NCBI GenBank assembly: GCA_963702845.1
Contig: OY969763.1
Location: 3,648,001 to 3,712,000 of the forward strand
Direction of reading: 5' to 3'
Length of the DNA stretch: 64,000 nt
From: an uncultured Verrucomicrobiae bacterium
GTDB taxonomy: Bacteria; Verrucomicrobiota; Verrucomicrobiia; Limisphaerales; Palsa-1400
A program made the translations under genes and the position numbers. Below the pieces are notes generated by a model that was not told the origin of the DNA, searched no databases, and worked only from the letters and a program-made list of their open reading frames with translations. Of this stretch, positions 1-64,000 are shown one piece after another (within the stretch, counting starts at the first letter, position 1; each line of letters opens with the position of its first letter).

Positions 1-1
1 C

Positions 2-499
2 GACCTCCTCAGATACACCCAACTCGACCGCACTGAAATTGCACTAACCAAAATTAATCTCGAGGAAGTCATTGACCGCGTGCTGCAAATACTCGCGCCA
101 GAAATCCATGACAAAAACGCTACAATTCAAATCGACCGCCCGCTTCCGGCCGTCACCGCCGATTTTGTCTTGCTCGAACAAATTTTCCTAAATCTTACTT
201 CCAATGCCTTAAAATTCAGCCATGACAACGTCCCTCCTCAAATCCGCATCTGGGGAGAACCGCGCAATCAAACCGTTCGACTTTCAATCCAAGACTACGG
301 CATCGGCATTCCTGCGGAATACGTGGAAGACGTTCGTCTGTTCGGCCCCTTCCAACGCCTGGAGGACCGCTCGAAATATCCCGGAACAGGCATGGGACTC
401 GCTATTGTGAAAAAAAGTGTCGAACGCATCGGGGGCAATATCGGCGTCGAATCTCAACCGAACCAGGGCAGCCGATTTTGGATCGAACTTCCAAATTAA
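2..499 (+). CDS. Sensor histidine kinase, C-terminal HATPase_c domain (5'-truncated by window)
   Basis: Open frame from base 2 (DLLRYTQLDR...). N box EQIFLNLTSNALKF, G1 DYGIGI, F box LFGPFQRL, G2 GTGMGLAIVK. Confidence 0.92.
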   Translation, partial: DLLRYTQLDRTEIALTKINLEEVIDRVLQILAPEIHDKNATIQIDRPLPAVTADFVLLEQIFLNLTSNALKFSHDNVPPQIRIWGEPRNQTVRLSIQDYGIGIPAEYVEDVRLFGPFQRLEDRSKYPGTGMGLAIVKKSVERIGGNIGVESQPNQGSRFWIELPN

Positions 500-569
500 A
501 CAGCCTGAACTTTTTTGAATTGAGGCACTTTCACTTTCACTTTCACCAGCGACTTGTTAGCCTGCTTGC

Positions 570-1658
570 ATGGATATTTTCTACAAAATTTTGAAAGCTG
601 CGGTTGACGGGGGGGCCTCTGACGTCCATCTGAAGCCAAACACTCCGATTATTTTCCGAATCAACCGTCGCCTCGTCTCCGTCGATGGTCCGATGCCCAC
701 TGTGGAATGGATGGAAAATGTGGTGCCGAATATTTTACCCAAACACCTCCACAAAAAATTCGAGACCGATCGCGAATGCGACTTCTCCTACTTCGCCCCT
801 GACATCGGCCGTTTCCGCACAAACGTCTTTTGCCAGCGCGGCCAACCCTGTCTCGCCATGCGTTTTGTGAAAACTCAGGTGCCGAGCTTTGACGATTTGG
901 GATTGTTGCCAATCTTGAAGAGAATTGCAGAAGTGCCGCGCGGTATTGTCCTGCTCGCCGGCACCACCGGCTCCGGCAAATCGACGACGCTTGCGGCAAT
1001 GATCGAACACATCAATAGCAACTCGCGCAAACACATCATTACGTTGGAAGATCCGATTGAGTACGTTTTCGAAGATAATCAATCCGTCATCGAACAGCGC
1101 GAAATCGGCCTCGACACGATGGCATTCGAAACAGGATTGAAACACGTGCTGCGCCAGGACCCCGATGTCATCATGGTCGGTGAAATGCGCGACTCGACCA
1201 GCTTCCAGGCGGCGATGAGCGCAGCCGACACCGGTCATCTCGTGCTCTCGACCGTTCACACCACGAACGCCGCACAATCGGTTGGTCGTATTCTCGACTT
1301 TTTCAAACCTGAAGAGCGCGACCAGATCCGTCGCCAGATCGCCGGCACGTTATACTCGGTCATCTGCCAGCGCATGGTGCCCTCGCTGGCCGGCAGCATG
1401 ATTCCCGCTCAGGAAATTCTTATCAACACAGCGACCGTCCGTAAACTGATCGAAGAAAACCGACTCGAAAAACTTCCGGCCGCGATTGAAACCGGCGGCG
1501 AAGACGGCATGTTGAATTTCAACCAAGCGCTGTTCCAATTGGTGAAGGATGGAAAAATTTCCGAGAAAGAAGCACTTGCGAAAGCGACAAACGCGCAAGC
1601 GCTGGAAATGAATTTCCAGGGCATTTTCCTCACAGAAGGAAAACGCATTCTTGGTTAA
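570..1658 (+). CDS. pilT: PilT/PilU-family type IV pilus ATPase
   Basis: ASDVHL, Walker A GTTGSGKST, HIITLEDPIEY, LRQDPDVIMVGEMRD, DTGHLVLSTVHT. Confidence 0.9.
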   Translation: MDIFYKILKAAVDGGASDVHLKPNTPIIFRINRRLVSVDGPMPTVEWMENVVPNILPKHLHKKFETDRECDFSYFAPDIGRFRTNVFCQRGQPCLAMRFVKTQVPSFDDLGLLPILKRIAEVPRGIVLLAGTTGSGKSTTLAAMIEHINSNSRKHIITLEDPIEYVFEDNQSVIEQREIGLDTMAFETGLKHVLRQDPDVIMVGEMRDSTSFQAAMSAADTGHLVLSTVHTTNAAQSVGRILDFFKPEERDQIRRQIAGTLYSVICQRMVPSLAGSMIPAQEILINTATVRKLIEENRLEKLPAAIETGGEDGMLNFNQALFQLVKDGKISEKEALAKATNAQALEMNFQGIFLTEGKRILG

Positions 1659-1762
1659 ACCGCTATCCCGCCTGCTCCGGCTCTTGTCAGACAAATACTG
1701 ACAAGAAGTCGGGGCGGCAGCCGACTTACACCTTTTAATGGCGTGCTACCGTAAGCACCGTC

Positions 1763-2038
1763 ATGTCCTCCAATAACATTGCGTTGAGTCCAGCCCGGCC
1801 CGCCGAAGTCGTTGTTTCCAACTTTGCGCTCCAGAGCAAATTCTTTTTGCAACAGGCGCACACGAACCGCTTCTTCCAAGGAATCGAACGTTGGACAAAT
1901 GAGCCCGATCGCGCACTGGTTTTCTACGATGTTCAGGAAGCGCTCTATATCTGCCGCTGGCTTGGTCTCAGCGACGTGCGGATTGTTAGCGATCTCGAAC
2001 ACGTCGATTGCGTTTCAGCTCTCGCGTGCGTCGCGTAA
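1763..2038 (+). CDS. Small hypothetical protein
   Basis: 91 aa ATG ORF filling the intergenic space; no recognised domain. Confidence 0.55.
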   Translation: MSSNNIALSPARPAEVVVSNFALQSKFFLQQAHTNRFFQGIERWTNEPDRALVFYDVQEALYICRWLGLSDVRIVSDLEHVDCVSALACVA

Positions 2039-2103
2039 TCACGCCGGATGCAATTGCTCCGCGCGGGCTTCTTCGACTCGTTGCAATCGTGTGCCGTATA
2101 CGC

Positions 2104-2511
2104 TCAAGCCGCCGCTGCTATTGCGCTTGAAGTCGCAAACTGCTGCTGCCGTCGCTCAGTAAACCTTTCCGGCCACTCGCCAGAATGAAAATGAATCAAG
2201 GTTTCGCCCAGTTCGCCGACAATTTCCAGGACTTTGCCTCCGTCAGATTTCCGACGTGCTATGATATGGATCGGTTCAACCACTTGCTGTTCAAGCCGCC
2301 GCTGACCGTCCTGCGTGGCGCGAATCGTCAGCACGTCATTGCACGCGTCGCTATGGTCAAGGGCCAGGCCTTCGAATGGGATTTCGCGCGCGACTTCGCG
2401 GTGCACGTTTTCAGGATCGACTGTCTCGATGGTGACAAGCGATCCTGCTAACATGCGCGAAAAATTCGCGCAAAACTTGTCCCATTCTGAGTCTCGTATT
2501 TCTTCTGTCAT
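2104..2511 (-). CDS. Hypothetical protein, DUF5335-like
   Basis: EW..F...FSR...G..VTIE pattern; directly downstream of the phosphoribosyltransferase gene. Confidence 0.6.
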   Translation of the reverse strand: MTEEIRDSEWDKFCANFSRMLAGSLVTIETVDPENVHREVAREIPFEGLALDHSDACNDVLTIRATQDGQRRLEQQVVEPIHIIARRKSDGGKVLEIVGELGETLIHFHSGEWPERFTERRQQQFATSSAIAAAA

Positions 2512-2525
2512 ACCTACTCCTTTCA

Positions 2526-3206
2526 TCAATGCGGCGAAGAAACCAAACCGAACTCTCGTTGCGCGCTACGGGCGCGCTCGAGCAGTTCAGCAACTTCTTC
2601 GTCTGTTGTTTGACTAAAATCTCTATACCATTGTCCGACTGAAGCAAAATCCTCCGGCAACGCCACTGCGACAATGTCGTCCACCTCGTACTTAAATTTG
2701 TTGAAAGTATCCCGCGCCGAAACAGGCACGGCCACAATGACGGCAGCTGGCGCGTGTGTTTTAACGCCATTCACTGCAGCGTGCATCGTCGCGCCTGTGG
2801 CTAAACCATCATCCACCAGAATAACTGTCTTGTGCGTGAGATTGAACGGTTGATGAGGATCTCGGTATTTGCTCTCGCGTCGCGCCAATTCCTGCTTCTC
2901 CCGCTGGATGACCGTTTCCAGCATTTGGGGTGGAACTCTCAGGGATTTCACGATGTCTTCGTTGATGAACGTTGTGTTACCTGAAGCGATTGCTCCCATC
3001 GCCAGCTCTTCATGTCCGGGCAAACCTAATTTGCGCACGATGAACAACTCCAGTGGCACTTGCAACGCCATCGCAATTTCAAACCCAACCGGAACGCCGC
3101 CTCGCGGGAGCGCAAGAATGACACCATCTTCGCGCCCGCGAAAACGTTTCAACTTTTCCGCCAACAACCGTCCCGCTTCAAAGCGGTCTCGGAATTGCAG
3201 CGTCAT
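2526..3206 (-). CDS. Phosphoribosyltransferase family protein
   Basis: FRDRFEAGRLLA, ALPRGGVPVG, PRPP-binding VILVDDGLATGAT, VGQWYRDF. Confidence 0.92.
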   Translation of the reverse strand: MTLQFRDRFEAGRLLAEKLKRFRGREDGVILALPRGGVPVGFEIAMALQVPLELFIVRKLGLPGHEELAMGAIASGNTTFINEDIVKSLRVPPQMLETVIQREKQELARRESKYRDPHQPFNLTHKTVILVDDGLATGATMHAAVNGVKTHAPAAVIVAVPVSARDTFNKFKYEVDDIVAVALPEDFASVGQWYRDFSQTTDEEVAELLERARSAQREFGLVSSPH

Positions 3207-3215
3207 AGCTCGGGT

Positions 3216-3602
3216 TTATTCTCCTCCGGCATTGGCTTTGGCCCCTTCCACCATCGTGTCGTGTTCGGCTTCTTCAAGCCCCTCATTGACGAGTTCCTCG
3301 TTCGTCGTTTGCTCGTCGTTGGGCTCGGTGCGATCAACTTCGTGCCCGCTGGTTCCTGGATCTTCATCCCACGTTGTCAGCGCATTCACTGCTTCAAATT
3401 CGTTGTCGTCGTTTTCGTTGCCTTCGATGCCAACCAGTTCGCGCTTGGCTTCGAGAAAATCATCGCGTGTGTAATGATTCGGTTCCCGTCCATTGATGAT
3501 GGAGATTTCGCGTGCGCGTTGAACCACCATTTCGCGAGTGACCGTGCCTAGCCCGCTGGCGTGGCACAATATTTTGCCGTGAGCTACTTCTGGTGCTTTC
3601 AT
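3216..3602 (-). CDS. Acidic hypothetical protein
   Basis: ORF co-oriented and tightly packed with neighbours; D/E-rich C-terminus. Confidence 0.7.
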   Translation of the reverse strand: MKAPEVAHGKILCHASGLGTVTREMVVQRAREISIINGREPNHYTRDDFLEAKRELVGIEGNENDDNEFEAVNALTTWDEDPGTSGHEVDRTEPNDEQTTNEELVNEGLEEAEHDTMVEGAKANAGGE

Positions 3603-3642
3603 ATTGCAACCTACGCACGAACCAGCCGGACGCAAATGACAA

Positions 3643-4746
3643 CTAACCTGCCTGAATCAGCTCCAACATCTGCCGGTCAAGCTTGTGTCCGCGCCAATTT
3701 TCATATGCAACATCTGCGCGTTCGCTGTCCAAAATTCCGAACGTACCGCGAAAATTCCACATCGACCATCCCCACCCTGCTTCCTTCCATAGGTCCAGCC
3801 AATCACGCATCCACGCCAACACCGCACCGTGCGGCGTGTATTTGAACGCGCCCCATTCTCCCACATGCACGCCACTGCCAGACCGCTCCAGCTCTTTCCA
3901 AGGCTGGATGTATTCGCGATGCAACCGTTCCTTGTCCCACATATCCCCGCTTTTAATCTGTAAGGGCCAGGCGGGTTCCGGCCACTTGTCTGAGCCGTGC
4001 ATCCAATTCGCTTTGTAATGACTGACCCGTGTCGGGCCATATCCACGCGTGCTCTGTGCGATGCCAAGCGAAACGAAACTGCGGACGGGCTTCGTCCCCC
4101 ACTTCAACCCGTCGGCAATAATTAACCGCCCCGAATCCTCGTGTCGGATCGCCTCGACCAACCGCTTCACAACACGTGCATAAATTTCTTCAGCAATATC
4201 GGAGGGCTCGTTCAAAAGATCAAAACTCAAACGAGAGTTGGGGATGCCTTTGTATCGTTTCGCAAAATGCGCCCAGTGGAATGCACTTGCGTCCAACGCC
4301 GCATCATCGCGCCATAAATCCAGCGGCTCTTTCGGCGGATTCACACAATAGCCCGGTGCTCGATGAAAGTTGATGTTCACATGAACGCCATATTGCCGTC
4401 CGAGCTCGACAGCCTGGTCAATGTGCTTCAACTCCGGTTCACGAATGCTCAGCCAATCGCGCGGATCGGTCCAACATAGATACGACAGCGGCAATCGAAC
4501 AAAATTGAAACCCCAACCAGCAATCCACTCGAAATCACTTTCGCGAAACGGCGGATTCCCTTCTCGCCGTTGCACATATTGTTCGGTCAAGTTGAATCCA
4601 CGCCAGCGCGGTAATTTCGACGCCTTTGCTGGAGGCAACTGGGGCGTCGCCCCAGCAGCGAGCGAACCGGTTGCATAACCCGCCCCAACGGTCGCGGTCA
4701 GCTTTACAAATTCACGTCTTGTCAGCGCCGCGTTCACGACGGGCAC
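3643..4746 (-). CDS. Tat-exported glycoside hydrolase family 5
   Basis: TRREFVK twin-arginine signal; GFNFVRLP, acid/base LLNEP, nucleophile VGEWG, GWSMWN. Confidence 0.9.
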   Translation of the reverse strand: MPVVNAALTRREFVKLTATVGAGYATGSLAAGATPQLPPAKASKLPRWRGFNLTEQYVQRREGNPPFRESDFEWIAGWGFNFVRLPLSYLCWTDPRDWLSIREPELKHIDQAVELGRQYGVHVNINFHRAPGYCVNPPKEPLDLWRDDAALDASAFHWAHFAKRYKGIPNSRLSFDLLNEPSDIAEEIYARVVKRLVEAIRHEDSGRLIIADGLKWGTKPVRSFVSLGIAQSTRGYGPTRVSHYKANWMHGSDKWPEPAWPLQIKSGDMWDKERLHREYIQPWKELERSGSGVHVGEWGAFKYTPHGAVLAWMRDWLDLWKEAGWGWSMWNFRGTFGILDSERADVAYENWRGHKLDRQMLELIQAG

Positions 4747-7700
4747 TTTATCGCTCGCGCTCCACCGTGAGAAGATTGTTTTCGCGCCAGATTCTGCAGC
4801 ACCATGCGGGCTTGCTGCGACACGGTCGCGTTGTGGAAAAAGTCCGCGAGCGGAATTTCCACCTGGAACCGGTCGACCACCCGCGCGGCAACCTGCATCG
4901 CGCTGAGCGAGTGCCCGCCAATCTCAAGGAAATCCCAATCCGCGCCAACCTTTTCCATCTGCAGCACGTCCGACCAAATTTTCGCGATCTCATTTTCGAA
5001 TGGAGTAGATGGCGCACTGTAAGCGCGCGCGGTCGCGGTTTGTGCGTCTGCAATCGGCGGCAACGCATTGCGGTCGACTTTGCCATTACTGGTGTGTGGA
5101 ATTGCATTCATAACAACGTAAGCGGACGGTAGCATGTGAGGGGGGAGCGACTCTTTCAAAAAACCGTGAAGCTGGTCGGAAGTGATCGGCCACGCCGTTT
5201 GGATGTAGGCAGCGAGACGTTGCTCGCCTCGCGCAGATTTCGCCAAAACAACGACGCATTCCTCAATGGCCGGATGGCGGCTCAATGCGCTTTGAATTTC
5301 AGAAAGTTCAATACGCATGCCGCGCATTTTCACTTGATCGTCACGCCGTCCGAGGAATTCAATATTGCCGTCGGGCAAATACCGTCCGAGATCGCCCGTT
5401 TTGTAAATTTTTCCACGTAAACCGAATTGTGCCGGACGGGCGACAAAGCTTTGCTTCGAAAGTTTATCGGCGTTCAGATAGCCATGCGCAACACCATTGC
5501 CACCGACGTAAATTTCTCCGGCGGTCCCGATCGGAACCGGTTGCAACTCCTCGTTCAGAACCAACATCTCAGTATTGGCAATCGGCCGTCCTATGGGAAT
5601 TTTCGCCGGAATGGCTTCATCACACTTGTAAACGCTGCACCAGACCGTTGCTTCAGTCGGCCCGTATTCGTTGAACAAATCAGCGCCCGGCACGCACTTT
5701 TGGTGCCTCACCACCAGATCGCGCGGACATTCCTCACCTGCGACAATTACCGTTTCCAAACTGTTTAACCGATCGGCATACGAAAGCAGCAGCGAATACA
5801 CTGACGGCAAACAAAGCAGATGCGACACGCGCGATGTTTCAATCAAACGCGCCAGCGCGGCTGGATCTTTGACCTCCAAATCATTCGGCACCACCAACTC
5901 GCCTGCCTGCGACAAGGTCCAGAAAATCCCGGCAACAGAGCTATCAAACCAGTGCGGACTCGCTAACAAAAATGAACGCACCGGCCGCGCGTAATAATCC
6001 AACCTCGCCAGTGTTGAGTGCAACAAATTGCCGTGTGTCACCTGCACACCTTTCGGCACACCGGTCGACCCTGACGTGAATAATACATAGGCAAGATCGT
6101 TTGCCGTCACTGATGGAAAAATGTTTGCAACGGACGTTTGTTGTCCAGCCGTCATCAACTCGTCGATCCGCAAGACTTTCACCGCGCCCAGTTCATAATT
6201 GAGCGCCCGAGTCGCTAACACGGTGCAAACATTCGCCTGCCCCAAAATCGATTCCACGCGCGCGCGCGGTTGGTTCGGGTCAATTGGCACATAAGCCGCC
6301 CCTGCTCGCAATACGCCCAAGATGCCGAGCAGCGCCTCGACAGAACGCTCCGCAATTATCGCAACGCATTTGCCTTTTGCGTTGGCACCGAGGGCAGTTG
6401 CGATGATTTCCACCGCGTGCGCCAACTCGCGATAACTGATTTGATGTCCGTTCGCTGTCAGCGCAACTCTGTTTGGAACGTTAGCGCACGCGTTGTTGAA
6501 ATACGCGAGAACCGACGTATCGGCAGCCGCGTTCGGCAGGTTCTTTCCGCGCGAAAGCTCCAATATTCTTCGCTGTTCCAACTGCGACATCGGGTTGAAC
6601 TTTTCGTAACGACTGGTCGGGTCTGTCGCAATCGCTTCCAATGTCGCCGCGTAATATCCCGCCAACGCCTCGATTTGTTCTTGTCCGATTTCCGCCGGTT
6701 GAAAGTCAAACCGCAGCGAAATCTCAAGCGTCGCCGGATCAACCTGGAAGAACGCAAAGAATGGAAAATTTGTTGATTCGAAAAACTTGTCCTCAACAAA
6801 GGTCACGGCCCGGTTCTGAAGCACTTTCTCGTAAACATGGAAATGCACCATATCGAAGGCCGTTTCGAACAGCGAAACACCGCCCATCCGTCGCTGCATC
6901 TCCGCAAGTGGATAACGTCGGTGCGGCATCATCTCGCCGATGTGTTGAAAAATATCGCGAGCCAAATCACGCCACGAACCTCCTGCCAGTTTGATTCGGA
7001 AAGGCACGGTATTGAGGAACAGTCCGAGAATTTTTTCACCATCTTCTTCCGAAGGTCTACCTTCCATCACGAAGCCAGTCGTGACGTCCGTCTGGCCGCA
7101 AACAAACGAAATCACTTTCAGGTGCGCCGCAAGTAGCAAACATTTCAAAGGCAACCCTTCCTCTGCCGCCATCGTTCGAAGTTTTTCGGAAACGCCGCAT
7201 GGCAGCGGCACGTTTTGAACGCGAACCTCGCCGATCGCCGCACCTTTGTCACTGCGTGTCCGCGGCAAATTCGTCGGCTGCAAATTTTCCAATCGCTTTA
7301 GCCAAAACTGACGCGAGTTCTCATCCTGAACAGTCGCTTGTTCCAACGCGATAAACCGTTTGTAACTAACCGTCGGAGCAGGCGGCACCGCACCGCCATT
7401 GAGCAGCGCCGAATAGCAATCGATCACTTCCGTAAGCATCGCCGCCAGACTCCAGCCATCGAGAATCGCATGGTGACTGCTGTAGCTAAGTTGAAAATGA
7501 TCCTTGCCGCGCAAATGAACTTTCCACCGCAACAACGGTGCACACGAAAAATCGAAAGGGACTCCCTTCTCCTGTTCGATCCAGTTTTGAATCGCAGCAT
7601 CCTGCTCCCCCGCATTGAGATGCTGGACGTCTTCAACACTGAACGGTATTCGAACGGTCTGGTGCACCAATTGCATCGGCTTCGAAAACCGCGACAATTC

Positions 7701-9805
7701 AAACGACGTCCGCAAAATCGAATAACGATCCCCCAGTTGTTGGATGGCACGATTGACTTTGGCGGCATCGAATTGGCCGCTGATTTTGTAACTGAAAATA
7801 TCGTGGTAAACTGCCGAGCCCGGATCGAGCTGGCCGTGATAAACCATTCCAATTTGCAACTGCGACATCGGGTATGCGTCCTCGACATCCACCGTCAACA
7901 ACTTCGTGTCGCTCTCGCTGATGAGTTGCGCCTCATCGTTGGACCGCGTCGATTCCTGTCGCACGTGCAGCAAGTCGACGATGTTTCCCGCCCTGAACAA
8001 ATCGGCTGCGGTGAAATGAACGCCGGCTTTGGCCGCGCGCGACACCACTTGGATGCTGCGAATCGAATCGCCTCCCAATTCAAAAAAGCTGTCGTGAATT
8101 CCAACTGGCTCCACGTTCAACACACCCTGCCAGATCTCGGCCAAAATCTTTTCCTTGGGATTTCGCGGCGCCACATACGGGTGCGTCAGATGCGGTCGGC
8201 ATCGATTTGGCGGCGGCAAAGCGTTTCGGTCCAGTTTCCCGTTCGTCGTCAAGGGAAACGATTTCAGCGCGACGAACTTTGCCGGAACCATGTAGGTTGG
8301 CAGCTTATCGGACAAAAAATTGCGCACGGCGGTAAAGTCAGCCACCGCGCTCCGCCAGATCACGTAGGCGACGAGCTGCTTGTCTTCGTCCGGCGTTTTC
8401 CTCAATAAAACCTTACAGTCGGCAACTTCTGGATGCTTGTTGATCGCGGCCTCGATGTCGCCGGTCTCAACGCGAAACCCGTGGATCTTCACCTGATCGT
8501 CGTTTCTGCCGAGATATTCCAATTCGCCGTTATCCAATACACGCGCGCAATCGCCCGATTTATACAAACGGCGACCCGGCAAAGGACAAATTGGATCGGG
8601 AATGAAACGTTCCGCGGTCAATTCAGCCCGATTTAAATACCCAATCGCTACCCCTGCTCCACCGACGTAAATTTCACCTTCACCGCCGCGTCCAACCGGC
8701 CGCATGTCCGAATCCAGAACATGCACCTGCAAATCCGGAATCGGCACACCAATCGGACTTCCCCGCCCGCGCTCGACGTCCGCTCGTGTGATTCTTCGGA
8801 ACGTCACATGCACTGTTGTCTCCGTGATGCCGTACATGTTGATCAACTGCGGTTGGCTGTCGCCATGTCGCTCGATCCACGGTCGCAAAGGCGCAAGATC
8901 CAAAGCTTCACCGCCAAAAACGACGCAACGTAAACTCAATTGCAGCTGTTCACGCGCGTTCTCTTCCGCTGAGATCAATTGTCGAAAAGCCGATGGCGTT
9001 TGATTCAACACCGTCACTTTTTCCGCGCTCAGCAAATGATAAAATGTTTCCGGCGTGCGACTGACCCAATACGGCACCACCACAACGCGACCACCATAAA
9101 AGAGCGCACCCCAAAGTTCCCAAACCGAGAAGTCGAAACCATAGGAATGAAACAACGTCCAGACATCATCCTTCGTGAACCGAAACCAGTGCTCGGTTGA
9201 AGTAAATAAACGTGCCACGTTGTAGTGCGACACCACCACCCCCTTCGGCTTGCCCGTCGACCCCGAAGTATAAATCACGTAAGCAGGCCAATTCGACAGA
9301 ACGGTGATATCCAGATTTTCCGTTTGCTCGCGTTCCAACGTCGGTTGCCAATCGTCGAGGTCGAAAACAACTTGTGGCGTTTCTTGGAGCTTCGCCGCGA
9401 CGCTGCGTTCCGTGATCACCAGCGCGACACCCGCGTCGTCCATGATGAACTTCAGCCGTTCCCACGGATAAGCCGGATCCATCGGCACATAAGCCGCGCC
9501 CGACTTCAGCACCGCCAGGATCGCGACCACAGTATTGAGTGAACGGTCCAGGAACAGCCCCACGCGCGAACCTGGTTTGACGCCCGAAGCGCGTAACAAA
9601 TGCGCCAGTTGATTACTGCGCGCGTTCAACTCCTCGTAACTGAGCGTGGTGCCGCCGCAACTCGCTGCAACACGTCCCGGTGACTTGCAGCTTGCCGCTC
9701 AAAAATTCGTGCAATTCCGCCAGCCTGCCATTCGCGTTGTCGCGAAGCGCTTCCCGATGGGTTGCAAACCGCTGGCGCGGGGGCCTCTTTCTCTAGGGTC
9801 GCCAT
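4734..9805 (-). CDS. Two-module NRPS (A-T-C-A-T), no TE; frameshift near 9680 separates the first ~40 codons
   Basis: A-domain cores YTSGSTGKPKG and FTSGSTGVPKG, YKSGD/YKTGD; T motifs GGDSI and GGHSL; C motif HHAILDG. Upstream frame MATLEK...IARIFERQAA joins PGRVAASCGGTTLSYEELNARSNQLAH after a 1-nt shift. Confidence 0.93.
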
Positions 9806-10003
9806 CCGCGGAATTATGAACCGCACCCGCTTCGTTAAAATCAGGGTTGTTCCGAAACGAATGCAGTTGCAAGCGACGAACAACCGTAGGTTAAAACCCG
9901 AGTCACGACCGAGATGTGATGCGAAAAATGCGCGCGGTCGCAGTCGCATTATATAAATGCGAGCAGCAATCGACGAAGAGCGAACCTATAAGGGCAAACT
10001 AAA

Positions 10004-11902
10004 CTAACGCAATCGCTGGCAAGCGTCTTTGACGATCCAACGGGTCTTCTCCAGCGCGCACACGGCCGCCGCACTATCTTTGCCGGTGATTGCAACCACG
10101 ATGCGCACAGCGCGCTCGCGCAACTTCTTGTTGGAGGCGTTCATGTCCACCATCAAGTTGCTGACCACTTTGCCGATCTGCACCATCGAAAGCGTCGTCA
10201 ACATATTCAGGACGAGCTTCGTTGCCGTTCCCGCTTTGAGCCGGGTTGAACCAGTCAAAACTTCGGGACCGACTTGCGGTGCGATCACGATGTCAGGCAT
10301 CGATTTCGCTGGAATGTCCAGGTGCGGATTGAAACAAAGGAAAACAGTTTTCGCACCGCGCTTCTTCGCGGCATTCAGCGCACCCCAGACAAACGGCGTG
10401 CGTCCACTCGTTGCAATGCCGATCACCGTATCGCGCTTATTCACGCCACGATTGTGAATCGCTTCAATGCCCGCGATGACGTCGTCTTCCGCCCCTTCAA
10501 CAGAACGCCACAATGCGCTCTGTCCGCCAGCGATGATGCCTTGCACTTTGTCCGGCGGAACACGGAACGTCGGAGGGCATTCCGAAGCATCGAGAACACC
10601 CAGTCGCCCGCTCGTTCCCGCGCCGACATAAAGCAACCGTCCACCACGATTGAATGAATCAACAATGAACTCAACCGCCTGCTCGATCCTTTTCGATTCC
10701 TTCAGCAACGCGCCCGGAATCTGGTTCTCTTCTTCGATCATCAACTCGATTGCTTTGCTCAACGGCAGTTTATCGAGGTTCAGCGAACGCGGATTGCGTT
10801 GTTCCGTCGGCGACAAAGTCGTCGATGTCGGGAAAATGGAAGTATCGATTTCCGATTTGTGAACGACGATCGGCACATATTTACGGGTGAGCACTTGCGC
10901 GCCTTTGCTGAAACGTTCCTCAGCAAGTTCGATCGTTCCCCAAATACTTTCGCGCTTCGACGGCGTGACGAACGCCTTCGGCCACATCTTCATCAGCTTG
11001 GTGCGAACCAGCGCGGAAAATTTCGGCTGCTTGAGCAATACGCTGCCGGCAAAAACAAATTCAACAGACGCATTTGCCTTCACCAGGCGCTTCGCGCAAT
11101 TGACTCCGTCGACCGCGAGACTTTCTGCCGCGCTCTCCAAAATGTCCTTGGCAACCTTGTCGCCCCTTTGCGCCGCTTCGAAAACTTTGATCGCAACGCG
11201 TGCGATGTCGGGTTTGGACGCTGTCTTGCACCAATCGATCAAATCGTCGGGCTGATTCAGCAAAAGAAATTCCAGGACAGAACGACCGAGCAAACCCAAT
11301 TCACCGTCGCGGTCCAGATAGTAGACAATCGCCTTCAAGGCACGCAGCCCGATTTCATAACCGCTTCCCTTGTCACCGATGATATGTCCCCAACCGCCCA
11401 GACGCGCCGTCTTCCCTTCGCGCGTGCGTCCGAAACAGCACGAACCGGTTCCGCTCAAAATCAGGACACGCGCCTGATACTTGTGCGCGTTCACATTTTC
11501 GGCCGCGACTAGGGCAGGCTCCAAGTCGTTGGTCGCGTAGCATGGTATTTTAGGCCAGACTTTCGCTGCCGCTTCCCGGACACGCTCACGGTCGGACTCG
11601 TTTCGCGCACCGGCAATACCAATAACAATACCCGCCAAAGGAGGCATTGATTCGGTTTGAATAGTGCGGACACGTGTAAAATGTTGGATGAGTTGGTGAT
11701 CGTCCATTAATCGGACGTTCGCCGGACCATATTCCGCGCGTATGCACGGAAGGTCATCGCCTTGACACAAGAGAACGGTGCTGCGCGTGGCGCCGCATTC
11801 AATCCCGAGCAAGGCACTAGGTTGGGTTTCTATTGCCCCGGACATTTTGGATTTGGGTTTAGGTTTGGGTTTAAATTTACGTTTTGGTTTTTTCAAACGC
11901 AC
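10004..11902 (-). CDS. murQ: Fusion of BadF/BcrA-type N-acetyl-sugar kinase and N-acetylmuramic acid 6-phosphate etherase
   Basis: N-half ILSGTGS, GGWGHIIGDKGSG. C-half TEQRNPRS, GAGTSGRLGVLDASECPPTF, GPEVLTGSTRLKAGTATK. Alternative start ATG at 11845. Confidence 0.9.
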   Translation of the reverse strand: MRLKKPKRKFKPKPKPKSKMSGAIETQPSALLGIECGATRSTVLLCQGDDLPCIRAEYGPANVRLMDDHQLIQHFTRVRTIQTESMPPLAGIVIGIAGARNESDRERVREAAAKVWPKIPCYATNDLEPALVAAENVNAHKYQARVLILSGTGSCCFGRTREGKTARLGGWGHIIGDKGSGYEIGLRALKAIVYYLDRDGELGLLGRSVLEFLLLNQPDDLIDWCKTASKPDIARVAIKVFEAAQRGDKVAKDILESAAESLAVDGVNCAKRLVKANASVEFVFAGSVLLKQPKFSALVRTKLMKMWPKAFVTPSKRESIWGTIELAEERFSKGAQVLTRKYVPIVVHKSEIDTSIFPTSTTLSPTEQRNPRSLNLDKLPLSKAIELMIEEENQIPGALLKESKRIEQAVEFIVDSFNRGGRLLYVGAGTSGRLGVLDASECPPTFRVPPDKVQGIIAGGQSALWRSVEGAEDDVIAGIEAIHNRGVNKRDTVIGIATSGRTPFVWGALNAAKKRGAKTVFLCFNPHLDIPAKSMPDIVIAPQVGPEVLTGSTRLKAGTATKLVLNMLTTLSMVQIGKVVSNLMVDMNASNKKLRERAVRIVVAITGKDSAAAVCALEKTRWIVKDACQRLR

Positions 11903-12050
11903 ATTTCAGACGCACATTAATACATTGTCAACGAACCGTTTTCCACGTTTTTCTACGGTTTAACGTCATTTTTCTTTCGATAGCGATGGTGTATGTTACA
12001 ACACGCCCCGGTAGCAAGGGAAAGCTCATTTAAACCTTTTTACCCGTATT

Positions 12051-12272
12051 ATGACCGCCGCCGAACGCGAAATCCTGGCCACTCTGGAGCAAATCCAATC
12101 TGCTGTCGCACACATGCGCACCGCCAATCCCAAGCCGGACTTAAAGCCGCTGTTCGCAAAATTAGACAACCTTACCAAAAGCCTTCCCAGGGAAACCGAC
12201 CCGCAACTCTTGCACTTCCTCCATCGCGGCAGCTACGAAAAAGCGCAGCAATGGTTGCAAGCGCAAAACTGA
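12051..12272 (+). CDS. Small helical hypothetical protein
   Basis: 73 aa ORF with protein-like composition, divergent from murQ. Confidence 0.7.
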   Translation: MTAAEREILATLEQIQSAVAHMRTANPKPDLKPLFAKLDNLTKSLPRETDPQLLHFLHRGSYEKAQQWLQAQN

Positions 12273-12419
12273 GGTCACCTCAGTCACATCCCCTATCTGC
12301 ACGTCCGGTTTCGACGGATAGCTCTGCCTACAAGATGTTAATAAAAAGTAACAAGAACGTCTTGAACTATGACAAGAGCTTCGACAATGTCGCACTGCGA
12401 ATCTTCGGATGCCGCGGAA

Positions 12420-12785
12420 ATGAAACCTAAAGCTGCCGCAACGTATTTAAGCCTCCTCGTCCCTTCCGGTCTCTTTTTTGCGATACTTTGGTCATGGCTC
12501 GCTCCGAACCGCTTCTACCACTGCGCTGACCCGGTTCCGATTCAGTCCTTCATACCGCCCTTTCTGCATAACCATGCTGGCAGATACATTGACTCCTTCA
12601 TCGCACCAGAAATTGCCGTTTACATGACCTGGCTGACGTTCCTCATCCTTGCGCTCGTGCTACCCTTGATCGCGAGCTTCGCCATTGTGCGCGCGTTCCG
12701 TTTCAACCGCTGGCGCGAAGTCCGCCGCGCCGCCACGTCACGTCCACCCACCATGCGCGCTAATTCGATGACGCGAGGGAAATAA
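12420..12785 (+). CDS. Hypothetical membrane protein
   Basis: Two hydrophobic segments; ATG at 12420. Confidence 0.55.
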   Translation: MKPKAAATYLSLLVPSGLFFAILWSWLAPNRFYHCADPVPIQSFIPPFLHNHAGRYIDSFIAPEIAVYMTWLTFLILALVLPLIASFAIVRAFRFNRWREVRRAATSRPPTMRANSMTRGK

Positions 12786-12843
12786 ATTCCCTTCCTGCGC
12801 TTCACCCGTGTTCATTCGCTGTTTCATCAGTGGCAAAAAAATC

Positions 12844-12871
12844 TTTAGCCTTCAGCCTTTAGCCGTTAGCC
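12844..12871. repeat. Intergenic heptamer tandem repeat (TTTAGCC-like x4)
   Basis: tttagcc ttcagcc tttagcc gttagcc. Confidence 0.8.
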
Positions 12872-12881
12872 TTTCTTAAGA

Positions 12882-13289
12882 ATGTCCGCCTCAAAACAGC
12901 TCAAAGAAAGCCAGCGCGCTGCCCAGAAACATCACGAACTGATCGCCGAACTACAGGAATTGGTTCAAGACATCACCCGCTGCGAAAAAACGATCACCGC
13001 ACTGCAAATCGAGTTGAATGAGACGAACGCGAAATATTCCGGCCAACGAAACACCAAACAAGACGTCGAATTTCTGACCGTGTTACTAGATTGCTCTAAA
13101 CGCAAACTGGCCTGGGAAAAACAAATCGCGAGCCTGCAGAAACGCACGCCTGAACTGCTGGAACGGATGACCAGCTTCCTGAACGACCCGGTCAACCCAC
13201 CGAGCAACGAATCGCGCGCGCAGATTTTGGAATCACTCCAAGCCGTTCAATCCACCATGGAAAAACTCCAAACCATCGGAGTTTCGTAG
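12882..13289 (+). CDS. Coiled-coil hypothetical protein
   Basis: 135 aa ORF rich in L/Q/E/K with heptad character. Confidence 0.75.
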   Translation: MSASKQLKESQRAAQKHHELIAELQELVQDITRCEKTITALQIELNETNAKYSGQRNTKQDVEFLTVLLDCSKRKLAWEKQIASLQKRTPELLERMTSFLNDPVNPPSNESRAQILESLQAVQSTMEKLQTIGVS

Positions 13290-13310
13290 AGCTCGATGAT
13301 ATTCTCCCAT

Positions 13311-13356
13311 TTGAATCTTGGAGCTTGAAGCTTCTTTGAATTTTGGAGTTTGAAGT
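13311..13356. repeat. Intergenic heptamer repeat (TTGRAGY-like, two triplets)
   Basis: ttgaatc ttggagc ttgaagc ttct ttgaatt ttggagt ttgaagt, between convergent genes. Confidence 0.75.
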
Positions 13357-13371
13357 TTCCTACCCGGCCCT

Positions 13372-14691
13372 TCACGCGCCAATAATCTTCTTCACCAACA
13401 CCCTAGCCGTCGTCACTGGTTGCGGCCCAATCTTGTACGCCTCGTGCAACATTGCCAGCGCTTCAGCCAGCTTCTCGTTGCTGTTATAATGGACCGTTGC
13501 GATCGTTTCCCCCGCCTTCACGGCATCGCCAATTTTCTTGTGCAATTCCAATCCAACCGCGAAATCGAGCACATCCTCCTTCTTATTGCGCCCCCCACCC
13601 AGGACCAGGCTGGCGACGCCGACCTGTTCGCATTGCACACTCTGGATATAACCGCTCACATCCGCCTTGAAATCGATTCTGTTTTTCGCTGTCGGCAAAC
13701 GTGACGTGTCATCAACCACCTGTGCGTCACCCTTTTGCAACTGCACCATTTCGCGAAACCGATTCAGCGCCTCGCCGTTCATGATCATTTCTTCGGAAAG
13801 TTTCATCCCGTCCTGCACTGATGCAACGCGGCCGGCCAGATAAAACATCGACGCCGCCAACCCGAGCGAAAGCGCGCGCAAATCTTCGCTCATTGGCTTG
13901 CGGTCACCGTGCAAAATCTCGATGCATTCCAAAACTTCGAGCGCATTACCAACACATCGGCCGAGCGGCTGATCCATATCAGTAATTAACGCCGCCATTT
14001 TCTTGCCCATGCGTTCGCCGGTATCGACCATCATTTGCGCAAGCAACTCGGCGTCCTCCTGCCGTTTCATGAACGCGCCCGAACCGGTCTTCACATCCAA
14101 CACCAGCGCATCGATTCCCTCCGCCAACTTCTTGCTCATAATGCTCGCGCAAATCAGCGAAGGACTTTCGACCGTCCCCGTCACATCGCGCAACGCGTAC
14201 ATCTTTTTATCCGCCGGCACGATCTCGGCCGTCTGCCCGACAATCGCGCAACCGCATTGCTTCAAAACGGACATAAACTCATCCGGCGACAAATTCACAT
14301 TAAAACCCGGAATGGCTTCGAGCTTATCAAGCGTCCCGCCCGTATGGCCCAAGCCGCGACCACTAATCATCGGCACGGTCAGCCCACCGGCCGCCACAAT
14401 CGGCGCCAGAATCAAAGAAGTCTTATCCCCTACTCCACCGGTCGAATGCTTATCAACCTTTACACCCGAAATCTCCCGCAAATCCATGACCTTACCGGAC
14501 GCCAACATCGCCTCCGTCAAAGCAGCGGTTTCAGCCGTAGACATGCCCTTCAACAAAACCGCCATCATCCAACAAGCCATCTGGTAATCGGGCACATCTC
14601 CGCGAGTGAAGGCTTCGACCAGTGAGGTAATTTCTTTAGGGGTAAGCTCCGCTCCATCGCGCTTTTTGCGGATCAAATCAACAGGACGCAT
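13372..14691 (-). CDS. pdp: Pyrimidine-nucleoside/thymidine phosphorylase
   Basis: IRKKRDG, DKHSTGGVGDK, SGRGLGHTGGTLDKLE, SIMSKK, LDVKTGSGAFM. Confidence 0.95.
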   Translation of the reverse strand: MRPVDLIRKKRDGAELTPKEITSLVEAFTRGDVPDYQMACWMMAVLLKGMSTAETAALTEAMLASGKVMDLREISGVKVDKHSTGGVGDKTSLILAPIVAAGGLTVPMISGRGLGHTGGTLDKLEAIPGFNVNLSPDEFMSVLKQCGCAIVGQTAEIVPADKKMYALRDVTGTVESPSLICASIMSKKLAEGIDALVLDVKTGSGAFMKRQEDAELLAQMMVDTGERMGKKMAALITDMDQPLGRCVGNALEVLECIEILHGDRKPMSEDLRALSLGLAASMFYLAGRVASVQDGMKLSEEMIMNGEALNRFREMVQLQKGDAQVVDDTSRLPTAKNRIDFKADVSGYIQSVQCEQVGVASLVLGGGRNKKEDVLDFAVGLELHKKIGDAVKAGETIATVHYNSNEKLAEALAMLHEAYKIGPQPVTTARVLVKKIIGA

Positions 14692-14756
14692 TGCCATTAT
14701 TAAACCGCAAAAAACACACAAAACGCAAAGCTATTCCACGTATCCCAAGTCTCCGC

Positions 14757-14804
14757 GTATCGCAGGTTTCCAAACCTGCTGTATCGCCGGTTTCCAAACC
14801 GGCA
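14757..14804 (+). repeat. REP doublet (GTAT foot + palindrome, 24-bp units)
   Basis: GTATC-GCAGGTTT-CC-AAACCTGC followed by GTATC-GCCGGTTT-CC-AAACCGGC. Confidence 0.88.
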
Positions 14805-14910
14805 GACGTAAGAAATTTCAAAACCATAAAAACTTACCCCAAACCTCCGTCAACAACACACCTCCATCAATCCCTCTCGACAATCATCAACCGAATTTTA
14901 GGATGAAATC

Positions 14911-15153
14911 GTGGAACGCCCCGACGACGACCAAACAAACCGCGGACTCGATCGAGTTCCCCACGAACTTCGTGCCGACGGCATCAAAGCCGATTCCCGC
15001 ACGCCACTTCGCTCAGGCATCCACAGCCGCGGATACTTGCCCCACATCAAACGCGAAGGCGCATCTTACTTTGTTACGTTTCGTCTGGCTGGTGCGTTAC
15101 CAAAAGAAGTTCTACTGAGATTCGAAGCCGAAAAAGCCCCCCGATTACGGTGT
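14911..15153 (+). pseudogene. Truncated 5' copy of RAYT (REP-associated tyrosine transposase)
   Basis: SRGYLPH...YFVTFRLA motif; homology to the downstream copy ends near 15153, just before the second REP doublet. Confidence 0.8.
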
Positions 15154-15162
15154 GTCGCAGCC

Positions 15163-15210
15163 GTATCGCCGGTTTCCAAACCTGCCGTATCGCCGGTTTC
15201 CAAACCGGCA
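15163..15210 (+). repeat. REP doublet (second copy)
   Basis: GTATCGCCGGTTTCCAAACCTGCC GTATCGCCGGTTTCCAAACCGGCA. Confidence 0.88.
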
Positions 15211-15314
15211 GACGTAAGAAATTTCAAAACCGTAAAAATTTACCCCAAACCTCCATCAACAACACACCTCCCAATCCCTCTCGACAATCATCAACCGAAT
15301 TTTAGGATGAAATC

Positions 15315-15994
15315 GTGGAACGCCCCGGCGACGACCAAACAAACCGCGGACTCGAGCGAGTTCACCACGAACTTCGCGCCGACGGCATCAAAGCCGATGC
15401 CCGCACGCCACTCCGCTCAGGAATCCACAGCCGCGGTTACCTACCACACGTCAAACGTGAAGGCGCATCTTACTTTGTTACATTTCGCCTGGCTGATGCG
15501 TTACCAAAAGAAGTCCTGCTGAAATTCGAAGCCGAAAAAGCCCAACGACTGCGACGTTTGGACTTAATGATTAAACGCGGCGAAAAGTCGAACGTTACCT
15601 TGATTGCGGGCACGGAGCTTGTCATCTCCGACGCCCCGATATAGCCGAGTTGGTCGCCAATGCCCTGAAGTTTTTCCACAACGAACGTTATTTACTGAAC
15701 GAATGGGTCGTCATGCCCAATCACGTCCACGCGCTGCTTTGGCCAATGCCCAACCATTTGTTGAGCGAGATTCTAAAATCCTGGAAACAGTTCACATCCA
15801 GAAACGCAAAGCCGATTCTGAAACTCGATGGGGAAGATGAGTTCTGGCAACGAGAATTCTACGACCATTGGATACGTAACGACGACGACAACGCGCGCAT
15901 TGCGCGATACATTCGTAACAATCCGGTCACCGCAGGCTTGTGTGCGCGGACGGAAGATTGGCGATGGAGTAGTGCCAATGCTCAGCCGACTTAG
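15315..15994 (+). pseudogene. RAYT / Y1 HUH transposase, frame broken near 15585
   Basis: RGYLPH, YFVTFRLADALP; after a frame change VERYLDCGHGACHLRRPDIA, HUH motif VVMPNHVH, FWQREFYDHWIR, catalytic YIRNNPV, WRWSS. Confidence 0.85.
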
Positions 15995-16016
15995 CAAGTA
16001 ATCGATATCTCGAGGC

Positions 16017-16065
16017 CTGCCGATTTGGAAATCGGCGATACGGCAGGTTTGGAAACCTGCGATAC
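16017..16065 (-). repeat. REP doublet, inverted, closing the RAYT locus
   Basis: Reverse complement GTATCGCAGGTTTCCAAACCTGCC GTATCGCCGATTTCCAAATCGGCAG. Confidence 0.88.
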
Positions 16066-16122
16066 TCCAAGGAACGCTTTTCCTTTGCGACAGCTCCACG
16101 CGCAAGGTAGGTTTGATTTGCC

Positions 16123-16737
16123 ATGAAAAACATCATTTCCACCTCATGCATCGTGGCCGCTTTGCTCCTGCAAACAATCCACCTCCATGCCGACCAGGTG
16201 GACATGCAAAATGGCGATCGCTTCATCGGCAAGGTCCTCTCGCTCGATACGAACACGCTCGTTTTGAAAAACGAGAACCTGGGCGCCATCCGATTGCCGC
16301 GCGCCAAGGTGTCAAACGTGACGTTTGGTTCGAACACGGCAACAAACGCGGCACCGGCGGCGATCGTCCCAAACAGTCAACCGCCAACACCAGCGGTCGT
16401 CACGACAAACGACCAGGCCGATTTGGCCGCTTCCCTCAAAGCGCTCGGCGCGAACACGAACTTTATCAAGCAGGTGCAATCGCAATTTCTCGCCGCCGCC
16501 GGTCCCGAAGCAAACGCCAAGTTCAACGAAATGGTCTCCGGTATGATGAGCGGCAAAATGGACATCAATGGCCTTCGCGCCCAAGCGAAACAAGCCGCCG
16601 CCAACCTGAAGCAATTGAAACGCGAAACAGGCGACGACACCGGCATGCTGGACGGCTACCTTTCAATCCTCGAAAACTTCTTACAAGAGAGTGCGCCCAG
16701 CACTAATTCTCCGCCCCCGAAAGCAAAACAGAACTAG
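16123..16737 (+). CDS. Exported hypothetical protein
   Basis: Signal peptide followed by ADQVDMQNGDRFIGKV; P/T/A linker; helical C-terminal part. Confidence 0.8.
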   Translation: MKNIISTSCIVAALLLQTIHLHADQVDMQNGDRFIGKVLSLDTNTLVLKNENLGAIRLPRAKVSNVTFGSNTATNAAPAAIVPNSQPPTPAVVTTNDQADLAASLKALGANTNFIKQVQSQFLAAAGPEANAKFNEMVSGMMSGKMDINGLRAQAKQAAANLKQLKRETGDDTGMLDGYLSILENFLQESAPSTNSPPPKAKQN

Positions 16738-16925
16738 ACCATCGCGCGTCGTCGCGCCTTCGTCGCCCCGAAACCTCCCCTGTCCGCCATAGCCTTCGGC
16801 GACGGCGGAACGCCAGAAATTTGCAACTTCTGGACTCCGCTCTCTTTCTCAAAAACACGCACCCTTTAAATCCCTTGTTCGCTTATTAAAAATCTGCGAA
16901 CGCTTGTCGTATATTAATAGTTGAT

Positions 16926-17216
16926 ATGCGAGCAAAGCTGCAAACGTGCATTTTGGTTTTGGTGCTTGGCGGCCTGTGCCTTGGCATATTCAGTTTCGTT
17001 GGCGATCGTCTGCAGCCTCACTGGGTGCTCCAGCTTGGCGGTGCTGATTATGGGCTGTGGGTTATAAAATCGAACGTATTTTTGCTTTTCCGCAGTGCGC
17101 AGTTCGAGATTTCACGTTTCATAGATACGACAGCTCTTTCCATGCTCGCGCTTGGCTTAATGGTAGGCATGTGGGCTCGGCACAGAGGACGAGGGCGATA
17201 TGGCGCGTCTAACTAA
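16926..17216 (+). CDS. Gene-cassette ORF 1, small membrane protein
   Basis: 96 aa with two hydrophobic segments; its last codons overlap the attC R'' box GTCTAAC. Confidence 0.7.
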   Translation: MRAKLQTCILVLVLGGLCLGIFSFVGDRLQPHWVLQLGGADYGLWVIKSNVFLLFRSAQFEISRFIDTTALSMLALGLMVGMWARHRGRGRYGASN

Positions 17217-17330
17217 CCGCTCCAGCCAACACCCGCCGCTCTTGGCATTTCCATTCCGGCGGATATTCTGTTGTCACTGGCTGCGGCCACGTCCCGCTCC
17301 GGCGGCTGCGGCTGAGCTGAAATGTGAGGC
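17207..17330 (+). mobile_element. Integron attC site 1 (124 bp)
   Basis: R'' GTCTAAC; L'' GCTCCAGCC vs L' GGCTGAGC with one extrahelical base; inner CCGCCG/CGGCGG arms; R' GTGAGGC (non-canonical GTG). Confidence 0.8.
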
Positions 17331-17339
17331 ATATACAAC

Positions 17340-17657
17340 ATGAGTGACGTTCGGCCATTAAACCGTGCCGTGTTCGTGCCCGATTGGGTGTTCATCGTGT
17401 TATTTGTGACCACCCTCATTGGTTCTATCGTCACTCAGACCGTTTGGTTCCTTGTTGGCCTTGTCGTTGCAATTCTCGTACAAGGTTTTTACGTTTGTCT
17501 GATTGCCCGTTGTCCCAATTGCGGCGCTCGTGGCTTTTTATTGCGCGGTGGCGAAACAACGGGATACGATCGCCCATATCGCCTGCATTTGGAGTGCCGA
17601 CGTTGTCGCACGCTTTTTGACACAGGCCGGATTCGGAAGAACGAGTACTCTAATTAG
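17340..17657 (+). CDS. Gene-cassette ORF 2, membrane protein with C-terminal zinc ribbon
   Basis: ATG 10 nt after attC1; two TM segments, CPNC...CRRC; followed by R'' GCCTAAC, which is 6/7 complementary to the upstream GTGAGGC. Confidence 0.75.
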   Translation: MSDVRPLNRAVFVPDWVFIVLFVTTLIGSIVTQTVWFLVGLVVAILVQGFYVCLIARCPNCGARGFLLRGGETTGYDRPYRLHLECRRCRTLFDTGRIRKNEYSN

Positions 17658-17899
17658 CTCATGATGAAATCGGTGCCTAACGATGGCGCTTCAGCGCCTA
17701 TGAGGTTTGTCAATACGTAGTGTGCGTCGATGATAGTTTTTTTGGGGTTGATCGCGCGGAGCGCAGTGGAACGAAGCGCAGTCGCGCGCGGCAGGCGGTT
17801 GGACATTGGTTCGATCCGCACCTGTTGTTCTTCTCGAGTCTCCGCTTATCTGTTCCTCTTCAAAGTTCCTTTCTTATTTCTCTCAAAGCAGGTTGCGTG

Positions 17900-18110
17900 A
17901 AGTTTGCTGCATCGGTGTCGCCGCGTTTTGTGTGTCGGGAGTTTGTCCCGCACCAGCTCCTATCCGGACAGTTGAGATAAGACTCAACGCCCACTGTGTC
18001 TTACTTGCCTGACTGCGGCGACCGGGGAGTCCGCCCCTTCTAACGGACGGATGAACGCAAGGTTCACCAGCTGAAGCTACGGACTGGACTCGCCCGATCG
18101 CAAATTGTTT
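17900..18110 (-). ncRNA. Candidate bridge/seek RNA of the IS (boundaries approximate)
   Basis: Target-matching segments at 18068-18077 and 18009-18018, donor-matching segment at 17957-17963, separated by hairpins (GTCCG..CGGAC, TGAAC..GTTCA, GTTGAG..CTCAAC). Confidence 0.7.
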
Positions 18111-18158
18111 CACGCTCTTAACTCTGGAGGTTCTACTCACGAAAAAATTAAATGTGGT

Positions 18159-19310
18159 TCACACGCCGACCCAGCCGAGGTCTGCCATGGTGCAACGGCC
18201 GGTTCGCCAGCGCCAGAGGTCCACGGCCAGTTGCCGGGCAAGGGCAATGACAGTTTTCTTCTTCATGGCCGTGCCGGCGGCAAGTTTGGTTTTCATTTTA
18301 AGTGCGGCCTTCCACCCCGGTTGCCACATCAGAAAACGCCAGACCGCTTCCACCAGGATCGCTCTGACTCGTCCGTTGCCCATGCGATCGATGCTGCCGA
18401 CGCGCCGTTTGCCTCCTGAACTGTGTTCGCCCGGGCAACATCCGGTGTAGCTGCCAATCTGTTTGCGATTGTGGAAGCGCTGCCAGTCGCACACTTCGCC
18501 TTCCAGTGTCACAAGAGTGATCTCGCCAAGGCCCTTGGGCCGTGGTTGTTCTTTGACCCGCGCAATCAGTTCCTCTTCCAGTTCCTGCCGTTGTGTCTCC
18601 ATGGCGACGAGGACCTCGCGGAGCTTTTCGAGAACACTGAGCAGCCACGGATCGAGGGTGGAAAGTTTTTTCCAGTTGCGCGCTCCCCACCAGCGATGGG
18701 GCAGTTTGACGTGGCTGTATTCGGCGGCTTGGCCGTGACCGCGATTGGCGAGCATGCGAATGGCTTTGTTGAGGAACTGTCTTCGTCGCGTGCCTTCGCG
18801 CTGGCGCTGCTCTTTGTCCGAAGGAATGCGGATGGGTGCAAGTTCGTTGATGTTGCCATCAACCCAGCGAGAGAGGCGCAGGCAAAGAGCGCGCGCGTCC
18901 AGCTTGTCGGTCTTGCGCTGGCCGTTGAGGGCAATCGGCGTGATCAAAAAACTTTGCGCACCGGCGGCGACCAGTTCGCGATGGAGCACGAAGCCGAACC
19001 CACAGCTTTCCTGCACGCAGAAAACTTGCAGGCCTTCGCTGGTCCACTTCTGAACCTGGGCGATGAGTTGCTCACGGCTGAATTTGCGTGGCGCTTGGGG
19101 TGAAGCGTGATCACGTTGGGCTACCGCCATGATGAACTCCAGATGCACGTCCAGGCCAAGCTTGAGAGCCGGTTTGCCGGCAAGCAGCACAGGACGTGGC
19201 AAAGGCTGGCGCGGCGGCACGTTTGCCAGCTTGCCCGCGGCAGGCACGCTGGTTAGGGTTGGGACTGTCATGTGGGGTTTGAGTAAATATGTTTTCATTT
19301 TCAAAAACAT
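18159..19310 (-). CDS. IS110-family DEDD transposase/recombinase
   Basis: GLDVH, QESCG, KTDKLDA (D-E-D-D); C-terminal RFHNRKQIGSYTGCCPGEHSSGG...GNGRVRAILVEA with the catalytic Ser. Confidence 0.95.
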   Translation of the reverse strand: MFLKMKTYLLKPHMTVPTLTSVPAAGKLANVPPRQPLPRPVLLAGKPALKLGLDVHLEFIMAVAQRDHASPQAPRKFSREQLIAQVQKWTSEGLQVFCVQESCGFGFVLHRELVAAGAQSFLITPIALNGQRKTDKLDARALCLRLSRWVDGNINELAPIRIPSDKEQRQREGTRRRQFLNKAIRMLANRGHGQAAEYSHVKLPHRWWGARNWKKLSTLDPWLLSVLEKLREVLVAMETQRQELEEELIARVKEQPRPKGLGEITLVTLEGEVCDWQRFHNRKQIGSYTGCCPGEHSSGGKRRVGSIDRMGNGRVRAILVEAVWRFLMWQPGWKAALKMKTKLAAGTAMKKKTVIALARQLAVDLWRWRTGRCTMADLGWVGV

Positions 19311-19418
19311 CGTGACCCCGTGTGGGGCTGCGACTCAACCCTTCATGACATCTGACCGCGGGTTGACGCTGCGTTTACAATCCTTTGGTCAGCGGCCCGG
19401 CGGTCGCTGAGCTGAACG

Positions 19419-19535
19419 TTAAAGCCCCCTCAACCTCCCCTGAATAATCACGCGCGGCTTCGTTGCGACCAGATACCGCAACGCATTCGCCGTATCGTCT
19501 CCGCCGACCCCATCGTCGTCGGCATCGACCCGTTC
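19419..19535 (-). pseudogene. Short remnant resembling the C-terminus of a phage terminase large subunit
   Basis: Minus-strand translation ERVDADDDGVGGDDTANALRYLVATKPRVIIQGRLRGL*; resembles the DDxxDALRY nuclease motif (here D>N). Recognition from memory only. Confidence 0.5.
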
Positions 19536-19629
19536 GAGAGCGCGCAACGCAGAAAAAGCAACTGACTATTTTACACAAAATGAGCCAAGCCACTACACCG
19601 CAACCTCTTCCTCCAAAAACAAAAAATTT

Positions 19630-19654
19630 CACTTAGACAGCCTTTGTCCAAGTG
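19630..19654. promoter_or_regulatory. Operator-like inverted repeat
   Basis: CACTTAGACA-N5-TGTCCAAGTG (9/10 symmetric), just upstream of the phased-repeat region. Confidence 0.45.
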
Positions 19655-19856
19655 ACCTTGTTAGACTTCTCTTCGAAAAGTATATGACATGAACATAAAT
19701 ACGAACAACGCCACCGCCGCAAGCGACCTGCCCTCAACCGCGTCTGCCGCCGTGCGTCACCATAGTAACGGCGTCGACCAACCTCAGAACTATCAAATTT
19801 CGAATCTCAAATCGCCGAAAAATCAAACTCCGACACCACAAAAACAACCGACGAAT

Positions 19857-20275
19857 CCGCGCCAAACTGCACCAAACCGCGGGAAATCTGACCAACAAAA
19901 TAATCGGAGCCAAAGCTGGCGATGTGGAATGTCACCAACTGTCACTAAATGTCACCGATTTTTTAATCCAGCCTTCTGGATTCCGAATCCTTCGCTTCCT
20001 TCGCGTTCTTCGCGCGAAATCCCTTCGGACACCGGCGGACACCTCTGGACTCAATTTAAAAAAGATAGTTTAACGATCGGATGTCCGGCATGTCACCTTC
20101 TGACACCTTCTGTCGGCTTTTGTCGCCTTCTGACATCAAAAAAAGGATTCTTTTTCATTTTCGAGCCATCGGCGGGAGTAGAAAAATTAAACTCCTGCTG
20201 CACAGAACCACGCGCGCTCAATGGAGGAATTAAACTTCTTTAAACTTCTTTAACCCTAAAAAAAGGAATCCTTTA
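19857..20275. repeat. Cluster of five different 10-bp-period direct-repeat modules, each followed by an A/T tract
   Basis: Modules start at 19857, 19930, 20027, 20091 and 20231 (sequences given in findings). Confidence 0.8.
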
Positions 20276-20473
20276 TTTTAACGTGACTTCCACAAATCGA
20301 AACCGACCTCAACTAAACCAATGAATACTGACACAGAGTTTTTGACAACGACCCATCGGCGATTTCAGGCCAAGCCCTATGCCATTTAAATATTTCCACC
20401 ACATCGGAATGCGAAAAAATATATCGGATTGGCCGCAATTTTTGGCTACGTTGCTACGTCTAATCGTTTGACC

Positions 20474-23400
20474 ATGTTCGCGTACTTTAAAATGGCCTTC
20501 GTTTTTTCTGCTGCCTTGCTGCTCACGCTCAAGGTTGCGGCAGAACCGCTTCGCTTCAACCACGACATTCGTCCAATCCTGAGCGACAACTGTTTTCGCT
20601 GCCACGGCCCCGATAAAAATCAGCGCAAAAAAGGTATGCGCCTGGATGTCCGCGAAGATGCTCTTCAACATAAAGCCTTTGTTCCTGGCAAGCCCGAGGA
20701 TAGCAAACTCGTCACCCGCATCTTCTCGACTGATCCCGATGAGCTGATGCCTCCACCCAACTCGAATAAGAAACTCACCGACGAACAAAAGAATATCCTC
20801 AAGCGTTGGGTCACTGAAGGCGGACAATACGAACCGCACTGGGCCTATATTAAACCGGTCAAAGCGCCCTTGCCCACGGTCAAAGACAAGCAGTGGGTTA
20901 AAAATCCAATCGACACTTTTGTCCTGCACGAGTTGGAAGTAAAAAAATGGAAGCCGTCTCCTGAAGCAGACAAACGCACGTTGCTCCGTCGGCTCAGCCT
21001 CGATCTGACCGGATTGCCACCAAGCATCGAAGAGGTGAACGCTTTCCTGCACGACAAGAGCGCGAACGCTTACGAAAAACAAGTCGATCGCCTGCTCGCG
21101 TCGCCGCACTTCGGCGAATGCATGGCCGTTCCCTGGCTCGATGCCGCGCGTTTCACCGACACCGTTGGTTATCACGGTGACCAGAATGAACGCATCTTCC
21201 CCTACCGCGATTACGTCATTAATTCGTTCAACAAAAACAAACCGTTCAACCAATTTGCCATCGAACAGCTCGCCGGTGACCTCTTACCGAAACCGACCGA
21301 CGAACAGATGGTTGCCACCGGCTTTAATCGTTTGAACATGATGACGCGCGAAGGCGGCGCACAAGCGAAAGAATATCTCGCGAAATATGGCGCAGACCGC
21401 GTCCGCACTGTGTCCGGCGCGTTCCTCGGTTCAACGATGGCTTGCTGCGAGTGTCACGATCACAAATATGATCCATTCAAGACGCGCGATTTCTATTCGA
21501 TGAAGGCGTTCTTCGCCGACATCAAGCAATGGGGAGTTTATTCGGATTACGGTTACACTCCTAATCCGGAACTAAAAGGTTTCGGCAACGAACATCCGTT
21601 CCCGCCTGAAATCGAAGTCCCCAGCCCATATCTGCAGGCACGCCTGACCAATTTCCAGAATCGCATCGATACAGCCATTACAGCGTCATCGAAGAAGATG
21701 ACAAAAAAACAAAAGCAGGATTTCGACGCCTGGCGTAACTGGTCTCTCACTTTCATCAAGACCGAAACCAACGGTTGGGTTACGCCCAAACCATCGGTGA
21801 AGTACGCAAAGAAAGAAATGAACACCGAGCCGAACACGAACTTTCTAGTTGAAGCGAATGGCAATATCCAATTCCTCGGCAAACCGGGCGAGACGGATGT
21901 TTCCCTTTCCCTCAGCAATACTGTTTGGCTCTCGGCGATCCGCGTCGAGTTGCTCTCGGATAAGAAACTAAGTCCCACTTCGACGAAGCGCCGCGAAAAA
22001 GACGCCAGCATCTCGTTCACCGCCGACCTTGAGCAAAACGGGCAACCGAAAACGATCGGGTTTCACCATGCCGAAGCCGACCACAAACAGGAACGGTTCT
22101 CAAACGGGGCTTCTACAGTCGGTGTCGAAGACATGTGGAAACCAGATCCCGATCGCACCAACGAACTTCAAACCGCCGTCTGGGTGTTGCAGAACCCGAT
22201 GCACGTATCGCAGGTTTCTCCCGATGCAATCGGGACCGTATCGCAGGTTTCCAAACCTGCCGTATCGCAGGCTTCCAAGCCTGCAGGGACAAATAGCGCA
22301 ACCAACTCCAGTCCCACCCTCCACCTCCACTTCAAAGAAAACGGCATCGCTGCCATCCGCATTTCCGTTTCACCCTTCGCTGCCGCTGCTCCGCTTGAAA
22401 GCGGTGCCCCCGCAACTGTCGTCAAAGCGCTCCACGCCCATTTCGGCGCCGACCGCGTGCGATTGCAAACCACTTACTTCCTAAGTACCGCGTGGGACAC
22501 GAACACTTTGGCTGACGTTCGCAAATTGGAACGCGAAGCTCTCGAATGCCGCAACGGACGCGCGTTCACCATGGTGACAAAAGAAATGGAACCAATGGTC
22601 ACACACATTCTGCCTCGCGGTAATTGGCAGGACGACAGCGCTCCGATTGTGCAACCCGCGATCCCCGAGTTTCTGCCGACCATTGCGAATCCAACCAATC
22701 GACGCCTGACACGGCTGGATTTGGCCAAGTGGATTGTGTCCCGTGAAAATCCCCTCACCTCACGCGCGATCGTTAATCGCATGTGGAAACAATTTTTCGG
22801 GACCGGCATTTCCACGACCGTTGAAGATCTTGGCACACAAGGCGACCCACCGAGCCATCCCGAGTTGCTCGATTGGCTTGCAGTGGAATTCCAGGACAGC
22901 CACTGGGACGTGAAACATATGGTCAAACTCTTAGTCATGTCCTCGACCTATCGTCAGGCCTCCAACCTGCGCTCTCCGATGCGGGAGGAAGACCCGAACA
23001 ATCGCCTGATCTCGGCCCAATCTCCGCGCCGTCTCGACGCCGAATTCGTCCGCGACAACGCATCTGACCATTTCCGGCCTGATTAATTTGCAAATCGGCG
23101 GCCCGAGCGCGTTCCCCTATCAACCCGCCGGCTACTACGCCAACATTCAATTTCCTGATCGCGATTACATCGCCGACAAAGACGAACGCCAATATCGCCG
23201 CGGCATTTACGCACACTGGCAACGCACCTTCCTCCAACCAATGCTGGCCAACTTCGATGCGCCCGCGCGCGAAGAATCCGTCTGCACCCGCAACATCTCG
23301 AACTCTCCGCAACAAGCGCTCACATTGTTAAACGATCCAACGTTCGTTGAATCAGCGCGCGTCTTCGCTCAAGACGTCTTAACCCAAAGGAAAAAAAGCG

Positions 23401-23651
23401 ATGGAGACCGTTTGGAATATGCGTTCGAAAAAGCCCTCGCCCGTCCGGTGAAACAAAAAGAAAAAGATTCATTGCTCGGTTTCCTGAACACACAACGCTT
23501 CGACGTTTCGGAACACAAAGACGATCCGGATAAGTTTCTGCACATCGGATTGGCAACCCCGTCCGGCACACTCGACAAAAACGAGCTCACCGCGTGGACG
23601 GAAGTTTGCCGAGTGATTTTGAACCTGCACGAAACCATCACGCGTTATTGA
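20474..23651 (+). CDS. Planctomycete cytochrome c + DUF1549 + DUF1553 protein; +1 frameshift near 23063; in-frame REP insertion
   Basis: IRPILSDNCFRCHGPD, NPIDTFV, LLRRLSLDLTGLPP, CCECHDHKYDP, PSHPELLDWLA, RRLDAEFVRDNA/LTISGL, SPQQALTLLND, VILNLHETITR. Confidence 0.92.
22205..22285 (+). repeat. REP triplet inserted in-frame in the DUF1553 gene
   Basis: Three GTATCGCAGG... units (33+24+24 = 81 bp) encoding VSQVSPDAIGTVSQVSKPAVSQASKPA. Confidence 0.88.
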
Positions 23652-23652
23652 T

Positions 23653-25109
23653 ATGAATCATTTTGATCCAGACAAATTCGCGCAATCAATCAACCGCCGT
23701 ACTTTTTTGCGGAACGCCGCCTACGGTCTCGGCGGCCTCGCATTGGCTTCCTTACTTGATCCCGCCATCCTGAGCGGCGCACAAGCGGCGATAGTGAAAA
23801 ACGGCAAATGGCACGGCATCGTCAATCCACCGCACTATCCGATTCGCGCGCGCCGAATCATTCATCTCTGCATGGCCGGCGGCGCCTCACATCTCGAAAG
23901 CTTTGACTACAAACCGAAGCTCAAAGAACTCGACGGCAAACCATTTCCTGAATCCTTCACCAAAGGCCAACAACTCGCGCAGTTGCAAGGCGCAACCCTG
24001 AAAGCACGCGGCCCGTTCTGCGAGTTCAAGAAATTTGGCAAATCCGGCCAGGAAATTTCCACACTCTTTCCCGCACATCGGTAGCATCGCGGACAAAATC
24101 TGCATCGTCCGCTCCATGCACACCGAGCAGATCAATCACGATCCCGCGCATGCATTCATGAATAGCGGCTCGATCATCAAAGGCCGTCCCAGCATGGGTT
24201 CATGGTTGCTTTATGGACTCGGCGCTGAGACCGACAACCTGCCCGGCTTCGTGGTTCTGACGTCGCGTGGCAAATCCGGGACTGCAACCCATCTCCGCTC
24301 GCCAATGGTCCAGTGGATTTCTGAAGAGCAAATTCCAGGGCATACTCTTTCAATCCAAAGGCAATCCCGTTCACTACGTCGGCAATCCCGACGGCGTTTG
24401 CCAAAGTACGCAACGTCAGGTCATCGAAGAAATCAATCGCCTCAACGGCATCGCGAACGATGATCATTACGATCCGGAAATTCAAACCCGCATCAGCCAA
24501 TACGAACTGGCGTTCCGGATGCAGACCTCGATTCCAGAGCTGACTGATTTCAAAACCGAGCCGCAAAACATTCTCGACCTGTACGGCATCAAAGAACCCG
24601 GCGACGGCACCTTCGCCTCCAACTGCCTTCTCGCCCGACGTCTTGCCGAACGCGGCGTCCGCTTCATCCAGCTCTACCATCGCGCTTGGGACCATCACAA
24701 CAACATCGAACCCGATTTCCCGGTCGCCGCCAAAGACGTCGACCAGGCCTCTGCGGCACTCGTCAAAGATCTGGATCAACGCGGCCTGCTTGATGACACG
24801 CTGATTTTGTGGGGTGGAGAATTCGGTCGCACTCCAATGGGCCAGGGCACAGGCCGCGACCATCACATCAATGCGTTTTCAGTTTGGATGGCCGGTGGCG
24901 GCGTCAAAGGCGGACTCACGTGGGGCCAGACAGACGAACTCGGTTACAAATACATCGACGACAATCAGAAGATGCACGTGCATGATTTGCACGCCACAAT
25001 GATGCGTCTCTGCGGCATCGATCACAAACGGCTGACCTATCGGTTCCAAGGCCGCGACTTCCGCCTAACCGATGTTTCGGGTGAAGCAGCGACGGGCATC
25101 ATTGCTTGA
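23653..25109 (+). CDS. DUF1501 (sulfatase-like) Tat protein; frameshifts near 24072 and 24280
   Basis: NRRTFL, MAGGASHLESFDYKP, GRPSMGSW, CLLARRLAERGVRFIQ, WDHH, WGGEFGRTP, GRDFRLTDV. Confidence 0.92.
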
Positions 25110-26886
25110 TGCGATAAAACCGCAGCGGCATCTTCGACGAGTTCGTGTCGGTGAACTGCACCGTCGCACTCGTGGTGTTAGTCAGCGTGACCCAATGCAC
25201 CATGTCAGTCGAAGCCTCGAGAACATTCGTTTTATTGACCGTTCCCATCGCCAGCACCTGGAAACCGGGTGCGCTCCACTTTGCCGCCTCCATCAAAACA
25301 TCACACTTCGTTTCGCCAGCTCCGACATCAAACCCGGTCCCCTGCGCAATTGGCACGCCATAAAAATCCTGTTTACCAACATTGATGCCGACCAACTTCG
25401 GCAGGTTCAACGCAGCGTCCAGCATCGGCGAATTCGTCTGCAATTTGTAAGCGGCCAACGCGGTCAACAACGTCGCGTCATTCAAAATTGCACCGCCGCC
25501 CGCATTCGCTAGCTTCGGATCCAAATTGAAACCCACGTTCGTTGTGCCGAGCTTCTCTCGGCCGGTCGATGTCTGCCAATTGGAAAATCCAGAATACGAT
25601 TTACCACCGTCCACAATCGCAAACGCGCCACTGCCCGGCCAATAATCATTGCCTTGCAACACAAGCCCACTCTGTCCGCTCGCGATCCACGCCAACTGCG
25701 CGCCACCACTCGTTTGCAAGATATTGTTATGAATGTGCGAATTGACCACGCCCGTTGCCAACAACAACGCCACCGGTGTTGGCGAAGTATCGCCCATGTA
25801 AACGGTGTTGTTGAAGATCGACGCGTCCGTGATTGCGCCGTAGGTGTGAATGCCGCCGTAGCCATTTTTCCGGCCATCGTTTTGGCTGATGTTGTAACGA
25901 ATGACGTTGCCGCTGTTATTGCCGTCGCAGCAGAGCAAGTAACCAGCACCATCGTTATCGTGCGAGTAATTGTATTGGATGATTGAATTCTTTGTATCGA
26001 TGTCGAGGTCCAGGCCGCCGCCGTCGTGCGCGCCCGACGTGTGATTGTGGTGTGACTCGTTGAACTGCAATGTCACGAATTGCGCGTCGTACGTCCAAAT
26101 TCCAACGGGCCCTTCGCCTTGCACGAGATTATTTTTACCATTGTCGTGCGCGACACAATATTCAACGAGCGCGCCGCTAACATCCCCGAGAACGATTCCG
26201 TTGCCCGTATTTCCAGTTGCCGCCGGGTCGCCAAAATTGTTGTAGGCCTGGCAATAGCCGACATACACGTTGGTGTGCGCGTAAGACGCTTGCGCGTAAA
26301 AGGTAATTCCACCCTTCAAATTATCATGGGAGGAGCAGCCTACGATCGTCACGTTGCTGTAACACGTTCCCCCGCTCCATGCGCCAATGGAAATGCCAAA
26401 CCCGCCGAAACCACTCACTTCGACCTGACTGATCGTTACGCCGGGAAGCACGACGTTATTTTTCAAATCAGTGAAAAAGCTGACACCATCTGTCGTGTTC
26501 ACCGTCGAACCGCTGCCGACAAAATTTAAATTCGAGACGCTCAAGCCCGAACAATTGTAGGCATAAAATCCAATGCCGCTTCCGGCGTTAATGGTCGCGC
26601 GGCCTGTCCCGTATGAGGACACAGTGATCGGGTTTGCAACAGTTCCTTTGTCGGAAGCGTCGAAATTTAAACTGCCGCTGAAACTCTGGCCTCCGGCAAA
26701 TAAAATGACGTCACCAGCGGCAAAACTGGTTCCATTCACTTTGGTGAGCGTCTTCCACGGAGCGCTGCTGGACGTGCCTGCGTTCTTATCATTCCCTGTT
26801 GGGGCGACGTAGTAAGTCATCGCCTGTGCAACAGAACAGACGAGTAACAGCAGAATTAATTGGAGCCCTAAAATCCTCGACCTCAT
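25099..26886 (-). CDS. Secreted right-handed beta-helix (pectin-lyase-like) protein
   Basis: Signal peptide, TYYVAPTGND...PWKTL, DGGGLDLD, N-rich repeats, C-terminal LEASTD..W..L...FTD...RFYR module. Confidence 0.85.
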   Translation of the reverse strand: MRSRILGLQLILLLLVCSVAQAMTYYVAPTGNDKNAGTSSSAPWKTLTKVNGTSFAAGDVILFAGGQSFSGSLNFDASDKGTVANPITVSSYGTGRATINAGSGIGFYAYNCSGLSVSNLNFVGSGSTVNTTDGVSFFTDLKNNVVLPGVTISQVEVSGFGGFGISIGAWSGGTCYSNVTIVGCSSHDNLKGGITFYAQASYAHTNVYVGYCQAYNNFGDPAATGNTGNGIVLGDVSGALVEYCVAHDNGKNNLVQGEGPVGIWTYDAQFVTLQFNESHHNHTSGAHDGGGLDLDIDTKNSIIQYNYSHDNDGAGYLLCCDGNNSGNVIRYNISQNDGRKNGYGGIHTYGAITDASIFNNTVYMGDTSPTPVALLLATGVVNSHIHNNILQTSGGAQLAWIASGQSGLVLQGNDYWPGSGAFAIVDGGKSYSGFSNWQTSTGREKLGTTNVGFNLDPKLANAGGGAILNDATLLTALAAYKLQTNSPMLDAALNLPKLVGINVGKQDFYGVPIAQGTGFDVGAGETKCDVLMEAAKWSAPGFQVLAMGTVNKTNVLEASTDMVHWVTLTNTTSATVQFTDTNSSKMPLRFYRIKQ

Positions 26887-26924
26887 TGGTCAGAGGATTT
26901 AGCAGGCCAGATGCCATCGGACGC

Positions 26925-29123
26925 TTATTTGGTCAGATAATATTTGTGCGTGTAATCCTGCACCATGCGCCATGTATTGTATTTAGGCACAAGCGTGGCC
27001 ATGGCGCGGCGAATCATTTTGATCCAGCGCCGAGGAATGCCTTGAGCATCACGTTCGTAGAAGCACGGGATGACTTGTTGAGTGAGCGTCTTGTAAAGGT
27101 TCGCGCTATCGCGTTGGTCCTGCTCTTCCACGGACGCGGGATGGCTGTCATCGCCAATCGCAAAACCGTTGGTCCCGTCGTAATCCTTCCCGCCACCAAC
27201 CGTCGAGAATGCTCAAGTTCAAGCAACCATGACAGCCGGCCTTTTGCCCGCTGGTGCCGGACGCTTCGAGCGGCCGGCGCGGGTTGTTCAACCAGACATC
27301 GCAACCGGAAACCATCTGGCGGGCCACATGCACATCGTAGTTTTCGAGGAAAACAAGATTGCCTTTGAGTTCGCTGTATTTGCTCAGGTGAATGATGCGT
27401 TGGATGTAACGCTTGCCTTCATCATCGCGAGGATGGGCTTTGCCGGCGAAAATAAATTGGACGGGCCGTTTGGTATCCTGAATCAGTTTCACCACGTTTT
27501 CGAACTGATCGAAAATCAGCGGCGCACGTTTGTAGGTCGCAAATCGACGCGCGAAACCGATGGTCAACGCATCCGGGTTCAGCAATTGGTCAAATGCAAT
27601 GAAGTCGGACTGCGACAGGCGCTGGCCTTGAATGAGCAGGCGTCGACGAGCAAACTCAATTAATTCGCGGCGAAGCCTGTAGCGCAAGGCCCAGAGTTCT
27701 TCATCAGAAAGGAAGTTGTGATCCTCCATCTTCTTCCAGAAATCCTCTGAATTAACTTCGCGCTCCAACGAAATAGTGCCGTTGGATCGCGAAAAAGCAG
27801 TCGATTCGGCGCGATTACCCGACAGCGATCCCGCTCCCGAAAGTTTGCGCTGCCAGAATTTTCGGACCGGCCCCTTCATCCAGCCCGTCAGATGAATGCC
27901 GTTGGTGATAGAACCGATCGGCACATCTTCCACCTTCCGGTCAGGCCACATGCAATGCCACATCTCGCGACTGACCTGGCCATGCAGTTCACTGACACCA
28001 TTGGCGGCGCGCGAAAATTTCAAACCCAGCACAGTCATGCAAAATGGCTCGTGCTCGTTCTTCGGATCAACGCGGCCAAGGCCCATCAATTCGTCGATGG
28101 ACATGTTGAGTTGCGCGAGAAATTTCGGCATCGCGTAATGCATCAAATCTTTGTTGAAACGGTCATGGCCCGCTTCAACTGGCGTGTGCGTGGTGAAAAT
28201 ACATTGCGCCTTCGTCGCAGCTTTCGCCTGCTCAAGCGACATTCCTTCGTCCAACTTTTCGCGCGCGAGTTCGAGCGTCAGAAACGCGGCATGACCTTCG
28301 TTCATGTGGAACACTGAGGGTTTCACGCCGAGCGCGCGCAACAATCGCACACCGCCGATGCCAAGAACGATTTCCTGCATGATGCGCATCGTGTTATCGC
28401 CGCCATAAACACGACGTGTCAAATCACGATGATGCTGCGAATTCTCAGGACGATTGGTATCGAGCAGATAAATAATGCTGCGGCCCACGTTCACGCGCCA
28501 CGCCTGGAAAAACACATCCGTCATGTCGATCTGAACAATGCCCGACAAGCGGTTGGCCGGTTTTATCCAGCACTGGCACCATCGGCAGGTTCTGCGGGTT
28601 GAGCAGCGTGTAATATTCCATCTGCCAGTTGTCCTGATTGATCTGCTGCTGGAAATAACCCTCACGATAGAAAAGGCTGACGCCGACAAAACCAATATCC
28701 AAATCACTGGCCGATTTCGTGTGGTCACCCGCCAGAATGCCGAGGCCACCGGCGGCAATCGGCAACGTTTCGTGAAAGCCAAATTCGGCGGAAAAATAAG
28801 CGACAGGATTGTTGATGAGTGACGGCGCATGCTGACGCCCCCACGTTTCCTTCGTCGTTCATGTAGCTATCAAAATCCTGCAACACTAAACGGACGCGCC
28901 GCCCAAAATCAGGATCCAACAATCGCGCGCGGAGTTCTTCCCGGGAAACTTCGTGCAGAATCGCCACCGCGTTGTGGTAAAGGTTTTGCCAGCCGCGAGG
29001 CGATAATTCCTGGAAGATTTCCTGAGCACCCTGGTTCCACGTCCACCAGAGGTTGTGGGCCACTCGGTCGAGGGCTGTGATCGTTTCGTCGATTTCTTTC
29101 TGCGATAAAGGCGCAAGGCTCAT
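26925..29123 (-). CDS. glgP: Alpha-glucan (glycogen) phosphorylase; about three frameshifts (~28850, ~28540, ~27185)
   Basis: NLWWTW, GGLGILAGDH, FHMNEGH, FTTHTPVEAGHD, ITNGIH, RRFATYKR, EASGTSGQK, spread over successive frames. Confidence 0.93.
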
Positions 29124-29450
29124 AGCTAAGTCGTAACAGTCTACTGTCAATTCGTTTTCATAAGCTAGTCGGGGCTGGGGAGCATCGCAACCGGTTTTAC
29201 CCTGAAGGCGAATACGTGATGATCCTCAACATCGTGCCCATTTGCCAAAAATGTGACGCGCAGGCCACTACAAGAAAGGCTCACTTCGAAATACAGCATC
29301 CCCGCGCTTGTGAGACCCTAGCTGTGACTGGTTATTGGGGCCTGTGGCAATTCGCTGGTCGTGCCGAGCGAAGACTACGCGTTCGCGGCACGCTCACTCC
29401 CACTCGGAAAAAGAAATGGCGTGCACACTTGATTACGATAAAATCGCGAC

Positions 29451-31130
29451 GTGAAAAAATATCCCTGCTGGCCGCGCAAGCTCACAACTTTTTTGGTCGC
29501 TCTCGTTGCCTTTATATTCGTAGCAGACATCCACGCGGCACGGCGTCCAAACATCGTTCTGATCCTCGCGGACGACATGGGTTTTTCTGATCTCGGCTGC
29601 TACGGGTCAGAAATTCATACGCCGAATCTGGATAAACTTGCCGCGAACGGTCTACGTTTCACGCAGTTCTATAACACCGCGCGCTGCTGTCCGACTCGTG
29701 CTGCGCTCATGACCGGGCTCTACTCGCATCAAGCCGGAGTTGGGCACATGGTCGAGAACATGGGAGAACCCATCGCCAACATCGGCTTTCCTGGTTACGC
29801 CGGCGACTTGAGCCCGCACTGCGTCACGATTGCACAAGTGTTGTCAACGGCTGGCTATCACACCGCCATGTCCGGCAAATGGCACGTCACACCGGCAATT
29901 ACGAACGACAAAAAGAATTGGCCACGCCAGCGCGGGTTCGAAAAATATTTCGGAATCATCCACGGCGGCTCCAGCTACTTTGATCCGAATGGCAATCTCA
30001 TCCGCGACAACGAACCGATCAAAAACATCGGCACGAACTTCTACCTGACCGACGCCATCGCCGAAAATGCGATGCAGTTCATCAGCGATTTTTCACAGGA
30101 CAAAAAGCCCTTCTTTGTTTACGTCGCATTTACCGCGCCGCATTGGCCGGTGCACGCGTTGCCGGAAGACATTGCGAAGTATCGCGGCACATACGGCAAT
30201 CACTGGGAACAATTCCGCGAAGCGCGCTACAAGAAACAGATCGACCTCGGAATCATCGACGGAAAATGGCCGTTGACTCCGCGTGATGCGCCCGGCTCGT
30301 GGACGGACGATAAGTTTGCTGATTGGCAAGACAGCCGCATGGCTGGATACGCGGCACAGGTTGATCGTCTCGATCAAAACGTTGGCAAAATCCTCGCGAA
30401 ATTGCGCGAGACCGGCGAACTGGATAACACGTTGGTTTTCTTCCTATCGGACAATGGCGGTTGCGCCGAACATCTGGGCCCAAAAATCTCAGGCCCGATT
30501 GTTCCCGCGAAATCGCCAACCGGCGGCCCAATGCGCAAAGGCAATTCGCCCAACATTATTCCTGGTGGCCCCGATACTTACGCGAGTTACGGGCAACCAT
30601 GGGCAAACGTCAGCAACACGCCCTTCCGTCTCTACAAACATTGGGTGCATGAAGGTGGCATTTCGACGCCGCTGATTTGCAATTGGCCGGGCGTCACCAA
30701 ACCCGGCACGATGAGTTCACAACCGGGTCACGTGATCGACATTATGGCCACTTGCATCGACGTCGCTGGTGCCAAATATCCAAAGAAATTCCACGACAAC
30801 AAAATCACTTCCTTCGCAGGCGTCAGCCTTGTGCCGATCCTTGAAGGGAAACTCCGCAAAGGTCACGAAGCCATTTTCTGGGAACACGAAGGCAATCGGG
30901 CTGTGCGTTCCGGCGATTGGAAACTCGTTTCAACACACACCAATGATTGGGAGCTTTACAACATGGTTGCCGACCGCACGGAAATGAACAACGTCGCCGC
31001 GCAGCATCCAAAAGAAGTGAAACGGTTCGTCGCCATGTATGAAGACTGGGCAAATAAATCCGACGTGAAACCTTGGGACGAAGTGCAGAAGAAATTCGAC
31101 GAGCTGCGCCCGAAGCGCAAAGCTCAATGA
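29451..31130 (+). CDS. Arylsulfatase (formylglycine type)
   Basis: RPNIVLILADDMG, CCPTRAALMTG, SGKWH, SDNG. Confidence 0.93.
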   Translation: MKKYPCWPRKLTTFLVALVAFIFVADIHAARRPNIVLILADDMGFSDLGCYGSEIHTPNLDKLAANGLRFTQFYNTARCCPTRAALMTGLYSHQAGVGHMVENMGEPIANIGFPGYAGDLSPHCVTIAQVLSTAGYHTAMSGKWHVTPAITNDKKNWPRQRGFEKYFGIIHGGSSYFDPNGNLIRDNEPIKNIGTNFYLTDAIAENAMQFISDFSQDKKPFFVYVAFTAPHWPVHALPEDIAKYRGTYGNHWEQFREARYKKQIDLGIIDGKWPLTPRDAPGSWTDDKFADWQDSRMAGYAAQVDRLDQNVGKILAKLRETGELDNTLVFFLSDNGGCAEHLGPKISGPIVPAKSPTGGPMRKGNSPNIIPGGPDTYASYGQPWANVSNTPFRLYKHWVHEGGISTPLICNWPGVTKPGTMSSQPGHVIDIMATCIDVAGAKYPKKFHDNKITSFAGVSLVPILEGKLRKGHEAIFWEHEGNRAVRSGDWKLVSTHTNDWELYNMVADRTEMNNVAAQHPKEVKRFVAMYEDWANKSDVKPWDEVQKKFDELRPKRKAQ

Positions 31131-33064
31131 TGCAGCAGCGCTTTGATCATCTGGGGTCCATTCTCCCAGAAGACCATGATAACGCCCATCAACGAGCCGC
31201 CGGCAATAATTCCTGACGCCACCGGAAACAGGAACTCCTCCGATTGCTTCGGCTTGCCCTTGTTCCACGCATACGCGCCGAGCGCGCCGAGGAAGAACAA
31301 CAGGCTGTAATACCAATGGAACGTCCATGCCAACCCCAGACCAGCCGCGGACGGCAGATGTTTCTCGGTCTTTGGAAATAACTTCGCAATCAGCGGCAGC
31401 AGAATGCCGACAATCCCACCAATCACAATCGACCAGATTTTCGTAGGTTCCAATGCTTCCAACCCCCTACTGAGCGCAATAGCAACGGCTTTCCACGCCT
31501 GCGCCGCCGGGGCCGGAAACTGATCGGTCCCAAGCACAGACGCATTGGGCACCATGATGCCGAAACAGAATACTGTCGCCACTGTGCCAATAAAGATTCC
31601 CGAAAATTGGGCGATGAACTGTTTACGCGGATTTGCCCCCAGCAAATAGCCGCTTTTCAAATCGGTCAACAAATCGGCCGAACAAAGCGCAGCCGAAGCA
31701 GTGATGTTCGCGGAGAACAGATTGATATCCATTTTGCCAGGGCTGACCGCGCCGAACATTACCTGGGTCACCTTGCCCATCGCACCGACCGGTGTAGTGT
31801 CAGTCTCGCCAGTCACGCGGCAAGCAACGAGCGCCAGAAAAAATGACATGAAAACGGCCAACGCTGTTTGCCAGTAAGGCATACCGAATGTGACGTGGCC
31901 AAGATACGCCAATCCAGTTAAACCTACGAGTTGGCCAGCTACGAACCAGGTAAACGGCGCTTCGATTTTCTCCATTGCGTCCGCCTCACGTGGCGCTTTT
32001 GAAAACATGCGTGTTAAGCCGCGAATCGCTCGCACGAAACTTCGCCACTGCAATACGAAAGAAAATAATCCAGCGAACACCATGCACGAAACCCCGCCCC
32101 ACAGCGTCCATTGCACAATGTCGCGATACTTTGTCCCCGTGATAATTCCGTGATGCTGCAAAATCGGCACGTAAACAGCCCAGCACAGCGTCGCGCCGGC
32201 AAGCATGCTCATACAAACCCGCATTCCGCTGATGGCGCCAGCAGCAATGAAAATTGGGTCCCACTCAAATTGAACCGTGCGCCCCATCCACGTCGGGCCA
32301 AAAACTTTCTCGTTCAACTTACCGAACAACGTGCCCAGTTCGAATTTCTCCAGGCTGTGATGGAGCAGATGCAGCCCGTCGGTCCAGAACTTATTCACGG
32401 CCGCAATCAGTCCCCAAACGCCCAACGCCATAGCCGACCGCATCGCTTTCTCGCCGTGCGAATGCAGAGCGCGCAACGTTTCGGCCGTCGCGATTCCGCT
32501 CGGGAAACGCAGTTGATCGACGTTGATCATCTGTCGTTTCATCGGAATCGCCATCGTCACGCCGAGCACAGCCAGGAAAAACACCCAACCGAGCAACTGC
32601 TGCACCGGCAAATTGTGCCCGTAGATCATGATATATGCGGAGAACGCTGAAATGAGAGTCGACCCTGTCGACGAACCGGCCGCCGTCGCGGTCGATTGCA
32701 TACAGTTATTTTCGAGGATGGTCATCGGAGTAATGCCCATTCCAAAACGATTTCCGATACGAGACAACGAGGTCCAAATCGCGTAAGACAGAATGCACGC
32801 GGTAATCGAAACACCCAGTCCCCACCCTGCCTTGAGGCCGACGTAAATATTAGTCAGCGACAAAACGGCGCCGAGAACACATCCCATCAAAACCGCCCGC
32901 CAGGTGAGTTGGCGCATGTGCGCGCCGCGTTTGAGATAAAGTTGCTGATACCACTGCCGCTCGATTTCCTCAGGGGTGCCTTTGAACGGCGCAACAGGAA
33001 CGGGAACGTCCTCGTGCGGGACTTCAGCTTCTTCGAACTGAAATTGGTGAGGCGGCTGTTCCAT
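31124..33064 (-). CDS. OPT-family oligopeptide transporter
   Basis: QLTWRA, YVGLKAG, ENNCMQS, LRFPSG, DLKSGYLLGANPRKQ, PAPAA; many TM segments. Confidence 0.9.
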   Translation of the reverse strand: MEQPPHQFQFEEAEVPHEDVPVPVAPFKGTPEEIERQWYQQLYLKRGAHMRQLTWRAVLMGCVLGAVLSLTNIYVGLKAGWGLGVSITACILSYAIWTSLSRIGNRFGMGITPMTILENNCMQSTATAAGSSTGSTLISAFSAYIMIYGHNLPVQQLLGWVFFLAVLGVTMAIPMKRQMINVDQLRFPSGIATAETLRALHSHGEKAMRSAMALGVWGLIAAVNKFWTDGLHLLHHSLEKFELGTLFGKLNEKVFGPTWMGRTVQFEWDPIFIAAGAISGMRVCMSMLAGATLCWAVYVPILQHHGIITGTKYRDIVQWTLWGGVSCMVFAGLFSFVLQWRSFVRAIRGLTRMFSKAPREADAMEKIEAPFTWFVAGQLVGLTGLAYLGHVTFGMPYWQTALAVFMSFFLALVACRVTGETDTTPVGAMGKVTQVMFGAVSPGKMDINLFSANITASAALCSADLLTDLKSGYLLGANPRKQFIAQFSGIFIGTVATVFCFGIMVPNASVLGTDQFPAPAAQAWKAVAIALSRGLEALEPTKIWSIVIGGIVGILLPLIAKLFPKTEKHLPSAAGLGLAWTFHWYYSLLFFLGALGAYAWNKGKPKQSEEFLFPVASGIIAGGSLMGVIMVFWENGPQMIKALLHH

Positions 33065-33118
33065 TCAGGTGCCGCAAGAACCTACCCTAAAACACGGGGT
33101 AGGCAATGCCACATTAAG

Positions 33119-33454
33119 TTATTGGACGATGTGTGGCGTGAATGTCACCTGCGCATTTTCAAATATCAACTCTGCCGGTTTGTCGAGTTCGGCCGGAATG
33201 ATCCTGCGTGAGTCGATCACTTTGCCAGATTTCTCGATTCTGATAATGAGCTCGCACGATCTCGCGCCCATTGAGTTTGCGGTAAGAACGCACACCATCC
33301 CGTTGCCGATATCCTGTTTTGAGGGAGAACCGTACGTAAGATTGACGACTCCCAAGTCCTTGCTTTTGACTTCACTAAGGACCGCCTCCGACTTGGAACA
33401 ACCAACGAACACACTCAATGCCGCGAGGAGAAGAACAACGCAACTGAATTTCAT
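33119..33454 (-). CDS. Hypothetical lipoprotein
   Basis: Lipobox FVGC after a hydrophobic signal. Confidence 0.7.
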   Translation of the reverse strand: MKFSCVVLLLAALSVFVGCSKSEAVLSEVKSKDLGVVNLTYGSPSKQDIGNGMVCVLTANSMGARSCELIIRIEKSGKVIDSRRIIPAELDKPAELIFENAQVTFTPHIVQ

Positions 33455-33457
33455 GAC

Positions 33458-34315
33458 CTAGTAAACGTGGGTGGTCACATTCGTCAAAGCCTGCCAATCA
33501 GCTTTGTCGCCCGTTTGTCCAGGAGCCCATGTGATACTTGTTCGGTGCAACGTATAAATCTCCGCATGACCGTCGGAGAAATTGATGCCATAAGCGTTGC
33601 CGTGAGCACGCGAAGGCAAATCGAGGAATTGACGGCTACCACTCATATCTACAAGGATCATACCGTCGTTGATACTAGCTTGATCTTCGTCAACGGTAAG
33701 AAAGGTCTTCGACGCCTGTGTGATATCCGTCTCTTTGATGAACACCGGCGAACCAGCAGTAAAGTTGCCCGGTGGCGTATGATCGGCCTCCCAGCTTACA
33801 TTACCGTTATAGAAGTTCTCTCCGGCCATGTAAGAATTCATCGAAATGCTGCGAAGAATCGGCAAGTTTTTGTACGGAGCAGCGGCTTGGACGGCTACAC
33901 GGTGATCGGCAGGACAGTGGTAAATACCAATATTCTTCGTATAGGGAAATAGTTTGCCGAACTTAATACCGTGGTCATCGGCACCGCCGAACTGGTAGGA
34001 TCCTGCCGTGCCAGTGCTGTCAGCATTTCCGGTGCACCAAGGGTATCCTGGGCCGACCCCAGTGGCGGGGTTCACCGCCCAATTGCCGTAGTTCGGAAAA
34101 GCCGAGATGATGTACTGGCGGTTATCATCGGCGTATAGCTTGCAAGAAATCGCGACTTGGCGCAGGTCATTGACACAATAGGTTCGCTGGGCGCGCAACT
34201 TTGCTTTCGCCAAGGTCGGCAGCAGCATCGACGCGAGAATCGCGATGATTGCGATCACCACCAGCAATTCGATCAAGGTAAAGCCACGAAAATTCTGTGA
34301 TTTGTTCCGGCTCAT
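33458..34315 (-). CDS. Prepilin-type N-terminal methylation domain protein with H-X9-DG motif
   Basis: [37 protein letters not shown]. Confidence 0.9.
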   Translation of the reverse strand: MSRNKSQNFRGFTLIELLVVIAIIAILASMLLPTLAKAKLRAQRTYCVNDLRQVAISCKLYADDNRQYIISAFPNYGNWAVNPATGVGPGYPWCTGNADSTGTAGSYQFGGADDHGIKFGKLFPYTKNIGIYHCPADHRVAVQAAAPYKNLPILRSISMNSYMAGENFYNGNVSWEADHTPPGNFTAGSPVFIKETDITQASKTFLTVDEDQASINDGMILVDMSGSRQFLDLPSRAHGNAYGINFSDGHAEIYTLHRTSITWAPGQTGDKADWQALTNVTTHVY

Positions 34316-34407
34316 AAGGTGAGTACACATTGCCAAAGGGGTATAGTCGAGTCAATAGGTGAGTCAATTGTTCCGCGTGTGCGTTTCAATGCACATCAAT
34401 ATTGTAC

Positions 34408-35702
34408 CTACAGCCGCAGGAATATTTTGCGCTGGAACAGGAAACGAACAAACCAAAATGCCAGTAGCAGGCCGAATATTGCTATAAGAAGATCACCTGC
34501 TCCCATTGCGAGATGGTCATCGAAAAAAGCCTTAATATCACCGCCAACAAACCGTTTCGCCGGGGTGCGAAAACCGCCGATAACGTTGCTCGTCAGATAA
34601 ATCGTAATAGGATTCATTCCCATCCAAATAAACGGTCGGCACCACCATTGGAATTTCCAGATATCGACCACGGTATAAAACGCCGCGAGCAACAACGCGC
34701 TGTAACCACCAGCCACCAAAACGAAGGAAGATGTCCAAATTTTCTTCACTACCGGAAACTGAACATTCCACGCCCAACCAAGCGTAACCGCCACCAGACC
34801 CGCCGCCACCAGGTAGATCGACTTTTTGCTGGTCCAGATATTTCGCCGACCGCAACAACAGACCGGCAAACACGCCGAACACACACGTCACAATCGCAGG
34901 AAGATTGCTCAGAAAACCTTCTGGATCGAAATAGGTGTCGTATTTGCGACCGGGCAAATATTGAAAATCAAAATGGTCGGAAACATTCAGGCCGTGCTCG
35001 TACTTGCGCGGTGACGCGTTCGGTCGTTTGGTTGAACAAGACGTGCGGGTCGTTTATCCCTTTCTCGGCCGAGAGCTGTTGGATGTTGGCCTTTTCCAAT
35101 TGGATATTGCGAATCGGAACAAAGGTCATCAGCGCCCAATACCCGACGAGCAATGCCACGCAAATCCCAATCATCACTCGCACATTGCAGAACAGGTAGA
35201 TGAGCCCGGTGCAAAGATAACAAAACGCGATTCGGTTCAACACGCCCATCCATCGAATATTGTCCCAGCCGTCCTGGATGCCACCGGAATATAAAATGCC
35301 GATGCCATATAGCAACAGTCCGCGGCGAATAACCCGTTTGACCGCTTCGGTTCGTCCATGCGTTTCAAGCAGTCGCGTGAGCGAGAAAACAGACGACACC
35401 CCGACTATAAAAACGAACAACGGAAAAATCAGATCGTAGAAATGAAACCCTGCCCAAGGTGAGTGCCTTAGCTCGTAGGCGATAAAACGAGCCACGCTGA
35501 AACCAGCATCAGCAGGCGCCGCGTCAGCGCCGTGGTTTGCAATCCGTTCCAGTGCGTAGACGAGCGCATCAGCGCCAATGATCCAAAACATGTCGAAACC
35601 ACGCAACGCATCCAAAGACACCAGGCGTTGCGGGGAATTTTGATTGGGACGCGAAACTTCGGTTTGTATAACAGCCGGTGCGGATGTCGCCAGTTCGCTC
35701 AT
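34408..35702 (-). CDS. DUF5009 / HGSNAT-like membrane acyltransferase; frameshifts near 35000 and 34815
   Basis: RLVSLDALRGFDMFWI, DLIFPLFVF, GVLNRIA, DPEGFLS, KKIWTSSFVL, GMNPITIY, across frames. Confidence 0.88.
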
Positions 35703-35800
35703 GAGTGGCGCATTGTAATCAGAGCCACCGGCATGGAGCAAGCGGGTTGGAGAATAACGCTCCGTTTCGAAAAGAGGTCAGCAGTTTGCGCGTGCGCGGA

Positions 35801-36091
35801 TCACCACCAAAATGGCGTGTAACCACCTCCCCAACGTCCGTAACCGTGATTATCCTCAGGCACAGTGGGTCCGTATGCAGGATACGTGTGCTCTCCGCCG
35901 ACGTGCGTATTGCGCGAGGTATCTTTTTGGTACCAGTAATACGTATCAGTTTTGCCGCGTATGGGAAAGTTGTTGGATTCGGCAATCAACTGTTCGCGTT
36001 GAATGTGCGGCCGGTCAGCAGTGTAATATGAATGCTGCGCAGCGCACCCCGCGAAAAGCAGCACCAGCGGAATAACGGCGGCCATTTTCAT
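35801..36091 (-). CDS. Small hypothetical lipoprotein
   Basis: Lipobox FAGC. Confidence 0.65.
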   Translation of the reverse strand: MKMAAVIPLVLLFAGCAAQHSYYTADRPHIQREQLIAESNNFPIRGKTDTYYWYQKDTSRNTHVGGEHTYPAYGPTVPEDNHGYGRWGGGYTPFWW

Positions 36092-36172
36092 AATCTTAAT
36101 ATCCGTTCACAGCCGCCTTCTGTCAACGAACAGAATGTCATCAGGTGTCACTAAAAGTGGTGATGTCGTTCT

Positions 36173-36208
36173 CCCTCTCCTCCTCAGGAGGAGAGGGTCG
36201 GGGAGAGG
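36173..36208. repeat. REP-like purine/pyrimidine palindrome
   Basis: CCCTCTCCTCC-TCA-GGAGGAGAGGG followed by TCGGGGAGAGG; intergenic. Confidence 0.7.
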
Positions 36209-36263
36209 AGGTCGTCTTCTCAAATTTCATCGCGTCAACCACCACCTTCAACCGCACCCACGC

Positions 36264-37520
36264 CTAGTTCGCACCCAGCTCACGCAACCATCCGCCCGCG
36301 CTCTGCGAATATTCACCGTAAACCTTGTCACCTAATGTCTGTCGCAAAGTCTTTTCCGTCTCCGCCTGGATGGCTCGCAATGCCTGCGCCTTTTTCTCTT
36401 CGGACAGATTCCCGTCGCGTAGCAACTGCCCCCGCTGCTGTTCCGCCACGGACCGCATTTCGACGAGGCTTTGCGACACCGAATCCGGTAAATCAAAGCG
36501 ATCGCTGAATACGAACATCTCGCGATAATCAGCATTCTTGACCTTCTGGTAATCCGCCATGCGCGATTGCCCAAGGGCCGAAAACAATTCATTTTCCATC
36601 TGCTGTTCCGCTGCGTCTTTGGCAGCGCGCACAGTCGGATCGCTCAAGTCTTGAAACGCGTAGGCCGCATCCAGCGCCTTTTGTCGTTGATAAATTTCGC
36701 GAAACTCCGCTTCGCTGGGATTAAACCCGATCAAGTTCTTGCGCAACGCGTCGGCCGTTCCCGACGTCGACAATTCAAATTGAAACTTCTCGTCCGGAGT
36801 CAAAAGCTGAGTCAAACGCGCGTCGGCTTCCTGCTGCATGCGCTGCAATCGCTCAAGGTCGACGCCGCTGGGATGCCCGCCACTGGCGCTCAAGATTCTG
36901 TCACGTGCCGCCTCAAATTGATCGCGCACGGCAATCGCGGAATTGCGTTTGTCGTCGGCCAGAAATGCGAGCCGTCGATCATCCTCGCTCGTATCCACGA
37001 AATATTTATCCAACTCCTTCTCATAATTAATGCCCAACAACTCCCGTAACACCGCGGGCAACTCCTTGTCGATTTGTGCCAAGGCCTTTTCGCGCTCCTC
37101 GATTTGGTGCTGCTTCAACTTGCGTTTCTCATCCGTTTCCCAATAACGGAATTCGCGTCCATTGACCGAAGCCTGCCCGCGTTTCTGCGCATAAAGCTTC
37201 ATCACGTCGGTCATGATGATGTCTTTGATGGTCGTCTCGGGGCAGCCAACCACGCGGAGATTTCCAATGTAAACGCGGTAATCAGACGACTCGACCTGCG
37301 CCCAGTTGAACTGGTTCGTGACGTAAACAACCCGATCCTGTGCGCGACCGGAAGTTTTCGTATTCGAAGAGCTTGAGTCGTGCTCGCGAGAGAGCTGTTC
37401 CTTGAACAGAACCGTTCGCGTCGCAACTTCATCGGCTGCCAGCCATCGAAAGAAATAAAACCCAGCGCACAACACTGCCACGTTGAGCAAAATCAGAATT
37501 AAAACCGACCTCAATTTCAT
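36264..37520 (-). CDS. Hypothetical membrane-anchored helical protein
   Basis: 418 aa ORF with N-terminal TM; FNWAQVES.DY..YI.NLR..GCPE.TI.DII motif. Confidence 0.8.
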   Translation of the reverse strand: MKLRSVLILILLNVAVLCAGFYFFRWLAADEVATRTVLFKEQLSREHDSSSSNTKTSGRAQDRVVYVTNQFNWAQVESSDYRVYIGNLRVVGCPETTIKDIIMTDVMKLYAQKRGQASVNGREFRYWETDEKRKLKQHQIEEREKALAQIDKELPAVLRELLGINYEKELDKYFVDTSEDDRRLAFLADDKRNSAIAVRDQFEAARDRILSASGGHPSGVDLERLQRMQQEADARLTQLLTPDEKFQFELSTSGTADALRKNLIGFNPSEAEFREIYQRQKALDAAYAFQDLSDPTVRAAKDAAEQQMENELFSALGQSRMADYQKVKNADYREMFVFSDRFDLPDSVSQSLVEMRSVAEQQRGQLLRDGNLSEEKKAQALRAIQAETEKTLRQTLGDKVYGEYSQSAGGWLRELGAN

Positions 37521-37570
37521 CGGTCACCATGGTAAAGGTGCCGCGACCAAATGCCAAGACGCCGAATCTT

Positions 37571-37936
37571 CTAACGCTTCACCGTGCCGCGAATAATGCT
37601 CCAACTCGTAACGACACCCCAAAGAATCGCGACAGCGAAAATTGCAAAGCCAGCCGCAGGCTTCACCAACTGATGGCCAAGTTCAAACAATCCAGCCAAC
37701 GGATCGGATGACTCGTTAATGCGACGGTAATTCTGCAGATACCAGATGAAGACTTGAATTGTCCTGAAAAGAGTTACCCCCAACCCGAGCAGCGCGAGCA
37801 CGATTTGGAAATACCCAATCCATCGTCCTGCGATGAGCGATCCGGAACCCGGCATGGCCAGGTTCGCGGTGAAACACCCCCACGCCTCAGCTCGGCTGAG
37901 TGGTCGGCGCGGGTGTAGAACCAAAGACATCTTCAT
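37571..37936 (-). CDS. Hypothetical membrane protein
   Basis: NLAMPGSGSL motif plus hydrophobic helices; start overlaps the upstream gene. Confidence 0.65.
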   Translation of the reverse strand: MKMSLVLHPRRPLSRAEAWGCFTANLAMPGSGSLIAGRWIGYFQIVLALLGLGVTLFRTIQVFIWYLQNYRRINESSDPLAGLFELGHQLVKPAAGFAIFAVAILWGVVTSWSIIRGTVKR

Positions 37937-38735
37937 ACGCATAGGCCCACGCCGCAAACACGACCGGGATCGCAACGTAAACGCCGATACAACACACGCA
38001 AAGGCCAAGTATTGTGATCAGAATTCCAAGGAGGAGCAGTCCGAACATTGACCACCAATGTTGGTTCATTACTTTGCGGCTCAATTCCATCGCCGGCCAG
38101 AACTCCATTTTTCTATCGGCAACGAGCGTAATCGCCATCGACCACGCAACCGCCAGATAAATTCCCGGAATAATGCAAAAGGCCAATCCAACAGCGGTCA
38201 GCAAAAGCGAAATCAGGCCCACCAGGAACAATTGCAAAAAGTTGGCGCTGAATCCGGCAAATGCGTCACCGAACTCCGCCCTTTGTCCGCGTATCAATTT
38301 CAACGTCAGAATAAACAAGCCACCACGGCAAACACCGGTCAGAAATGGAATAGCGCCTTCAATTATTCCCATCACCAGCGATGCGCCAACGAGTAACCAA
38401 AAATTCTTCATTACCAGGTCCCAGCCCCGGCTGATGCAGTGTCCCGGCGCGATCACACCACCTCGCGCGAGCGCCGATTGCGCAGCGGCGTCGGTGTCGA
38501 TCTGCCCACCGAAATTCGTTGACGGTGGCGTCGAAGAACTCGGCGGAGTGTTCGGAGCGCCAGCCGTGAACAATCCTGCGAACTCGGGGATACTCGAGAG
38601 CGGCAACCAATTTTCCGTGCCCTCAGCGCGCGCCATAGTATTGGCGCCGGCTCGACCCTGGTTAACCCATTCAGTGATTTGTTGCGCCGAAACCGGGCCG
38701 TACTCTTTTTGGTCCGCTCCGAGGATTTTATACAT
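37887..38735 (-). CDS. GYF_2 (DUF4339)-domain membrane protein
   Basis: MYKILGADQKEYGPVS...W...GR...W.PL...PEF, then multiple TMs. Confidence 0.85.
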   Translation of the reverse strand: MYKILGADQKEYGPVSAQQITEWVNQGRAGANTMARAEGTENWLPLSSIPEFAGLFTAGAPNTPPSSSTPPSTNFGGQIDTDAAAQSALARGGVIAPGHCISRGWDLVMKNFWLLVGASLVMGIIEGAIPFLTGVCRGGLFILTLKLIRGQRAEFGDAFAGFSANFLQLFLVGLISLLLTAVGLAFCIIPGIYLAVAWSMAITLVADRKMEFWPAMELSRKVMNQHWWSMFGLLLLGILITILGLCVCCIGVYVAIPVVFAAWAYAYEDVFGSTPAPTTQPS

Positions 38736-38747
38736 ATTCGATTGAGG

Positions 38748-39263
38748 TTAGAAATTCCAATGACGCATGAAATGCGCATTATGATGCGGGAACAAAGCAA
38801 GCGCGCCGTAACCGAGCGAAATCATCACGCCGACAATCGACAGCACCAAACCAGCAATCGCCATCCCCTTCCCTTTTTGTGACGGATTGTTCCCCAGTTG
38901 CGAAAGAGCGATGCACGAAAACACAATTCCAATCGCGCCCACCGGCAAACCGGCGCAAACACAGGTGACGGAGAGAATTCCAAAAATCAAACCAGTGATG
39001 GCATTGCCGTTCGTCGGCGCAGTCGGTGTCGTCCGCACTGGCGCTGGCGTTGGTGCATAAGGCGGCGGAACCGATGGAGGAACAGGAGCAGCTTGCGGTG
39101 GCACGCTGAACTCGGGGAAAGTCGCCAAAGGTCTCCAACCCAAAACACCCTCGGCCTGCACGAGGGTTGCGCCGTTGGCGCGCCCTTCTTTGATCCATTG
39201 CCGAATTTGATCTGCGGAAACCGGGCCGTATTCGCGTTGGTCAACTCCAATAATTCTATACAT
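38748..39263 (-). CDS. GYF_2 (DUF4339) + DUF4190 membrane protein
   Basis: Same N-terminal domain, Pro-rich linker, NAITGLIFGILS...KGKGMAIAGLVL. Confidence 0.85.
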   Translation of the reverse strand: MYRIIGVDQREYGPVSADQIRQWIKEGRANGATLVQAEGVLGWRPLATFPEFSVPPQAAPVPPSVPPPYAPTPAPVRTTPTAPTNGNAITGLIFGILSVTCVCAGLPVGAIGIVFSCIALSQLGNNPSQKGKGMAIAGLVLSIVGVMISLGYGALALFPHHNAHFMRHWNF

Positions 39264-39394
39264 AAGGCCTCTGTGCGGGCCACCTTGCTCCCGCGTTATT
39301 GCTTGTATGGCAATCCCCTGTCACATGCAAGCTGTTGTTCTCTTGACTCCACCGACACTGTAGCGCCGGACCAATTTGACTGGCACTACAATCC

Positions 39395-40213
39395 TTAAGC
39401 ATTTTTGTAATTCAAACTCCCGCGTCGATACCCTTGAAGGTCCACCGTTACGTGGGCATAACCAATTTTCTTCAGCGCTTCGAAAACCTGCTGCGACATT
39501 TTCGCCTCGTTCAATCGCGGCAACTCATCTGCGCCGACTTCAATCCGAGCCAGAACCATTTTGTTCCCAGTCAACTCATGATGCCGCACGCGCACATCGT
39601 AAAATCCCAAGTCGCGTAAAACGTATTCCGCCTGCTCGATCATCGACAACTTCTCCGGCGTGACCGCTTCGCCATACGGTACGCGCGAACTCAAGCAAGC
39701 CATCTGCGGTTTCGCCGCGGTCGGCAGACCGAACTTTTCCGAAAACTCGCGAATGTCCGCCTTTGTCAAACCCGCTTCTTTCAGCGGTGCGCGGACCTGG
39801 AATTCACCCGCAGCCTTTGCACCCGGCCGAAAATCCCCGATGTCACTCGCGTTCTCGCCATACGCGATTACCGCAAAACCTTCTGTCTTTGCGATCGGTT
39901 CCAATTGCGTGAACAGTTCATGTTTGCAGAAATAACAGCGGTTATTGGGATTCGATAAATAAGCGGGATTGTCGAACTCCTGCGTCTCAACGATCCGAAG
40001 TGGAATAGAAAATCTGTGCGCGATCTCCGTCGCTTCCGTAAATTCGCGTCGCGGCAAACTTGCCGAATCGGCAATCACAGCCAGCGATTTCGTCCCGAGA
40101 ACCTTGTGCGCCATGTAAGCCAGAAAAACGGAATCAACGCCACCGGAGTAGGCCACCAGGCAGGACCCATAAGACCGAATCAAATTCTCAAGTTGTTCAA
40201 GCTTCGCAGACAC
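39395..40213 (-). CDS. larE: ATP-dependent sacrificial sulfur transferase LarE-like
   Basis: PP-loop AYSGGVDS, RCYFCK, DFRPG, ACLSSRVPYG, DLQGYRRGSLN. Confidence 0.9.
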   Translation of the reverse strand: MSAKLEQLENLIRSYGSCLVAYSGGVDSVFLAYMAHKVLGTKSLAVIADSASLPRREFTEATEIAHRFSIPLRIVETQEFDNPAYLSNPNNRCYFCKHELFTQLEPIAKTEGFAVIAYGENASDIGDFRPGAKAAGEFQVRAPLKEAGLTKADIREFSEKFGLPTAAKPQMACLSSRVPYGEAVTPEKLSMIEQAEYVLRDLGFYDVRVRHHELTGNKMVLARIEVGADELPRLNEAKMSQQVFEALKKIGYAHVTVDLQGYRRGSLNYKNA

Positions 40214-40270
40214 CGCGTCAACCTGCCACCGAGCAACGCAAAAGTCGAGTCAGGCAGGACGGAGTTGCCG

Positions 40271-41245
40271 TCACACTTTCGTGCGGAAATACTCGATCGT
40301 CTTCACCAATCCCTGCGCCAACGCCACCTTCGGCTCCCATTTCAAAATCGTTTTCGCGCGCGTGATATCCGGCTTCCGCTGTTTCGGGTCATCCTGCGGC
40401 AACGGTTTGTGCACGATCTTACTCTTCGAACCAGTCGCCTTGATGATCTCTTCGGCAAACTGCAACATGGTCAACTCAGTCGGATTACCGATATTCACCG
40501 GATCATTCGTGTTGCTCATCATCAGCCGGTAAATGCCTTCGATCAGGTCGGCATAATAACAAAAACTCCGCGTCTGTTTGCCATCACCAAAAACCGTGAT
40601 CGGTTTATTCTTCAACGCCTGGCTGACAAACGCTGGCACAACTCGCCCATCGTTCACTCGCATGCGCGGTCCATACGTATTGAAAATACGAACAATTTTC
40701 GTGTTGATCCCGTGCTCGCGATGATAAGCCATCGTCAACGCTTCGGCGAACCGTTTCGATTCATCATAACAACCACGCGGCCCGATCGTGTTCACATTGC
40801 CCCAATACGTTTCTTTCTGTGGATGCTCCAGCGGGTCGCCGTAAATTTCCGAGGTTGACGCAATCAGAAAACGCGCGCCTTTGTTCATCGCGAGGCCCAG
40901 CGCCTTGTGTGTGCCCAGCGAACCAACCTTCAATGTCTGGATCGGAATTTCCAAATAATCAATCGGACTCGCCGGCGATGCAAAGTGCCAAACGTAATCA
41001 ACCGGAACATCGAGAAACAAAAACTCAGTGACGTCCTGTTCGATGAATTTGAAATCCTTGTTGCCGCCGAGATGCGCAATATTGTCGACACTGCCCGTCA
41101 CGAAATTGTCGATCGCCACCACTTTATGCCCGTGAGCGAGCAAGTAGTCACACAAATGAGAGCCAAGAAATCCCGCGCCACCGGTCACGACAGATGTGGG
41201 CTTATCGCTCTTCGTGCGTTTTAGTTTTTTGCTGTTTGCTTTCAC
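40271..41245 (-). CDS. UDP-glucuronate decarboxylase family (extended SDR)
   Basis: [52 protein letters not shown]. Confidence 0.92.
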
Positions 41246-41280
41246 GTTCGATGTTGGACGTTGAATGTTCGACGTTCGAG
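41246..41280. repeat. Intergenic heptamer tandem repeat x5
   Basis: gttcgat gttggac gttgaat gttcgac gttcgag. Confidence 0.8.
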
Positions 41281-41333
41281 TTCCCTATTAGACATTCCCC
41301 ATTAGTCGGCAACAATCAAGTATGCGGTGAGAA

Positions 41334-42746
41334 TTACCGCGCGCCTTTGCCAAGCAATACTACCGGCACAGTGCGGCACAGAATCTTACAATCCAACCAC
41401 AGCGACCAATTATCAATGTATTCGAGGTCCAATCGCACCCATTCCCGGAAATCACACAAGTCGCTCCGCCCGCTGATTTGCCACAGGCACGTTAGCCCGG
41501 GCTTCACGCTCAAACGACGACGATGCGCCAAGTCATCAAACCGCGCCACTTCATCCACCGGCAACGGTCGCGGCCCGACCAAGCTCATCTCACCACGCAG
41601 CACGTTGAGCAACTGCGGAAACTCATCAATCGAGAACTTCCGCAACCACGTCCCGACCTTCGTCACGCGCGGATCGTTCGTCACTTTGAACACCGGCCCC
41701 GACATTTCATTGAGCGCGGCCAATTCCTGTTTGCGTTGTTCTGCGTCAGTCCCCATCGACCGAAATTTATACATCGTGAACGGCTTGCCATTCACTCCGC
41801 TACGTTGCTGCCGGAAAAAGATCGGACCCGGAGACGTCAACCTGACCGCAATCGCGGCACCAATCAGCACCGGCGAAAAAATCAAAAGCAACAGCGACGC
41901 GCCAAAGAAATCCAGCGTCTGCTTCACCAGCTTGCGCCATGGCGTCTCGCGATTCGAGTGAAACACCAACACTGGTTTGCCATAGAACTCATCCAAACTC
42001 GTCTGCGAAATCTGCGTCTTGAAAAAGTCCGCCACCAGCCACGCCTCTACGCCTTCCAACTCACATGCTTGAATCGTTTTTTCGATCGTGCCGAACAACG
42101 TGTTTTGCGCACTGATAATCACGCCATTGACCGAATGCTTGTGCAAGAAGGTCACCAGTTCGTCCAGAGGCGCTTCGTTCAAATCAAACTCTGCAACCAC
42201 ATCCAATTCGTCCGACGCTTTGCCGATCTCTTTGCGCAAACGTTGCGTGTCGCTCCTCGTGCCCACCAAAATCACACGCCGACGCATTTGCGCCTGGCCG
42301 AATTTCGTCCGATAGACGACGCGCAGCAGTTCTTCCTTCAAAGAAATCGCCACAAAGCTGATCACACCCAACATAACGACAACACCGCGCGCGACTTCGA
42401 GGTGAATCATGTAAAGCACCAGAATCAACCCGATAACGTTGACCGCGCATGCCTTGGCCAGTTGCCAAAACATTTCGCGATGCGTCCCCAGAATTGGCCG
42501 CTTATAAAACCCTTGCGCCTCCAACGCCAGCGGCGCCAGAGGAATGATCACCAGAAACAAAAGGAAATAACCCTGGAAAAACGGCTGAATCGGATCCATC
42601 AGGAAATGAACCCCACCCACCGAAACGCCCAGGCTCTTGTTGAAATGAAAACGCAGCCAATGCGCCACCCAAAGAGAGAGTGCGCAAAGTGCCCCATCCA
42701 AAAACTGCAGAATCTGGGTTCTTAACTGACGTTGACGACGTAACAT
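41334..42746 (-). CDS. Exopolysaccharide polyprenyl glycosylphosphotransferase (WcaJ/WbaP-like)
   Basis: Four N-terminal TMs; KFRSM, DPRVT, DEFPQLLNVLRGEMSLVGPRP, KPGLT, DLEYI. Confidence 0.93.
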   Translation of the reverse strand: MLRRQRQLRTQILQFLDGALCALSLWVAHWLRFHFNKSLGVSVGGVHFLMDPIQPFFQGYFLLFLVIIPLAPLALEAQGFYKRPILGTHREMFWQLAKACAVNVIGLILVLYMIHLEVARGVVVMLGVISFVAISLKEELLRVVYRTKFGQAQMRRRVILVGTRSDTQRLRKEIGKASDELDVVAEFDLNEAPLDELVTFLHKHSVNGVIISAQNTLFGTIEKTIQACELEGVEAWLVADFFKTQISQTSLDEFYGKPVLVFHSNRETPWRKLVKQTLDFFGASLLLLIFSPVLIGAAIAVRLTSPGPIFFRQQRSGVNGKPFTMYKFRSMGTDAEQRKQELAALNEMSGPVFKVTNDPRVTKVGTWLRKFSIDEFPQLLNVLRGEMSLVGPRPLPVDEVARFDDLAHRRRLSVKPGLTCLWQISGRSDLCDFREWVRLDLEYIDNWSLWLDCKILCRTVPVVLLGKGAR

Positions 42747-42867
42747 TCCTTTAAAGAGTCGCCATTATAATCGCGAATGAACATCAAAAGCAAACTTTTG
42801 GGCTCGTTTCGTGGTAGTGGTATTACTTACGTCGCAATAGGCAAGCGCGACGGAAGCAGCCGTGCTT

Positions 42868-43443
42868 TTACTCCCGTTCGCCGTACAACCATCGTTCCAT
42901 CAGCTTAGTGTAATGCGGCATAATGACATACGTCATCAACCAGCAGATCGCGATCGTGCCCACGAGCGTCGACAATAAGCGAAGTTCCCCAAGTCCGACC
43001 AACCGCATCGCCGGATTTACGGCCATCGGCACCAAAAAAACCAACGGATAAATTGCAGTGCACGTCAGCAAAAACTGCTTCCATTTTGCCGGCACTCTCA
43101 CCTTGTCGTTCGATGGAGTGAACCAAAAATCCAATCCGCTCCGGATTGCATAATTGTCATCGTGCGACATCCAGGGCCGCGCCTTTTCAATCAAGCGCCG
43201 CCGATCGGCTGACTCAATCCAATTGCGAAGATTGTCGATCGTATCGAAGCGAATGACGAACGTGTATGCTCTCGTCACTCCGGCGATCGGTCGAATGACT
43301 TGCGAATCGAGAAATCCGACATACGACCGGCAAATCGGCTGAATCTCTTTTAGCCAATTTTCGTAATCTTCGGTGTGACCGTGCCGCACGTGGGCGGTGA
43401 TAACAGCCGTTGCGCCGTTGAATTTGTCGCTGGGATTGCTCAC
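42868..43443 (-). CDS. ABM (antibiotic biosynthesis monooxygenase-fold) membrane protein
   Basis: F.....L..W..S..R, GLDFWF, P.KWKQ.L, two C-terminal TMs. Confidence 0.8.
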   Translation of the reverse strand: MSNPSDKFNGATAVITAHVRHGHTEDYENWLKEIQPICRSYVGFLDSQVIRPIAGVTRAYTFVIRFDTIDNLRNWIESADRRRLIEKARPWMSHDDNYAIRSGLDFWFTPSNDKVRVPAKWKQFLLTCTAIYPLVFLVPMAVNPAMRLVGLGELRLLSTLVGTIAICWLMTYVIMPHYTKLMERWLYGERE

Positions 43444-43463
43444 TTATCGTTTTTTATCCAATA

Positions 43464-44888
43464 CTACTGCAATATTTTCCCCGGCGGAATTTTCTGCAAC
43501 AACCCGTGCATTTCAGCAACTGTGCTCGCGAACTTCGGGTCCTTGGCAAGATTGTGATATTCCTTCGGATCATTTTTTTGATCGTAAAGCTCTTTGCCTT
43601 CAACACCGTTATCTCCCCATTCGCTGTAGCGATATTTTTCGGTGCGAACAGAGTGGGCCATCAAATCATGACCGTTTTTGCGCGCATTGCGATGGGTCTG
43701 CGTGTAAGCGGGTAAATTCCATTTCGCTTTCGGATCTTGCAACAGCGGCCGCAGCGTCGTGCCTTCCAGATTGCTCGGCGGCGTCAGACCGCACAAGTCA
43801 GCTAAGGTCGGATACAAATCAAGCAACTCGACGGGTTGGAAGCACGGCTGCCCATTCCCTTTCGCGCCAGGCCAGCGAACCATGCAAACAACGCGCGCGG
43901 ATTCCTCGAAGAGCAATTGCTTCTGCCATTGCCCGTGTTCGCCCAGGCACCAGCCGTGATCGCTCCACACCACCACGATCGTATTCTCGTCGAGGCCATT
44001 TTTATGAAGCGCGTCGAGGACTTTTCCAAATTGCGCATCGACGAAACTGGTCGCCGCAAAATAAGCGCGCTTGAACTCGCGCAATTTTTCCGAGGGCAAT
44101 CCGAAGTTCGGCGGATTCACGGTCAGCGCGACCGGCGGGATGCCTTTCATGTGGTCTGGTTCTTTGGGCAACTGAATCTCGTCCATCGGATACATATCGA
44201 ACCATTTCTTGATGGCGATATCGGGAACGTGCGGACGATAAAAACCGCAGCCGATAAAGAACGGCTTGCCCTTGTTCTCCTCGATCATCTTGATCGTTTC
44301 GGACGCGACTTTGCCGTCGGTTTGGTCTTCGTCGCCGCCGCGCTTCATCTGCATCCAGCAAAGCGTGCCGCCCTTGTTTTTATTGGCGACCGTCATGATG
44401 ACTTCGTTTTCATCCTCGCGATCGAGTCCGCTCGGATTCACGACTCGGTTCCAGGACGGCGGATCATCGATGCCGCTGGTGCCAATTTGTCCAGGCACAC
44501 CGTAGTGATACATTTTGCCGACGCGCCCGGAGAAATAGCCGTTGGTCCGGAACATCAGCGGCAACGTGACGATGTTTGGATAATAATGGCGGATCGGCGT
44601 GCTCATGCTGTTGCCGTATAGCTTGGTCGTGTCCGGGCGCAACCCGGTCATGATCGAACAGCGGCTCGGGCCGCAGAGCGGGAATTGGCAGTAGGCTCGA
44701 TCGAATCGCACAGCCGTCTGCGCGAACTTATCGAGGTTCGGTGATTTGACCTGTTTATTGCCATAGCAACCCAGACAACAGGTCAGGTCATCAATGGCAA
44801 TGAACAGAACGTTAGTATGCGTGGATGCGGTCGCAACTTGTGCGAACACACAAAGCGCCGTCAAACAGAGCAGCAGTTTAGTTTTCAT
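43464..44888 (-). CDS. Sulfatase, iduronate-2-sulfatase-like
   Basis: NVLFIAIDDL, CGPSRCSIMTG, GFYRPHVP, WSDHG. Confidence 0.92.
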   Translation of the reverse strand: MKTKLLLCLTALCVFAQVATASTHTNVLFIAIDDLTCCLGCYGNKQVKSPNLDKFAQTAVRFDRAYCQFPLCGPSRCSIMTGLRPDTTKLYGNSMSTPIRHYYPNIVTLPLMFRTNGYFSGRVGKMYHYGVPGQIGTSGIDDPPSWNRVVNPSGLDREDENEVIMTVANKNKGGTLCWMQMKRGGDEDQTDGKVASETIKMIEENKGKPFFIGCGFYRPHVPDIAIKKWFDMYPMDEIQLPKEPDHMKGIPPVALTVNPPNFGLPSEKLREFKRAYFAATSFVDAQFGKVLDALHKNGLDENTIVVVWSDHGWCLGEHGQWQKQLLFEESARVVCMVRWPGAKGNGQPCFQPVELLDLYPTLADLCGLTPPSNLEGTTLRPLLQDPKAKWNLPAYTQTHRNARKNGHDLMAHSVRTEKYRYSEWGDNGVEGKELYDQKNDPKEYHNLAKDPKFASTVAEMHGLLQKIPPGKILQ

Positions 44889-44902
44889 AGAGGGGTGGTT
44901 GG

Positions 44903-46393
44903 TTAATCAACATCTTCGTCGAGTTTGACCGATGCCGATTGCACCGGGCGTTTCTTTTTATTCGGCCGTGTGACCTTTTGGCCGGCTTTCCAATCGGGAT
45001 TAATGGTCGGCATGACCGCGCCGACGTCTTTGCGCCATTGGTTGAGTTGCGCCTGAAGTTTCGCCAGTTTCTTCGGATTGGCCGAAGCGAGATCGTGCAT
45101 TTCGCCGACGTCATCTTTCAAATTGAACAGCTCAGTGCGTTGAGAATCCAACCACTCGATCAACTTCCAATCACCAACTCGAATCGCACTGCCGGGCTGA
45201 CCGCCCTGATTGCCGTAATGTGGGTAATGCCAGAACAATGGCCGACTCGCGATGGAGCGGCCTTTGAGCAACGGAGTCAGATCAATACCGTCGCGATGTT
45301 GTTGCGGAAGTTTCGGCGCACTTGCCGCAGTGAGCAGCGTTGGATAAAAATCCATGGTGATGACCGGCGTGTTGCATTGCGAATTGGCTTTCGTCACCCC
45401 CGGCCATTTTACGAGCAGCGCTTCGCGAATGCCGCCTTCGTAGAGCCAACCTTTCCCCGCGCGGTATGGGAAATTGGATGTCGGACCGTTCTTGCCGGTG
45501 GATAAACCGCCGTTGTCACTGGTGAGAATTATCAGCGTGTTTTTGTCGAGGCCAAGTTGCTCGAGTTTCTTCAAGACGCGGCCGACACTGTCATCCAAGC
45601 TCTCAACCATCGCCCCATAAACGGCATGGTTCTGGACGCGACGATCGACGGTCTTTGCTTCCTTACGCCATTCAACCGAATCCGCCGGCGCCAATTTCGC
45701 AGCCTTCACTTCATATTTTTTGACCATGTCCTGCTTCGCTTGCAAGGGTGTGTGGACGGCATAGGTGCAGAAATTCAAATAGAACGGATGATCTTTATTC
45801 GCATCGATGAACTTCTCACACTCGGTCGCGAGCCGGTCGGTGAGATATTCGCCGACAGGTCCATCTGGCAGAGTTTCAATTTTATAGGGGCTGAAATACG
45901 ACGGAGGATGTCCCTTGGCGCAACCGCCGACATTGACGTCGAAGCCTTGTTGCTCGGGCATGAAACCTTCGCCACCGAGATGCCATTTGCCAATGTGGCA
46001 GGTGACGTAGCCGGCTTTCTTGAGCGACTCGGCGATGGTGACTTCTTCCAATGCGAGATGGTTCGCGTTCGGCGCGGGCAACAATCGAGCTTTCGCGGAG
46101 CCGCCAATGTAGTCGGTGATGCCCGTGCGTGGCGGATACTTGCCGGTCATCAGCGCGGCGCGTGTTGGCGAACAAACCGGGCACGCTGCGTAGGCTTGAT
46201 TGAAACGCATCGACTGGGTCGCGAGTCGATCAATGTTCGGTGTCTGGTAAAACGTGCTGCCGGTGTAACCGAGATCACAAACGCCGAGGTCATCGGCAAG
46301 AATGACAATGATATTCGGCTTGGACTCAGCAGCCCGGACCTGCGCCATTGCTGCAACGATGCAAAAGGCAATGAGCAGGGATTTTGATTTCAT
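44903..46393 (-). CDS. Sulfatase
   Basis: KPNIIVILADDLG, CSPTRAALMTG, GKWHLG, TSDNGG, FWHYPHY. Confidence 0.93.
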   Translation of the reverse strand: MKSKSLLIAFCIVAAMAQVRAAESKPNIIVILADDLGVCDLGYTGSTFYQTPNIDRLATQSMRFNQAYAACPVCSPTRAALMTGKYPPRTGITDYIGGSAKARLLPAPNANHLALEEVTIAESLKKAGYVTCHIGKWHLGGEGFMPEQQGFDVNVGGCAKGHPPSYFSPYKIETLPDGPVGEYLTDRLATECEKFIDANKDHPFYLNFCTYAVHTPLQAKQDMVKKYEVKAAKLAPADSVEWRKEAKTVDRRVQNHAVYGAMVESLDDSVGRVLKKLEQLGLDKNTLIILTSDNGGLSTGKNGPTSNFPYRAGKGWLYEGGIREALLVKWPGVTKANSQCNTPVITMDFYPTLLTAASAPKLPQQHRDGIDLTPLLKGRSIASRPLFWHYPHYGNQGGQPGSAIRVGDWKLIEWLDSQRTELFNLKDDVGEMHDLASANPKKLAKLQAQLNQWRKDVGAVMPTINPDWKAGQKVTRPNKKKRPVQSASVKLDEDVD

Positions 46394-46443
46394 GGTTGCG
46401 GGTTGCGGTTGGCCAATAATTACAGATCACAGATTACAAAAGA

Positions 46444-47148
46444 TCATTTAACGGCGGCGCTTTCTTTCGGACGATTTGCTGCGATCTCGGTTTTCACTTC
46501 TGAAAGGTCTTTTTCGAAATCAGGCAGCTTGTGCAACTCGGCGACTATCGCCTGCGCGAGGACACGTCCGGCGACGACGTCGGTGTAGAAGTGTTTACCA
46601 ATGAGGACGCGATCCCAGCCAATGTCGCGGCCCATTTGGAGAACGGCTTCTTTTTTGTCGGGGAAGAGTTCGGCGAGGAGCAGCGCTGTGACGGTGCCGC
46701 GAACGGAGTGGCCGCTCGGGTAACTTTTGCTTGGTTCCGGTTTGCCAAGGGAGAGCGCGGGGTCAATCTGGTATGGGCGCAACCGGCCGAAGTTGTCTTT
46801 CGGCGTGTTGATCGTGGTGGAAATGTTGGTCTTCACGCATGCGAACAGCGTTTCCATTTTCGGGAATTTGCCTTTCTTGAAGAACGGGCCGATGACTGGC
46901 TCGAAATTCCAGAGTGAGAGGTTTGCGTCATGCTGGGCTCGTTTCAGTTCGGCATCGGTGCGGGCATGGAAGACGGCGCGGGATTCGGCCAAATCGGCTT
47001 TGTGCTCCGGCGTGCCGGGGACTGGAGGCGGAGCCAATAAGTGAATTCCGTCGGGATGGTTGGCGGGCAGAATGAAATCAGCGCGGGCTGCAACAGCAGC
47101 GACGAAGGTGGCCGTGACGATAGTTGTAAATCTAAAAAAACAATTCAT
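46444..47148 (-). CDS. PAP2-family (class A) acid phosphatase
   Basis: K....R.RP, SYPSGH, R...G.H...DV..G; signal peptide. Confidence 0.9.
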   Translation of the reverse strand: MNCFFRFTTIVTATFVAAVAARADFILPANHPDGIHLLAPPPVPGTPEHKADLAESRAVFHARTDAELKRAQHDANLSLWNFEPVIGPFFKKGKFPKMETLFACVKTNISTTINTPKDNFGRLRPYQIDPALSLGKPEPSKSYPSGHSVRGTVTALLLAELFPDKKEAVLQMGRDIGWDRVLIGKHFYTDVVAGRVLAQAIVAELHKLPDFEKDLSEVKTEIAANRPKESAAVK

Positions 47149-47316
47149 TAGCTTTGAGGTCGTATTGTAATGCTGTTTATGGAGACGCACGCAATGAATT
47201 TTGGTTTCAGGTTTTTGAAACGAGCGTCGATCTGACCCGTAGCGAAGGTTTGCGATGGGTTTGCTGAGACCGATCACGCCGAGGACGACCAATTTTGTTG
47301 ATAAATAAGTGCCCGA

Positions 47317-47940
47317 CTAACCCGAGGAAATCCGGTAGGCCACGCTGACGCTCACTACCACGGAAATGATGCTCATGAGCGGAAATTCTCCATACATCAG
47401 ATACAACGTGCCGACGACGGAAATAAGAGCGATGGCGCCCGTAATGAAACCCAATGTCGATTCCGTACCGCGCGCCAACAGCTTCGCGAGATATCCAGTC
47501 ATGGCACCAATCCCAACACCAAGTAATGGGAATCGAAAACCTACCAGGGCAAAGAATCCATACATGGCACCACTGCCGATAGCCGCACCAATCAACGCTC
47601 CTGCAATCCCGCGTCCGAGACTAAACTCAGTGCTGCTGCTGCTTGTCGGCGGAGCCTGTTTGATTGCCGACGCTACAGGGTCCGTGATCAGCGCCGCGGT
47701 CGCAACTGGCGGAGCCGCCGCCGGGGCTGGCGCTGCAACGGGTGCCATCCGCAATCTGGTGACTGGCGCTGACGGTGGAGCTTGCGCTGCCAAAGTTTGT
47801 GAAAGGATCTGGTTTGCGACGGGTGTGCCATCGATGCCACAAACCGGACAGGCAATGGCGGTTGCCATCTGGCCGTTGACTGGCTCCACGTCGAACTCGT
47901 ATTTCTGACCACAACCACACTGTATTTTTACGGGTATCAT
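47317..47940 (-). CDS. Hypothetical zinc-ribbon membrane protein
   Basis: CGCG...CPVC N-terminus, P/A linker, Gly-rich TMs. Confidence 0.75.
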   Translation of the reverse strand: MIPVKIQCGCGQKYEFDVEPVNGQMATAIACPVCGIDGTPVANQILSQTLAAQAPPSAPVTRLRMAPVAAPAPAAAPPVATAALITDPVASAIKQAPPTSSSSTEFSLGRGIAGALIGAAIGSGAMYGFFALVGFRFPLLGVGIGAMTGYLAKLLARGTESTLGFITGAIALISVVGTLYLMYGEFPLMSIISVVVSVSVAYRISSG

Positions 47941-47947
47941 GGTAAAG

Positions 47948-48048
47948 CGGTGACAAGAGAATACAGAAACGATTGAAAATGCCAAGAGTCCCGATGCATC
48001 GGGATTGGCTGGAGCGCTCTGGTTACGGCCGAGTTCGCATGGTTAGGC
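47948..48048 (-). mobile_element. Degenerate left half of an attC site related to attC1
   Basis: Minus strand GTAAC-CAGAGC-GCTCCAGCCAA-[16-bp palindrome]-CTCTTGGCATTTTCAATC...TATTCTCTTGTCAC aligns with attC1 GCTCCAGCCAA...CTCTTGGCATTTCCATTC...TATTCTGTTGTCAC. Confidence 0.65.
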
Positions 48049-48050
48049 AA

Positions 48051-48851
48051 TTACTCATTTGCCGGAAGAATTTTCATTTGGGAAAGGATGGACTCAGTAA
48101 TCTTGCGAGCGGTGCGTCCAGATGGGTTATCGCCGCCTGTGATGCGGGTGGCGAAGATATAATCACCCGATGGTGTGGAGACACTCCCGACGAACCAACC
48201 GAGTGTCGCGACATCTTTGTTCGCGTCGCCAGCGGTGCCCGTCTTGCCGCGGAATATCGTCCAGCCGGTGCGCGAGAGGGTCAGGATGTCGAGCACCGTG
48301 TTCATGGCCTTATCGGAGAAGGGCAGCTTGCGAGCGTGAAGGCGGCGCAGAAATTCCACCTGCTCGTCGGGCGAAATCATCAAAGAACTCTCGAGCCAAA
48401 ATTGTGTCACGCCGCCAGTCACATCGGCGTTTCCGTAACCGACTTTTGGCAGGATTTGCTTGTAGCGTTCGAGCCCCACGCGCGTTGCCAACGCCTGAAA
48501 ATACCAGACGCAGGAAACGGAAAATGCGCTGCGCAGGGTCTGATCGTGGTTCCAGGGTTCGACAGGGTAGTGAGTGCCATTCCAAGGGAGGCTGAAATCA
48601 GGGCCGCTGGCCACGCCAGTCTCGAGAGCGATCAACGAGTTGAGCACCTTGAAAGTCGAGCAGGGCGTTGTGCGGACCCGGCATTGTTCCGGATGGAAGC
48701 GCAGCCAATGCTGGTGCACACCATCGTAGAGGACGAACGCACCTGAGTAAGAACCAAAGTTGGCCGAAAAATCGCGCTCCTCGGCAGCCGCTGCCGTGAG
48801 CGTGGAGGGGAACAGCGAAATCAACACGTAAAGAAGAAGTGTCGATTTCAC
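48051..48851 (-). CDS. Class D beta-lactamase (OXA-like)
   Basis: Signal peptide; STFK, SCV, YGN, FWL, KTG, GWFVG in class D spacing; no BlaR TM domain. Confidence 0.88.
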   Translation of the reverse strand: MKSTLLLYVLISLFPSTLTAAAAEERDFSANFGSYSGAFVLYDGVHQHWLRFHPEQCRVRTTPCSTFKVLNSLIALETGVASGPDFSLPWNGTHYPVEPWNHDQTLRSAFSVSCVWYFQALATRVGLERYKQILPKVGYGNADVTGGVTQFWLESSLMISPDEQVEFLRRLHARKLPFSDKAMNTVLDILTLSRTGWTIFRGKTGTAGDANKDVATLGWFVGSVSTPSGDYIFATRITGGDNPSGRTARKITESILSQMKILPANE

Positions 48852-48870
48852 GAGATGTATTTCAAGTGGC

Positions 48871-50481
48871 CTATTCCCAATGGCAAAGCCATCCGCGCGC
48901 GGGGATGTTGAGCGACTTTCCGTTGAGGACGACGTCGACGGGTTTGTCGTTGAAGTTTTCGACGACCCAGCCGTTTGGCTCGAATAAATATAGCGACACC
49001 ATGTCAGGGGCGTGGAAGGTCACGTTGAAGGGCGCGAGCAACTTGTCGCGAATCGGGTCGAGGTTCTGCTCGGGCTGAACCAACATATAATCGAGGCGTT
49101 CGGGAAGCGTGATCACGAGAACGTTCGCCGCATTGACGTTGACGGAATTGCCGAGCATCGATGCCAAATTGCGCGTCAGCAAGACGGGTCGGCCGGTTCG
49201 GATGTAGTCGTTTAGCTCGTCATAAATATTTACGTCGTGCATCGCGTGCAGGGTGAACAATGCGGCGGGTGCGTTCGTTGGGAATTGGTGGCACGGTACC
49301 AGCGGCAAACCGATCATCCCCATGAAATCGAAAATCCGCCATTCCGGCCCTGAGGGACTGCTGATGGGTTTGTATGCGGCGATTCCAATCGGTCGCCGCT
49401 TTTGCACTTCGCGCGACGTGGCAAGCAGTTCGGGAATATTCGTGCGCAACGCGGCCACGTCGGCCCTGCCGGTATCGGTCGGCCACGGAACGGAATCCGG
49501 CAGCTTCGTATTTGCGTCGGGATTCAAACCACCGTAGCAGAAGAGCAAACTCTCCTTTGCCCCGGCCAGAACGGTTTGTCGCGCCTGCTCAATATATGCA
49601 GGCGGCGTGGTCCCGAGCCAATCGTACCAACCGCCGCCGCATTTTTCGCCGCCAACTTCCCCAAGCCAGCGCATCAGAAAATAGCCTTCATACTGCGCCG
49701 TGCCGCCCCAGTGTTCCTGGTTCGTGTAATCGCGCGTTTCGGTGCCGACCCAAATTTTATCGAACGCTGCCGTTTCACGCGCGACATCGTATCCGCGCTC
49801 CTGATAGGCATCGTACCACTGCGGATATTTGATGATGACTTTAACGTTCGGATTAATTTTTTTGGCAGGCCCAAGCACGCGGTCCTGGGAGATATGCACC
49901 ATGAGCGTGCAATGATAATTGGTCCATGTGTTGTCGGAGAGCGGATAGGTTTTGTCGCCGACCGTTACCACCTTTGCCTTTCGCGCCGCGTCGCACTGTT
50001 CGCATTGGCAATCTTCCAGGAAAAAATCGTCGATCATGATTTCATCGAAAATCCCCGCCGCATATTCGAATACCAATTGCAGCTTCATCTGCGTCGGTTC
50101 ATCGGTGTAACAACTGGACAGCGGGCCCCACCCTGTCGACGGCTTGCCAATGTGGGTTGTCGTCACACAACCAGAAACGAGAAAGCCTTCCGAACGAAAC
50201 CGATCGCGCGCACGCGTCAGCGTATCGCGATTTGCCTGGTAGGCGTCGCGAACTGTTTCGAGATAAACATGCGTGATGCCGTTGGTCTTGCACCAACCGA
50301 CGGCATCGTTAAGGCCGTTCGAGGACGTCAGCGCATCGCGAACATCCTGGGCAATGAACAAGGTGGAGAAGCGATGGGTCGCCGCCGATTCGTTCGCGAC
50401 CTGCGACAAACTTTTCTCCGGGGTGCAACCAACTGCGACAAGGAGCGCGATGATCGAAGCGATGATGAAAAGGTTGCGCAT
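48871..50481 (-). CDS. Hypothetical lipoprotein, probable glycoside-hydrolase-like TIM barrel
   Basis: Lipobox AVGC; FDEIMIDDF, IIKYPQWY, IWVGTETRD. Confidence 0.65.
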   Translation of the reverse strand: MRNLFIIASIIALLVAVGCTPEKSLSQVANESAATHRFSTLFIAQDVRDALTSSNGLNDAVGWCKTNGITHVYLETVRDAYQANRDTLTRARDRFRSEGFLVSGCVTTTHIGKPSTGWGPLSSCYTDEPTQMKLQLVFEYAAGIFDEIMIDDFFLEDCQCEQCDAARKAKVVTVGDKTYPLSDNTWTNYHCTLMVHISQDRVLGPAKKINPNVKVIIKYPQWYDAYQERGYDVARETAAFDKIWVGTETRDYTNQEHWGGTAQYEGYFLMRWLGEVGGEKCGGGWYDWLGTTPPAYIEQARQTVLAGAKESLLFCYGGLNPDANTKLPDSVPWPTDTGRADVAALRTNIPELLATSREVQKRRPIGIAAYKPISSPSGPEWRIFDFMGMIGLPLVPCHQFPTNAPAALFTLHAMHDVNIYDELNDYIRTGRPVLLTRNLASMLGNSVNVNAANVLVITLPERLDYMLVQPEQNLDPIRDKLLAPFNVTFHAPDMVSLYLFEPNGWVVENFNDKPVDVVLNGKSLNIPARGWLCHWE

Positions 50482-50664
50482 GTCAGAGCGTTTGTCCGCC
50501 CAGTTTACTGTCGCCACCGAACCGCATTCAAGCCCTCGTTGACCAACTCTGTTGCCATTCGGTATGACGGAAGTGTCATGGAACATTCACACGCTTGTCA
50601 CGTCTGCATGGCAGCATCACGGCGTTCTGTTAATTAAAAATCAAAAATAAACTATCGCAAACCA

Positions 50665-51051
50665 ATGAACTTGAAAAAAATTACAGCCGTTATCGTCGCT
50701 CTTGGTATCTCCTTGTGCGTCACCAAATCGTTCGCCGCCGACATTATCGCCAAACCTAAATTGACCGAGGCACAAGCTGGCAAACTCGCGCTGAAAAAAG
50801 TCCCGCATGGCAAACTGGGCGAAGGCGAGCTCGAAATGGAAAACGGCATTCTCGTATATTCCTTCGACATTTCCCTGCCCGATTCCAAGAGCATCGTGGA
50901 AGTCCAGGTCAACGCTGTGACCGGTTCAATTGTCGATGTCGCCGTCGAAGGCCCGGCTGAACAGGCCAAGGAAGCCGCCGAAGATAAAAAAGCCGAAGCC
51001 GCCGAAAAGGGAGAAAAAGGTGAAAAGGCCGAAGGCAAAGAGAAAGAATAG
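50665..51051 (+). CDS. PepSY-domain protein
   Basis: Signal peptide; A..LAL..VP.G....ELE.ENG.LVY.F...EV.VNA.TG.I. Confidence 0.85.
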   Translation: MNLKKITAVIVALGISLCVTKSFAADIIAKPKLTEAQAGKLALKKVPHGKLGEGELEMENGILVYSFDISLPDSKSIVEVQVNAVTGSIVDVAVEGPAEQAKEAAEDKKAEAAEKGEKGEKAEGKEKE

Positions 51052-51099
51052 GCACGCTATTATTGCGCGAGTCTCCATCGCGCTGATCATTTATTCACG

Positions 51100-51135
51100 C
51101 CGCCCTGAGTTCACCAACTCAGGGCGGTCGTTTTT
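51100..51135 (+). terminator. Rho-independent terminator
   Basis: CCGCCCTGAGTT-CACC-AACTCAGGGCGG followed by TCGTTTTT, downstream of the PepSY gene. Confidence 0.75.
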
Positions 51136-51238
51136 CGGCGACAACGCCAACTGATCCCGGCGAGACGCCTGTCCTACCAAATACGGGACGATTTGCGCGT
51201 TTGACTTGCGTCGGGCGGACACTTTAAGTTTGTCAATA

Positions 51239-52327
51239 ATGTTGGCAGCTCGATCGAGTAACCCGACCTCCAGAGTCGCGGAGCCCGCCGTTTCAACACC
51301 GCCCAATTATTCCTTGGGTTGGAAAGAAATAGTGGCGGGCGCAGAACCTTTTCTCCTCAAAGTCGGGGAACGTCTCCGCGCGCAAACCGCTGAATTTCAG
51401 GCGGATATTGAAAGCTACGCCAAATACGCTCTCAGCGTCCAAGGCAAGCAACTCCGTCCCATGCTCGTTTGCCTCAGTGGCGAGGCCGCGGGCGGTCTGA
51501 ATGATTCTCACGTGTCCGTCGCCGCCATTATTGAAATGGTGCATTTGGCCACCCTCGTCCACGACGACATCATTGACCTCGCCGCTCTGCGCCGTGGCCG
51601 CCCTACCCTTGCGGCCAAGTGGGGCAATAAAATTTCTGTTTTGTTAGGCGACTGTCTTTTTGCAAAGTCGCTGAAACTCGCCGCGAGCTTCCCAACTCCG
51701 GAAATCTGCCGCGCCGTTGCCTCTGGGACCGATACCGTTTGTGAAGGTGAAATTCTTCAGACGCAGGCTCGCGGTAATTTCGATTTATCGCAGCAGCACT
51801 ATTTCAAAGTCTTGACCATGAAGACGGCCGAGTTGTTCGCGCTCTCTTGTGATTTGGGCGCATTTTTAGCCGATGCTCACGGCCAGACCACCCACGGCCA
51901 CGGGGCCACCCAAGCCAAATACCGCGAAGCCTTGCGCCAATATGGCCTCTCGCTGGGCACAGCTTACCAACTTTACGACGATTGCCTCGATCTCTTCGGT
52001 TCGGAAAAAGTCGCCGGCAAAACCGTCGGCGCTGACCTGACCGAGGGCAAAATGACTCTCCCGCTGCTCATTGTCCGGGACAAAGCGCCCCATGCCGACC
52101 AAGCGGCACTGCGCCAATGTTTCTCACATTGGAACCCGGATCGCATGCCGGAACTCATGGAATTGCTCACAAAATATCGTGCTCTGGCCCTTTCGCGCGA
52201 AACCATTCGCGGCTATCTTGCCGCCGCGCGCGAGGCACTCAATTGTTTGCCGTCGTGCGAAGCGAAGGCAGGATTGATCGGGTTAACCGGCTTTCTTGCA
52301 GAACAAACGGAGGTTTTGGGGGTTTAA
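51239..52327 (+). CDS. Polyprenyl diphosphate synthase
   Basis: GKQLRP, LVHDDIID, RRG, KTA, YQLYDDCLD, DLTEGKMTLP. Confidence 0.93.
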   Translation: MLAARSSNPTSRVAEPAVSTPPNYSLGWKEIVAGAEPFLLKVGERLRAQTAEFQADIESYAKYALSVQGKQLRPMLVCLSGEAAGGLNDSHVSVAAIIEMVHLATLVHDDIIDLAALRRGRPTLAAKWGNKISVLLGDCLFAKSLKLAASFPTPEICRAVASGTDTVCEGEILQTQARGNFDLSQQHYFKVLTMKTAELFALSCDLGAFLADAHGQTTHGHGATQAKYREALRQYGLSLGTAYQLYDDCLDLFGSEKVAGKTVGADLTEGKMTLPLLIVRDKAPHADQAALRQCFSHWNPDRMPELMELLTKYRALALSRETIRGYLAAAREALNCLPSCEAKAGLIGLTGFLAEQTEVLGV

Positions 52328-52437
52328 GAACACATCAACAGAGCCGCGCGTGTGAGCAAGCGGTTATCGACGTTCGCCAAAGTTGCGACTCTGTTGATAG
52401 AAAGCCGCTTACTAAACGCGCGGCTCTGTTGAACAAG

Positions 52438-53055
52438 ATGATATTAGAAAGCACCGCATTGACGGTCGACGAGACACAAGAGAGCAACGAATCGGACTTG
52501 AGCTTGGTCAAACGCGCTCAGGAACAAGACCCTTCTGCCTATGACGCGCTCATCCGCCGTTATCAACAGCGCATTTACGCGACCGTTTACCACATGACGT
52601 CCAATCACGAGGACGCCAACGATCTCACCCAGGAAGCCTTCATCAAAGGCTACCGCGCGCTGACGGGTTTCAAGGGAGATTCGAGCTTTTACACCTGGAT
52701 CTATCGCATCGCCGTCAACAAGACGATCAACTTCCTCAAGCAGCGCAAAAACAAGTGGATGATGAGCTTGAACGACGTCGATTATCAGGCCGAGCACGAC
52801 CCGGACCTGGTCGCCTTGGTTTCCCACAAGACGCCGCGGCGTGATTTAAATTTAGCTGAACTGCAGGAAAAATTGAACGAGGGCCTACAGAAGCTGTCAG
52901 AACACCACAGAATGGTTGTCACATTGCACGACATCCAAGGACTATCTCACGAAGAGATAGGAAAGATAATGAACTGCAATGTGGGCACCGTCCGGTCGCG
53001 CTTATTTTATGCGCGACAACAATTACAGGGCGATTTGTCTGACTATTTAAAATAG
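52438..53055 (+). CDS. ECF RNA polymerase sigma factor (RpoE-like)
   Basis: DLTQEAFIK, SFYTWIYRIAVN, GLSHEEI...GTVRSRLFYAR. Confidence 0.93.
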   Translation: MILESTALTVDETQESNESDLSLVKRAQEQDPSAYDALIRRYQQRIYATVYHMTSNHEDANDLTQEAFIKGYRALTGFKGDSSFYTWIYRIAVNKTINFLKQRKNKWMMSLNDVDYQAEHDPDLVALVSHKTPRRDLNLAELQEKLNEGLQKLSEHHRMVVTLHDIQGLSHEEIGKIMNCNVGTVRSRLFYARQQLQGDLSDYLK

Positions 53056-53096
53056 GACGCCAAGGCAGGTTGTGTTCCGGCTTCAGTGTGGGGACG

Positions 53097-53121
53097 GTAG
53101 GGATGGTGCGCCGCACCGTCC
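53097..53121 (+). repeat. GTAG-type REP-like palindrome
   Basis: GTAG-GGATGGTGC-GCC-GCACCGTCC. Confidence 0.55.
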
Positions 53122-53163
53122 GCTGAAGCCAGGACGCAAACCGCACAGCGCCGAGTTGCAAAG

Positions 53164-53661
53164 ATGAAAACTTCGAATGAGTTTGAAGGTAACGACGATC
53201 GCTCCGCGACGTCCGCACAAGAGTTCGAAACCCTCCGCAAAGCGCTCGCGCTAAAACGCTACGAGCAACCGCCACCGGGATACTTCAACCGTTTGCCAAA
53301 CCAGATCATGGCACGCATCGAAGCCGGCGAAGGCGAAACAAAATTCTGGCAGCGCTTCATCCCCAGCTTCACCCTGCGCCCCGCCGTGGTTTACGGCCTG
53401 GGCCTGGCCGTCTGCGGCGTCGTCGCCGTCAGCGTCTTTTATACATCCAATCTGCCGGTGAATAACAGTGGTCCCGTCACCGCCAGTTCGATGACAACAT
53501 CGCAACCGACACTTCTCGGCCCCGCGCCCGGTCCAGCGATCGCCAGTCAGAATCAAAGCACCATCAACAGCACGAACCCCATTACCGAGCCCTCGCTGTT
53601 CCCGACGCAAATCGGCCAAGGCCTACAAAGCATGCCCGCAGGCTATACGCCGCATCAGTAA
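53164..53661 (+). CDS. Putative anti-sigma factor (single TM)
   Basis: Follows the ECF sigma gene; LKRYEQPPPGYF motif then one TM. Confidence 0.65.
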   Translation: MKTSNEFEGNDDRSATSAQEFETLRKALALKRYEQPPPGYFNRLPNQIMARIEAGEGETKFWQRFIPSFTLRPAVVYGLGLAVCGVVAVSVFYTSNLPVNNSGPVTASSMTTSQPTLLGPAPGPAIASQNQSTINSTNPITEPSLFPTQIGQGLQSMPAGYTPHQ

Positions 53662-53818
53662 TAATCGCGCTTGATCGCGCCACTATTTGATACACGCCAG
53701 TAGGGACCTGCATCCCTTCTGGCGTCTGTTCTTCTCACACTCATCTCTGCTATGCGTTCTTTGCAGTTAAATAAACTCCTCTAAAACTCAAACTTCGCAC
53801 ATCCCAAGTCCCAACCTT

Positions 53819-54193
53819 TCACTGACGAAATTCCGTCAATGATAACACGTGACCATCCGGATCACGAAACCAAGCCACCAACGCCCCGCTTGGCGCTTGC
53901 CAAATACCGTCTTCGTCCTGCCCCAGCCCATCGAACCATTCGAATGCAACTCCCACCTTCGCAAGCCGCCGCACCATCTCGCGAATATCCGCCACATCCC
54001 ATCCCAGTGCAGTATACGGAGCCGCATGAACCTTCTCCACCTTCTGAATCCGCAACATCGAATTCCCAACTTGAAACACCAAAGCCGGCGGTTCATCCGC
54101 CACAAACGTCAGGCCAAGAACGCCATCGTAAAATGCCCGTGCCCGCTGCGCATCCACAGTCGCCAAAAACAAAACAGGTTTTTCTAAAAGCAT
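53819..54193 (-). CDS. VOC/glyoxalase family protein
   Basis: ARAFYDGVLGL, VAWFRDPDGHVL. Confidence 0.88.
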   Translation of the reverse strand: MLLEKPVLFLATVDAQRARAFYDGVLGLTFVADEPPALVFQVGNSMLRIQKVEKVHAAPYTALGWDVADIREMVRRLAKVGVAFEWFDGLGQDEDGIWQAPSGALVAWFRDPDGHVLSLTEFRQ

Positions 54194-54320
54194 AGTTTTT
54201 CAATTCGTTCCGCGTTCCATCTGCAAGAGGTCCATTCAGTCTTTTTCCAACTTACCGCAACGCGGTAAAATCACTCAGCCCACGGGTTGTTCTACCCAAG
54301 CAGAACTACCCTGGGTCAAT

Positions 54321-54364
54321 GTTGCACCTAATTGCAATGGCTTGCACCTGATTGCACCTGAAAA
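54321..54364. repeat. 10-bp-period repeat module x4 plus A tract
   Basis: gttgcaccta attgcaatgg cttgcacctg attgcacctg aaaa. Confidence 0.8.
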
Positions 54365-54426
54365 CAATTCGTGGTTTAAAGACGATTGACGTCGCGAACT
54401 CCCACAGGAAGATTAAGGCCGTGAAA

Positions 54427-55986
54427 ATGAGATTTCGCTTGCTGCTTTTGTTCGTGGTCGGATCGGCGCTTTGTTCCGTTCACGCCCAGGAAGTGCCGGT
54501 TATCGAAAAGACCCTCTCGAACGGCATGAAGGTCCTGATGGTCTCGCGCCACGATGAACCGATGATTTCCGGCGGCTGGGTCGCGCACGTCGGCAGCTCC
54601 AACGAAAAGCCCGGCATCACCGGCATCGCGCATCTGTTCGAGCACATGATGTTCAAGGGCACGCCGACGATTGGCACGAAGGATTATAAGAAGGACCTGG
54701 AAATTTTAAACGAACAGGAAAAGATCCGCGATCAGATGCGTGAAGAGGAACGCAAGATGCGCGCGGAATTCCGTCGCGGCAAGATTGACGACCTCGCCAG
54801 TCTCGACAACAAAACGCCGCGCTGGCGCGAGTTGAAAAAGCAATTCGATGCACTCGTGAATGCTGAGCGAACTGTCCTGGTGAAAAACGAATTTGATAAC
54901 GTCTACACGAGCAATGGTGGTTCCGGCATGAACGCCTTCACCAGCGAAGACATGACGGCTTACTTCATCACCGTCCCGGCGAATAAACTGGAGCTGTGGA
55001 TGTGGATGGAATCGGAACGCCTGCTTCACCCTGTTTTCCGCGAATTTTACGCGGAGCGCGATGTGGTGTTTGAAGAGCGCCGCATGCGCACGGACTCGAC
55101 GCCACTGGGAAAATTCGAGGAAGAGTTCAACGCCATGTTCTGGGAATCCTCGCCGTACCACTGGCCGGTCATCGGTTGGCCCTCTGATATTCCGGCGATT
55201 TCCAAAAAGCAGGCCGACGAATTTTACGCGCTCTATTATCAACCGCAGAACATCACGGCCATCCTCGTCGGTGATTTTGATCCTGAAAAATGCCTCGCGT
55301 TGGCGGAAAAATATTTCGGCCGCATTCCACCAGGGCACCAGCCCACGCCGGACATCGTCACCATCGAGGTGAAACAAGAAGCCGAAAAACGCATGGACGC
55401 CGAGGCGGAAACGAATCCGCAGATCGATATCATGTGGCACACGGTGCCCTTCGCGCATAAGGACTCCTACGCGTTGGAGGTTTTAGCCGAACTGCTCTCC
55501 AATCGCACCGGTCGCCTGTTCAAAGGCATGGTTCTCGGCTCGAAAGTTGCGAGCGATGCATCGGCCGGCCAGGACTCCAGGAAATGGGCCGGGCTGTTCG
55601 ATATCAACGGCGAAGCCGCTGAAGGCCACACTCCACTGGAAGTCGAGCAAGGCGTATACGCCGAGCTCGAGAAACTTAAGAAAGACGAAGTGCCTGCTGA
55701 GGAACTGCAAAAGGTGAAGAACCAGTTCGCCGCGCACGAATACCGCCGGTTGTCAGCGAACTCGCCGATCCTGATGTATCTCATCGGCGACGAAGGCCAT
55801 GGCGATTGGCGCGAAATCAATAATGCTGGCAAAAAAATCCAGGCAGTCACGACGTCGGACGTGAAACGCGTCGCCAACGAATATCTCCGTAAAGACAATC
55901 GTTCCGTTGCCGTTTACATGCGCAAAGGCGCCAAAGCAGAGAAGGCCGTGAAACCAGTTGCCGCACACGTTGAGGAGAAGAAATGA
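54427..55986 (+). CDS. M16 (pitrilysin-family) zinc peptidase, catalytic subunit
   Basis: TGIAHLFEHMMFKGT (HxxEH), NAFTS.D.T.Y, ERDVVFEERR. Confidence 0.93.
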   Translation: MRFRLLLLFVVGSALCSVHAQEVPVIEKTLSNGMKVLMVSRHDEPMISGGWVAHVGSSNEKPGITGIAHLFEHMMFKGTPTIGTKDYKKDLEILNEQEKIRDQMREEERKMRAEFRRGKIDDLASLDNKTPRWRELKKQFDALVNAERTVLVKNEFDNVYTSNGGSGMNAFTSEDMTAYFITVPANKLELWMWMESERLLHPVFREFYAERDVVFEERRMRTDSTPLGKFEEEFNAMFWESSPYHWPVIGWPSDIPAISKKQADEFYALYYQPQNITAILVGDFDPEKCLALAEKYFGRIPPGHQPTPDIVTIEVKQEAEKRMDAEAETNPQIDIMWHTVPFAHKDSYALEVLAELLSNRTGRLFKGMVLGSKVASDASAGQDSRKWAGLFDINGEAAEGHTPLEVEQGVYAELEKLKKDEVPAEELQKVKNQFAAHEYRRLSANSPILMYLIGDEGHGDWREINNAGKKIQAVTTSDVKRVANEYLRKDNRSVAVYMRKGAKAEKAVKPVAAHVEEKK

Positions 55987-57502
55987 AGAAACTGATTCGC
56001 TCTTTTGAGCTTTTCGCTGTCGCCCTACTTTTTGCGGCGACAACCGTTGCAAATGCGCAGACCGCGAATGCGGCCATCCCAAGTCGGCCCGAGCAACTGA
56101 AATTTCCGCCGCTCAAATATGAGCCGCCGGATCCGCCGACTACCGCACGGTTCTAAAAAACGGCACGGTCACTTACGTCGTTCCCGATCACGAATTGCCG
56201 CTGATCAACATCCGTATCATGGTCCACACCGGTGATTACGTTGTGCCGAAGGGCAAAGAAGGACTCGCGGCGTTGACTGGCTATCTCCTCTCCCACGGCG
56301 GCACGAAGTCGATGACGGCGGAGCAATTGGAAGAACGTCTCGCGTTTCTCGCGGCTAATCTAAGCATCGATTGCGGCGACGTGAGCGCGAGCATCAACCT
56401 GAACCTTCTCTCAAAGGACCTCGATGAAGGGTTGAAGATCTTGCACGAAGTCCTGACCGAACCACGGTTTCAGGATGACAAGATCACTTTGGCAAAAGAT
56501 CAAACGATGCAAGGCATTCGCCAGCGCAATGACGAGTCATCCAACATCGAAGGACGCGAACGCGGGTTCCTCGCATTCGGCGAAGATTTCTGGGTGAATC
56601 GTTATTCCACTGCGGCGTCGATCGAGAGCCTGACCAAATCTGATTTTCAGGAGTTCCATCGTAAATGGTTTCATCCCGACAACTTTGTCATCGCCGTCAA
56701 CGGCGATTTCGATCGCGACGCGATGATTGCCCGTATGAACCTGTTCCTGAAAGATTGGCCGTTCACGGGACCGAAACCGCCGCCGATCCCGACAGACACT
56801 AAATTCGCCAAGCCCGGCATCTACATCGTCGATAAAGATGTGAACCAGGGCCGCGTCGCACTCATGCTGCCGGGTATCATGCGCGATGATCCGGATTATT
56901 TCGATGCGCTCATCATGAACGATATTCTTGGCGGCGGCGGCTTTACATCTCACATCATGAACCGCGTCCGCTCGGACGAAGGTCTCGCCTACTCGGCTGG
57001 ATCGAGTCTTCCCGGCGGCGTTTACTATCCGCTGACGTTCACGGCCGGTTTTCAGTCCAAGTCGCGCACTGTCGCCTATGCGATTTCGATTGTGGAACAG
57101 GAAATGACAAAGATGACCGAGCAACCGCCTTCCGACGCCGAATTAAACACCGCCAAGCGGTCGTTCATTGACCGTTTTCCGCGCACGTTTGCAACGAAGA
57201 CACAAGTCGCGACGACGTTTGCCAGTGATGAGTTCACTGGTCGTTACGCAAAAGACCCGCACTATTGGCAGAACTTCCGCGCGAACATCGAGAAAGTCAC
57301 CAAGGATGACGTCGTGCGCGTGGCGAAACGATTTCTACACCCCGATCGCTTGGTGATCCTCATCGTCGGGCAGAAGCAGGAAATCATGAAGGGCCATCCC
57401 GACCACGACATCACGCTGGCGAAATTGTCGAACGAGGTGATTACGGAAGTGCCGCTGCGCGATCCGCTGACGATGAAGCCGATTGTGAACGGAACGAACT
57501 AG
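55983..57502 (+). CDS. M16 peptidase, non-catalytic partner; frameshift near 56135
   Basis: ATG overlaps the upstream stop; signal peptide; LKNG...DHELPL; ILGGGGFTS...VR...GLAY; no HxxEH. Confidence 0.88.
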
Positions 57503-58389
57503 TAGCGGTTCCAGCGGTGGCCAAAACCGGAGTGTCCATAGCCGCCGCGAAAACCGTCATAGGCAAATCGCCATCCACCGAAGCTGTAAAATGACGAGCC
57601 GCAACTCGGACCAAACGCGGCATCATAATAAGCACGAGCCGGCGAGCAGCTAAACGGCCCGTAGTAGCAGCCATTGTTAAACGTAGTTCCATAACGCGAG
57701 CCGATGACGGTCACGTTCTGATTTGGCGTCGCACAGACTGGCGTTGAACAGGTCGGGGCTGACGAAACGTAGTTCACCCGAGGAGAGGGTTGTTGCACAA
57801 CGACAACCGGCGGTTGCGAATAGGTGATCGGCGCGACGGGAGCGGAGGCGTCCGACATATTCTGAGCTTGTTGAGCGTCATTAGCTTTGGCCAAGGTCAC
57901 TTGGTGATCGCGTCGAATCATCGCGTTTACTATCTCGGATGGAACGCCAACTTTGATCAGGTAAATAATGTCCTTCGAACTGAGTTGATACGGAAAATTC
58001 GATGTCTCGATATATGTCAGTAACACGTCGGTGCTGATGCCGCCGCGATACATTTTCACCACTTCATTGGCCCCGTAGGCAAGAGACCTGGGCTGAGTTA
58101 CAGGAGCTGATTCTGAAACTGTCTCCGCAGGAGCAGCTGGTGTGGCATCGGACTCAGAAGATGGCGCGGCGACGATCGGAGTTGTTGTTGGGATTTGTCC
58201 AATGGCGGGTTGGCTATTGGTTGTCGCGCTGGCTAATTCGGCGAGGACCACAGAAACTCCCAGAAAACCTGCCATTACCGCAAAAAGCTTTTTTAGCGAT
58301 GGCGCCGTTTTCCGCCCCAAATTGGACGCGGGTGAATGCATACTGTCACCGAACAGGGCTACCATAACGTTCCATGCAAAAGAGTGCAA
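57499..58389 (-). CDS. Hypothetical exported protein (start uncertain)
   Basis: EVVKM...G...DV...YI...LS..DII.L...GVP..IV.AM helical motif; P/Y/G-rich tail. Confidence 0.7.
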   Translation of the reverse strand: MHSFAWNVMVALFGDSMHSPASNLGRKTAPSLKKLFAVMAGFLGVSVVLAELASATTNSQPAIGQIPTTTPIVAAPSSESDATPAAPAETVSESAPVTQPRSLAYGANEVVKMYRGGISTDVLLTYIETSNFPYQLSSKDIIYLIKVGVPSEIVNAMIRRDHQVTLAKANDAQQAQNMSDASAPVAPITYSQPPVVVVQQPSPRVNYVSSAPTCSTPVCATPNQNVTVIGSRYGTTFNNGCYYGPFSCSPARAYYDAAFGPSCGSSFYSFGGWRFAYDGFRGGYGHSGFGHRWNRY

Positions 58390-58425
58390 GCGTTCAAGCG
58401 CGCCTGCGGGGAAAAAAACGCCTTT

Positions 58426-58869
58426 CTATCGACCTGGCATCAGCATCGTCTTGAAATCCGTATAACCGGTCAGATCGCCGGACGAGACAATCAATCGGTA
58501 AACGCGACCGGGATCCAATGGGTCAGGCCGCGCTTTCGGGATGGCCGGATGCATCCCGCGAATCGGCACGCCGTATTGGAATAGTTTCACGGGACGTGAA
58601 TTGGTAGTGGCGACCATGTACCAGATCGGCGGGGTGTGGGCGTCAAAATTTGTCCCCTGCAACGGAATAACCTTCAAGGAGGTCAACTCGCAGGACCGGC
58701 TCAGTTTGAAAAAGACCGGAAGAGGCGTGCCTGCCACGATCCCACGTTCCGGTCGCGCTGACGGGACAATAGTCAAAGTCTTTTTGCGAAACCAATCAGT
58801 AAAGAAGGCGACATACAACACTCCCAGCACGAGCAGGAAGGCAATAAGAGTGATTTCTTTCTTTTGCAT
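58426..58869 (-). CDS. Hypothetical membrane-anchored protein (paralog of 58871-59302)
   Basis: N-terminal TM; shared W..V......F.YG..I.GM...IP...P.PLDP...Y.L.V motif. Confidence 0.75.
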   Translation of the reverse strand: MQKKEITLIAFLLVLGVLYVAFFTDWFRKKTLTIVPSARPERGIVAGTPLPVFFKLSRSCELTSLKVIPLQGTNFDAHTPPIWYMVATTNSRPVKLFQYGVPIRGMHPAIPKARPDPLDPGRVYRLIVSSGDLTGYTDFKTMLMPGR

Positions 58870-58870
58870 G

Positions 58871-59302
58871 TTATCTCAGGGCAGAGCCGTTTGATTCAAA
58901 AGTGCATTCACCGCGCACGTTCTTTGTAAAACTCACGAGCAAAAAATATTTTCCGTTCGGATCAAGCGGCTCCGGTGTCATTCCCGGAATGAAAGCTTTC
59001 ATTCCCGCAATATTTTCGCCATAAACAAATTCGGTCTTTGTCACTGGTTTGTTGTCTGGGACCAACTCCCACAAAGCGTGGGGATGCGCATTAGTTTGCG
59101 CTTCCTCGAACGATGTTACCTTGATGCGTGTCATTGGATATGCTGGATCGAGATAAAACACAATCGCGCGGGTGCCGCCGGCCGGAATAATTCTGTAAGC
59201 TATTTGAATTTTTGACGGTGGCATTGAGTCAAACCACAGGAACAAAGAAGCCGCCGCTAAAACCACGGCGATAAGAATGAGAATGGCGGTTTTCTTGCTC
59301 AT
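58871..59302 (-). CDS. Hypothetical membrane-anchored protein (paralog of 58426-58869)
   Basis: Same motif; 1-nt gap to the neighbour. Confidence 0.75.
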   Translation of the reverse strand: MSKKTAILILIAVVLAAASLFLWFDSMPPSKIQIAYRIIPAGGTRAIVFYLDPAYPMTRIKVTSFEEAQTNAHPHALWELVPDNKPVTKTEFVYGENIAGMKAFIPGMTPEPLDPNGKYFLLVSFTKNVRGECTFESNGSALR

Positions 59303-59390
59303 GTAGAAAAGACCGAGTCCAGGGGCGGATTATTCGAATTGTTTTTTGACAATCGGAAAATCTGTTGTCGTGTAACAAAACGCACCTGAT

Positions 59391-60146
59391 ATGAAAAAGA
59401 CCAATAGTTACTATGGGGAAAAATTGGGGAACGTTGCGCGTTTTCGCGCTTTTACATTAATTGAACTCTTGGTGGTGATTGCGATTATCGCAATTCTCGC
59501 CAGCATGCTTCTGCCCGGTCTCGCCAAGGCGAAACAAGCCGGACTGCGCATCTCCTGTGTCAATAACATGAAGCAAATTGGCCTCGCCAATGCCATGTAT
59601 GCCCAGGACCATAACTCGCACTATCCACCACGTTTGATCAATGTGCGCTGGCCGCAGGAATTCTGGCCTTACTACAAGAACCTGAAAGTCCTTCGCTGCC
59701 CGGCCGACATCGAAAAACCGCAGACCGTCGGCATCGACACGAACTATCAGGCCGACATGGCGCCGCGCAGTTACATCATCGACGCTTATAATGACTGGTA
59801 TAAGGACACGTTGAGCGACGCTGATTTCCAAACCTACATGGCCGGCACTTATTCGAATACCTTAAAGGAAACGGATATTAAATATCCAACCGAGACGATC
59901 GTTTTGGGTGAGAAGAAGTCAAATATCGATCCGAGCCAGCCTTCCGGCCATTTCTATATGGACGTGTATGAAAGCCTTGGAAACGACTTCACGGAATTGG
60001 AACAGCATCGCCATAATGATGGCTCCGATTACGCGTTCGTTGACAACAGTGTTCGGTTTTATCACCAGTGGAAGGCGCTCAACCCGCTGAATCTTTGGGC
60101 AATCGGTGATTTCGAGCGGACCAATCTGGTCATCAAATTGAACTAG
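59391..60146 (+). CDS. Prepilin-type N-terminal methylation domain protein
   Basis: [39 protein letters not shown]. Confidence 0.9.
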
Positions 60147-60198
60147 AGTTCGCGCATGACATTTACTTTTTCGCGATTACTCCCGAATATCGGCGTCG

Positions 60199-61002
60199 AT
60201 GCTATTACTGTTCGACATCGGCAACACCAACACGCATGTCGGGCTGGCGAACAATCGGAAGGTCATTCGCCAGACCAATGTGCCGACCAAGGATTGGAAA
60301 ACCGGTCGCGCCGCAAAGGCCGTTTCCAATTTCGTTCGTTCCAGCGCCATTGAGGGCGTCGCCCTTTGCAGCGTTGTCCCAAAGATGACGCCGCTGGTCG
60401 CGAACCTTGCCGCACGGAAATACGATGTTCAAGTCCTGGAACTGACCGCTGATACGGCGACGGTTGGCATCGATTATCCAAACCCGCGCACCATCGGCCC
60501 TGACCGTCTCGCGAATTCCATTGCGGTGGCCCATAATTTCGGCGCACCGGCCATCGTGGTCGATTTCGGCACGGCTGTAACATTCGACGTCGTAAATAAA
60601 AAAGGCGATTACGTCGGCGGCATTATCGCTCCCGGCCTGAGCGTCATGACCGATTACCTGCACGAAAAAACCGCGCTTCTGCCGAAAATTAAGATTCGCG
60701 AAACGCGAGCTGTCATTGGCAAAAACACGGAGGAAGCGATGCTCATCGGCGCTGTGCACGGGTATCGCGGCTTGATTCGAAATTTGATTTCCGAACTGAA
60801 GCAACAATTAAAGGCGCGCCGCCTGCCTGTGGTGGCGACCGGTGGTTACGCGGAGTTAATCAGCGCGAAAATACCGGAAATTACTAAGGTCGATCCCCTG
60901 CTCACGCTCGAAGGTCTGCGGTTGTTGTGGGAAACTCATGCGTCTTGCCCATGTTGTCATGGTGGTGAACCTCCGTGCGCGTTGCGGGATGGGGATGTTT
61001 AG
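60199..61002 (+). CDS. coaX: Type III pantothenate kinase
   Basis: FDIGNTN, SVVP, IGPDR, VVDFGTAVTFD, GGIIAPG, ATGG, LTLEGL. Confidence 0.93.
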   Translation: MLLLFDIGNTNTHVGLANNRKVIRQTNVPTKDWKTGRAAKAVSNFVRSSAIEGVALCSVVPKMTPLVANLAARKYDVQVLELTADTATVGIDYPNPRTIGPDRLANSIAVAHNFGAPAIVVDFGTAVTFDVVNKKGDYVGGIIAPGLSVMTDYLHEKTALLPKIKIRETRAVIGKNTEEAMLIGAVHGYRGLIRNLISELKQQLKARRLPVVATGGYAELISAKIPEITKVDPLLTLEGLRLLWETHASCPCCHGGEPPCALRDGDV

Positions 61003-61654
61003 TGCGTTGCGAGTGTTTAGTGCGTTGCCACAGTGCACTGTAAATTAAGCCTGCGTCCGCTTCGACGCGGCCTTTGAGTTCGAAACCTGCTCTGGTCAAA
61101 AACGGATCAGGCGAACAAATCTCCCGCGCAGTGATTCTGGTCGTGAGCCGGAAGAATGTGTAGGCGGCGCGCAAAACAGCTTTGGCGCGCCATTTTGGCC
61201 AACCGCGCTGCGGAACGGCAAAATCCGTTACCAACCAAATCGCTGAATCACTCGCACACGCCGCGAGTTCAGCAATCACTTGCTGCAATTGCTCGGGGGT
61301 GAAGCAATCGAGGAAGCAGTTGGTTACAATTAAATCGAAAGTTTGCTCCGGCAGATTTAATCCCGGTGCCGTCGCTTGCAGAAACTGCGCGCGGGTTGGA
61401 TCACCACCGCCCTGTGTCCATCGACGTTCAGCCTGGCGCAACATTTGGGCGCTCGCATCGACCACGGTGAATTTCGCTTGTGGTAAAGCCTGCGCACAAA
61501 CTTCAAGAAATCTTCCATTCCCCTCCCCAACCAGTAACGCTCGACGGCACTCGCGCACCGAGTTCAACCAATGCACGCGACAGCGTTGCAATTTTTCCCC
61601 GGCGAGAATCGCCTCCATCCAGCGATAGTGCGGCGCGAGCAAATCGAAACTCAT
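60902..61654 (-). CDS. Class I SAM-dependent methyltransferase
   Basis: MSFDLLAPHY, LLVGEGNGRF, VDAS..M, FDLIVTNCFLD; ATGA overlap with the upstream gene. Confidence 0.85.
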   Translation of the reverse strand: MSFDLLAPHYRWMEAILAGEKLQRCRVHWLNSVRECRRALLVGEGNGRFLEVCAQALPQAKFTVVDASAQMLRQAERRWTQGGGDPTRAQFLQATAPGLNLPEQTFDLIVTNCFLDCFTPEQLQQVIAELAACASDSAIWLVTDFAVPQRGWPKWRAKAVLRAAYTFFRLTTRITAREICSPDPFLTRAGFELKGRVEADAGLIYSALWQRTKHSQRTKHPHPATRTEVHHHDNMGKTHEFPTTTADLRA

Positions 61655-62028
61655 GCGACGGCCACTTTCAATTGCCGACGATTCCACCACGCCCACGCCA
61701 CAATCGCGCCGACGGTGTAAACAACCACGTCCCAAATATCTCCAGTCGTGCGCATGATGTGTGGCCCAATCCATTCGAAGAGCACGGACCAGATCACGAG
61801 ATGAAACAGAATCTCAGTCACATCGGGCATGGCATCGGTTTTCCTCAATCCGACCTTGCGTTGCATCCATAAGATGATTGGCAGCGCACATGGGATGAGG
61901 AGCATGTCATTGAAATAGCCGTGCAGGAAAACCGAAGCGACGTGCGGTTTAATAAGCCATCGATTCACCACATACAAAGCACAGCAAGCGACGCAGAGCG
62001 GATCGAGCGCGTAGCGAAACGGCTTCAT
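61651..62028 (-). CDS. Hypothetical membrane protein
   Basis: Four hydrophobic segments; FND, FEW..P, D.WD motifs. Confidence 0.75.
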   Translation of the reverse strand: MKPFRYALDPLCVACCALYVVNRWLIKPHVASVFLHGYFNDMLLIPCALPIILWMQRKVGLRKTDAMPDVTEILFHLVIWSVLFEWIGPHIMRTTGDIWDVVVYTVGAIVAWAWWNRRQLKVAVA

Positions 62029-62160
62029 AGCAGCGCCAGAATCATTAAACCGAAACCGAGCGCGAGACCAAATTTGAGCAGAACAATCATAACGGCAATT
62101 TGAACGTTAACGGCAACACGTCAACGACAGACGAAACGTAGCCGCAGTTCATTCGAAAGC

Positions 62161-63618
62161 TTACGCGCCGCTAAGGTCGATCATCACCGGCTTTTTGCGG
62201 AACCAATTTGTTTTATAACCGGCATAGACGATGCCAAGCGCGCACCAAATTCCGCCGTACGTTTTGGCCTCCGTCGGCAGAAAGACCCAAATCACCGCGC
62301 AAAAAATGAAGCCAAGCACGGGCGAAATCAAATCCCATAGCCAATTGCGTTTGTGGCCAGCGGGAGTGCGGACAACGAATTCGCCGATGACTGACGCGTT
62401 CACCCCCATAAACGCGAGGAACGCCCCGAAGTTGAGAATGGGCACCGCTTGCTCGTAGCTGAGGATAATTGCAATTGAGAGCGCAAGGAATCCAATCAGC
62501 AAAATGTTGAACGTTGGTGAGTTGTGTTTTGGATCGAGCCGACCGAAAAATTTCTTCGGCAGCGCATTGTCACGGCCCATTCCGTAAAGAACGCGCGCGG
62601 CACCGAATTGACCGGTCAACGCGCTCCCGAGTGATGCGACGACCATGATCGCGGCAAAAGTGTCATTGAGAAACACTCCGCCGACTTTTCCGCACACGTC
62701 GAAAAATGCGGTGTCGACGCTCGAGTAGGTGTTGTAATCTGGCCAAACGAGTTGGGCCAGATACACCTGTGCACCGCAAATAATTCCAGTAAGCAAACAC
62801 ACAAGGACGGTCGCGCGCGCAACGGTCTTCTTCGGCTCTTTGACCTCTTCGGACAAGGTCGTGATGCCATCAAAGCCGATGTAGGTCAGGGCAGAGATAG
62901 ACGTCGCGGTCCAAACTGCACCAAGTTGGAAGGTCTTGGAGTTGTAGAACGGTTGAGTTGAAATAAGGCTGTGAAAACCACCGTGACCCGTCAGGAATCG
63001 AATCGCGTCGACGAGGAAAATGACAATCGCCACACTCATGATCGCGAGCAGAATTTCATTCGTACGCGCTGCCCATCGCACACCGCGCACGTTTAAAAAT
63101 GTGGTGAGAGCCGTCAATATGACGACAATCGCAATATAAGTCGGCTGGAGATGTCCGGGCAGTTGCGCCGTGATGTGAAGTGCTTGCAGCACTTGCGTGT
63201 CGATGGATTTCATCGTTTGCGGAAACAATTGCACAACACTGATTGCACCGTAGGCGATGCTGATGACAGGGATGATCAAGTAATCGAGAAACATCGCCCA
63301 ACCGACGATGAAGCCGAGATGAGGATTTAGCGCGCGACCGACATAAGTGTAAGCAGAACCGGCGACCGGATAGTGCGTGGCCATGCGCCCGTAGCTGACT
63401 GCGGTAAACATCATCGCGATCATCGCGATCAGTATCGTTGTCGTGACGTGACCAAACGATTTTTGATTGGCGATTCCGAAAATACCGACAGCGGCGACTG
63501 GTTGAATCAGGACGATGCCATAGAAAACAAGGTCCCACAGTCCAAGCACTCGGCGAAGGTGTGGTTGAGAATCGACGGTCGTTGAGGTGGGCGTGGATGT
63601 TTGCGGTTCGGAAGGCAT
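62161..63618 (-). CDS. APC-family amino acid/polyamine permease
   Basis: LRRVLGLWDL, AGSAYTY, GWAMFLDY, YIGFDGITTLSEE, RVLYGMGRD. Confidence 0.92.
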   Translation of the reverse strand: MPSEPQTSTPTSTTVDSQPHLRRVLGLWDLVFYGIVLIQPVAAVGIFGIANQKSFGHVTTTILIAMIAMMFTAVSYGRMATHYPVAGSAYTYVGRALNPHLGFIVGWAMFLDYLIIPVISIAYGAISVVQLFPQTMKSIDTQVLQALHITAQLPGHLQPTYIAIVVILTALTTFLNVRGVRWAARTNEILLAIMSVAIVIFLVDAIRFLTGHGGFHSLISTQPFYNSKTFQLGAVWTATSISALTYIGFDGITTLSEEVKEPKKTVARATVLVCLLTGIICGAQVYLAQLVWPDYNTYSSVDTAFFDVCGKVGGVFLNDTFAAIMVVASLGSALTGQFGAARVLYGMGRDNALPKKFFGRLDPKHNSPTFNILLIGFLALSIAIILSYEQAVPILNFGAFLAFMGVNASVIGEFVVRTPAGHKRNWLWDLISPVLGFIFCAVIWVFLPTEAKTYGGIWCALGIVYAGYKTNWFRKKPVMIDLSGA

Positions 63619-63698
63619 GTTGAGGGGAGAGTATGCCGTGGCCCAAAACATTTTCAAAGATTGAAATCGTTCGCACCGCCCCGCTACGATGCGGTGCA

Positions 63699-64000
63699 AT
63701 GAAAATTTCGCGCCGTCACATTCGTTTAACCTATCCTGCCAGCGGGCATTCCGTTCTTGTTGAGATGCTCGATGATGAAGCGCCCAATGTTTGCAAAGCT
63801 GTTTGGGACATGCTACCGATTGAGACGAAAGTCATTCACGGCATGTATTCAGGCGCGGAAGTGTTCGCGATGGTTGAAAATCCGCAACCGTTAACGGGCC
63901 AAAATCTCGTGCAGATTCCCCTGCCCGGCGAACTACTTTATTACTACGAAGCCAATCTCGGCGCTGCCGGCGGCAAAAAACCTGTTGGCGAAATCGTGGT
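63699..64000 (+). CDS. DUF3830-like (cyclophilin-fold) protein, 3'-truncated
   Basis: Own translation: MKISRRHIRLTYP...DDEAPNVCKAVWDMLP...HGMYSGAEVF...PLPGELLYY; open to the window end. Confidence 0.7.
   Translation, partial: MKISRRHIRLTYPASGHSVLVEMLDDEAPNVCKAVWDMLPIETKVIHGMYSGAEVFAMVENPQPLTGQNLVQIPLPGELLYYYEANLGAAGGKKPVGEIV

Follow-up and report, generated by a model that had tools for sequence, protein, structure and literature searches.

An IS1111-type element of Verrucomicrobiota that probably homes to integron attC sites through an RNA encoded downstream of its transposase gene

In Proteobacteria, the insertion sequences ISKpn4, ISPst6, ISPa25, and ISPa21 make up the IS1111-attC group (Tetu & Holmes 2008 and Post & Hall 2009, as reported in papers that cite them). 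The transposases of ISPa21 and ISPst6 form a monophyletic clade, according to an excerpt of PMC3001079. For the attC-targeting ISKpn4 and ISPst6, a seekRNA has been demonstrated (Siddiquee et al. 2024; PMC11187229). As excerpts of that paper describe it, the seekRNA comes from the non-coding region downstream of the gene, its match to the top strand of the target lies 5' of its match to the bottom strand, and there is a promoter at the junction. The same excerpts give IS1111 elements 7-bp and 3-bp extensions beyond their repeats and no target duplication, and describe the junction promoter (P_junc) of ISEc11, another member of the IS1111 family (Prosseda 2006). Within the IS110 group, the bridge RNA system of IS621 is the other close comparison (Durrant et al. 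2024, PMC11208160; Hiraizumi et al. 2024, PMC11208158). Structural studies published so far have dealt only with the IS110 type.

We analyzed a 64,000-nucleotide stretch of DNA ("the window") from an uncultured Verrucomicrobiae bacterium; all coordinates are positions in the window. We consider it very likely that the window holds an active IS1111-type element that homes to attC sites through an RNA from its own 3' non-coding region. The basis for this is observed: the element's anatomy, its copies and boundaries, covariation within the RNA and between guides and targets, the occupancy of attC sites, and the integron context of its relatives.

The transposase (recombinase) gene lies on the minus strand at 18159-19310 and encodes a protein of 383 amino acids (P0001), although translation may start at M5 (19298). 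P0001 matches PF02371 (59.4 bits; cut-off 21.3; E = 4.6e-16) and NF033542, "IS110 family RNA-guided transposase" (171.7 bits; cut-off 140), and scores 18.2 bits against PF01548, which is under the cut-off of 29. Asp54, Glu101, Asp135, and Asp138 are invariant in 15 homologs, and Ser298 is at least 90% conserved. By the motifs of the family, these are candidates for the catalytic D-E-D-D and serine residues. P0001 is very distant from the proteins encoded in a plasmid collection: tblastn found at most 34% identity over partial length, and identity to IS1111-family elements on plasmids was about 24% over 54% of P0001. Four candidate plasmid loci came from plasmid tblastn with P0001 or with a plasmid IS110-family protein, and none of them lies within an integron. 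As described in the IS621 papers, that system likewise combines a DEDD/Ser recombinase with a structured RNA, but searches of solved-structure sequences, with P0001 and with a 15-sequence profile, did not find a match to IS621.

The complete element occupies 17697-19353 (1657 bp, minus strand). These limits follow from six copies in the genome with identical ends and from uninterrupted attC sites that lack CCT or CT. Read in its own orientation, the element begins with the 7-nt extension AGATGTC (19353-19347) and an inverted repeat, and ends with an inverted repeat and the 3-nt extension AGG. The left end (19332-19353) includes the subterminal inverted repeat ATGAAGGGTTGAGTC and the hexamer CATGAA (19347-19342). 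The right-end subterminal inverted repeat (17700-17714) contains TTGACA (17713-17708). The repeats are imperfect: in a manual alignment, ATGA(A/T)GGGTTG on the left and the reverse complement of the right, ATGAGG(G/T)TTG, share 10 matches with one 1-nt gap. Terminal extensions of 7 nt (left) and 3 nt (right) and the absence of a target duplication are hallmarks of IS1111 elements, and we assign the extensions as we do because the limits were set from uninterrupted attC sites. The IS1111-attC group shares the subterminal inverted repeats and the lack of duplication, while their length sets the element apart from IS621 (as far as the cited excerpts describe it). The non-coding region downstream of the transposase gene is 462 nt, compared with 43-55 nt upstream. 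Its distal part has a G+C-rich block (17752-17797, minus strand) that is kept in the downstream regions of relatives. A first-pass annotation of this DNA had proposed an intact IS1111-type element inside an attC of a Verrucomicrobiota genome; the family models, the ends, and the named relatives all agree with this.

That annotation had also placed the element at 17697-19351, with a CT core retained in the attC. The interruption of an attC stands, but copies and empty sites put the right limit at 19353. Could the element instead share a CT (AG) core with its target, as IS621 does, so that one copy belongs to the target and the element spans 17697-19351, or 17700-19351 plus one CT? On the plus strand, both junctions do carry CT, AG ends both left-side guides (described below), the right flanks of two related loci (L041 and L062) begin with AG, and one uninterrupted attC does contain CCT (L085). 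Several results make this very unlikely. First, no CT remains in the sequence of the empty site, GCTTCAGCG^GACCGC. The uninterrupted form GCTGCAGCGAACCC is present in 59 of 201 genomes of the order: GCAGCG^AACCC or GCAGCG^GACGG, without CT or CCT, occurs in about 154 places, versus one place (in 1 of the 201 genomes) for the version with CCT. Second, the source genome has no empty sites of either the CT-containing or the CCT-containing form (0 each). Third, once CCT is removed, the attC arms pair with just two single-base bulges (by manual reading). Fourth, a 17-nt promoter spacer (see below) arises only if both AGG and AG belong to the element. Finally, among 54 related loci that we fetched to compare junctions, all 50 left junctions found read AG before ATG or AAG, never the target's CG, which argues against a heteroduplex core. 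Of the 41 right junctions found, 40 end in AGG. (At locus L035, the right end is aberrant, CATACT, and GCGUCAG is in both guides.) Our own first boundary model, with a 2-bp CT/AG duplication and a length of 1654 bp, was dropped because the empty-site searches contradicted it; a fuzzy search of the source genome for the empty sites of that model gave nothing convincing. With the element's limits at 17697-19353, target and donor have no common CT core and no core is duplicated, which differs from IS621 as its cited descriptions have it.

The interrupted attC spans 17675-19424, from R'' (GCCTAAC, 17675-17681) to R' (GTTAAAG, 19418-19424). On the plus strand, its 5' part (17675-17696) consists of R'', a spacer, GCTTCAGC (17688-17695, which the 5' guide of the RNA would read), and G17696. 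Its 3' part (19354-19424) runs GACCGCGGG ... GCTGAGCTGAAC GTTAAAG. A neighboring uninterrupted attC-like site, attC1 (17208-17331, plus strand), reads GTCTAAC ... GCTCCAGCC^AACACC ... GTGAGGC. These sites have the hallmarks of attC: inverse cores R'' and R', an imperfect palindrome, and a variable center. In five of the six source-genome copies, the element is inserted 22 nt from where R'' begins, and among relatives, the complement of R'' is found in at least 31 of the 38 distinct right flanks. The cassette ORF (17340-17657) is on the plus strand, so the transposase on the minus strand is antisense to it. Insertion near the 5' end of attC and antisense to the cassettes is also what excerpts of PMC3001079 describe for the IS1111-attC group. 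Unlike that group, this element is in Verrucomicrobiota and targets that phylum's own type of attC.

We also asked if the palindromes are REP-like repeats instead of attC sites, which would make this a REP-targeting element like ISPa11 or ISPpu9. In favor of this, no integron integrase passes the cut-off in the source genome (the best hit has 86 bits versus 265), and the sites there are dispersed or form small clusters. We regard them as clusters and singletons without an integrase, because the genome has no IntI over the cut-off. But the interrupted site has the same architecture as attC arrays that lie directly beside IntI genes in relatives, at spacings of 260-460 bp. One genome (G132) has intI followed by five attCs of the same type, and another (G051) has intI (426.6 bits), an array, and a complete member of this element family inside an attC. 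IntI is over the cut-off in 68 of the 201 genomes of the order. Inverse R''/R' cores around a variable center, and short ORFs that stop just before the sites, also point to attC, and we consider it extremely unlikely that these are REP-like repeats.

The element is probably guided to these attC sites by a structured RNA of about 190 nt, encoded on the minus strand at 17911-18104, with domain 1 at 18104-18019 and domain 2 at 18018-17917. In an alignment of 32 homologous RNAs (A1), the consensus fold has 36 base pairs; 98.3% of cells are paired, and 15 of the 36 pairs show compensatory change. None of 500 shuffles reached the observed value, and slid controls gave 39-52%. Many of the G-U pairs are possible solely on the transposase-sense strand. 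Rfam had no family at the gathering threshold for the whole window, and with permissive E-values, the non-coding region gave only a chance match to ssnA. The RNA appears to be the equivalent of a long seekRNA or bridge RNA, and its first 86 nt would correspond to the published "short seekRNA" of IS1111 elements. As with ISKpn4 and ISPst6, the RNA is downstream of the gene and has one segment per target strand, with the top-strand segment first. (We compare these RNAs by their description in excerpts of PMC11187229.) In IS621, as its cited descriptions have it, the RNA is 5' of the gene rather than 3', and the order of the guides is the reverse. Four public sequencing runs contain small shares of similar sequence, and their contigs come from relatives that are 85-95% alike. 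A contig from a soil metatranscriptome covers 17984-18251, but it is from a relative and is not evidence for expression of the source element.

We found two candidate target guides in domain 1; both are unpaired in the centroid fold and form the two strands of one internal loop. The 5' guide, GCUUCAGC (18070-18077, minus strand), is on the 5' strand of the loop and would pair with the complement of 17688-17695. The 3' guide, (U)CCGUU followed by AG (18040-18047, minus strand), matches the other flank (19354-19358), where the target is GACCG or GACGG (CGGTC or CCGTC when read on the minus strand). The AG that follows CCGUU (CCGUU-AG, 18046-18040) is the first two bases of the element's left end. 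In the cited descriptions of IS621, the guides are likewise on the two strands of an internal loop, and each reads a different DNA strand to its own side of the crossover; in this element, by contrast, the 8-nt guide includes no core and starts 1 nt from the crossover.

Guides and flanks change together across about 40 related loci. Comparing the left flank with the 3' guide, 135 of 161 are paired (the shuffle mean is 122.8, and 1 of 10,000 shuffles reaches the observed number); for the right flank and the 5' guide, 91 of 120 are paired (84.1; 19 of 10,000). Because the sequences are related, these shuffle tests overstate the significance of the covariation, and the independent events are few: L026/L054, L035, L042, the lineage in the source genome itself, and GGG versus CGG. 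For the 3' guide, the guide-flank pairs that change together are GGG-GGG, ACU-ACT, and GCGUCAG-GCGTCAG. Many CGG guides are found at GGG flanks, which gives a mismatch at the outermost position. When the 3' guide was lengthened to cover part of the left end (A[A/U]G after UUAG, compared with ATG or AAG), no covariation was seen.

This covariation, which the first-pass annotation had suggested looking for in homologs, is present for both GCUUCAGC and CCGUU, and with the RNA's structure it upholds that annotation's claim of a target-reading RNA encoded downstream of the gene. All four of the RNA strings it listed are where it had placed them, but their roles need revision. The first string holds up as a target guide: it lies on a loop strand and covaries with the flank in L026/L054, in L042, and among the genome's own copies. 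However, its supposed 10/10 match (GCUUCAGCUG) is really eight contiguous bases (GCTTCAGC), then G17696, and then the element; reading a CT core plus G into it had dropped bases. The second string, CCGCAGUCAG (18009-18018, minus strand), does have a 9/10 match in the source copy, but it comprises part of the closing stem of domain 2 and a conserved single-stranded stretch. CGCCGC[A/C]GUCA is kept in 32 of 32 RNAs despite their differing flanks. We reject it as a guide because it is conserved irrespective of the target, which the annotation itself had named as grounds for refutation. The true second guide, CCGUU-AG, had been overlooked. Nor do we find the proposed IS621-like layout of "X-CU ... 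X-AG": no guide ends in CU, and both left-side guides end in AG.

Which attC sites are occupied also fits the guides. Of the six copies of the element, five are nearly identical and sit in attC-like sites in a constant orientation. At all five occupied attCs, the 5' guide pairs at 8 of 8 positions with at most one wobble. Among 27 attC 5' halves in the source genome, only the five occupied ones satisfy both guides. The empty attC1 had been attributed to guide mismatch: the 5' guide in fact pairs with it at 8 of 8 positions (one wobble), while the 3' guide pairs at just 3 of 5, by manual reading. Guide mismatch is thus a plausible explanation for why attC1 is empty, and the occupancy of the other sites would fit such a rule. 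This falls short of proof because the sixth copy (c6) has a similarly poor match to the second guide. That copy is in a non-attC site, where only one guide is well matched; its own RNA has 1 mismatch to the site. It differs from the other copies at one position over 18135-17943 and by about 5% elsewhere.

Alternatively, the transposase could read the sequence or fold of attC itself, and the RNA-like matches would be a by-product (for example a captured attC fragment, or a DNA-level mimic serving as a binding site). The target is conserved and structured, so a protein could read it; mismatches are tolerated at some guide positions; and, since the attC arm is close to a palindrome (GCTGCAGC), each guide looks like the partner of the other. 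On the other hand, the loop strands follow changes in the flanks (in L026/L054, L035, and L042) while the proteins are 69-79% identical. Also, the stems that flank the guides show RNA-type covariation, with G-U pairs that form on just one of the strands, and according to excerpts of PMC11187229, experiments found that attC-targeting relatives of this type cannot do without the RNA. We consider reading by the protein very unlikely, and favor guidance by the RNA.

How might the RNA recognize the element's own ends? The candidate donor guide is AUAGGAG (17957-17963, minus strand), which joins ATAGG, the final 5 nt of the right end, to AG, the opening 2 nt of the left end. It matches the circle junction at 7 of 7 positions and is invariant in 32 of 32 RNAs. 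Covariation is impossible here, since the guide and the ends are both invariant. The first-pass annotation had described it as a 7/7 reverse complement of the donor junction GACAT-CT-CCTAT, and both the match and the junction are correct. Its other donor match, AUCUC, sits in a hairpin of variable, non-conserved sequence. A candidate match for the right donor, GACA with TGTC, breaks down in elements with ATGCC ends, and a scan for mutual information between the RNA columns and 30 nt at each end of the element found no donor signal. IS621's second domain is also described as matching its donor ends.

Joined ends would also create a promoter. In 37 of 37 loci, TTGACA or TTGACT lies at a distance of 11 nt from the right end; another 6 nt contributed by the left end brings the spacer to CATGAA or CATGAT to 17 nt, a geometry conserved throughout these loci. 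The -10 element is weak (CATGAA in the source copy and CATGAT in most relatives). The predicted circle junction is CTCATAGG-AGATGTC with the 7/3 extensions, or CTCAT-AG-ATGTC, with a 14-nt spacer, if the core were shared. ISEc11, as described in PMC11187229, likewise has a right-end -35 and a left-end -10 that make a promoter only once the ends are joined, which for our element is a prediction.

Putting these results together, we propose the following mechanism, in which binding of the RNA by the protein, RNA-DNA pairing during recombination, the circular intermediate, and promoter activity are inferred from what is published on IS1111 and IS110 elements. In the folded RNA, two unpaired segments would lie opposite one another within an internal loop. 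The segment on the 5' side, GCUUCAGC, would pair with 8 nt of one DNA strand, beginning 1 nt from the crossover, and the one on the 3' side, CCGUU, would pair with 5-7 nt of the opposite strand, immediately across the crossover. AUAGG-AG in domain 2, which equals the joined right and left ends, probably holds the circular donor. The DEDD/Ser recombinase would then integrate the circle into the attC at the point where ...GCTYCAGCG meets GACGG..., in every case antisense to the cassette genes, with no target duplication. The -35/-10 promoter with its 17-nt spacer would drive the transposase gene and the RNA from the circle only. The donor's AG may meet CG (or NG) in the target, with the left junction keeping the donor's AG and the right junction keeping the target dinucleotide. 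If so, both strands may be exchanged at one position, without a shared core. More tentatively, homing to attC could have been acquired independently of the proteobacterial IS1111-attC clade, by reprogramming of the guides, with a geometry that differs from that of IS621; we find this combination possible but somewhat doubtful. The reprogramming may have been toward the local attC type of the Verrucomicrobiota lineage.

RNA-guided insertion into attC is already published for relatives, and the element in the window represents a new lineage in Verrucomicrobiota. Because the mechanism has been shown for related elements elsewhere, it is a new, well-documented example and not a new principle. With it, the range of RNA-guided attC homing reaches past clinical Proteobacteria into Verrucomicrobiota of soil and freshwater, in which integrons occur frequently (68 of the order's 201 genomes have IntI). 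Its dozens of related loci, with several guide and target variants, provide a natural covariation series for an IS1111-type RNA, and the clean empty and filled sites show insertion without a shared core, which bears on strand exchange in IS1111 elements. Since the insertions split attC sites, they probably freeze cassettes in place. In the source genome, which lacks an integrase, the element marks those attC variants that its guides can read.

The minus strand of the window (18159-19310) encodes a protein of 383 amino acids that matches Transposase_20 (PF02371; E = 4.6e-16). It also scores 171.7 bits, above the cut-off of 140, with the NCBIfam model "IS110 family RNA-guided transposase". Among solved structures, searches with the protein and with a 15-sequence profile gave no sequence-level match. 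The host genome, a single contig of 6.03 Mb, has six copies of the element. Five of these differ at only 4 positions, and the sixth (c6) is ~5% diverged. When aligned with their flanks, the six copies share plus-strand DNA from CCTATGAGG to CATGACATCT. Five copies have the same position and orientation within attC-like palindromes, in the order R'' (GCCTAAC-type), GCTYCAGCG, the IS, and GACGG... (c6, at genome positions 441906-443569, lies in an unrelated, non-attC site that has only the GCTTCAGC side in common with the other copies.) Three more IS110-family ORFs in this genome (2835224-2836123, 97420-98298, and 1599923-1600801) are 31% identical to the element's protein, and two of them have attC clusters within ~1-2 kb.

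The first-pass annotation had claimed that a CT is retained at the site, and we initially read the CT as a 2-bp duplication, but uninterrupted sites rule out both readings. GCTGCAGCGAACCC, which has no CT, occurs at ~154 places in 59 of 201 sampled genomes of the order, often in arrays (by our own count, the reversed pattern gave 11 hits). GCTGCAGCGCCTAACCC occurs just once in the 201 genomes. No other uninterrupted attC that we found has CCT where insertion takes place; this one (L085:1490-1640, from genome G058) may be a natural variant or else a footprint. The element's own genome has no uninterrupted sites with CT or CCT, but it does hold sites such as GCTGCAGCG^GACGG, at 4836687. Because the uninterrupted sites lack CT or CCT, the element is 17697-19353 (1657 bp), and it inserted without any duplication. 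AGATGTC (7 nt) precedes the left inverted repeat and AGG (3 nt) follows the right one; these ends match exactly the IS1111-family rule as quoted in Siddiquee et al. 2024 (PMC11187229). If the ends are joined, TTGACA from the right end and CATGAA or CATGAT from the left end are separated by 11 + 6 = 17 nt (37/37 loci), which is the junction-promoter arrangement that the same source describes for ISEc11 (PMC11187229).

The target of the element is a true attC. First, the cores of the rebuilt sites are inverse (GCCTAAC ... GTTAGGC), their arms pair imperfectly, and the centre varies in length. Second, such sites accompany integron integrases, which score above the curated cut-off in 68 of the 201 genomes. 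In G132, five such sites, all in one orientation and spaced 260-460 bp apart, follow intI (456.9 bits) within 500 bp. In G051, intI (426.6 bits) heads an array in which one attC contains a complete family member of 1751 bp (protein 72% identical). In the element's own genome, no integron integrase scores above the cut-off (the best has 86 bits, versus 265), and the ~27 attC-like sites are scattered or loosely clustered, as clusters without an integrase. In the window, an uninterrupted attC-like neighbour (attC1, 17208-17331, plus strand; GTCTAAC ... GTGAGGC, with R' degenerate) is flanked by two short ORFs (16926-17216 and 17340-17657), neither with a Pfam match. Another attC-like 5' half lies on the minus strand at ~47930-48040 (genome 3696015) and reads GCCGTAACCAGAGC GCTCCAGCC AATCC.

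A repeat of 90-250 bp is scattered through the attC clusters, at genome 2187599-2190598 and >30 other places (for example, 175-181 kb, 1722-1731 kb, and 4285-4311 kb). Its opposite strand reads, by our recognition of ...HKHYIREHGDDMPEIRDWKW, as the C terminus of a phosphoketolase-like protein. In the right flanks of copies c4 and c5, this repeat takes the place of the remaining attC beside the IS. At genome 276594 (plus strand), TCTATGAGGGTT comes after an attC 5' half and looks like the right end of another member of the family; there is no transposase gene of the family at that place, and the sequence is probably a solo end remnant.

Relatives of the element share its ends. A protein search found 2782 proteins (E <= 0.001), with identities of 72% or more throughout the top 120, and a member of the family is present in 11 of the 201 genomes (E <= 1e-80). 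Plasmid-borne proteins reach no more than 34% identity to the transposase. We obtained 13 loci from genome contigs, almost all labelled as Verrucomicrobiota or Pedosphaera MAGs, and 41 metagenome loci, where most proteins are 56-84% identical to the element's (a few matches are distant or partial). In the transposase direction, all 50 left junctions found are ...AG|ATG(Y)CATGATGGGTTGA, and 40 of 41 right junctions are ...TTGACAACCCTCATAG|G. The flanks typically read ...GCCGGGTT and CGCTGCAGCGCATGGTTAGGC.

A 462-nt region follows the stop codon. In its 18135-17943 stretch, c6 differs from the other copies at a single position, as compared to ~5% over the rest of the element. We aligned and then folded 32 distinct homologous RNAs and obtained two domains. 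Domain 1 (18104-18019, minus strand, 86 nt) is a long stem around an internal loop, with an apical hairpin; the window copy's centroid fold leaves both loop strands unpaired. After cleaning, the structure has 36 pairs; 98.3% of alignment cells are paired, and 15 pairs have changes on both sides. None of 500 shuffles reached the observed covariation, and sliding the partners lowered pairing to 39-52%. G-U alternatives are frequent, so the functional strand is the transposase sense. Neither the whole window nor the non-coding region matched an Rfam family, and we did not find expression of the element in public sequencing runs. In the distal part of the non-coding region, relatives keep a G+C-rich block (CGCGCGCGAC...GCGCUCCGCGCG; 17752-17797, minus strand) whose surroundings are not conserved.

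GUCGCCGC could pair with 5' GCGAC or with 3' GCGGCGAC. These three stretches (alignment columns 4-8, 84-92, and 205-212, or window ~18101-18097, 18024-18017, and 17924-17917) are altered together in loci L046 and L054, which hints at alternative pairings or at a place where the two domains join.

The two loop strands of domain 1 correspond to the target. On the 5' strand, GCUUCAGC (18077-18070, minus strand) can pair with the strand complementary to 17688-17695 and stops 1 nt short of the crossover. The first-pass annotation had proposed this guide with the core attached; the 8-mer is a real target guide, without the core. On the 3' strand, CCGUU (18046-18042, minus strand) runs in the same sense as the other flank (CCGTC), allowing for a U-G wobble, and is followed by AG, the first two bases of the IS. 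The c6 site is a perfect match to the 8-nt guide of the other copies, but in the RNA of c6 itself this guide is changed at one position (equivalent to 18074 T>G).

Across the family, the loop strands vary together with the flanks. Loci L026 and L054 have ACUGGAGC with GCTCCAGT and ACU with ACT, L042 has GCUGGAGC with GCTCCGGC, and L035 has GCGUCAG with GCGTCAG. By our own count, 10 of the 13 GGG-guide loci with a left flank have GGG there. Using distinct guide/target pairs only, 135 of 161 left-flank positions pair (shuffled mean 122.8; reached by 1 of 10000 shuffles), as do 91 of 120 right-flank positions (mean 84.1; 19 of 10000), and these statistics overstate the significance because the sequences are related and independent events are few. 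L035 (1471-2200) also has GCGUCAG on both loop strands, GGCGTCA in both flanks, and CATACT instead of CATAGG at its right end; this copy has been either retargeted or rearranged.

We also surveyed 27 attC 5' halves in the element's own genome. Only the 5 occupied halves pair 8/8 with the first guide (with at most one wobble) and at least 4/5 with the second. None of the 21 empty halves satisfies both guides, and the remaining one holds a remnant of another element.

What would recognize the donor? The best candidate, from its sequence, is AUAGGAG (17963-17957), which had been proposed as such. It is invariant and joins the right end's last five bases to the first two of the left end, as in the circle junction, paralleling the target guide (five flank bases, then AG). 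Covariation cannot test it because both partners are invariant, and a scan of the RNA against the IS ends gave no other signal. Two other proposed guides did not hold up. CCGCAGUCAG was read as the second target guide, but CGCCGC[A/C]GUCA is kept in 32/32 RNAs whatever the flank. It is therefore not a target guide, by the annotation's own criterion of constancy across different targets; it makes up the stem that closes domain 2 and the strand adjoining that stem. The supposed left donor guide lies inside a hairpin of variable sequence. Overall, the outline of the annotation stands, and half of its details do not.

The donor has AG where targets carry CG or NG. AG is always retained at left junctions and the target's bases at right junctions, which suggests that both strands would be exchanged at one position. 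The element's anatomy fits the published IS1111 paradigm, in which, according to PMC11187229, both target matches lie on a short RNA, that to the top strand coming first; a longer form is transcribed together with the transposase from the junction promoter; and the RNA is required for excision and insertion alike. IS621 differs (PMC11208160, PMC11208158): its RNA is at the opposite end, its guide order is reversed, and its target and donor have a common core, which the element's lack. ISPa21 and ISPst6, which also target attC, likewise insert near the attC 5' end, antisense to the cassettes (PMC3001079). Judging from sequence comparisons, we conclude that this is a real, intact, multi-copy IS, predicted to be RNA-guided and attC-homing. 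It is a new lineage of a kind that was itself described between 2008 and 2024.
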